Shown: one piece after another, positions 1 through 35,707 of the stretch
How the letters are laid out: each line of letters begins with the position of its first letter
Numbering within the stretch: the stretch's first letter is position 1
Source: Candidatus Fervidifonticultor quintus
Lineage (GTDB): Bacteria > Sysuimicrobiota > Sysuimicrobiia > Sysuimicrobiales > Humicultoraceae
DNA length: 35,707 nucleotides
Direction: 5' to 3'
NCBI GenBank assembly: GCA_031459535.1
Contig: JAVKIJ010000027.1
Coordinates: 1 to 35,707 of the forward strand
Translations under genes and position numbers: made by a program
The notes under the pieces: model-generated
Databases searched by the model: none
What the model was told of the DNA's origin: nothing
The model's input: the letters and a program-made list of their open reading frames with translations, nothing else

Positions 1-2
1 AC

Positions 3-188
3 TGGCCGGCGCTCATCCTCGGTCCGGTGTACTACGTGCTGGTCGGCCTGTGGGTCCACGCGGCCATCATGGCCATCCTAGTCGGGGTGAGCGGCGGTCT
101 GCTGGCACCGTTCGTGTGGCTGTACTGCGGGCTGAAGGCCAACGAGGACGTGCTCGAGTTCCGCGTGGCGAGCAGGAGCGTCTACTGA
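3..188 (+). CDS. Partial (5'-truncated) small membrane protein, DUF2628-like
   Basis: Frame 3 reads WPALILGPVYYVLVGLWVHAAIMAILVGVSGGLLAPFVWLYCGLKANEDVLEFRVASRSVY, stop TGA at 186-188. Hydrophobic, with W-x-A-x-x-x-G-P-x-Y/W and G-x-K-A-N patterns resembling DUF2628. Confidence 0.6.
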   Translation, partial: WPALILGPVYYVLVGLWVHAAIMAILVGVSGGLLAPFVWLYCGLKANEDVLEFRVASRSVY

Positions 189-235
189 CCGCCCGGCGCG
201 ACCTGCGTAACCCTCGCCGACCCGCGGCGCGGGCG

Positions 236-244
236 TGCTATAAT
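236..244 (+). promoter_or_regulatory. Extended -10 housekeeping promoter for tRNA-Thr
   Basis: TGcTATAAT ends 13 nt before the tRNA 5' end. Confidence 0.75.
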
Positions 245-257
245 CGGGCCGCAACGA

Positions 258-334
258 GCCGCCGTAGCTCAATCCGGCAGAGCACCGCACTTGTAATGCG
301 GGGGTTACCGGTTCGACTCCGGTCGGCGGCTCCA
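258..334 (+). tRNA. tRNA-Thr (anticodon UGU)
   Basis: Acceptor stem GCCGCCG/CGGCGGC, D arm TAGCTCAATCCGGCAGAGC, anticodon stem CCGCA/TGCGG with loop CTTGTAA, T loop GGTTCGACTCC, encoded CCA. Confidence 0.97.
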
Positions 335-386
335 GGGCTCCAGTAGCAGTCATCGCCCACGCCCCCTTCGTCCCGTCTCCTCCGAA

Positions 387-414
387 GCAGGGTCCGGGCC
401 GGCGCTCCCCGAAC
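387..414 (+). promoter_or_regulatory. Putative SigH-type promoter
   Basis: GCAGG at 387 and GAAC at 411 (24 nt start-to-start), upstream of the gene at 470. Confidence 0.5.
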
Positions 415-469
415 TCCGCCAGGTCTATACGCCGCGCTGCTCATGGCCCGGTAGACCAAGGAGGAGTCA

Positions 470-1181
470 ATGTCCGGAACCGCACGTAACGTCTTGCTTG
501 CCGTCAGTGCCGTGCAGCTCTGCCTGAGCGTGGCCTTCTTCCTGCGGCTACCTTTCGTCGTCAGGCTGTGGCCGCTTCCGGATACGGCGCCCATGTCCTT
601 CATCTTCATCGCGTCGATCTTCGCGGCGGCCGGCCGCCGTGCTGTCCCTCCAGCTCGGCGCGAGCCGTGGCAGTCCGCAGCTCACCGCCTACGGCGTCAC
701 CTGCGTGATTGGCGCGGTCTTCGGTCTGGGACTCCTCCTCTGGAGCATCCGCATCCCCATCGACCGAACACTGCCGATGCCGGAGCCCGTCCGGTGGTCG
801 TTTGTCATCTTTATCGTCGCGCTGTTGATCGTGGCCACGCGATTGATCCGGCAAACGCCCTATGCGCTCCCGTGGACGACTACCCCGGAACTCTCTGTGG
901 TAATCGGCTGGATGTTTTTCGGGGCGGCTATCTACTTCGCGTACGGGCTGCTGCGGCCAAGCTGGCTGAACGCCGCGGGTCAGCTGATCGGATTTCTGGC
1001 GTACGACGCCGTGCTGATCGTCCCGTTCCTGACGCTGCTGCCAAACGTTCCGTCCTATGACCGGACCAGTCTGGTGATCTACATAGCGGTGGTCACGTTC
1101 AACGGCCTGCTGGCGATCTACTATCTGCTCGTGCACGAGCCCACCCGGGCACGAACCTGTCGGCGAACGCGCACCGCCTGA
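470..1181 (+). pseudogene. Frameshifted multi-pass membrane protein of unknown function
   Basis: SD AAGGAGG precedes ATG 470. The hydrophobic N-terminus (to ...FIASIFAAA) continues as a hydrophobic ORF only in the +1 frame from about 639 to TGA 1181. The junction lies in gcggcggccggccgcc. Confidence 0.65.
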
Positions 1182-1264
1182 CGGGCTACCCCTTCCCAGG
1201 CATCACGGGCAGGAGCCCGGCTGCTGTTGGAGGCGGTGAAGTCACGGTGCCGCAGTGTGCCGTG

Positions 1265-1294
1265 TTGCGCGCCCGCGCGATCGCGCGATAGACT
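1265..1294 (+). promoter_or_regulatory. Putative housekeeping promoter for the 57-aa ORF
   Basis: TTGCGC-N18-TAGACT; the spacer contains the perfect palindrome CGCGCGATCGCGCG (1274-1287). Confidence 0.5.
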
Positions 1295-1355
1295 TTATTG
1301 TCGAAAGCCGCATCTACCGTCTTACTCTGCGGCAGATGCCACAGGAGGTGATCGT

Positions 1356-1529
1356 ATGCGCACGAGGTTGGCTGTGCGCGACGCCGCGGCGGCATGCCAG
1401 CGTGACCTGGCGCGTATTGCCAACGAGCTGAAAGGCCTGGGAGAGTATCCCAGCACGAAGGACGTCGTCAAGCACCTGCAGGCGCTGCTTGAAGCCCTGC
1501 AGCGCTTCATGCGGGAGACGGGCGACTAG
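1356..1529 (+). CDS. Small 57-aa predicted helical hypothetical protein
   Basis: Extended SD AGGAGGTGAT just before ATG 1356; MRTRLAVRDAAAACQRDLARIANELKGLGEYPSTKDVVKHLQALLEALQRFMRETGD. Confidence 0.7.
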   Translation: MRTRLAVRDAAAACQRDLARIANELKGLGEYPSTKDVVKHLQALLEALQRFMRETGD

Positions 1530-1535
1530 CTCAGT

Positions 1536-1558
1536 CGGCCAGCGCCTGGCGCTGGCTG
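1536..1558. terminator. Hairpin between convergent genes (possible bidirectional terminator)
   Basis: GCCAGCGC-ctg-GCGCTGGC; no U-tract. Confidence 0.4.
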
Positions 1559-1565
1559 CGGGGGG

Positions 1566-2483
1566 TCACCGATTGCCGTACGGCATCGGCGGTACCGAGC
1601 GCAGGTACATCCACAGAGCGCGGATCTCCACGTCGGTCATCTGGGCCGTGGCCCTGATGGGCATGAAGGGATGCACCTCGGCCCCGTCCGGCCGTTGCCC
1701 CTCGCGCATCAGACGGAAGAAGTCGGCTTCGGTCCACTGACCGATCGCACCCGCCGGCGTGATGTTCGACGCCGGGGGGAACTCCCGAGGGGCGCCGGGC
1801 ACACGGCCTCCGGACAGGCCTGGCCCATGACAGCCGTGGCAGCCGACCAGCGCCAGGTAGCGGCCGTACTCGAGGGTTGCGCCTTCGGGCACGGGCGGCA
1901 CAAACGGCGCCGAGTGCTCGATGACGGCGGCAGCCGGCACAGGTAGTCGCCCGAGCACGAGGAGGACCCGCCCGAGGAACCTGAGCTGGCTGGCCGGGAG
2001 CACCCTGTCTACCGGCGGCACGCTCCGGGCATAGGCGACGACCGCCGCGAGATCTGTCTCGCTCATGTGGAAGTAATCCTCAGACGGCATCGAGAGCAGC
2101 GCGCGGCCGTCGCGCCCCACGCCGTGCCGTATCGCGCGCAGCCAGTCCGCGTCGGTCAGTCGCGCGCCGACGCCGCCTCGGCCGGCCGTAAGGTTTGGCC
2201 CCACGATCCGGAAGAGCGGCGCGTCAACGACGATGAGGCCGCCGAGGTCCTCTCCGTGGCAGTCACCGCACTTGGCCAGGACCAGGGCCACGTGCCGCCC
2301 ACGCTGGATGCTGGCGGCATCGGCGGGAACGGACACGGCCGCCGGGGTGACGGCATAGCGCTGGTTCAGGCGCCGCTCGCTGACGATGTAGACCAGGCTC
2401 GCAGCCACCACAAGCACGACGACCAACCCGCCTGCAACCGTCAGCACCCAGCCGGCGACTCTGCGCACTCTCAACCCCCGCAC
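1566..2483 (-). CDS. Membrane-anchored diheme cytochrome c
   Basis: N-terminal TM helix; two CxxCH motifs (CGDCH, CHGCH), each followed by an NLT/NIT and a distal MP motif. Confidence 0.9.
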   Translation of the reverse strand: MRGLRVRRVAGWVLTVAGGLVVVLVVAASLVYIVSERRLNQRYAVTPAAVSVPADAASIQRGRHVALVLAKCGDCHGEDLGGLIVVDAPLFRIVGPNLTAGRGGVGARLTDADWLRAIRHGVGRDGRALLSMPSEDYFHMSETDLAAVVAYARSVPPVDRVLPASQLRFLGRVLLVLGRLPVPAAAVIEHSAPFVPPVPEGATLEYGRYLALVGCHGCHGPGLSGGRVPGAPREFPPASNITPAGAIGQWTEADFFRLMREGQRPDGAEVHPFMPIRATAQMTDVEIRALWMYLRSVPPMPYGNR

Positions 2484-2523
2484 GACCGTTTCGACGTGAT
2501 AACCCCAACCGGCCCCCGTGGGT

Positions 2524-2551
2524 GTTCTGCATCCCCTGGGTAGGTTCCCGC
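2524..2551 (-). promoter_or_regulatory. Putative SigH-type promoter for the cytochrome c gene
   Basis: Minus strand GCGGGAACC...GAAC, 24 nt start-to-start. Confidence 0.5.
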
Positions 2552-2621
2552 AGACGCCGGATCGGGCGCCGGCCGGCAGGGAATCCGCCCGGCGCCCGAT
2601 ACCGTTTCATGACATAGAGTG

Positions 2622-2630
2622 TGCTAGAAT
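2622..2630 (+). promoter_or_regulatory. Extended -10 promoter giving a near-leaderless moaA mRNA
   Basis: TGcTAGAAT ends 10 nt before ATG 2641; no SD in between. Confidence 0.6.
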
Positions 2631-2640
2631 CGGGCTGACC

Positions 2641-3618
2641 ATGCGCGACCAGTACGGCCGTCCGCTCACCGACCTGCGGGTCTCGCTGACTGACCGCTGC
2701 AACCTGCGGTGCGTCTACTGCATGCCCGCCAACGGCATCGCGTTCCGGCCTCCGACCGACCTCCTGCAGGATGACGAGCTGGTCTTGCTGGTCGAAATTG
2801 CGGCCGACCTGGGGGTCTCCAAGATCCGCCTGACCGGTGGCGAGCCCACGGTGCGACCGCGGATCGTGGAGCTGGTGCGCCGCATCGCCGCCATCCCCGG
2901 CATCACCGACCGGGCCATGACCACCAACGGGATCCTCCTCGAGCTGTTGGCCCGACCCCTGGCCGAGGCAGGGCTCACCCGTCTGAACATCAGCCTCGAC
3001 ACCCTCGACCCGGTCAAGTTCAGCCGCATCACGCGTGGCGGGCAGGTCGGCCGGGTCCTGGCAGGCATCGAGGCGGCCGAAGCGGTGGGGCTGCGGCCGA
3101 TCAAGCTCAACGCGGTGGTCGTGCGCGGGTTCAACGATGACGACGTGGTGCCCCTGGCGGCCCTGACCATCGAGCGGCCGTGGGAGGTCCGGTTCATCGA
3201 GGTCATGCCGTTCGGCGAGGTCGCCGGCGTCGCCGACGCGGGCATCGTCTCCTCCGAGGAGACCAGAACGAGGATCGAAGCTGCGCTGGGCCGCCTGGAG
3301 CCCATCGACCTGAGCGGCGGCAGCCCGGCGCGCAACTACCGTCTGCCGCGCGCATCAGGCACCATCGGTCTCATCAGCCCGGTCAGCGAGCCGTTCTGCG
3401 CCAGGTGCGGCCGCATTCGGCTGACGGCCGACGGAAAACTGCGTCTGTGCCTGCTGCGCGACGACGAAGAAGACTTGCTGACCCCCTTGCGCGGCGGCGC
3501 CTCGCGGGAACAGATGAAGCAGATCTTTGCCCGGGCCGCGTATCGCCGGCCCTTCGGCCACGCACTCGCCGAGAAGCTCTACCCCAGAGAGCGCGTCATG
3601 ATCCAGATCGGCGGGTAG
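2641..3618 (+). CDS. moaA: GTP 3',8-cyclase MoaA (radical SAM)
   Basis: LRVSLTDRCNLRCVYCM (CxxxCxxC), RLTGGEP, FCARCGRIRLTADGKLRLCL, C-terminal IGG. Confidence 0.97.
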   Translation: MRDQYGRPLTDLRVSLTDRCNLRCVYCMPANGIAFRPPTDLLQDDELVLLVEIAADLGVSKIRLTGGEPTVRPRIVELVRRIAAIPGITDRAMTTNGILLELLARPLAEAGLTRLNISLDTLDPVKFSRITRGGQVGRVLAGIEAAEAVGLRPIKLNAVVVRGFNDDDVVPLAALTIERPWEVRFIEVMPFGEVAGVADAGIVSSEETRTRIEAALGRLEPIDLSGGSPARNYRLPRASGTIGLISPVSEPFCARCGRIRLTADGKLRLCLLRDDEEDLLTPLRGGASREQMKQIFARAAYRRPFGHALAEKLYPRERVMIQIGG

Positions 3619-3633
3619 CGGCGACCCCGCCCC

Positions 3634-3780
3634 TCAGTCGTCCTCGGGGTCCACCAGTTCCTCCTCGTCCGGCACGAAACGGCCCTTGCAGCGCGGGCAG
3701 ACGACTTCGTCGTCGTCCGACGCCGACACAAGGAGGAAGATGAACCGGCAGTCCGGACAGAGGACGCGGAGCACAGCCAT
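3634..3780 (-). CDS. Small 48-aa zinc-ribbon protein with acidic tail
   Basis: MAVLRVLCPDCRFIFLLVSASDDDEVVCPRCKGRFVPDEEELVDPEDD; two CPxC motifs; GAGGGG SD; starts 19 nt after the sigH stop; below the ORF track cutoff. Confidence 0.8.
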   Translation of the reverse strand: MAVLRVLCPDCRFIFLLVSASDDDEVVCPRCKGRFVPDEEELVDPEDD

Positions 3781-3799
3781 CCGCCCCCTCGGGTTCAGG

Positions 3800-4438
3800 T
3801 CAGGCGTCTTCGCCTTCGAGGTTCCGTTCGAGCTTCCGCTTGACCCGCTGGAGGGCGTTGTCGATGGACTTCACGTGGCGGTTGAGTTCGTTGGCCATCT
3901 CCTGGTAGGACTTTCCCTCCAGGTAGGCGGTAAGCACCTTGCACTCCAGCTCGCTGAGGTTCTTGCGGATGCGCTCGCGCATGGTGGCCGAGGCTTCCTG
4001 GTTGATGACCAGCTCCTCGGGGTCAGAGACCTTGATGCTGCTGATGACGTCCAGCAGTGTCCGGTCCGAATCCTCGTCGTAGATGGGCTTGTTCAACGAA
4101 ATGTACGAGTTCAGCGGGATGTGCTTCTGACGGGTCGCGGTCTTGATGGCCGTGATGATCTGCCGGGTGATGCACAGCTCGGCGAACGCCCGGAACGACG
4201 AGAGCTTGTCGCGCCGGAAGTCGCGGATCGCCTTGTAGAGGCCGATCATGCCCTCCTGGATGATGTCCTCGCGGTCGGCGCCGATGAGGAAATACGCCTT
4301 GGCCTTGACGCGCACGAAGTTGCGGTACTTCGCAATCAGGAACTCGGCGGCCCGGTCGTCCCCTGACTTGGCGTGGTCTACCAGTTCTTCGTCAACGAGC
4401 TCGTGATAGCCCAGACCTTCCCGGCGAACGACGGCCAA
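3800..4438 (-). CDS. sigH: RNA polymerase sigma factor SigH (Spo0H family)
   Basis: YFLIGADREDIIQEGMIGLYKAIRDF, FAELCITRQIITAIKTATRQKHIPLNSYISL and KSIDNALQRVKRKLE closely match Bacillota SigH; TTG start with GGAGGG SD. Confidence 0.96.
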   Translation of the reverse strand: MAVVRREGLGYHELVDEELVDHAKSGDDRAAEFLIAKYRNFVRVKAKAYFLIGADREDIIQEGMIGLYKAIRDFRRDKLSSFRAFAELCITRQIITAIKTATRQKHIPLNSYISLNKPIYDEDSDRTLLDVISSIKVSDPEELVINQEASATMRERIRKNLSELECKVLTAYLEGKSYQEMANELNRHVKSIDNALQRVKRKLERNLEGEDA

Positions 4439-4530
4439 CGCCTATGCCCTCCGGCCGACTCTCGAGGGATGGGAGACGCAACCGACGCGCAAGCGTGTAG
4501 GAGGCACCATCATCGCAGCAGGTCAGGTTC

Positions 4531-4559
4531 ATTATAGGAATCGCCCCTGGCAGCGTCAA
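4531..4559 (-). promoter_or_regulatory. Housekeeping (sigma70/SigA-type) promoter of sigH
   Basis: TTGACG-N17-TATAAT; the -35 overlaps the TGA stop of the upstream gene. Confidence 0.8.
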
Positions 4560-5926
4560 GGCACGGCCCGACGATCAGACACCTGACGCGGCGCCGCGCC
4601 GGTCCCGACCACGACCGTCTGCGGCACCGGCTGGTAGTAGTTCAGCGCGACAACCTCCCGGCGGACCACCACCCCGTCCTGCCGGACGACGCGCACCGTA
4701 CGGGACCGCAGGCCAGTACGCGGGGGCTCCACCCGCATCTGACCCGCTGGCAACTGGGGGTCGTGCCTGACCACGGTGTGGGTCGGCGCCGGCAGCACCA
4801 CCTGGTCGGTAACCGCGATGGTCACCTCACGGCCGGGCAGCCGCGGCCCGAAGATCGTCACCGTCACCGACGTGGGACCGACCTCGGTCCACAGATAGAG
4901 GTGCGACCCGGTGGTGTTGCGCAGCCGGAGGTCGATCGACCCGTACTCCACGGTGGCGTCGCGGCCGGCGGCCAGGTACGGGACCGGCCGCGAGTGATTG
5001 GTCCGGCGCTCCACGGCCATCTCGGCCAGCACGGCCGCGTTGAAGAGGGTGGAGGAGACCTGGCAGACACCTCCGCCGTCGCCTGGGACCAGTTCGTTGT
5101 TGATCAGCACCGGCGCCTTGCGATACCCCACCTTCGGATTCCGTGGACCGACCACCGCGTTGTACGAGAGCACGGCGCCCGGGGGCAGCAGCAGACCCCT
5201 CAGCGCCGAGGCGGCCAAGCGGATGTTGTGGACCCGATCCGGTGAGGGCGGAAACCACGTGGTGAAGCGGGCGACTGGCTCGGCCATACGGGCTGCCACC
5301 TCGGTGGTCAATCCCGGACGGCGGGACTGCACCGCAAGGGCCACCCGCGGCTGCCCGGACACCAGGGCGGCAATGACCCGGATCGCAGAGGCGGCCTCGT
5401 CCACGACCACGCCGTCCCGGCTGGGACTGACCACGACCAGACGCCCCCTGACCACGGCGACCTGAGCGTCGCGGGGCTCCACCAGCAGCGCGCCCGTGGC
5501 GGCGTGCACGGCGGCCCTCGCGGCGTGGACATCGTAGCGGTAGACAACCGGCAGACGGATGGGCCGGAGGCGCATGGCCACCCGGGTCCAGGCCCGTCGC
5601 ACCGGGCCTCCCTCGCGACCGGCAGCCATCGCCGCGCGTATGGTGCGGTTTATCTCGACGCCCAAGCCCAGCGCCTGGGCCGGCAGTGCGGCGATGGGGG
5701 TGACGGCGTCCAGCCAGAGGGAGCGCTGCAGCCGTGCCTGGGCCATCGCCTCGATCCTGGCGACCAGTTCGCTGGCGCTCAGCCCGCCGACATCCAACCC
5801 CTCGACCTGCACGCCAGGGAGCACGCGGCCGTGGTAGGCGCGGTCGATCGCCACCGTCCACCCCGCAGCGACGCCGACCGCCCCCAGGAGCAGGCCGAGC
5901 GCGGCCAGGCGCGGCGGGCGTCTCAC
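4556..5926 (-). CDS. VanW-family membrane-anchored protein (YoaR-like; putative PG-binding region, VanW domain, G5-like C-terminus)
   Basis: N-terminal TM; RVHNIRLA, SYNAVVGPR, GGGVCQVSSTLFNA, HS...Y...GRDATV, DLRLRN. GTG start overlaps the rlmB stop (GTGA). Confidence 0.88.
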   Translation of the reverse strand: MRRPPRLAALGLLLGAVGVAAGWTVAIDRAYHGRVLPGVQVEGLDVGGLSASELVARIEAMAQARLQRSLWLDAVTPIAALPAQALGLGVEINRTIRAAMAAGREGGPVRRAWTRVAMRLRPIRLPVVYRYDVHAARAAVHAATGALLVEPRDAQVAVVRGRLVVVSPSRDGVVVDEAASAIRVIAALVSGQPRVALAVQSRRPGLTTEVAARMAEPVARFTTWFPPSPDRVHNIRLAASALRGLLLPPGAVLSYNAVVGPRNPKVGYRKAPVLINNELVPGDGGGVCQVSSTLFNAAVLAEMAVERRTNHSRPVPYLAAGRDATVEYGSIDLRLRNTTGSHLYLWTEVGPTSVTVTIFGPRLPGREVTIAVTDQVVLPAPTHTVVRHDPQLPAGQMRVEPPRTGLRSRTVRVVRQDGVVVRREVVALNYYQPVPQTVVVGTGAAPRQVSDRRAVP

Positions 5927-6714
5927 GGCGACCCCGTCGCTGCGCGCATCTGCCGGCGTACCTCGAACAGGCACAGCGCGGCCGCGACCGACGCGTTGAG
6001 CGACGCGGTGGCGCCATACATGGGGATGCGCACCAGCCGGTCGCATCGCTCGCGGACCAGCCGCGACAACCCGCGGCCCTCGCTCCCGACCACCAGCGCC
6101 ACCGGAGGCAGGAGGCTGACATTGTAGAGGTCGTCGCTCGCCCCGGGATCGGCTCCGATCACCCAGATCCCTTCGGCCTTGAGGCGCTCGATGGCCGCAG
6201 TGAGGTTCGCGACCTGTGCGACGAGGACGTGCTCGATGGCGCCGGCGGACGTGGCGGCCACCGCAGCACTGAGGCCGGCCGCCCGGCGGCGCGGGATGAC
6301 AACCCCATGGACGCCCGCCGCATCCGCCGACCGCAGGATGGCCCCCAGGTTGCCTGGGTCCTCGATCCCGTCCAACATCAGCAGCAGCGGCGCCTCGGCG
6401 CGCCCACGGCTCCTGGCCAGGACATCGTCGAGTTCCACCGTGGCGTGGGCCGCGGCCACAGCGATGATCCCCTGCGGCGTTCGGGTCCTGGCGAGTCGCT
6501 CGAGCACGGCGGCGTCCACTTCCTGCACCGGAATGCCCCGGCGCCGGGCTTCGCCAATCAGGTGACGCAGACCGGCGGTGCGCGCAGCGGTCCGGGCCAC
6601 CAGGAGCTTGCGCAACGGCCGGCCGGCCCGCAGCGCCTCGCGCACAGGGTGCCGGCCCTCGATCTGGGTGTCGGAAATCAGGGACGACCGGGCGTCCGCG
6701 CGGCCAGCCGCCAT
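5923..6714 (-). CDS. rlmB: 23S rRNA (G2251) 2'-O-methyltransferase RlmB (TrmH/SpoU family)
   Basis: IEGRHPVREAL, LDGIEDPGNLGAILRSA, GSEGRGL, RIPMYG..SLNASVA. Confidence 0.93.
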   Translation of the reverse strand: MAAGRADARSSLISDTQIEGRHPVREALRAGRPLRKLLVARTAARTAGLRHLIGEARRRGIPVQEVDAAVLERLARTRTPQGIIAVAAAHATVELDDVLARSRGRAEAPLLLMLDGIEDPGNLGAILRSADAAGVHGVVIPRRRAAGLSAAVAATSAGAIEHVLVAQVANLTAAIERLKAEGIWVIGADPGASDDLYNVSLLPPVALVVGSEGRGLSRLVRERCDRLVRIPMYGATASLNASVAAALCLFEVRRQMRAATGSP

Positions 6715-8207
6715 CGAGAGCCTCCAGGGAGGTCCTCCACGATTATGCCCAGGTCGCCCAACCGGCGGCGGATCGCGTCGGCCACCTCGAACCGCCGGGC
6801 CCGCCGGGCCCGATCGCGTCCGGCCAGCAGCGCGCCCACCACGTCATCCGGGCTGCGAAGGCTGGCGCCGTCTGGGAACAGCGCCGGATCGTCCGCGTGC
6901 AGGGACGCCAGCATGGCCCGCAGCGCCTCGAGGGCCTCGGTCGGCAGGTGGATCGGGGCAGCCAGACGCAGGCCGAGGACGCCGGCCAGGCGCCGGAGCA
7001 TCGCGACGGCAGCAGCCAGACCGCCGGCGGCGCCGTCCTGACCCTGGAGGGCGGCGCTTGAAGCCCGGTTGATTTCCGCGGCGAGGTCGAAGAGGGCGGC
7101 GATGGCCTGCGGTGTCCCGAAATCGGTGTCCATGGCCCGCTCGAAGGCCCCCCGCGCCGCCTCCGCGGCGTCGGCCAGCGGCCCATCTGCCACCAGGCCC
7201 CCGGCCCGAGCCAGCGCCGCCTCAGCGTTCGCCAGGGCCGTGCGCAGTCGCTCGACGCCCCGCGCCGCGGCCCGCACGCCCTCATCCGTCCATCGTAGCG
7301 GGGTCCGGTAGTGAGCGGTCAGGATGAACAGCCGGATCGCATCGGCCTCGTACGCCTCCAGGGCGTCACGAATCGAGATGAAGTTGCCGAGGTGGCGGTG
7401 CATCTCCTCGCCCACCGGGGGCTTCATCAGAGCATTGTGGATCCAGTAGCGCACAAACGGCGTCTTGCCGGTGAAACCCTCGGACTGGGCGATTTCGTTC
7501 TCATGGTGCGGAAACCGCAGATCATCTCCGCCGCCGTGAATGTCGAGTTGCTCCCCCAGGTACTGCATCGCCATGGCCGAGCACTCGATGTGCCACCCGG
7601 GACGGCCCGCACCCCACGGGCTGGGCCAGCTGGGTTCCCCGGGCCTGGCGGCCTTCCACAGCGCGAAGTCCATGGGGTGCTCCTTGCGCTCGTCCACCTC
7701 GATGCGGGCGCCAGCCTGCATCTGCTCCAGCGACCGGCCGGATAGGGCGCCGTAGGCGGGAAAGGAGGTGACCCGGAAGTAGACGTCGCCGTCCACCACG
7801 TATGCATGGCCGCGCGCGATCAGCCCCGTGATGATCTCGATCATCTTGGGGATGACTTCAGTGGCCCGTGGATAGCCGTGCGCGCGTTGGATGTTCAGCG
7901 CATCCATCTCGCGCAGGAAGCGCTCGAGGTACTCCGATGCGATCTCGAAGATACTCCGGCCCTCGCGCTGCGCGCGGTCGAGGATGCGGTCTTCGATGTC
8001 GGTGAAGTTCTGGATGTGGCGGACTTCGTAGCCCCTGTACTCGAGATAGCGTCGGACGACATCGAAGAATGTGTACGACAGCGCGTGGCCCACGTGCGCG
8101 GGCCCGTACAGGTTCGGGCCGCACACGTACATCCGTACCCGACCCGGCTGCAGCGTCTCGAATGGTTCAAGGCGTTTGGTGAGCGAGTTGTAAATCTCTA
8201 GACCCAT
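6678..8207 (-). CDS. cysS: Cysteine--tRNA ligase with atypical KMSKS region
   Basis: MYVCGP..Y..AHVGH, DFALWK, SPWG.GRPGWHIECSAM, DIHGGG.DL.FPHHENEIAQS, DFGTPQA; SD GGGGAG. Confidence 0.95.
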   Translation of the reverse strand: MGLEIYNSLTKRLEPFETLQPGRVRMYVCGPNLYGPAHVGHALSYTFFDVVRRYLEYRGYEVRHIQNFTDIEDRILDRAQREGRSIFEIASEYLERFLREMDALNIQRAHGYPRATEVIPKMIEIITGLIARGHAYVVDGDVYFRVTSFPAYGALSGRSLEQMQAGARIEVDERKEHPMDFALWKAARPGEPSWPSPWGAGRPGWHIECSAMAMQYLGEQLDIHGGGDDLRFPHHENEIAQSEGFTGKTPFVRYWIHNALMKPPVGEEMHRHLGNFISIRDALEAYEADAIRLFILTAHYRTPLRWTDEGVRAAARGVERLRTALANAEAALARAGGLVADGPLADAAEAARGAFERAMDTDFGTPQAIAALFDLAAEINRASSAALQGQDGAAGGLAAAVAMLRRLAGVLGLRLAAPIHLPTEALEALRAMLASLHADDPALFPDGASLRSPDDVVGALLAGRDRARRARRFEVADAIRRRLGDLGIIVEDLPGGSRWRLAARTPGRP

Positions 8208-8318
8208 GGACTCCCCCGGCCGTATTGTCCAGTCTATCCGAGCGTTGGGGAGGCGACAAGGTCCGGGCCAGGGCCCCGGAGGCCGAAGGCGCCGCCGGCC
8301 CGAGATGCCCGCCGCGGG

Positions 8319-8612
8319 CTAGGGCAGGCGCGCCACCGGCACGGTGTCGAGCTCCGCGCACAGCTCCCAGGCCCGCCATGCCCGCAGGGTCCCGGGGTCC
8401 ATGCGTCGCACGTGTCGGATGTCGAAGGCACCGTGATCGGTGATCACCCGGTGGTACACCGCGTCGTGCTCGTGCCGTGTGGCCACCACCCGGGTGATGA
8501 GGTGGAACGCGCTCCCGCGCCAGAACCCGACCAGCCGGGGGCGGTAGGCGAGGGGCCGATCCAGCTCGACGACGACCGGCTCGGCCAGACGCGCTCGTTC
8601 CACGAAGAGCAT
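8319..8612 (-). CDS. Small hypothetical protein, possibly DUF6504-like
   Basis: MLFVERARLAEPVVVELD...FWRGSAFHLITRVVATRHE..VYHRVITDHGAFDIRH...WEL fills the ispDF-cysS gap. The start could extend to an in-frame GTG at 8744. Confidence 0.6.
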   Translation of the reverse strand: MLFVERARLAEPVVVELDRPLAYRPRLVGFWRGSAFHLITRVVATRHEHDAVYHRVITDHGAFDIRHVRRMDPGTLRAWRAWELCAELDTVPVARLP

Positions 8613-8746
8613 CTCGAAGGCGGCATGCCGCGCCGCCGCACGCCTGCCCTCGGCTATCGCCGGCGACCGACGGCCCGCCACCCGCGCCGCCCGGGGTCGG
8701 CCTCGCCGCCGGCGTCGGGAGAAGCCGCGGCCACCTTTGCGCACGG

Positions 8747-9931
8747 CTAGGCGGTCTTCCTCAGCACGGCCACGGCGTGGGCGGCGATCGCCTCGCTCCG
8801 GCCCACGGCATCCAGGCCCTCGCCCGTCGTGGCCTTGATCCCGACCTGTCCCGGCGTCACCGACAGGGCAGCGGCCAGCCGCTCGCGCATCGCGACAATG
8901 TGGGGCGACAGTCGGGGCGACTGGGCGATGACCACGGCGTCCACATTGGCGACGGCCCACCCGGACGCCCCCAGGTGATCGGCAACCGCCCTCAGCAGGT
9001 GCATGCTGCTGGCACCGCGGTACGCCGGGTCGTCGGGCGGGAAGTGATGGCCGATGTCGCGCTCGCCAGCTGCGCCCAGCAGGGCATCCATGATCGCGTG
9101 GGTCAGGACATCGGCATCGGAGTGCCCGGCCAGGCCCCGCGGATGGGGGATCGTGATCCCTCCGAGCACCAGCGCCCGGTCCGGGACCAGCCGGTGGATG
9201 TCGTAGCCGATGCCCACCCTCACCGGTGGCACCTCAGTGGCCTCCACGAGCCGCCTCGCGACGTCCAGATCGTGCGGCATGGTGATCTTCACGTTCAGTG
9301 GATCCCCCACCACCACCGCAACCTCGTGGCCGATGCGCTCGACGAGTTCGGCATCATCGGTGACCTGTGCGGAGTCCGGTACGACCGCGTGAGCCTCCCG
9401 GATCAGGGCGGCGCGAAACGCCTGCGGCGTCTGGATGGCCCACAGCGCTGTCCGATCCACGGTGCGGGTCACCCGATCCGCCGCGACGTGCTTGAGGGTA
9501 TCGGTCACGGGCAGGCCTGCGGTGGCAGCGCCGGTCGCCTTCGCCCCTTCCAGCACCCGCGCAATGAGCTCGGGCGTCACGAAGGGCCGCACGCCGTCGT
9601 GCACCAGGACCCACCCCACGTCTCCCAGCGCCTCCAGGCCCGCGGCGACCGAGTCGCGACGGGTGCGCCCTCCCGGGACCACGGCGATCATCTTGCGGCA
9701 ACGCATCGCCTGGACCGTGCGGACGAACTCCGGCGCCACGACCACTGCGACATCATCGACGGCCCGGCACCCCTCGAAGACCGCGAGGGTCCGCTCGAGG
9801 ATTGACGAGCCACCCAGTTGGATGAACGGCTTCGGGGTGGCGCCCGTCAATCGCGACCCGGCACCGGCGGCGGCGATGACGGCACCGACTCGGTCCGGGC
9901 TGGGCTGGGGAGCTGGATGGGCCTCGCCCAC
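8747..9931 (-). CDS. ispDF: Bifunctional IspD/IspF (MEP cytidylyltransferase / MEcPP synthase)
   Basis: AAGAGSR, HDGVRP, QTPQAF, TDD, KIT (IspD) fused to GIGYDIHRL, GHSDADV, DIG.HFP, KATTGE (IspF). Start is approximate. Confidence 0.93.
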   Translation of the reverse strand: MGEAHPAPQPSPDRVGAVIAAAGAGSRLTGATPKPFIQLGGSSILERTLAVFEGCRAVDDVAVVVAPEFVRTVQAMRCRKMIAVVPGGRTRRDSVAAGLEALGDVGWVLVHDGVRPFVTPELIARVLEGAKATGAATAGLPVTDTLKHVAADRVTRTVDRTALWAIQTPQAFRAALIREAHAVVPDSAQVTDDAELVERIGHEVAVVVGDPLNVKITMPHDLDVARRLVEATEVPPVRVGIGYDIHRLVPDRALVLGGITIPHPRGLAGHSDADVLTHAIMDALLGAAGERDIGHHFPPDDPAYRGASSMHLLRAVADHLGASGWAVANVDAVVIAQSPRLSPHIVAMRERLAAALSVTPGQVGIKATTGEGLDAVGRSEAIAAHAVAVLRKTA

Positions 9932-9932
9932 G

Positions 9933-11069
9933 CTACCGCCGCTCAACGGCTGGCGGCCCGGCGGGCTCGTTGGACTTGGGACGGGCAAAGATCATGCGGC
10001 CTGCGGACGTCTGGAGCACGCTGGTGACCACCACATCGGAGGTCTCACCGATGAACCGTTTGCCGCCTTCCACCACGATCATCGTGCCGTCCTCCAGATA
10101 GGCCACGCCCTGCCCGGCCTCTTTGCCGTCCCGGATGACGTGCACGCTCAACTCCTCGCCGGGAAGCACCGCGGGCCGCAGCGCCTGGGCCAACTGGTTG
10201 ACGTTCAGCACGCGCACGCCCTGCAGCTCGGCTACCTTGCTGAGGTTGAAGTCGGTGGTCACGATGGACGCATGGTGCGCCCGCGCCAGCGCCACGAGCT
10301 GCGAATCCACATCCAGATCGCCGGCGTCGTCGAGCACTCGCACCGTGGAGAAGTCGCGCTGGAGGCGGTTGAGGATGTCGAGGCCCCGCCGACCCCGGTT
10401 GCGCCGCACCACGTCCGCGGAGTCAGCCACCCGCTGGAGCTCCAGCAGCACCGACCGGGGTACCAGCAGCGGTCCTTCAAGGAATCCGGCCGCGCAGATG
10501 TCGGCGATGCGGCCGTCGATGATCACGCTGGTGTCGAGTAGCTTGGACCCGGCTCCCGCCTCGACGGCGCCGACCCGGGGACGCACGGTGACCCGGGCGA
10601 AGAAACTGGCGACCTCTTCACGCCGCTGCAGCGCCAGGTGGAGGCCCAGGTAGCCGAAGACCAGGCCCGCCACACCGCGGACGTATGGGCCGACCAGGGG
10701 CAACCCGTCCAACAAGCTGCCAACCACGTAGGCCAGCACCAGCCCGCCCGTCAGACCCGCGGCGGCCAGCAACAGGTCGCGTAGCGAGAGCGCGGCCAGG
10801 CCATGGAGTACAGTGGCCATCAGGGCCACGAACCCACGGGCCAAAAGGGGGAGCGCAAGCCAGCCCGCGAGTCCGCCGACGGCCACGCCCACCGCTGCGG
10901 TCACCAGCGTATCGGGAAAGATCGCCGGATTCCAAACGGTGGCCAGTCGGGCGGCCTCATGGCCAGCGATCCCGCCGAGCAATACTCCCGTTCCCCTCAG
11001 CAACCGATTCCGCATTGGAGGTCTGGCAGGCAGTCCCAGCGTCCCGTCCGCGGTCTGCGTACCGTGCAT
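9933..11069 (-). CDS. Membrane PIN/TRAM domain protein (YacL-like)
   Basis: N-terminal TM helices; LLDTSVIIDGRI, RGRRGLDIL, TTDFNL.KVA, GKE.GQGVAYLEDGTMIVVE, QTSAGRMIFA. Confidence 0.92.
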   Translation of the reverse strand: MHGTQTADGTLGLPARPPMRNRLLRGTGVLLGGIAGHEAARLATVWNPAIFPDTLVTAAVGVAVGGLAGWLALPLLARGFVALMATVLHGLAALSLRDLLLAAAGLTGGLVLAYVVGSLLDGLPLVGPYVRGVAGLVFGYLGLHLALQRREEVASFFARVTVRPRVGAVEAGAGSKLLDTSVIIDGRIADICAAGFLEGPLLVPRSVLLELQRVADSADVVRRNRGRRGLDILNRLQRDFSTVRVLDDAGDLDVDSQLVALARAHHASIVTTDFNLSKVAELQGVRVLNVNQLAQALRPAVLPGEELSVHVIRDGKEAGQGVAYLEDGTMIVVEGGKRFIGETSDVVVTSVLQTSAGRMIFARPKSNEPAGPPAVERR

Positions 11070-11087
11070 CTAGAGGTCTTCGCGAGG

Positions 11088-11096
11088 AGTATAGCA
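11088..11096 (-). promoter_or_regulatory. Extended -10 promoter for the PIN/TRAM-ispDF unit
   Basis: TGcTATACT on the minus strand. Confidence 0.6.
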
Positions 11097-11132
11097 CACG
11101 GCTTCGGAGGAGGAGAAGGTTCAGTCGCCTGG

Positions 11133-11186
11133 GATGGGACGCGCGGCGGGCGGGGTGGCGATGGGACTGTGCGGCGGCGCGGGGTG
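11133..11186 (+). repeat. Imperfect G-rich tandem duplication (2 copies, 25-27 nt)
   Basis: gatgggac-gcgcggcgg-gcggggtg (11133-11157) versus gatgggactgtgcggcggcgcggggtg (11160-11186). Confidence 0.55.
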
Positions 11187-11187
11187 T

Positions 11188-11217
11188 TTGACACCCTCGC
11201 GGCACGGTTTCTATAAT
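11188..11217 (+). promoter_or_regulatory. Consensus housekeeping promoter
   Basis: TTGACA-N18-TATAAT, both hexamers perfect. Confidence 0.85.
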
Positions 11218-11262
11218 GACACTCGCTTATGAGCGACTTGGCGCCATCGAGGTGAGCGTCGA

Positions 11263-11658
11263 ATGGCGGAGTTGAGCGAGGGCACCTTCCAACGCACGGT
11301 CTCAGAATACTTGATTCGCCACCGCAGTATTCTCGACGTGGAGAGCAAGCTCACTGAGGCGGCCGCGCGGGTCAACCGGGCTGTCGCCAAGGCGGTGACC
11401 ACCTGCGGGTGCATCAGCATCCACGCCAGCCGCCAGCGGTTCCCCGCCGAGCTCAGTCTCGCCCAGGTTCGCGATCTCATGCAGAGCCACCTGGAGGGTT
11501 CGCTGTGTGATCGGTGCCGCGAAGCGCTGGAGACCGAGATCGGGATGACGCTGTTCTACCTCGCGGCGGCATGCAGCCTGTTCGGGCTCGACCTGGATGT
11601 CATCATGCGGAAGGAGCACACCCGGGTCGCGACCCTGGGCGTGTTCCACCTCACCTGA
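11263..11658 (+). CDS. Conserved hypothetical protein (Cys-containing, with a MazG/NTP-pyrophosphatase-like C-terminal helix pattern)
   Basis: SD GAGGTG; RHRSILD, NRAVAKAVTTCGCI, LCDRCRE..E.EIG..LFYLAA.C..FGLDL...KE; resembles a family I recall next to radA/disA in Clostridia. Confidence 0.85.
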   Translation: MAELSEGTFQRTVSEYLIRHRSILDVESKLTEAAARVNRAVAKAVTTCGCISIHASRQRFPAELSLAQVRDLMQSHLEGSLCDRCREALETEIGMTLFYLAAACSLFGLDLDVIMRKEHTRVATLGVFHLT

Positions 11659-11667
11659 CCGGCCGGG

Positions 11668-12987
11668 CTACGTCAGGACCTCCAGCGCATCTGCCAGACG
11701 GTCAACACCCACGACCGCGATGCCCGCGGGCGCGTGCACGCCCTCGCGGCGCGGCACGACGGCCCGCTGGAATCCCAGCCGCACCGCCTCGGCCAGGCGC
11801 TTAGCCAGCTGGGGAACCACCCGGATCTCGCCTGCCAGCCCGACCTCGCCGATGACGATGGTCTGGGGATCGACCGGCCGGTTGCGCAGGCTGCTGGCCA
11901 CTGCCGCCGCGATGCCCAGATCCGCGGCCGGTTCGTCGACGGCGATCCCGCCGGCGACGCTCACGTACACGTCCTGAGTCGCCAGGTGCAGGCCGGCCCG
12001 CCGCTCCAGCACAGCCAGGAGCACCAGCATCCGGTTGTAGTCCACGCCGGCGGCTGTGCGCCGCGGCATGCCGAAGTGCGTGGGAGTCGTCAGCGCCTGG
12101 ATCTCGACCAGGAGGGGCCGCGTGCCTTCTATGGCGCAGACGACGGCTGACCCGGGCGCCGACGTTGCCCGTTCCGATAGAAACGCCGCGGAGGGGTTTG
12201 GGACGTCCACCAGGCCCGCGCCCGCCATCTCGAACACGCCGATCTCATTGGTCGAGCCGAACCGGTTCTTGGTCGCGCGCAGCACGCGGTAGGCGTGGTG
12301 CCGGTCACCTTCGAACGAGAGCACGGCGTCCACCAAGTGCTCCATCACCCGCGGGCCGGCCAGCGTGCCTTCCTTGGTCACGTGGCCGACGATGAACGTG
12401 GCGATGCCATACTCCTTGGCCATCCGCACGATGGACGCGGCGCACTCGCGCACCTGGACCACACTCCCGGGCGACGAGGCCACATCTCCCCGGAAGACGG
12501 TCTGAATGGAGTCTATGATGAGCACCGCTGGCCTCAGGCGGGCCGCCGTCTCCAGGATGACGTCCAGGTCGCTCTCGGCGAGCAACAGCAGCGCCGGCGC
12601 CACAACCCCCAGGCGCTCAGCCCGCAGTTTGGTCTGAGGGATCGACTCTTCGGCGCTGACGTACAACACCCGGTTCTCGCCACGGGCGACCCGATCGGCC
12701 AGCTGCATCAGTAGCGTCGACTTGCCGACGCCTGGATCGCCACCGACCAGGACCACCGACCCGGCGACAACCCCGCCGCCAAGCACGCGGTCGAGTTCCG
12801 CCGATCCGGTGGGCGTTCGCGTCTCGGCGGTAACCGGGGCCTCAGCGACGGAAACCGGCTGCGCCGCCGGCCGCCGGGCCGGCCGGGCTGGCGGGGCCTC
12901 GGGTTCCTCGACCAGGGTATTCCATTCGCCGCAGGCGGGACAGCGGCCCAGCCATTTGGCAGACTCGTGCCCGCACTGCTGGCACAC
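11668..12987 (-). CDS. radA: DNA repair protein RadA/Sms
   Basis: C4 zinc finger CQQC...CPAC, Walker A GDPGVGKST, KNRFG, Lon-like C-terminus. The true start is probably upstream (about 13014-13017, non-canonical). Confidence 0.95.
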   Translation of the reverse strand: MCQQCGHESAKWLGRCPACGEWNTLVEEPEAPPARPARRPAAQPVSVAEAPVTAETRTPTGSAELDRVLGGGVVAGSVVLVGGDPGVGKSTLLMQLADRVARGENRVLYVSAEESIPQTKLRAERLGVVAPALLLLAESDLDVILETAARLRPAVLIIDSIQTVFRGDVASSPGSVVQVRECAASIVRMAKEYGIATFIVGHVTKEGTLAGPRVMEHLVDAVLSFEGDRHHAYRVLRATKNRFGSTNEIGVFEMAGAGLVDVPNPSAAFLSERATSAPGSAVVCAIEGTRPLLVEIQALTTPTHFGMPRRTAAGVDYNRMLVLLAVLERRAGLHLATQDVYVSVAGGIAVDEPAADLGIAAAVASSLRNRPVDPQTIVIGEVGLAGEIRVVPQLAKRLAEAVRLGFQRAVVPRREGVHAPAGIAVVGVDRLADALEVLT

Positions 12988-13038
12988 ATACCTGGTGCGG
13001 ATGCGGTCTGTCGTCAGGCCTCCCGAACGCGCGGCAGC

Positions 13039-15492
13039 CTACTCGGCGAGGGCCGGCTCTCGCTTCCGTTCGAAGATGATGTGTTCGTCGCGGGCGTCCA
13101 CGAGCACGGTGTCGCCGCTGGTAAACTGCCCGCGCAGCAGCTCGTCGCTGAGCGGGTCCTCGACCAGCCGCTGGATCGCCCGACGGAGCGGTCGGGCCCC
13201 GAAGGTGGGATCGAACCCTTCGCGGGCCAGCAGCGCCTTGGCGGCGTCGGTGACTTCCAGGTCCATCTTCTGCCCGCGCAGCTCACGCCGTACGCGCTCG
13301 ATGAGGATGCCCACGATCGCGGCGATCTGCTCCGTGGTCAGGGGCCGGAAGACGATGATCTCGTCCAGCCGGTTGAGGAACTCCGGCCGGAAAGTGCGGC
13401 GCAGTTCCTCCATGACGTGCTCGCGCATGCGCTGGTAGCTGCGTTCGCGATCCACGCTGGCGTCGTAGGCGGCACGGAAGCCGATCCCCACGTCCTTGTC
13501 GAGCTGGGGCGCGCCCACGTTGCTGGTCATGATGATGACCGAGTTCTTGAAGTCCACGGTACGGCCCTGGGCATCGGTCAGCCGGCCGTCGTCGAGGATC
13601 TGCAGGAGCACGTTGAAGATCTCCGGGTGCGCCTTCTCGATCTCGTCGAAGAGCACCACCGAGAACGGCCGTCGCCGCACTGCCTCGGTGAGCTGTCCGC
13701 CCTCCTCGTAGCCCACATACCCCGGCGGCGAGCCGACCAGCCGCGACACCGTGTGGCGCTCGCTATACTCGGACATGTCGATCCGAATCAGCGCACCCTC
13801 GTCCCCGAAGAGGAACTCGGCGAGCGCCCGGGCCAGCTCCGTCTTGCCGACACCGGTCGGGCCCAGGAAGATGAACGAACCGACAGGCCGGCGCGGGTCC
13901 TTCAACCCCGCCCGGGCCCGGCGCACGGCCTTGCTCACCGCGCGGACCGCGTCCTCCTGACCCACGATCCGCTGATGCAGCGCCTCTTCCATCCGCAGCA
14001 GCTTTTGGGTTTCTTCCTCGACCAGCCGCGTGACGGGGATCCCGGTCCACGAACTCACGATATCGGCGATGTCCTCACCGGTCACGGTGCTGAGGTGGGC
14101 CCGGCCCTTTTCGCGCTTAACGGAGCTCTCCAACTCCTCGAGCTTCTGCCGCAGCACCCGCTCCCGATCGCGGAGCTGCGCAGCCCGCTCGAAGTCCTGC
14201 GCCTTGCTGGCCTCGTCCTTCTCGCGCTTGACCCGCTCCACGCGCTCCATGGCCTGGCGCAGCTCCTGGGGCAGAAACGACGCCTGCAACCGGATCTTGG
14301 ACGACGCCTCGTCCATGAGGTCGATGGCCTTGTCCGGCAGAAACCGGTCGGAGATGTACTTGTCGGCCAGGGTCGCGGCGGCGACCAGCGCTTCGTCGGT
14401 GATGGTCACGCCGTGATGGGCTTCGTACCGATCCCGCAGGCCTCTCAGGATCTCGATGGTCTGCTCGACGGTGGGCTCGGAGACCAGAATCGGCTGGAAC
14501 CGCCGCTCCAGCGCCGCGTCGCGCTCCACGTACTTCCGGTACTCGTCGAGGGTGGTGGCCCCGATGCACTGGAGCTCGCCACGCGCCAGTGCCGGCTTGA
14601 GGATGTTGCTGGCGTCAATGGCGCCTTCCGCCGCGCCGGCGCCCACCAGGGTGTGCAGCTCGTCCACGAAGAGGATGACCTCGCCCTGGGCCTTGCGGAT
14701 CTCCTCCATGACCTTCTTCATCCGCTCTTCGAACTCGCCGCGGTACTTGGTGCCGGCGACCAGCGCCGCCAGGTCCAACTGGACCACGCGCTTGCTGCGC
14801 AGCACGTCGGGCACGTCCCCCCGCACGATGCGTTGCGCCAGTCCCTCGGTGATGGCCGTCTTCCCCACACCCGGCTCGCCAATGAGCGCCGGGTTGTTCT
14901 TGGTGCGACGGGACAGGACCTGGATGACCCGCTCGATCTCGCGCTCCCGGCCGATCACCGGGTCCAGCTTGCCATCGCGGGCCAGCTTGGTGAGGTCACG
15001 ACCGAACTCGTCGAGCGTGGGCGTCTTGCTGGCCTGTTTGGTATACGAGGTGGTCCCCTCCTCGCCCAGCAGGTAGACGACCTGGGCCCGCACCCGGTCC
15101 AGATCGGCGCCCATGGCCTCCAGCACCCGGGCCGCCACGCCCTCACCCTCGCGGATCAGGCCCAGCAGCAGGTGCTCGGTGCCGATGTAGTTGTGTCCGA
15201 GCCGCCGCGCCTCGTCCAGCGCCAGTTCCAGCACCTTCTTGGCCCGCGGGGTGAACGCCACCTCTTCATGGGGGGCCCGCTCCCCGCGACCGATGGCGCC
15301 CTCGATTTCGGCGCGGACACGCTCGGGGCTGATGTTGAGGCTCTCGAGGACCTTGCTGGCGACGCCTTCGCCCTCGCGAATGATCCCCAACAAGATGTGT
15401 TCGGTTCCCACAGCGCTGTGGTTGAGGCGCTTGGCCTCTTCCTGGGCGAGGATGATGACGCGACGGGCGCGCTCTGTGAACCGCTCAAACAT
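13039..15492 (-). CDS. clpC: ATP-dependent Clp protease ATP-binding subunit ClpC
   Basis: [11 protein letters not shown] Clp-N repeats, two AAA+ modules ([16 protein letters not shown]), UVR-like middle domain, IGF loop. A GTG at 15498 is an alternative start. Confidence 0.96.
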
Positions 15493-15553
15493 CGCCACTG
15501 CACTCTCCTCTCCCGAATCGGGCGAGAGGGTCACCACTCACTGACGGGCACCA

Positions 15554-15581
15554 ATTCTGTCCTCTGCACGTGCACTCCTGC
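15554..15581 (-). promoter_or_regulatory. SigH-type promoter of clpC-radA
   Basis: GCAGGAGTG-N15-GAAT (followed by TG), matching the B. subtilis SigH consensus (AGGA ... GAAT) in sequence and spacing. Confidence 0.7.
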
Positions 15582-15744
15582 CCAGGGCCTCTGGAGCCGT
15601 CACCACTGTTGTGCAGCCTCGTTCCGCCACCAGCGGCGGCGCTCCCGATCTGGTCTACGTTCCAGAGTCCAGCCGCATTCCCGGCTGCGGGTTCGACCTG
15701 CCGGATCCGCTACCCGTATCTACTTGTACCCAACCCGCTGCGCG

Positions 15745-16278
15745 CTATGACTGGTGAGCGACGTCGAGGATGGTATACTGCAGCGTCCCGGCCGGCACCC
15801 GCACGGTCACCGTCTCGCCTCTCTTGCGGCCGATGAGGGCCTGCCCGACGGGAGACTCGTTGCTGATCCGGTCACGAAGCGGATCGGCCTCCGCCGACCC
15901 TACGATGGTATACGTGATCTCGTCGCCACCGGTGACGTCCTTCACCCGGACCGTGGACCCGATGGTCACCGCCTCAGGGTCGGTCGCGTTGTTGTCAGCG
16001 ACGCGGGCGTTGCGCAGAATCTGCTCGAGCTGCAGGATGCGACCTTCAACGAAGGCCTGCTCGTTCTTGGCGTCGTCGTACTCGGCGTTCTCGAACAGGT
16101 CGCCAAACTCCTTGGCGGCCCTGATGCGCTCGGCGATCTCCTTGCGCCTGGTCCCCTTGAGATACTCCAGCTCCTCCGCCAACTTGTGGAGGCCAGATTC
16201 GGTCAAAATGATTTCCTTCTCGCCCTCGGGAAGCGGCGTCTTGGGAGTCCTGTTAGGCTTGATGTTGCGGTTCGGCAT
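15745..16278 (-). CDS. greA: Transcription elongation factor GreA
   Basis: GDL.ENAEYDDAKNEQAFVEGRI, YTIVGSAEADP...ISNESPVGQALIG. Confidence 0.95.
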   Translation of the reverse strand: MPNRNIKPNRTPKTPLPEGEKEIILTESGLHKLAEELEYLKGTRRKEIAERIRAAKEFGDLFENAEYDDAKNEQAFVEGRILQLEQILRNARVADNNATDPEAVTIGSTVRVKDVTGGDEITYTIVGSAEADPLRDRISNESPVGQALIGRKRGETVTVRVPAGTLQYTILDVAHQS

Positions 16279-16340
16279 CGCACCCGCCTACAATGGATAC
16301 CGACCGCCGGGCACACCGGCGGTCGGGGCGACTAAGTGCG

Positions 16341-16370
16341 AGTATAGGAGAGGCCGCGCATCCCCGTCAA
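16341..16370 (-). promoter_or_regulatory. Housekeeping promoter of greA
   Basis: TTGACG-N18-TATACT; the -35 overlaps the upstream TGA stop. Confidence 0.7.
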
Positions 16371-17311
16371 GCGGAGCCCGCGGCCCCTGCCAGCCGCACG
16401 ACCCGCGGCGTAAACCCGGCCCGCCGCATCCACTCCAGGCACTCCGCCGGCGTCATGTCGGCCGGCCGCCGGCCGGACAGCGCGATCAGGGCGGCCTCCA
16501 GGGCGTTGGTGGGAAATGACCGGCCGTCCATCTCCGGAGTGGTGGTGATGAGCAGCGACAGGCGCCGCTGCCGCAGCACCACCAGATCGGCTTCCGTGAT
16601 CGTGTTGGTCAGGATGGTCTTCCCGGAGAGATCTTCCGGCAGATGCCGCCGAATGAAGTGGAAGTCGCCGGCGATGATCTCAGCCCACGCGTAGGCTCGC
16701 CCGAACTTCGGCCGGATCTCGTCCTGCCGTTCGCCCGTGGGGTAGAGCCAGGTGAAGGGCAGGCGCGTGAAGATCGGCAGCAGGAGCGCCGCCAGGATCT
16801 TGATCGTGGTCAGCCCGCGCAGCCCAATCGGGATCCCGAGCGCGAACATCAGGTCCCCGAACACCACGTCGGCCCCAGCGCCGGCGAAGGCTTCCGCCAT
16901 GGCGAAACGATCCACCGATGAAGCCAGCAGCACCCGCTGCCCAGCCAGCGGACGTCCCGTCTCCCTGGGGAGCACGTTCACGATGACCTCGCGCTCCCAC
17001 CCCTGCTTGATGCCGCTGCCGTCCACCACCGGCGTCCGCATCCCCGCCACGGCTCGCACCGCGTCCCGAATGTAGTACCGTCGCCCGCCGGCTGCCAGGG
17101 CCAGGTTGATGCCGCCCAGCCCAATGGCGTCCACCTTGCCGTCCAGTTCGCGCAGCTTGCGGCAGAAGCGCGCGTAGTCACCGTCGGTCCCGATCCGCTC
17201 GATGATAATGCGTTGACCCAGCAGCTCGGTCTCCACGCGCTTGTCGCGCTTGCTGGACCCCAGGCTGATGCTCACCACGTGGCGTACGCTCCCGGGCCGC
17301 GGCGCTGGCAT
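16367..17311 (-). CDS. Conserved protein of unknown function (family often auto-labelled quinate 5-dehydrogenase)
   Basis: VVSISLGSSKRD, ERIGTDGD, DAIGLGG, PVVDGSG.K, FGDLMFALG, LYPTGE, IAGDFHFI, GRSF.TN.LEA. Start is approximate (17311-17335). Confidence 0.8.
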   Translation of the reverse strand: MPAPRPGSVRHVVSISLGSSKRDKRVETELLGQRIIIERIGTDGDYARFCRKLRELDGKVDAIGLGGINLALAAGGRRYYIRDAVRAVAGMRTPVVDGSGIKQGWEREVIVNVLPRETGRPLAGQRVLLASSVDRFAMAEAFAGAGADVVFGDLMFALGIPIGLRGLTTIKILAALLLPIFTRLPFTWLYPTGERQDEIRPKFGRAYAWAEIIAGDFHFIRRHLPEDLSGKTILTNTITEADLVVLRQRRLSLLITTTPEMDGRSFPTNALEAALIALSGRRPADMTPAECLEWMRRAGFTPRVVRLAGAAGSA

Positions 17312-17344
17312 GGCGTCTGTGGGCTCTCCTCTCACGGAAACACT

Positions 17345-18115
17345 CTACCGCGATCGGCGCACGGTCACCGCCGCCGCCGACAGCACGTCGCCGGCGAGGA
17401 CCCGGCGGACGCGGCCGTCTCGGAGGCGGACTCGCAACGCGCCGTCCTGGTCTGGGCCCTCGGCAATGCCTTCGAGCACCTCGCCCGGCAGCGTCACGAC
17501 CACCGGCGCACCAGCCAGGGCGTCGCGCTCCCTCCAGACGTCGATCACGCCGGCGTCACCCGCCAGCCAAGCCGCATACCACCGGCCGAGTCGATCGAGC
17601 AGAACATCCAGCACGGCGTCCCGTTCGATGGGACGGCCGCTGGCTGCGTCCAGGGAGATGGCGCGGCTGGCGACATCGGGCGTCAGCGCTCCCGGCGGCA
17701 CGGCCACATTGACGCCTACCCCCACCACCAGCGCGTCTGCCGCGCCCTCGAGGAGGATGCCCGCGGCCTTCCTCTCGTGCACCATGACGTCGTTGGGCCA
17801 CGCGAGCGTTGCTCTGAGGCCGGCAGCGGCCTCGATCGCCTCCGCGACGGCCACGCTGGCAGCCAGGCTGAGCAAGGCGAGGGATGGACTGCCGGGCGGG
17901 CGCAGCAACACCGAGCACCACAGCCCTCCTGCCGGTGACTCCCATGACCGGCCCAAGCGGCCCCGCCCCAGCACTTGGCGGTCGGCCACGACGGTTGCCC
18001 CTTCGGCCGCGCCGACCGCCGCCAGCAACCGGCCGATGTCATTGGTGGACGTCGCCTCCCCCAGCCGGACCAACGGCCGGCCCAACCCGATTCCCGTGCG
18101 ACCGTGGCCGCTCAT
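17345..18115 (-). CDS. birA: Biotin--protein ligase (class I, no N-terminal HTH)
   Basis: STND, Q..GRGRLGR.W.SP.GGL..S, WPNDV, K.AGIL.E, G.G.N, SH3-like C-terminus. Confidence 0.92.
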   Translation of the reverse strand: MSGHGRTGIGLGRPLVRLGEATSTNDIGRLLAAVGAAEGATVVADRQVLGRGRLGRSWESPAGGLWCSVLLRPPGSPSLALLSLAASVAVAEAIEAAAGLRATLAWPNDVMVHERKAAGILLEGAADALVVGVGVNVAVPPGALTPDVASRAISLDAASGRPIERDAVLDVLLDRLGRWYAAWLAGDAGVIDVWRERDALAGAPVVVTLPGEVLEGIAEGPDQDGALRVRLRDGRVRRVLAGDVLSAAAVTVRRSR

Positions 18116-18741
18116 GCCTCGGACGCGCGCAGCGGAAAGATCGTCGCCAGCCGGATCTGCATCTGCGCGATGAGCTGGTCCAGTTGGTCGAGCCGCAAGG
18201 TGGCCGCATCCACGGTGAGCACCGGGCAGAGGTCAAAGCGGGCCACCCACTCCTCATAGCGCTCGGCGAGCTGCGCCAGATAGGCTCTGGGCATCTCCCG
18301 CTCGTAGTGGCGCGACCGCGCCCGGATGCGCTCCATGAGCAGCTCGACCGGCGCCCGCAGGTAGATGATCAGGTCGGGTGGCTTCAGGAACTCCACCATG
18401 AGGTGGAAGAGGTTGTGGTAGCATCGATAGTCGCGTTCGGTCATCAGGCCCTGCAGATACAGGTTACGGGCGAAGACCTCGGCGTCCTCATAGATCGTCC
18501 GATCCTGCACCACCGAGTGCGGCGCCCGCAGAATCTCCTGGTGATGCCCAAACCGCCGGGTCAAGAAGAAGACCTGGAGCGGAAAGCTCCAGCGGGCCAT
18601 GTCGGCGTAGAAGTCGGCGAGGTACGGGTTTTCGTCCACCACTTCGTAGTATGGCTGCCAGCCCAGGCGCTGCGCCAGCAGCGTGGTGAGGGTGGACTTC
18701 CCCGAGCCGATGTTCCCGCTCATCGCCACGAACCACTTCAC
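18112..18741 (-). CDS. dck: Deoxynucleoside kinase, Dck-like (deoxyadenosine/deoxycytidine)
   Basis: GNIGSGKS, NPYL.DFY, QDRTIYEDAEVFA; GTGA overlap with the upstream kinase. Confidence 0.85.
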   Translation of the reverse strand: MKWFVAMSGNIGSGKSTLTTLLAQRLGWQPYYEVVDENPYLADFYADMARWSFPLQVFFLTRRFGHHQEILRAPHSVVQDRTIYEDAEVFARNLYLQGLMTERDYRCYHNLFHLMVEFLKPPDLIIYLRAPVELLMERIRARSRHYEREMPRAYLAQLAERYEEWVARFDLCPVLTVDAATLRLDQLDQLIAQMQIRLATIFPLRASEA

Positions 18742-19403
18742 CGGCGCGCCTCCGCCACCGCATGGGCGATCACATCCAAACCCGCGTCCCCCCGCGGGTC
18801 CAACCGCGCGGTGTCAACGATGACCACCGGCGCCGTGTCGAACTGTTCGAAGAACGCTTCGTACGCCTCCGACAGCCGGGCCAGGTAGTCCGGCGCCAGA
18901 GCCCGTTCAAACGGCCGGCCTCGGGCTGCGATGCGCTGGATCAGCGTCTGGACGGGCGCGCGCAGGTACACGAGCGCGTCCGGAGGCGGCACCAGAGGCG
19001 CAATCAGGTCGTAGACGTTCCGGTACAGCGACAGCTCGTTCTCGTCGAGCGTGAGTTCCGCGAACAGCCGGTCCTTGGCAAACATGTAGTCGGCCACCAC
19101 GGGTCTCCCCTCGGCCAGGTAGGAGCGTATGCTCTGCTGTTGCCGGTGCCGGCTGAGCAGGAAGAACATCTGGGTCTGAAAGGCCCGTCCGCGCATGTCC
19201 TGGTAGAACGTCTGGAGAAACGGGTTGTCCTCTACCACCTCGAGCAGTAGACGGGCGTCGAAGCGGGCAGCGAGTCGCTGCGCCAGCGTCGTCTTCCCTA
19301 CACCAATCGGTCCCTCCACGGCGAGCAGCCATCCCTTCGAGGCCGGCGGGAGCAGGAGCCGCTGCTGCGCGCGCGGGCGGCGGATCTCTAGCGCCGCGTT
19401 CAC
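18738..19403 (-). CDS. dgk: Deoxynucleoside kinase, Dgk-like
   Basis: EGPIGVGKTT, NPFL..FY, AFQTQMFFL.SR, VADY..KD..FA, RGRPFE. Confidence 0.8.
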   Translation of the reverse strand: MNAALEIRRPRAQQRLLLPPASKGWLLAVEGPIGVGKTTLAQRLAARFDARLLLEVVEDNPFLQTFYQDMRGRAFQTQMFFLLSRHRQQQSIRSYLAEGRPVVADYMFAKDRLFAELTLDENELSLYRNVYDLIAPLVPPPDALVYLRAPVQTLIQRIAARGRPFERALAPDYLARLSEAYEAFFEQFDTAPVVIVDTARLDPRGDAGLDVIAHAVAEARR

Positions 19404-19780
19404 CCCAGTGCCCGGTCGGCTGCCTGCTCTCGCCTGATCTCCACCATCGCGGCCTCCAGCGGACCGCCTAGGATCACCTCGGGCTTGCGGACGCGGACTT
19501 TCACGGCGGCCACCTGCGGCAGGACCAGCACCCGGCCAGCGATCGCCTCGGCCACCGCCTCCAGGAGCGCTAGAGGCGGCCCTTCCACCACCTCCTGGGC
19601 GATGCCATACAGCCTGCGATAGTCCACCGTCTTCGACAGGTCGTCGCGGCGCCCGGCCTCACGGAGGTCCACCTCCACTTCGATGTCCACGAGGAAACGC
19701 TGCCCCCGCGCGCGCTCCGAGGGCAGCACGCCGTGCCGACCGAAGAACTTCATGCCCACCAGGGCCACACGATCGCTCAT
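19400..19780 (-). CDS. folB: Dihydroneopterin aldolase
   Basis: HGV...ER..GQ.F.VD, DDL..TVDY, LLE.VAE, V.V.KP. Confidence 0.95.
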   Translation of the reverse strand: MSDRVALVGMKFFGRHGVLPSERARGQRFLVDIEVEVDLREAGRRDDLSKTVDYRRLYGIAQEVVEGPPLALLEAVAEAIAGRVLVLPQVAAVKVRVRKPEVILGGPLEAAMVEIRREQAADRALG

Positions 19781-19823
19781 CCGACGATGACCTCGCCTCC
19801 GAGAATGCCGCCGGTCCGGCCTG

Positions 19824-20726
19824 CTACCCCATCAACTTGACCTCCAGCACTTGATCGCGCGCAAAGCGGTGCAGGCGCAGATGGGCGCGGGCCGCATCGA
19901 GCACCGCATCCAGGGGGACCAGTCCCACGATCTCGCTGTCGGCCACCTCAACCCCGAAGCGTGCCGCCTCGACCCGCACCAGGTCGAAGACACGCGCCAG
20001 CGGCGTTCGAGCATGATCCAGGACGTTGATCGTCACTTGCGCCAGGCCCGAGGCGGATCTCACACCCATGGCCTGGACATTGACCAGCCCGCCGCCAGAC
20101 TCTCGCACCGCCCTGGCGACGGCCCTGGCCACACCCACATCCGTGGTGTGCAGGTTGACGTTGTAGGCGATCAAGGGCTTCCGCGCGCCAACGACAACGG
20201 CGCCGGCCGTGGGATGCGGAGCCGGATCGCCCACATCAGGCTTCCAGGGGTCCTGCTGCATCTTCTGGGCGAGCCCCTCGTACTCGCCCTTGCGGATATC
20301 AGGAAGCCGCACCCGGTGCGGCGCCGTCGCCGCATGGGCGTAATAGTAGACCGGTACTTTCAGCTCGGCCCAGATCCGCGCACCCACGCGGCGCGCCAGG
20401 GCCACGCAATCGTCCATGGTGGTCCCCGCAATGGGGACGAACGGTATGACATCGACGGCGCCCAACCGCGGGTGCTCGCCCCGATGGACGTTCATGTCAA
20501 TCAGCGCCACCACCTGCCGCGCCATGGCCAGTACCGCCTGCTCGAGGGAGTCGGCGTCGCCGGCGAAGGTGAGCACACTGCGGTTGTGGCTGGGGTCCGA
20601 CTGGACGTTGAGCAACGTCACGCCCGGCACGTCCCGGATCGCCGCCGCGATGGCCTCGATGATGTGGGCACGGCGGCCTTCGCTAACGTTGGGCACGCAC
20701 TCGATGAGCGGAGCTGGCATGGGCAT
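19824..20726 (-). CDS. ftcD: Glutamate formiminotransferase (FT domain only)
   Basis: ECVPN.SEGR, D..HNRSV, H.GEHPR.GAVDV.PFVP, HPTAGA, GAR.PLIAYN, SEIVGLVP; about 300 aa, no cyclodeaminase domain. Confidence 0.92.
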   Translation of the reverse strand: MPMPAPLIECVPNVSEGRRAHIIEAIAAAIRDVPGVTLLNVQSDPSHNRSVLTFAGDADSLEQAVLAMARQVVALIDMNVHRGEHPRLGAVDVIPFVPIAGTTMDDCVALARRVGARIWAELKVPVYYYAHAATAPHRVRLPDIRKGEYEGLAQKMQQDPWKPDVGDPAPHPTAGAVVVGARKPLIAYNVNLHTTDVGVARAVARAVRESGGGLVNVQAMGVRSASGLAQVTINVLDHARTPLARVFDLVRVEAARFGVEVADSEIVGLVPLDAVLDAARAHLRLHRFARDQVLEVKLMG

Positions 20727-20809
20727 CGCGCCTCCAATCTGCCGTCGGCATCCTTCGTCGCGGTGGGAGGTTCTCCTCGATCGGACAGCCAATCACGTAG
20801 TCGGTGCTC

Positions 20810-21403
20810 ATGGCAGGTCTGCGCGCAGGATCGCGCTCGGTCCCGTCATCTCAACTGACACGCCTCAGCCGGCTGGTGGCGCTGGTCCTCCGTCACCGCC
20901 CCGAGGACGTCGGCGTCAGCCTGGACGCCGGCGGTTACGTGGATCTGGGCGCGCTGGCCGCCGCCCTGGCCGCTCAGCCCGGGTGGGAGTCGATCACGTC
21001 CCGGGACCTGCTGTTGCTGGCTGCGGCTGATCCGCGACGCTTCGAGGTCCGCGATGGTCGGATTCGGGCCCGCTACGGCCACACCGTGAGCGTGCTCGAG
21101 CCCGGTGAGCGGGCGGTGCCACCCGAGTGGTTGTATAGCGCCCTCCCGCCGGCCGAGCTGGCCACGGTCGCCGAGGCCGGCCTGCGGCCGGCGGGCCGAC
21201 AGCACGTGCACCTCTCGGCGACCCCCCGGGCCGCCCTGCAGGTGGGGCAACGTCATGCGTCGGACGCGGTGGTCGTGGTGGTTTTCGCCCGGCGCGCGGC
21301 AGCAGCGGGGGTCGAGTTCAGGCGCGCCGGCCCCGGGCTGTACCTGACAGGGAGCATCGCACCGGAATACCTGCTCCTCCCGGTCCGAGGGCACCCACGC
21401 TAG
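20810..21403 (+). CDS. kptA: RNA 2'-phosphotransferase KptA/Tpt1 family
   Basis: LS....LVLRH.P...G..LD.GG.V, RRF, IRA.YGH, R.HVHLS, GQRH. Confidence 0.9.
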   Translation: MAGLRAGSRSVPSSQLTRLSRLVALVLRHRPEDVGVSLDAGGYVDLGALAAALAAQPGWESITSRDLLLLAAADPRRFEVRDGRIRARYGHTVSVLEPGERAVPPEWLYSALPPAELATVAEAGLRPAGRQHVHLSATPRAALQVGQRHASDAVVVVVFARRAAAAGVEFRRAGPGLYLTGSIAPEYLLLPVRGHPR

Positions 21404-21774
21404 ACGTCGGCCGGCAGCGGGCCGTCGCCCTCCTCGATGCGGGAGAAGTGGACCACCGTGACTTCATCATCGAGCGTCACCGGCCGGCCGTAGACCTTCG
21501 AGAGGAAGTCCATGAGGTCTTCGTGGCGCCGCGACTGGGGATTGTCCCGTTCGATCTCGCGGGGCGTGACCTCGGCCAGGCGTTTGACCTCCACCCGGTC
21601 GATGACCGCCGGGAAGATCTTCCGCCTGGTCCCGAACCGCCGCCCGACCGTGATCCAGACGATCTGTCCGTCCCGATACTTGTCCAGCTTGTTGCCCAGG
21701 CGAATCGTGGCGGTCTTCCGACCCTGCCGAAGGGCGTCCGCAAACAACGACGAGTAGAAGTTCAGCGCAAACAT
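21400..21774 (-). CDS. ASCH-domain (PUA-like) protein
   Basis: GRKTATIR (ASCH GxKxxTxR motif), E...DN, L..VYG, VTVVHF. Confidence 0.85.
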   Translation of the reverse strand: MFALNFYSSLFADALRQGRKTATIRLGNKLDKYRDGQIVWITVGRRFGTRRKIFPAVIDRVEVKRLAEVTPREIERDNPQSRRHEDLMDFLSKVYGRPVTLDDEVTVVHFSRIEEGDGPLPADV

Positions 21775-21791
21775 GCCAGCGGAATCCCCTC

Positions 21792-22274
21792 TTAGTCCTT
21801 CAGGCGCTCGTCAACAAACGTGATGGTCACCTTCTCCGTGCCGCGCACCGCCTGGGCAGAGGCCAGGGTCTTGCCCTGGCTCGTCAGCGTGGCCGTCACT
21901 TGGCTGTAGTCCCTCATCTGGACCAGGATAGCCTGCGTCGCCAGGGTCGCCTCAGCCTCGAGCAACTCTCGGAGTTCCTTCTTGGGCTTCCCCGGCTTGA
22001 ACAACGCTGACTCGAAGGTGACCGCGACCGCCTTCCGCTCGCGGTCGACCTTGACATCTCTCACGAGGCCGGCGCCCACCACGTTCTCCACGAGGCTCCT
22101 GGCGATGGTCTCGGGCTCGGGCGGACGCCGCCGCGCCTCCTCGGCCCGGCGGTACTGCACGTCCCACGCGTACATGCCGGCGGTGATGACGACGATAGCG
22201 GCGACGTAGAGCAGGATTGGCAGAAGATTGATGCCGGTCTTCCGCGCAATCCCTTTCGGGCGCGTGCTGGACAC
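21792..22274 (-). CDS. Membrane-anchored hypothetical protein
   Basis: GGAGGT SD before GTG 22274; one N-terminal TM (LLPILLYVAAIVVITAGMYAW) followed by a soluble domain. Confidence 0.75.
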   Translation of the reverse strand: MSSTRPKGIARKTGINLLPILLYVAAIVVITAGMYAWDVQYRRAEEARRRPPEPETIARSLVENVVGAGLVRDVKVDRERKAVAVTFESALFKPGKPKKELRELLEAEATLATQAILVQMRDYSQVTATLTSQGKTLASAQAVRGTEKVTITFVDERLKD

Positions 22275-22305
22275 CTGACACCTCCGCTCCAAAAACCAGA
22301 GGAGT

Positions 22306-22332
22306 ATTCAACCCCTCCCGCGGACTCCCTGC
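22306..22332 (-). promoter_or_regulatory. SigH-type promoter
   Basis: GCAGGGAGT-N14-GAAT (23 nt start-to-start). Confidence 0.65.
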
Positions 22333-22342
22333 CAGGACCGGG

Positions 22343-22954
22343 TCAGGACACGAAGTGGACGCCGGCGGCGGTGGTGAGGGTACCCCGGTAGAGAAACGCG
22401 ATCTGACGTAGCGCGGCCTGGAGGTCGAAGGGTGTCAGGGCCGAGACGGCGTCTGTGGGGACCACGATCTTGTAGCCTCGCAACGCAGCGCTGCCCGCGG
22501 TGTGGAGCACGCAGATGTTCGCCACTGTGCCGCAGATGACCACGGTGCCGATGCCTGCCAGCCGCAGCTCGTGATCCAGCGATGTGCCAAAAAACCCATC
22601 ATAGCGCAGCTTGCGGATCACCCGGTCGCCGGCCGCAGGTTGCAGCGCTTCGACGATCTCCCAGCCCCAGGTTCCTTCCAGCGCGTGCTGGCCCCAGATG
22701 GGAAACTCCATGTCACCGGGCTGGTGCGAGTCCTGCGTGTAGAAGACCCGGGCTTTCCCGGCGCGGGCACGGTCCAGGAGCTGGCGGATGGCCGGCACCG
22801 TGCCCGCGGCATCGGGAACGACCAGGGCCCCGCCGGGCACAACGAAGTCGTTTTGCATGTCCACGACGATCAGCGCGGTACTGGCCGCCGGCACCGCGAC
22901 CTCGGGCTCCACGGTGTATGTCGGCACTTCAACCGTGTGGGGCATCGCGCTCAC
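22343..22954 (-). CDS. Isochorismatase-family cysteine hydrolase (nicotinamidase-like)
   Basis: VVDMQNDF, K.RYDGF.GT.L, GTVANICV (D-K-C triad). Confidence 0.9.
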   Translation of the reverse strand: MSAMPHTVEVPTYTVEPEVAVPAASTALIVVDMQNDFVVPGGALVVPDAAGTVPAIRQLLDRARAGKARVFYTQDSHQPGDMEFPIWGQHALEGTWGWEIVEALQPAAGDRVIRKLRYDGFFGTSLDHELRLAGIGTVVICGTVANICVLHTAGSAALRGYKIVVPTDAVSALTPFDLQAALRQIAFLYRGTLTTAAGVHFVS

Positions 22955-22965
22955 CGCCAGGAGGC

Positions 22966-24882
22966 CTATCCCGAGGGTGACGCCTCCGGCTTGGGCCGTA
23001 GCTGGGGCCGCGGGGCCCCGGCGCGCGGCCGGGCGTCCGGCCCCGCTGCCTCGGCCGCCGGTACGGGCGCGGCGGCGTCCTGGCGTGCCAGCGGCTCGCC
23101 CCGGAACAGCCGCTCCAGCTCTTCCGCCTCTAGGCTCTCATACTCCAGCAGGGCCCGCGCGATTCGCTCGAGCGCATCCCGATGCTCCAGAATCGCCGCA
23201 CGGGCCTTCTCGTAACACTCGTCGATGATACGGCGGACCTCTTTGTCGATCTCGTAGGCGATCTCTTCGCTGTAGTTCCGGCTCTCCACCAGGTCGCGGC
23301 CGAGGAAGACCGGCCCGTGCCGCTTGCCCAGCGACAGGGGCCCCAGTTTCTCGCTCATGCCGTACTCGGTGACCATCTTGCGGGCCAATTCCGTGGTCTG
23401 CTCGAAGTCGTTCTGAGCGCCAGTGGTGACCTCGCCAAACACGATCTCCTCGGCGACGCGCCCGCCCAGATTCGCCGTGATCCGGGCCAGGATCTCCTGC
23501 CGCGTGTAGGTGTACTTGTCCTCGGGCGGCGCGCTCATGACGTACCCCAGCGCCATGCCCCGCGGCAGGATGGTCACCTTCTGCGGCGGGTCGGCTCCGA
23601 CGATGGCCTTGCCCAGCAGCGCGTGGCCGGCCTCGTGGTAGGCAACGAGCTCGCGCTCCTTTGCCCCCAGAATCCGGCTCCGCCGCTGCGGCCCGGCGAT
23701 GACCCGGTCGATGGCCTCGTCCATCTCGCCAGCGGTGATCTTGCGCTTGTTCCGGCGCGCGGCCAGCAGGGCCGCCTCGTTGACCATGTTGGCGAGGTCG
23801 GCGCCGGAGAAGCCGGGCGTCCGCTTGGCCAGCGCGTCGAGATCGACGTCTTCGGCCACCGGCTTGCCCCGCACGTGCACACCGAGGATGGCCCGGCGGC
23901 CCTTGGTGTCCGGGTTGTCCACCACGATCCGCCGGTCGAACCGGCCCGGCCGCAGCAGGGCCGGGTCCAGGATGTCGGGGCGGTTGGTCGCGGCGATCAC
24001 GATGATCCCGCTGTTGGGATCGAAGCCATCCATCTCGACCAGGAGCTGGTTGAGGGTCTGTTCGCGTTCGTCATGCCCCCCGCCCAGCCCGGCGCCGCGC
24101 TGCCGGCCCACGGCGTCGATCTCGTCAATGAACACCAGGCAGGGCGCGCTCTTCTTGGCCTGATCGAACAGGTCCCGCACACGAGAGGCGCCCACACCCA
24201 CGAACATTTCCACGAACTCTGACCCGGAGATGGAGAAGAACGGCACACCAGCTTCGCCGGCGATCGCCTTGGCCAGCAGGGTCTTGCCTGATCCGGGGGG
24301 CCCCACCAGCAGGACGCCCCGGGGGATCTTCGCGCCCAGGGCCTGGAACTTCTTGGGGTACTTGAGGAACTCGATGACCTCCTGGAGCTCCTCCTTGGCC
24401 TCTTCCACCCCGGCCACATCGTCGAAGGTGACCTTGGGCTTGTTGTCGGTGTGCAGGCGTGCGCGGCTCTTCCCAAACGACATGGCCTGGTTGCTGCCCG
24501 ATTGCGCCTGGCGAAGCATCAGCATCCACAGGCCCACCAGCAACAGGATAGGCAGCAGCGTGGACAGGACGCTCGGCCACAGGGTGGACCGCGAACGGGG
24601 CTCAACCCTGATGGTCACACCCTTGGACCGCAGAGCCTCGATGTAGGTGTTGTCACCCTGGGGCACGTAGGTGGTGAACGGCTGGCCACTCTTGAACCGC
24701 CCGGTCACCGTGCCGTCGCCGATCTCGACCTGCGCCACCTGTCCGGCCTGCACTTGCTCGATGAAGACGTTATAGGGAATCTCCTCGCGAGGCGTGCGGC
24801 GCCACAGCTGCAGCGCAAACGGGAACGCGACCGCCAGGATCACGGCCCACACGATGAGATTTCGCAGATACCGGTTAGTCAC
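22966..24882 (-). CDS. ftsH: ATP-dependent zinc metalloprotease FtsH
   Basis: Two TMs, [41 protein letters not shown]. Confidence 0.97.
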
Positions 24883-24936
24883 AGACGCATCCTTCTCTCA
24901 GCGGGGGCCAGCGCCCTCCCGCACCTCTAGTCTACC

Positions 24937-26004
24937 TTACTCTATCATCCTGCGGAGCGGGCGCCTCGCTGCGCGGACCAGCAGGATCGTGGCGTCGCGT
25001 CGCCTGGCCCGCAACCCGGGCAGGTCGGCCTGCTCGCCCGGCCGGTCGCGCGCCGCCATCTCTCTCAGCCGCTCAATATGGACGAAGGCCAGCGCGCGAA
25101 TGTTCCCGCCGGCCGCGGCGAGTGCCATGTGCGTGACGCGGCGCTGCAGGCTCGCCGGCAGTCCACGAAATCCCGCCACGTCGATGGTGATCCCGCCGCC
25201 ACCGCGTCGGACAACGCGCGCGTATGCTTCGTGGGCCTGCCGCCCGAGCCACGTCGCGTCGTCCGCCACCTGGTCGGCCAGACGCCGCAACAGCGCCTTG
25301 ATACCCGGGTTATACCCTTCCAGATGCGGCAGCAAGTCCTGACGAATGCGGTTGCGCAGCGGCCGGCGGAGCCGGTTGGTGGGATCCGTCCGGTGAGGCA
25401 CGCGCTCTGAGGCGAGATACCTCAGGACTTCGGTTCGCCACACGTCGATCAACGGCCTGATGATGCGGGCCCGTCCCAGCGGGCGCACCGCCGGCATGCC
25501 GGCCAGTCCATCGGAGGCCGTACCCCGGAGCAGCCAGAGCAGCACGGTCTCGACCTGGTCGTCCGCCGTGTGCCCCACGGCGACGTGCGACGCCCTGAAC
25601 CTGCGCGCCACCCGCGCCAGAGCGTCGTAGCGCACCCACCGGGCCGCCTCCTCAAGGGTTACGCGGCGGCGCCGTGCCAGGGCGCGCGCGTTCACCCTCA
25701 TCACGGTCACCGGCAGGCCCCAGGCACGGGCCGTGCGGGCCACGAATGACGCATGAGCAGCCGCGGCCCGGTGCAGGCCATGGTTGACGTGGGCGACGTG
25801 CAGGCGCAGCCGCAACTCCGGCTGCAGCCGCCTCAGGATGTGCAGCAGCGCCATGGAGTCCGGCCCTCCCGAGACGGCCACGACCACCCGTTCGCCGCCC
25901 GAGAGCATGCCATACCGGCGCACGGTGGCGCGGACGCGCCGCAGCACCTCTGGCGGGCGAAGGTCGCTACGGACTCCCACGAGAGCACAGCGCGGCGGTC
26001 CCAT
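24937..26004 (-). CDS. tilS: tRNA(Ile)-lysidine synthase (short form)
   Basis: VAVSGGPDS, EEAAR..RY, GHTADDQVET, RPL, D.TN...RNRIR. Start is approximate. Confidence 0.93.
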   Translation of the reverse strand: MGPPRCALVGVRSDLRPPEVLRRVRATVRRYGMLSGGERVVVAVSGGPDSMALLHILRRLQPELRLRLHVAHVNHGLHRAAAAHASFVARTARAWGLPVTVMRVNARALARRRRVTLEEAARWVRYDALARVARRFRASHVAVGHTADDQVETVLLWLLRGTASDGLAGMPAVRPLGRARIIRPLIDVWRTEVLRYLASERVPHRTDPTNRLRRPLRNRIRQDLLPHLEGYNPGIKALLRRLADQVADDATWLGRQAHEAYARVVRRGGGGITIDVAGFRGLPASLQRRVTHMALAAAGGNIRALAFVHIERLREMAARDRPGEQADLPGLRARRRDATILLVRAARRPLRRMIE

Positions 26005-26027
26005 CGCGGGTACCGCCGGCCGATCGG

Positions 26028-26104
26028 TGGTGGCGGCGGGGAGACTCGAACTCCCGACTCCGCGGGTATGAGCCGCGTGCTCTGACCAACTGAGCTACGC
26101 CGCC
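26028..26104 (-). tRNA. tRNA-Met (CAU), elongator type
   Basis: Reverse complement GGCGGCGTAGCTCAGTTGGTCAGAGCACGCGGCTCATACCCGCGGAGTCGGGAGTTCGAGTCTCCCCGCCGCCACCA. G1-C72 is paired (not initiator); the GGCGG acceptor stem and CATAC loop resemble Bacillota elongator Met. Confidence 0.93.
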
Positions 26105-26117
26105 ACGGTTCGGTCCG

Positions 26118-26123
26118 ATTATA
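26118..26123 (-). promoter_or_regulatory. -10 element for tRNA-Met (and probably tilS)
   Basis: TATAAT 13 nt upstream of the tRNA, the same geometry as at tRNA-Thr. Confidence 0.65.
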
Positions 26124-26173
26124 GCGCGCGCCCCCACCTGCGTCCATGACCGCCGACACAGCCGGGCGGGCCC

Positions 26174-26635
26174 CTAGCGCGCGATGGTCACCCCAACCGG
26201 TCCCACCTCGGCCCTGGACGGCCCGGATCGCTGGGCCGCCATAAGCACCCCGGAGATCTCGTAGGTCCCCGGCTCCACCGGCCGGCCCTGCAGGTCTCGC
26301 TGGTCCCAGGTGACGTGATAGGACCGCGTCTGGCCGGGCGCCAGCTCCAGGTTGCGCACGACCTGGGCGAACCCCTTGTCGTGTGACCACTGCCAGACTA
26401 GCGCGCCGCGTTGTTGGACGATGACATCGTACAGTTGCCCGCCAAAGGTCACGGTCACCGCGACACCAGCCGTATTGGTCACCCGCAGGATCACCGCCAC
26501 CGGCTCACCAGGACGAAACGCCGGCTTCGCCACCTCCAGGTCCAGACGGAGGTCGCCGACAGTCCGAGTGGCCCGTGTCGCGGAGCCACTGACGCCGGTG
26601 ACGGCGACAAGCAGGAAGATCACCAGCGACCTCAT
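26174..26635 (-). CDS. Secreted protein with BsuPI-like (proteinase inhibitor, Ig-like) domain
   Basis: Signal-peptide-like N-terminus; V.N......T.TF..GQ.YD..V, VWQWS....F.Q....L.PG, WDQ....G..V.PG.Y. Confidence 0.75.
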   Translation of the reverse strand: MRSLVIFLLVAVTGVSGSATRATRTVGDLRLDLEVAKPAFRPGEPVAVILRVTNTAGVAVTVTFGGQLYDVIVQQRGALVWQWSHDKGFAQVVRNLELAPGQTRSYHVTWDQRDLQGRPVEPGTYEISGVLMAAQRSGPSRAEVGPVGVTIAR

Positions 26636-26696
26636 CGTCAGCCCCCAACGTAGCCCGTCCGGGTATACGCTGGCCAAGCCGATCTGGTTCCTGGCG

Positions 26697-26885
26697 CTAC
26701 TCCTCCACGCGGATCTTGCCGGTAGCGATCTCCTCGAGCGCAATGCTCACCGGGTTCGTGGAGTCAATGTCCACGAGCGGCAACCCGCCTTCTTTGATCT
26801 GCCGGGCACGCTTGGCAGCGGCCATGACCAGGGCGTACTTGCTGTCCACCTGGTCGAGGAGTTCTTCCAGCGGAGGCTTGATCAC
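26697..26885 (-). CDS. rpoZ: RNA polymerase omega subunit
   Basis: [22 protein letters not shown]...[21 protein letters not shown]. Confidence 0.95.
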
Positions 26886-26914
26886 ACCCGATCACCTCAT
26901 CGAAGCACCCCCGT

Positions 26915-26944
26915 ATTGTCCGGCACGGCACCGGGGGTCGTCAA
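26915..26944 (-). promoter_or_regulatory. Housekeeping promoter of rpoZ
   Basis: TTGACG-N18-GACAAT. Confidence 0.6.
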
Positions 26945-26997
26945 CACCCCATGGCGGGGTCTGGGATCGGATCGGACCGCGCTGTGCGCGCCCCGCG

Positions 26998-28359
26998 TCA
27001 GGAGCGAGCCGGAAGAGGCAGGTACGCCAGGGGATCGACCGCCTCCCGGGCCGGGTCGAGCGCCCTGATGATCTCCAGGTCCGGGGCCTCGGTCAGATCT
27101 ATCACCGCCGCGTCAACGACCGCCCCGCCCGGACCCCGTACGATCCGCACGGTCGGACGCGCAGGATCGCGGCGGCCGGGCCGCAAGACGACCCCCAGCG
27201 CGCCAGTGCTCAACTCGACGAGCGACCCAATGGGGTAGAGGCCCACCACGCCCACGAGCACCTGCACGGCCACCGGATCGAAGCGCCGGCCGGCTTCATC
27301 GAGGAGGAACCGGATGGCATCGCTGGGGAGCATCGGCAACCGGTGCGGCCGCCGCACGTGCGCGGCGGCGTCGTAGAACTCTAGCACCGCCACCACCCGC
27401 GACCACGGAGACGGCAGGGACTTGGCTTCGAGCGCCGGGTAGCCCGAGCGGTCGTAGCCGACATGGTGCTCGAACGCTACGACCATGGCCAGGCGTTGCT
27501 CGGCGGTCAGATGGCGCAGGATGAACGCTCCGTGCACGGGGTGGCGCTGTGCGATGGCGCGCTCGTCGTCCCCCAGCTCCCAGGGTCTGGTTAGCAGCCC
27601 GCTGGGCAGACGGGCCTTGCCGATGTCGTGCAGGAGCGCCGCCAGGCCCAGCACCATCAGGCGCGGCGGGTCCAACCTGGCCCGCACGCCCATGGCCAGC
27701 GCCAGGATGGCCATGTTGAGCGGGTGGTGAATCGACTCCTCGTCGTAGGTGCGCAGGGCGGTCAGGCTCAGGAGCGGCACCGGGTCCTCCGCCAGGCTCC
27801 TGGCGAGAAAGCCGACGACCTTGTGGGCATGTTTCAGCATCAGCGGCAGGCCGTGGGCAGCCTGGAAGTACAGTCCGGCCACGACGCGCATGCCCGCGCG
27901 ATACAGATCCGTGGGGCTGGAGGTCAGGTCGGCCAGGTCGTCGGGTGTCAGACTGCGAGAAGGACGGATGCTGATGTGTCGGACCCTGTGCTGGCGTAGA
28001 TAGGCTGTGGCTCCCACGCGGCGCGTCTCGGTGACCGGCAGGTTGAGCAGGTCCAGGAACCGGGAGAGCTCCCAGACCGTCAACCCCGCGGTGAAATCCA
28101 CGACGCTGATGCCCCGCTCGATCAGGTCCGTGAGGAAGGCGTCGAGCCGGACACTCTCCTCCAGGAGCAGCATGCGCGCGATGTAGAAGGCCTCCTCATG
28201 GACCACGATGCGTAGCTGGGGTTGCCCCGCGAGCACCGAGCCCAGGATCCGATGTGCTTCCTCCACGGCGGCGGCCCCTGTAGGGTGGTCCGCACTGAAC
28301 AGACCAACCTCGCGCTTGGCGCGGGCCAGCGTGAGCAAGATCTCCCGCGGCGCTCTCAT
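26998..28359 (-). CDS. HD-GYP domain protein (putative cyclic-dinucleotide phosphodiesterase)
   Basis: ALLHDIGK, HP..G, EHH..YD.SGYP, YDA, RFDP, C-terminal YP.GSLVEL.TG..GVV; ATGA overlap with the upstream gene. Confidence 0.88.
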   Translation of the reverse strand: MRAPREILLTLARAKREVGLFSADHPTGAAAVEEAHRILGSVLAGQPQLRIVVHEEAFYIARMLLLEESVRLDAFLTDLIERGISVVDFTAGLTVWELSRFLDLLNLPVTETRRVGATAYLRQHRVRHISIRPSRSLTPDDLADLTSSPTDLYRAGMRVVAGLYFQAAHGLPLMLKHAHKVVGFLARSLAEDPVPLLSLTALRTYDEESIHHPLNMAILALAMGVRARLDPPRLMVLGLAALLHDIGKARLPSGLLTRPWELGDDERAIAQRHPVHGAFILRHLTAEQRLAMVVAFEHHVGYDRSGYPALEAKSLPSPWSRVVAVLEFYDAAAHVRRPHRLPMLPSDAIRFLLDEAGRRFDPVAVQVLVGVVGLYPIGSLVELSTGALGVVLRPGRRDPARPTVRIVRGPGGAVVDAAVIDLTEAPDLEIIRALDPAREAVDPLAYLPLPARS

Positions 28360-30281
28360 GTGGGCGATGGGCGTGCCTGAGGAGGGAGATGGTCTTCGGA
28401 CGGGCCCGCCCGGGCCGCAATCGCCTCGATGACGGTCCCGGCCAGCGCTCGCAGGTCGTCCGCCCTGGCGCCGGGAAGCGCCCAGGTCCGCGCGAGCCTC
28501 TGAATTGCCGGGAGCACGGTGCCCGAGAGCCACACGGCGTCCAAGCTCCCGGGCGGCTGGGCCTCGGCTAGATCGGCCAGCGCCTCGAGGACGGCTCGCT
28601 TGAGTTCCAGGTGGCGACCTAGGGGGTCGGGCTGCTCCAGCCACCCCATCAGCCGCGGCAGCGCCAGCATGACCTGGGTCGGATCCAGGACACTCAGTGC
28701 CCGGCTGACCAGGCGCTCGTCGGGATCGTCCAGAAACCGCACGAGGGCCTGCTGGGCCTCATCGGTCCCAATGGCCGCCAGCGCGTCGATTACCTCCCGC
28801 CGCACCCGATGGTCGGGATGCTGGATCAGGCGCGCGAGGTGCGCCACACCCTCGGGGCGGCGCAGGCCGCCGAGGATCCTGGCGACGTTCCTCACGACAT
28901 ACCAGCGCTGGTCATCGAGGCCCGCCCCCAGGGCGTCCAGGTGATCGGCGCCGACCGCGATCAGGACGTCGCGTAGCATGGCCCGCATGCCACCGCGCCG
29001 CTCGGCGGCCAGGGCCGCCACCAGGCGGCCGATGACCTGAGCGCCCAGCAGCCCGAGGCACGCCAGGACCTCTCCTTCCACCGGCGTTCCGCGCGCATCC
29101 CACAGCGCCGCACTCAGTGCCTCGAACTGGGGGCCAGCGGCGAAGCGCTGGAGATGCGCCGCCGCCACGCGGCCGCTTGCGCTGTCCGAGACCGCGCCGA
29201 GCGCGTTGAACCGGCCCAACACCTGAGCCAGGAGGCGGAACTCTCGTTGTTCCACCAGCCACGGGAGGTACCCTCCCAGCATCTCGACGCCGTCTGCGAG
29301 GTCGCCGTCGTCGGCGTCCTGGGCGAGCAGATCCACCAGCGTCTGAATCACCTCACGGTTGACCGCGTGCTCGTCGAGGACGAGAAGGTCTCCAAGACGG
29401 TCCTCCGCCCCACCACCCACCTGGACGGTGCCCGCGGCTTCCCGCGCTGTGAGGCGTCGGTGCGCTCGGAGCGGGCTTCCGGTCAGGCGCTCGACGAGGA
29501 CTTCGTCGCGCTGCACCGCGCGGGTCAGCAGCGACCGCAGCGGCTCGCGGGCCAGCGACCAGGCCTCCGCCAGGTGGGCATACAGGCGGGGCTGGTCCTC
29601 GAAGGCCTGATCGAGCACCAGCCGGTCCAGGTTCCGCAGCATGTCCAGCACGCGGTCCACGCGGGCCTGTTCGTCGCCTTCCGGAATCTCCACCACCGCC
29701 TGCGTCGCATCCTCGAGCAGCCGGCACGTCCGCTCCGGACCTGCCCGGAGGATCTCTATCAGCCGTTCGCGATCGTTCAGAGAGGGCTCGCGGCTCCCAA
29801 GGATCTCGACCAGGGCCCCCATGTCAATCGCCTGCAACTCCTGGTCTTCCTCCAGCGCCATCTCGTCGAGCTGGATGCTCGCGGCGCCCGCCTGCTGGAC
29901 GAGCGTACGGGCGCCACCCGCCGCCTCCAGCGCGCCGCGCTCCATGGCCAGGATCGGGACGACCTCTTCCAGCGCCCGCGCGTCAACCGTCGGGAAGATC
30001 CGGAAGTACACGATGCGGCGAGTGTACAGGTGCGCGGCCAGGTTGGCCATGGCGGTCCCGCGCAGCGGAAAGCCGTCGACGTAGAAGCCCGAACGGACCA
30101 CCCGGGCCGACAGGGGGCCGTAGGTGTCGACGTACGACCGCAAGATGCCCAGCAACGTTTCAATGGCGCGGCGGGTCACCTGGTGTGAGGCGGTGTAGAG
30201 CACACAGGTCTTGACGGCCGTGGCCAGCATGCGCAGCGCCAGCTCGGCAGCCTTGACCTTCGCCTCGATCGACACGGACAA
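28356..30281 (-). CDS. HEAT-repeat domain protein
   Basis: LDDQRWYVVRNVARILG, HPDHRVRREVIDALAAIG, LDDPDERLVSRAL repeats; N-terminal LY...H module. Confidence 0.85.
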   Translation of the reverse strand: MSVSIEAKVKAAELALRMLATAVKTCVLYTASHQVTRRAIETLLGILRSYVDTYGPLSARVVRSGFYVDGFPLRGTAMANLAAHLYTRRIVYFRIFPTVDARALEEVVPILAMERGALEAAGGARTLVQQAGAASIQLDEMALEEDQELQAIDMGALVEILGSREPSLNDRERLIEILRAGPERTCRLLEDATQAVVEIPEGDEQARVDRVLDMLRNLDRLVLDQAFEDQPRLYAHLAEAWSLAREPLRSLLTRAVQRDEVLVERLTGSPLRAHRRLTAREAAGTVQVGGGAEDRLGDLLVLDEHAVNREVIQTLVDLLAQDADDGDLADGVEMLGGYLPWLVEQREFRLLAQVLGRFNALGAVSDSASGRVAAAHLQRFAAGPQFEALSAALWDARGTPVEGEVLACLGLLGAQVIGRLVAALAAERRGGMRAMLRDVLIAVGADHLDALGAGLDDQRWYVVRNVARILGGLRRPEGVAHLARLIQHPDHRVRREVIDALAAIGTDEAQQALVRFLDDPDERLVSRALSVLDPTQVMLALPRLMGWLEQPDPLGRHLELKRAVLEALADLAEAQPPGSLDAVWLSGTVLPAIQRLARTWALPGARADDLRALAGTVIEAIAARAGPSEDHLPPQARPSPT

Positions 30282-30313
30282 GCGATCCTCGAGGAACCCG
30301 CCTTCGAGTGGCG

Positions 30314-30341
30314 TTTCTTGCCGGTTCTGGCCGATACCTGC
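30314..30341 (-). promoter_or_regulatory. Putative SigH-type promoter for the HEAT/HD-GYP operon
   Basis: GCAGGTATC...GAAA, 24 nt start-to-start, intergenic. Confidence 0.5.
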
Positions 30342-30350
30342 TGCGCCTGG

Positions 30351-31277
30351 CTACCGGACGGCTTCAGCGGCGCTTCGGACGCGGCGCGGCTGGCCCAGCG
30401 GCCGACCGCTGCGCGCCAGCCAGACGCCGAACAGAACGACAGCGGTGCCTGCGATCTGCGGGACGCCCATGGGCTCGCGGAGCATCACCCAGGCCGACAG
30501 GAGCGCCACGATGGGAATCAGGTTGGAGAAAGCGGCTGTGCGGGCGCTGCCGACGGCCTGCACCGAAGAGTACCAGATCACGTAGCTGACCACCACGGCG
30601 AAGAGCGACGAGAACGCCAGGGCGCCCCAGGCCTGCGGGCTCACCGCGCGCCAATCGATGCGCACCAGACCGTCTGCCGCCGAGGCCAGGATGACGGGCA
30701 GGCCGAAGCTCAACGTCACGGTGGTCAGCCGCAGGGCCGAGTAGCGCGCCAGCCAGGGCCGCGAGAGGACGGTATACGCTGCCCAGCAGAGCGCTCCGGC
30801 GAGCGTGATCAAGTCGCCGGCCAGGGTGGCGCCATCCCCGCCGAGACCGGTCCGGCTGCGCACCAGGACCACGACCCCGGCGAAAGCCAGCAGCAGCCCG
30901 GCCCACATCCTGAGGCTGGGCCGTTCGATGCCGAGCGCCACCCCCAGAACTCCCACAAACAGCGGGACCAGGGACAGGATGATGGACGAATGGCTGGCGG
31001 TTGTGCGCGCGAGCCCGGCAATGAAGAGGCTCTGGTACCCCGCGTGGCCGATCAAACCCAACAGCGCCAGACCCGGGACATCGCCCGGCTCGATCCGCCA
31101 CGGCCCGTCGCGCCACCTGGAGATCCCCACCAGGCACGCAGCCGCCACGGCGAATCGCAGTCCGTTGAACACGAACGGCGGCAACTCGCCGAAGGCCACC
31201 TTGATGATGGGGAAATTTACCCCCCAGACGACCACCAGCAAGAGCATTGCGACATCCACGCGGCGACGCCCGCGCAT
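30351..31277 (-). CDS. EamA/DMT family transporter
   Basis: WG.NF..IK, P..F...RF, duplicated EamA halves with about 10 TMs; SD GGGGAG. Confidence 0.92.
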   Translation of the reverse strand: MRGRRRVDVAMLLLVVVWGVNFPIIKVAFGELPPFVFNGLRFAVAAACLVGISRWRDGPWRIEPGDVPGLALLGLIGHAGYQSLFIAGLARTTASHSSIILSLVPLFVGVLGVALGIERPSLRMWAGLLLAFAGVVVLVRSRTGLGGDGATLAGDLITLAGALCWAAYTVLSRPWLARYSALRLTTVTLSFGLPVILASAADGLVRIDWRAVSPQAWGALAFSSLFAVVVSYVIWYSSVQAVGSARTAAFSNLIPIVALLSAWVMLREPMGVPQIAGTAVVLFGVWLARSGRPLGQPRRVRSAAEAVR

Positions 31278-31334
31278 CGCAGTCTCCCCCGGATCCTGCG
31301 CAGGCCCCAGCCGGCGCTGCGCGCGGATAGAGTG

Positions 31335-31361
31335 ATTCGCCGCACCCGGGGCCGCTCCCGC
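31335..31361 (-). promoter_or_regulatory. Putative SigH-type promoter for the EamA gene
   Basis: GCGGGAGCG-N14-GAAT. Confidence 0.5.
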
Positions 31362-31394
31362 CGGTTCGCCGTCGACGCCCACGGCGGGGTAGCG

Positions 31395-31422
31395 GCAGGG
31401 GCTGCGCGGCTGAATCGAGAAC
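31395..31422 (+). promoter_or_regulatory. Putative SigH-type promoter for the DinB-family gene
   Basis: GCAGGGGCT-N15-GAAC. Confidence 0.5.
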
Positions 31423-31455
31423 CTGCCAACATCCCACTGCGGAGGTTGGTCAGCG

Positions 31456-31971
31456 ATGCAGCCGTTCCTGTCACTGTTCGACTATCTGCTCAAAGCGCGC
31501 GCACGTCTGCTGGACTGGATCAGGCCGTTGTCCGCCGAGGAGTACTTCCGCGAGTTCCCCTATGGTCTGAAGACCATCCACGCGACGCTCTTGCATGTGG
31601 CCGGGGCCGAGTGGGCCTATGGCCGCCGTCTGCAGGGCCAGCAGGTATCCTTCACCGACAACCCGTTCATCGCGGAGAAGGTGCTCACCTTCGCGCAGCT
31701 GGAGCCTGCCTGGACGGCGCTCTCGTCAGAGACCCGCCTGGCCCTGAGCCAGATCACTGACTGGAACGCTGGGGTTGAGTACCGGATGACCCCGCCCAAC
31801 GCCCCGCCTGTCCGCATTCGCACCACGCGCCAGGGCGTCGCCTCCCAGCTCATCCTGCACGAGGTCCACCACCGGGCGCTGGTCATGTCCATGCTGCGGC
31901 AGCTCGGGGTCGCCGCGCAGAACCTGGACTACTCGGCGCTCATGTTCGACCGCGAGCAGGAAGTCGCCTGA
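31456..31971 (+). CDS. DinB/YfiT-family metal-binding protein (not DNA polymerase IV)
   Basis: TI..TL.H...AE, HE.HHR, LRQLG; SD GGAGGT. Confidence 0.88.
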   Translation: MQPFLSLFDYLLKARARLLDWIRPLSAEEYFREFPYGLKTIHATLLHVAGAEWAYGRRLQGQQVSFTDNPFIAEKVLTFAQLEPAWTALSSETRLALSQITDWNAGVEYRMTPPNAPPVRIRTTRQGVASQLILHEVHHRALVMSMLRQLGVAAQNLDYSALMFDREQEVA

Positions 31972-31982
31972 CGCGGCGCCGC

Positions 31983-32366
31983 TTGATCCCAAGGCGGCTG
32001 ATAGGAGCCACAGCGCTGGTCGCGGCCAGTGCAGCCGCGACCAGCGGGTGTTTGTTTCTCGCCCCCAGGCCCGACGTCGGCCCAGGTACCTTCCGCGAGC
32101 GGACCGTCATATTGGTCATCGACGGCACCGCCGGTCTACCCTTCGAGGGGTCGTACGGGACCCCGGCGAAAACCACGGCGGTGCGCGGCGCCGTGCCCAC
32201 CCAGTTCACCGTCAAGACCGCGGTGGGCGTCGTGGGGACGTTTACCAAGTCGGCCGCTGACGGCGAGCTCGTGGTACGGGTCATGGTGGACGGACAAGAG
32301 GTGCAGCGCCGGGCCACCAGCGCGCCGTTCGGCACGGTAACCGTCAGCCAGCTCTTCTCCCGCTGA
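31983..32366 (+). CDS. Putative lipoprotein, beta-rich
   Basis: Basic N-terminus, hydrophobic stretch and lipobox-like TSG-C; small beta-strand domain. Confidence 0.7.
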   Translation: MIPRRLIGATALVAASAAATSGCLFLAPRPDVGPGTFRERTVILVIDGTAGLPFEGSYGTPAKTTAVRGAVPTQFTVKTAVGVVGTFTKSAADGELVVRVMVDGQEVQRRATSAPFGTVTVSQLFSR

Positions 32367-32445
32367 CGGCCCCACGGCCACCAAGACGGGGCCGGCGGGA
32401 GGCGCCGAATCCAGGAACCCACCATAGCCACGTGGGAGGCGGTCC

Positions 32446-33217
32446 GTGCCGGCTGGGGCCTCGGCGTCCGATGGCTCTTCCTCAGGAACTCGACACCCGC
32501 CGTCGGGTTTCCCCACCCTCGGCCCGCAGGCCCCCAGTGCAATCGCCCTCCTGATTGCCGGCATCTCGATCCTGGGCGCCATCGCCGCAGCTCGTGCGGC
32601 CTGGGCGGCCCAGGAGGCCACGCTCGTCGAACGACGGCACGTGCAGGCCCTGATGCTCAGAGAACTGCGCCTGCTCGAAATCCAGGGCCAGGTCGACCAC
32701 GATTATCGCCTGGCCGGTCTCTACGCCTCGTTCGCACTCGGGGCCGACCATCTGCAGCGCGAAGCCGAGGCCTTGCGTGCCACGCAGCCGGACCGGGCAG
32801 CCTGGTTCGACCTGCGCGCGCAGGAGGAGCGCGCCCGGCGCCGGGCGATCGTCCCATTCTTCCGGGTCGCGCTCCCGTCCACCACGAACGGCATCCCGGC
32901 ATACGACCGAGACGAGATCGTCAGGCGGCGCGTCGCCACCAACAGAGAGCTGCGGGAGATCTCCGCGGATATCAGGGACAGCGGTACCCAGCCTCGAGCG
33001 CGCACACGCCACGACCTGGCTCCTGGAAGCCTGTGTCGCCATCCTGGTGTTCTCGCTGCTCTTCCTCACCCTGGCGATGGCCGAAGTCGGTGGGCAGCAG
33101 TGGCGAGGTGTGCTGGTCGGTCTTGGGGTGGGATTGGCGTTCGTCGGGCTCGGTGCCGGGCTGCTGGTGGAGGTCGGCTGGGCGGTGGATCTGTTCGTGC
33201 GGACCGCGGCGCACTGA
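32446..33217 (+). pseudogene. Frameshifted membrane protein (TM - helical region - TM - TM; DUF4337-like architecture)
   Basis: SD GGAGG. The reading is protein-like to about 32970; the C-terminal TMs (LLEACVAILVFSLLFLTLA...GVLVGLGVGLAFVGLGAGLLV) are in the +1 frame, ending TGA 33217, 1 nt before the next start. Confidence 0.65.
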
Positions 33218-33218
33218 C

Positions 33219-35534
33219 GTGGAAGAGCCCGGCGCACCAGAGCACGACCACGGGCCGCCGGTCCCTGAGATCCCGCATCTGGCGCCCGACGCCCCGCACG
33301 CGCCCCCTGCCGTGCATGCCTCGGCCCGCGACCGGTTCGGCCGACTGCTGATTGCGCTCATCGTGACCGCCACCTTCCTGGGCGCCGTGGTGGCGGTGCT
33401 CCACAGCTACTCGCTGGCACGGGCGAACCACGCGGGGCTGGCCGCCCAGGCGCAGGGCGCCAGGATGGTGGGCGAGTTCCTGCGGCGGCAAGAGGAGGGT
33501 CACGCCAGGCTCGAGTGGGCCGCCCGGGCCGAGGATGCCCGAACACGGATTGTCAACTTGAAGCACCGCCAGATCCTGCAGCAGTTGCGCATGCTGCCGT
33601 CATCGAGCCTCCCCTCCGAAGCCGACGACCGCCAGGGCGAGATCGACCGCCTGGAGGCCCTGGCGCGCCACCTGGACCGGGTCTCGGGGCTCGCCCCGGA
33701 GAGCGCTGAGTCCCCCGGCCGCGACCCCAGCTTCCCCGAGCGGTTCATGGTGCGCAGGATGGGGACGGTCTACCAGCGCGCGTGGCACATTGCGGTGCAG
33801 GATGGGTACAACGACCTCAGCGTCGCGTGGCGGATCCGCGCGGGGTGGTACACGGCTTGCCTGACCGCTTTCGCGGTCGCCGTCTACCTCTTCAGCCTGG
33901 CTCTGGTCATGAGCGGCCGGGCCGCGCGGCACGGCGGGGGCGGCGGGAGTTCAACCTTTGCTGGCAGACCAGCCGCCGCGCTGTTGTTCGCGGCCATCGC
34001 CGCGGGGCTGGCGATCATCGCCACCGGCACCGCGCTCATCGCCGCCTTCACCTCGCCGCGCGAGGCCAGGGCGCTCGCGGCGGCGGAAATGGCGGCCAAG
34101 GAATACGCGGAAGGTGTCCAGACCATGACCCTGGCGACCACGTCGGCCGAGTTCGAGGTGGCGGCCAGGAGTTTCCGGCTTGCCCTGAGTGCGCGCCCCA
34201 GTCTGGTCTACGCCTACCATGACCTGGCCGGCGCGCTGTTTCTGCAAGGGTCCCCACAGGCCGAGGAGCGCTTCGTCAGCATGACCGCGTCGGACAGACT
34301 GCAGGAGGCCCAGGAGAGCGCTGAAGGGGCGTGGCGACGCGGCCTGAGACGCGGCGCCCTCCTGGTGGACCTGGGCTGGAATGCCTTCCTGGCCGGGCTG
34401 GAGTCTCCCGAGCCCGCCCGCCGCCGCCTGATCGAGACCAGCATCCGGTACACGGAAGAAGCCGCGCGTCGCGATCCCGACGACAGCGTGCCTTTCTCGA
34501 ACCTGGGCCTCGCCGCGCTCCTGCTGGGACGTCTGGACGAGAGCGAACGATACTACGAGGCGGCCATGCACCGCTCACGCTTTGCCCGTGCAGACGGCAG
34601 CATTCTGCGCACAGACTCCGACCTGCGTGACCGGGTTGTCAGCGACCTGACCGATCTCGAACTCCTGCGTGCATTCCAGCCAGAGATGGGCGAAGCCATC
34701 GACCGCCGCAAGGCATGGATTGTCGGAAGGGCCTGGCCGGGTGGCGTCAACGCCTACGCCGCCCGCCCGATGCGGATCGCCCGGGTCTCGTTTGCGGTGT
34801 CCGCCACCGCCGCCGAGTGGGACGCGCCGACCGAGCAGCTGAACCCGCGCGAAGACTCGCTGACGGCCATCTGGTATCTCTTCCGCGAGTATCGCCCCGG
34901 CAAGTGGGTCTGGCACGCCTTGCCCGCGCTCTCTGGCCGGGTAGAGGTGGGGGCGGACGGCCGGTTCCGCCGTTCCAGGAGCTACGTCACCACGCCATAT
35001 CGGTGTCTGCAGAGTGGACGGTATAGAGTCGAATTGTACGTGAACGGCCAGCTCGTCGGGGGGGCGGACCCGCGCCAGGTCGTCCTGCCCGAGCTCGACC
35101 GCCGTGAGTTTCCCGACCTGTCGCTGGGGCTGTGCTCGCCCAGGGACTGGCTGCCGGCCGAGGGAGCCGTCCCGGGAATTGTCCAGGGCTTCCGCTCCGC
35201 CGACGGTACGCGGTCGGTTCACATCTTTCGGCTCCGGCACCCACGGGGCAGCGCCCGAGCCCGCTCGGACGTCGAGTCCTACGTCGCGTGGAGCTTCACC
35301 CACCTGGGCCTGCGGGACGCGTCACGACGAGAACTCGCGGAGGGCAGACGCTTCCTGGGCCCGGGTTTTGCGGTGATCTACACCCGCGACGCGTCGTACG
35401 ATTTCGCCGGCGGGCGGGCCCGCGTCCGAGTGGGCGTATCCAACCTCGGCTCGATCGTGATCGGCATTGTCCACGGCCCGGGCACTTTCGCCGACGGGGA
35501 GCTGGCCCAGAGCGTGCTCGCGTCCATCCGGTGA
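33219..35534 (+). CDS. Membrane protein with TPR repeats and C-terminal beta domains
   Basis: GTG 33219; TMs at LLIALIVTATFLGAVVAVL, YTACLTAFAVAVYLFSLALV and ALLFAAIAAGLAIIATGTALIA; TPR-like AYHDLAGALF and PFSNLGLAALLLGRLDESERYYEAA; GRYRVELYVNGQLV. Confidence 0.8.
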   Translation: MEEPGAPEHDHGPPVPEIPHLAPDAPHAPPAVHASARDRFGRLLIALIVTATFLGAVVAVLHSYSLARANHAGLAAQAQGARMVGEFLRRQEEGHARLEWAARAEDARTRIVNLKHRQILQQLRMLPSSSLPSEADDRQGEIDRLEALARHLDRVSGLAPESAESPGRDPSFPERFMVRRMGTVYQRAWHIAVQDGYNDLSVAWRIRAGWYTACLTAFAVAVYLFSLALVMSGRAARHGGGGGSSTFAGRPAAALLFAAIAAGLAIIATGTALIAAFTSPREARALAAAEMAAKEYAEGVQTMTLATTSAEFEVAARSFRLALSARPSLVYAYHDLAGALFLQGSPQAEERFVSMTASDRLQEAQESAEGAWRRGLRRGALLVDLGWNAFLAGLESPEPARRRLIETSIRYTEEAARRDPDDSVPFSNLGLAALLLGRLDESERYYEAAMHRSRFARADGSILRTDSDLRDRVVSDLTDLELLRAFQPEMGEAIDRRKAWIVGRAWPGGVNAYAARPMRIARVSFAVSATAAEWDAPTEQLNPREDSLTAIWYLFREYRPGKWVWHALPALSGRVEVGADGRFRRSRSYVTTPYRCLQSGRYRVELYVNGQLVGGADPRQVVLPELDRREFPDLSLGLCSPRDWLPAEGAVPGIVQGFRSADGTRSVHIFRLRHPRGSARARSDVESYVAWSFTHLGLRDASRRELAEGRRFLGPGFAVIYTRDASYDFAGGRARVRVGVSNLGSIVIGIVHGPGTFADGELAQSVLASIR

Positions 35535-35597
35535 TGGCCCTCAGATACCGCGACAAGACCGGAGCTGCGTGTGGACACAGGTGGGACCAGAAACGGA

Positions 35598-35626
35598 TCG
35601 AGGGGAGGCCCGCAGCCTCCCCTCGA
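35598..35626 (-). terminator. Strong hairpin downstream of 5S rRNA (likely rRNA-operon or bidirectional terminator)
   Basis: 12-bp perfect stem TCGAGGGGAGGC-ccgca-GCCTCCCCTCGA, followed on the minus strand by TCCGTTTCT. Confidence 0.75.
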
Positions 35627-35632
35627 CGTTAC

Positions 35633-35707
35633 TCCCGGCAGCGACCTACTCTCCCGCGCCGTCTCCAGCGCAGTACCATCGGCCCTGGAGGGCTTAACTT
35701 CCGTGTT
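35633..35707 (-). rRNA. rrf: 5S rRNA, 3' portion (runs off the window)
   Basis: Plus strand CCCGGCAGCGACCTACTCTCCC...AGTACCATCGGC...GGGCTTAACTTCCGTGTT is the characteristic reverse complement of bacterial 5S rRNA. Confidence 0.95.

Follow-up and report, generated by a model that had tools for sequence, protein, structure and literature searches.

The cysS gene in the stretch of DNA analysed here (the window: all 35,707 nucleotides of contig JAVKIJ010000027.1, assembly GCA_031459535.1) encodes a cysteinyl-tRNA synthetase (CysRS) in which the KMSKS signature, with both of its lysines, is absent and EMHRH is found instead. The gene is orthologous to other cysS genes, intact, and the only cysS found in this genome, and a family-level clade, in which cysS is under purifying selection, is fixed for the variant loop. 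The protein probably serves as an active housekeeping CysRS whose ATP/tRNA pocket has been remodelled, and Arg271 would do the job of the second lysine. The genome, from Candidatus Fervidifonticultor quintus (labelled G000 below), is 88.9% complete. The label given by NCBI to this hot-spring lineage is Armatimonadota.

The variant cysS gene and its genomic context

The product of the uninterrupted cysS frame (Table 1) matches the cysS equivalog model TIGR00435 with 464.5 bits (cut-off 340) over residues 3–500. PF01406 (tRNA-synt_1e) scores 389.7 bits in Pfam, and the anticodon-binding domains DALR_2 (57 bits) and CysS_C (27.9 bits) are over their Pfam cut-offs. E. coli CysRS gives a full-length match at the 1e-125 level, with zinc ligands and HIGH motif aligned, and the identity in the fold alignment is 43–44%. 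In the AF2 model, pLDDT averages 89.2 and is below 50 for residues 270–274 of the KMSKS-equivalent loop; the structure closest to the model by fold is that of E. coli CysRS-tRNACys, 1U0B (TM 0.81/0.89). Domain order, the C/C/H/E zinc ligands, HIGH, the anticodon-binding domains and the locus are all shared with canonical CysRS (E. coli CysS; 1LI5, 1LI7, 1U0B). Since membership in the family rests on orthology and on these other features in a protein without KMSKS, we call it a variant.

Table 1. Positions of cysS, its active-site features and its neighbours in the window
Feature	Positions	Strand	Basis or remark
cysS, cysteine--tRNA ligase (P0001), 509 aa	6678..8207	-	ORF and domain models
E268-M-H-R271-H272, KMSKS equivalent (E. 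coli K266-S270)	7392..7406	-	HMMER alignment
C29-G-P-N32-L33-Y	8106..8123	-	Zn ligand C29; clade-specific T-to-N and V-to-L
HIGH motif H38-V-G-H41 (8085-8096), then A42-L43	8079..8096	-	Motif intact; basic residue in canonical enzymes
T69-D-I-E-D-R74-I-L-D77	7977..8003	-	Alignment; equivalent of E. coli TDIDDK73IIK76
Zn ligands C209, H234, E238	7494..7583	-	Aligned to E. coli C209/H234/E238
K262, then P263-P264 insertion	7422..7424	-	Basic residue gained in Arg-type clade
R305-W306	7290..7295	-	R305, basic residue gained just before first-Lys loss
rlmB, downstream neighbour	5923..6714	-	37-nt overlap with cysS 3' end; TIGR00186, 224 bits (cut-off 160)
ispDF fusion, upstream neighbour	8747..9988	-	ispD and ispF domain models over cut-offs

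The original prediction had placed EMHRH at the KMSKS position, within a range (7370–7445) that corresponds to residues 255–279. This is borne out by the translation, in which residues 257–276 read HNALMKPPVGEEMHRHLGNF, and by aligning the protein with E. coli CysRS (1LI5) in HMMER, where E268 is paired with K266, R271 with K269, R74 with K73 and D77 with K76. The further motifs that it quoted, CGPNLY, HVGH and TDIEDRILD, are present in the DNA. Its statement that nearby motifs deviate holds for T32N and K74R, which are signatures of the clade, but not for HVGH, an ordinary variant of HIGH. The zinc site for cysteine selection is kept, as it had said, with C29, C209, H234 and E238 (E. coli C28, C209, H234 and E238), and these ligands are invariant among 42 clade members (alignment A1). 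In contrast to canonical CysRS, the protein has EMHRH for KMSKS, Asn for the near-invariant Thr of CGxTxY, Arg for K73, Leu for the Arg that follows HIGH, two inserted prolines preceding the loop, and basic residues gained at positions 96, 262 and 305.

The proposed position of the gene at the ancestral locus also stands, the order ispDF-cysS-rlmB being that of the orthologous cysS locus. The bifunctional IspDF model NF006899 gives 373.6 bits, under its cut-off of 417. The suggested search for another cysS returned none in G000 at its 88.9% completeness, by protein and Pfam search. Models for the indirect pathway stayed far below their cut-offs in this genome (SepRS, TIGR00470, best 36.8 bits versus 380; SepCysS, TIGR02539, best 30.1 bits versus 365). 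A cysS match was found in 40 of 41 related genomes, and no second copy was seen in any EMHRH-bearing genome searched; in G065, the EMHRH copy is the only cysS. The protein and Pfam searches found no cysS in G020 (94% complete), which we read as a gap. No tRNA-Cys was present among the 43 tRNAs detected by ARAGORN in G000, and blastn with the tRNA-Cys of the relative G012 was also empty. As tRNAs for Tyr, Phe and several other amino acids are likewise missing and the genome is incomplete, this absence is read as an assembly gap, although it remains a gap in the evidence. For this reason G012 (97% complete, with an EMHRH cysS) was used instead; it has one tRNA-Cys(GCA) with U73.

Distribution of the loop and the Arg-type clade

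The second-position lysine is present in 143 of 151 CysRS rows, made up of the G000 protein and its 150 nearest 50%-identity representatives, and absent in 8. Among the matches listed for diverse phyla, 79 of 80 loci have it; this background sample, obtained with generic peptide patterns, consists of 79 canonical CysRS and one close relative, which is the sole exception. The eight-codon pattern (D/E)MHRHLGN occurs in 36 of the 94 genomes of the phylum (G000 and 35 others), once in each (reversed control, 0 hits). E/DMHRH is also carried by 85 of the best 120 database hits. Conservation of EMHRH in relatives, which had been proposed as a check, is strict: residues 268–276 are invariant in 24/24 EMHRH genomes while 7 of the 9 codons vary synonymously, and 175 of 504 CysRS positions are invariant overall in this set. 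Part of one family of the same phylum (f2) has an ordinary KMSKS CysRS, so that EMHRH is not forced by the base composition of the lineage alone. A search of the literature with the Arg-type motif strings returned unrelated papers only, with no description of a KMTRH, KMTRS, RMTRS or EMHRH CysRS.

The motif is covered by contigs from three DNA runs, all showing EMHRH with zero differing letters, where KMSKS had been named as the outcome that would refute the observation; these runs are possibly the source samples themselves, and so not independent. The reading of EMHRH as a sequencing or assembly artefact, or as a mark of a decaying gene, is refuted by the identity of these three runs and by the occurrence of the motif in 36 genomes with synonymous differences. 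The uninterrupted frame also speaks against it, nothing spoke in its favour, and we give it practically no weight. Contigs of the metatranscriptome run X4 cover five pieces of cysS, with the motif region (7341–7454) uncovered; DNA carry-over is possible, and these contigs provide a hint of expression.

EMHRH derives, via loss of the Lys codon and a T-to-H change, from an Arg-type clade that is wider and includes KMTRH, KMTRS and RMTRS. This clade (35 rows) has an SH-aLRT of 99. EMHRH needs 2–3 changes on the free tree; a single origin is not recovered there and is not rejected by the AU test (p=0.118). The Arg-type sisters from the same phylum share with the G000 protein the second-position Arg, N32, L33, a basic residue at 262, R96 and W306, but they have a basic first residue (K/R), Thr at the H270 position and mostly T305. 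One KMTRH protein is labelled Anaerolineae. At position 32, 99% of the 129 canonical proteins have Thr, against Asn in all 116 Arg-type proteins (100%); at position 74, 97% of canonical proteins have Lys and all EMHRH-type proteins (100%) have Arg. K or R is found at position 262 in 96% of 84 EMHRH-type, 100% of 32 KMTR-type and 12% of the 129 canonical proteins, and at position 43 in 92% of canonical versus 0% of EMHRH-type proteins. R305 is present in 84/84 EMHRH/DMHRH proteins and in their 5 nearest KMTR(S/H) sisters; the remaining 27 KMTR/RMTR proteins have Thr at this position, and most canonical ones have D, N or E. The variant thus arose in steps: the Arg-type clade with T32N, V33L, basic 262, R96 and W306 came first and T305R next, and the loss of the first Lys codon together with the T270-to-H change, yielding (E/D)MHRH, was the last step. 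Replacement of Lys by Arg is strong genome-wide (68.7% GC), with 6 Lys versus 55 Arg in CysRS, and it probably provided the mutational push for the loop change.

The PLP-site lysines

Akaike (2017, PMC5660078) described CARS/CysRS as a cysteine persulfide synthase that depends on PLP, and reported K73, K76, K266 and K269 of E. coli CysRS as the PLP-binding lysines for this reaction. According to reviews, both these lysines and the activity are conserved across life. In the G000 enzyme, a member of the same family, none of the four is a lysine, the aligned residues being R74, D77, E268 and R271. K73 and K269 are otherwise 97–100% conserved in CysRS; K76 is naturally variable, and among the matches listed no more than 23 of the 80 diverse CysRS have a lysine there. 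With all four lysines naturally removed, the enzyme probably either lacks the persulfide side activity or carries it out in another way, and the EMHRH CysRS thus offers a test of PLP/lysine-dependent persulfide synthesis.

Arg271, alternative explanations and significance

The second lysine of KMSKS stabilises the adenylation transition state and is one of the textbook catalytic residues of class I synthetases. It is kept by other class I enzymes of G000, with KMSKS in TyrRS and TrpRS, KFSKS in MetRS, KLSKR in GluRS and EMHKS in IleRS. In the CysRS of G000, Arg271 would take over the transition-state contact with the ATP alpha-phosphate/pyrophosphate that this lysine normally provides. The first lysine of KMSKS touches tRNA C75 in LeuRS; in the EMHRH enzyme it may be dispensable, or its role may be covered by the gained basic residues K262, R305 and R96. 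In ArgRS lacking KMSK, a lysine of the HIGH loop is said to compensate, a finding attributed to Sekine in 2001. ArgRS is a different synthetase family, and that compensating lysine is absent from the G000 CysRS. Degenerate-KMSK ArgRS (MSTR-like) resembles it as a class I enzyme with an Arg in the loop, and it functions although the canonical lysines are missing (PMC8318970). For E. coli CysRS itself, PMC5660078 reports that cell-free translation is kept with K266A, K269A and K266/269A.

An active CysRS could also have the role of the lost lysines filled by something other than Arg271, for which K262, R305, R96, the flanking histidines or a bound mono- or divalent cation come into question. The residues at 262 (K/R), 96 and 305 are clade-specific gains, K262 (codon AAG/AAA) is kept in 23/24 genomes in spite of the low number of lysines in the protein, H270 and H272 do not vary within the EMHRH set, and in human TyrRS K+ reportedly stands in for the second KMSKS lysine. 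We nevertheless consider this rather unlikely, as only Arg271 occupies the very site of the catalytic lysine without exception in the 116 Arg-type proteins, whereas most KMTRH members have Arg at 262, a few EMHRH proteins lack K262 (HNALVSSP, HNALVMPP), and the HIGH loop has gained no lysine. It could further be imagined that the loop change was selected and not merely tolerated, either by removing the PLP persulfide reaction or by conferring resistance to a natural inhibitor that mimics the aminoacyl-adenylate. The loss of all four PLP-site lysines, two of them nearly invariant elsewhere, would fit this, and so would a self-immunity LeuRS with the altered KMSKS motif KQSKS, reported in PMC5059758. 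However, neither a CysRS-directed natural inhibitor, nor a biosynthetic cluster, nor a second sensitive copy was seen, the natural variability of K76 weakens the argument, and genome-wide depletion of Lys is a simpler, neutral route to K-to-R changes; selection of this kind is improbable.

The original prediction had left two explanations side by side, an active synthetase that uses other residues or a paralogue repurposed for another cysteine-ligation role. The latter, an MshC-like cysteine ligase for a non-tRNA acceptor or an inactive pseudo-synthetase, could account for the loss of both signature lysines, and MshC (cysteine:GlcN-Ins ligase) does have a catalytic domain homologous to that of the G000 CysRS. 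The hit to the MshC model TIGR03447 is, however, partial (286.3 bits, under the cut-off of 485.1, and confined to residues 3–388). Moreover, the protein retains the tRNA anticodon-binding domains DALR_2 and CysS_C, whose residues are invariant in the clade, the gene occupies the orthologous cysS position, and neither another cysS nor an indirect pathway was found in G000 or in near-complete relatives. Repurposing is thus unsupported and very improbable indeed. The first explanation, an active synthetase, fits the sole copy, the locus, the domains, the fixed motif and the tRNA-Cys of G012, and it is this one, with Arg271 as the likely substitute, that these comparisons favour.

Annotation pipelines already name the EMHRH cysS correctly, and genome annotation is unchanged by our results. 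A broader reading, which we put forward tentatively, is that the whole lineage may translate with a CysRS devoid of both signature lysines, having a His-Arg-His loop with coordinated T32N, K/R262, R96 and T305R changes, an enzyme that would charge tRNA-Cys and would not synthesise persulfide with PLP. If true, this would be a natural separation-of-function CysRS and a ready-made control enzyme, and it would contradict the conservation of the side activity in all organisms. For the family, the EMHRH enzyme represents a natural experiment on the rebuilding of an essential active-site loop, probably under strong Lys-to-Arg pressure, in a GC-rich thermophile.

The cysS gene and its product

The cysS product (P0001, 509 aa) reads HNALMKPPVGEEMHRHLGNF at residues 257–276 by translation, with EMHRH at the KMSKS position. 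Translation and a HMMER alignment to E. coli CysRS (PDB 1LI5) confirmed in all details the motifs described in the original prediction, namely EMHRH for KMSKS, altered flanking motifs and intact zinc ligands. The nearby motifs do deviate as read, except that HVGH is an ordinary variant of HIGH. The stretch is present in three hot-spring metagenome DNA runs, possibly its source samples, whose contigs cover the motif and match EMHRH without any difference, rather than showing KMSKS. Metatranscriptome contigs from the same study cover five cysS pieces, the motif not among them.

P0001 scores above the NCBIfam cysS equivalog cut-off (464.5 bits versus 340), and its Pfam domains (class I(C) catalytic, DALR_2 and CysS C-terminal anticodon-binding) are all above cut-off. 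Identity as MshC was rejected (286 bits, below the cut-off of 485). The AlphaFold2 model made from 42 sequences of the clade reaches a mean pLDDT of 89.2 and a pTM of 0.84, with pLDDT below 50 only at residues 270–274 in the loop and in the C-terminal tail. Its top fold match is 1U0B, the E. coli CysRS-tRNACys complex (TM 0.81/0.89). An ispDF fusion lies upstream of cysS and rlmB downstream, a neighbourhood that supports the predicted ancestral locus. The rlmB start overlaps the cysS 3' end, which suggests translational coupling. The ORF immediately downstream of rlmB has a weak VanW-family domain match, far below cut-off.

Coordinates of the features (in the window unless stated)
Feature	Position	Strand	Source
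cysS ORF (P0001)	6678-8207	minus	ORF translation
EMHRH codons (residues 268-272)	7392-7406	minus	translation
rlmB/cysS overlap, 37 nt	6678-6714	same strand as cysS	
496-aa ORF	4556-6046	minus	
IleRS gene (contig C13, outside the window)	L074:985-4623	plus	

Distribution and rarity of the loop

EMHRH is conserved in relatives, as 24 of the 30 related genomes compared directly carry it, the others having KMTRS (2) or KMTRH (4). The pattern (D/E)MHRHLGN, back-translated, has a single match in each of 36 of 94 phylum genomes (this one, 28 of the 33 others of family f1 and 7 of the 22 of family f2); a reversed-pattern control gave 0 matches. One unpublished genome, G022, counts in both the 24 and the 36. 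KMTRxLGN matches 28 of the 94. Thirty genomes fall outside both patterns, and 10 were sampled: an ordinary KMSKS CysRS (~50% identity) occurs in 5/5 f2 genomes of genera g22, g26, g27 and g28, RMTRS in 2/2 of g24, and KMTRH followed by LGG in one of g23, while cysS is split in G023 and missing from G020. Among the best 120 database matches we found EMHRH (84), DMHRH (1), KMTRH (19), KMTRS (4) and RMTRS (5), seven being missed by the regular expression. Those with a named source are Armatimonadota MAGs, apart from one KMTRH protein labelled Anaerolineae. All are annotated plainly as cysteine--tRNA ligase, and no description of such a CysRS loop was found among the open-access full texts searched.

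Residues 268–276 (EMHRHLGNF) are invariant in 24/24 EMHRH genomes, against 175/504 positions overall, with synonymous differences at 7 of their 9 codons; the variant loop is thus under purifying selection.

Family f2 contains two unrelated cysS types, an ordinary KMSKS type of ~50% identity, which falls among lineages from elsewhere, and EMHRH (loci L081-L084 and L087 versus L024, L026, L028, L029 and L169). Within g22, G037 and G066 carry KMSKS; in G065 the sole type is EMHRH, and its contig is short. This mixture reflects either a binning artefact or xenologous replacement.

In a wider sample, made up of P0001 and the 150 50%-identity representatives closest to it, the second KMSKS position is Lys in 143 of the 151 rows: KMSKS (124, plus P0209), KMAKS (12), RMGKS (3), KASKS (2) and KMGKS (1). 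The eight without it are P0001, one KMTRH, one KMARS, four KMAHS and one degenerate protein. The latter, the CysRS-like P0212, has MMLES for KMSKS and HAGY for HIGH and is possibly an inactive paralogue. The KMAHS clusters (P0136, P0161, P0173 and P0265, one from a Chloroflexota MAG) replace the second Lys by His and carry a HIGH-loop lysine (CGLTPK..H.GH), reminiscent of the one that reportedly compensates in ArgRS. Across many bacterial and archaeal phyla, 79 of 80 loci keep the second Lys, the exception being a close relative of this organism.

The genome that encodes P0001 keeps this Lys in TyrRS and TrpRS (KMSKS), MetRS (KFSKS), GluRS (KLSKR) and IleRS (EMHKS). The IleRS, of MupA/MupB-like type and above the TIGR00392 cut-off, has its first Lys replaced by Glu and Ser by His, and so shares the E-M-H start with CysRS. 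Its MHKSWGN pattern occurs in 56/94 phylum genomes.

Evolutionary history and coupled substitutions

The maximum-likelihood tree (54 CysRS) places all 35 Arg-type rows in one group (SH-aLRT 99) apart from canonical CysRS, with which the f2 KMSKS enzymes fall. A subclade of 27 rows (support 99) comprises the full set of 24 EMHRH rows together with two KMTRS and one KMTRH. EMHRH takes 2–3 changes on the free tree, and the AU test does not reject a tree that keeps EMHRH in one group (p=0.118). The EMHRH loop lacks exactly one residue of its KMTR(H/S) sisters, the Lys, and carries H in place of T.

Residues of P0001, their E. coli equivalents (1LI5) and their state in 84 EMHRH-type (EMHRH or DMHRH), 32 KMTR-type (KMTR or RMTR) and 129 canonical proteins
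Position	E. coli	Canonical	Arg-type clade
C29/C209/H234/E238	four zinc ligands		
N32	T31	T (99%)	N, 100% in both types
33		V	L
L43	R42	basic in 92%	basic in 0% of EMHRH-type
R74	K73	K (97%)	R: EMHRH-type 100%, KMTR-type 75%
D77	K76		
96		basic in 10%	R, 100%
100		D	E
259		G	A
262		basic in 12%	K/R, 96-100%
263-264		absent	two-proline insertion
E268	K266		
M269	M267		
H270	S268	S	H in EMHRH-type, T in KMTR-type
R271	K269	K	R
H272	S270	S	H
305		basic in 2%	R in 84/84 EMHRH-type
306		F/Y	W

Arg at 305 extends to the five nearest KMTR(S/H) sisters, the other 27 KMTR-type proteins having T305, so that T305R predates loss of the first Lys. The order of these substitutions points away from decay and suggests remodelling of the phosphate/tRNA-end pocket. 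By analogy with Thr40 of TyrRS, T31 of CGxTxY would sit close to the pyrophosphate site. Of the residues of P0001, 6 are Lys and 55 Arg (1.2% and 10.8%), compared with averages of 5.8% and 6.8% in canonical representatives. The genome has a GC content of 68.7%, and lysine is extremely scarce throughout it (~1.2% Lys versus 11.6% Arg in long ORFs).

Synthetase function and the persulfide-synthase lysines

The original prediction left two readings, an active synthetase lacking the KMSKS lysines or a paralogue repurposed for another Cys ligation. A second cysS, for which it proposed to look, was not found in this genome (3.1 Mb, 138 contigs, 88.9% complete) by protein or PF01406 searches, the remaining matches being other class I enzymes; neither SepRS nor SepCysS has a match reaching cut-off in it. 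With 40 relatives included, 40 of 41 genomes have a cysS match, the sole exception being G020 (94% complete). Of these, only G013 has a second, divergent cysS-like gene; it is an unpublished genome whose main copy is KMTRS, not EMHRH. This extra gene (L088, contig C14; 35–41% identity) encodes RMSKS, HIGN for HIGH and an insertion after TDV, and is the only additional copy in the phylum sample. ARAGORN found no tRNA-Cys in the 88.9%-complete genome, where several other tRNAs are absent too; its calls include a tRNA-SeC(TCA) and an unusual tRNA-His(ATG). The near-complete relative G012, with an EMHRH cysS, carries a single tRNA-Cys(GCA) gene, which has U73 and includes the CCA. Of the two readings, P0001 as a predicted active synthetase is the supported one; a repurposed paralogue has no support.

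In LeuRS, the second KMSKS lysine is reported to touch the phosphate of an adenylate analogue and the first tRNA C75 (PMC5059758). Arg271 would make the phosphate contact in P0001, and K262, R305 or R96 may take over contacts with the tRNA end or pyrophosphate. There are reported precedents: E. coli CysRS K266A, K269A and the double mutant retain cell-free protein synthesis (PMC5660078), KMSK is degenerate in ArgRS (PMC8318970), and the motif varies across class I (PMC5919687).

PLP is reported to bind K73, K76, K266 and K269 of E. coli CysRS, any one of these K-to-A mutants losing cysteine persulfide synthesis, and these lysines and the activity are described as conserved from bacteria to mammals (PMC5660078, PMC10655014). 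P0001 has Lys at 0/4 of these positions. K76 is naturally variable (Lys in 23/80 loci); K73 and K269 are not.

Judged from sequence, the EMHRH CysRS is a form of a known enzyme that the texts searched do not describe; it has become fixed in a clade by an evolutionary route that can be clearly traced. With it, both what the signature lysines do and whether the PLP/persulfide claim holds can be put to a direct test.
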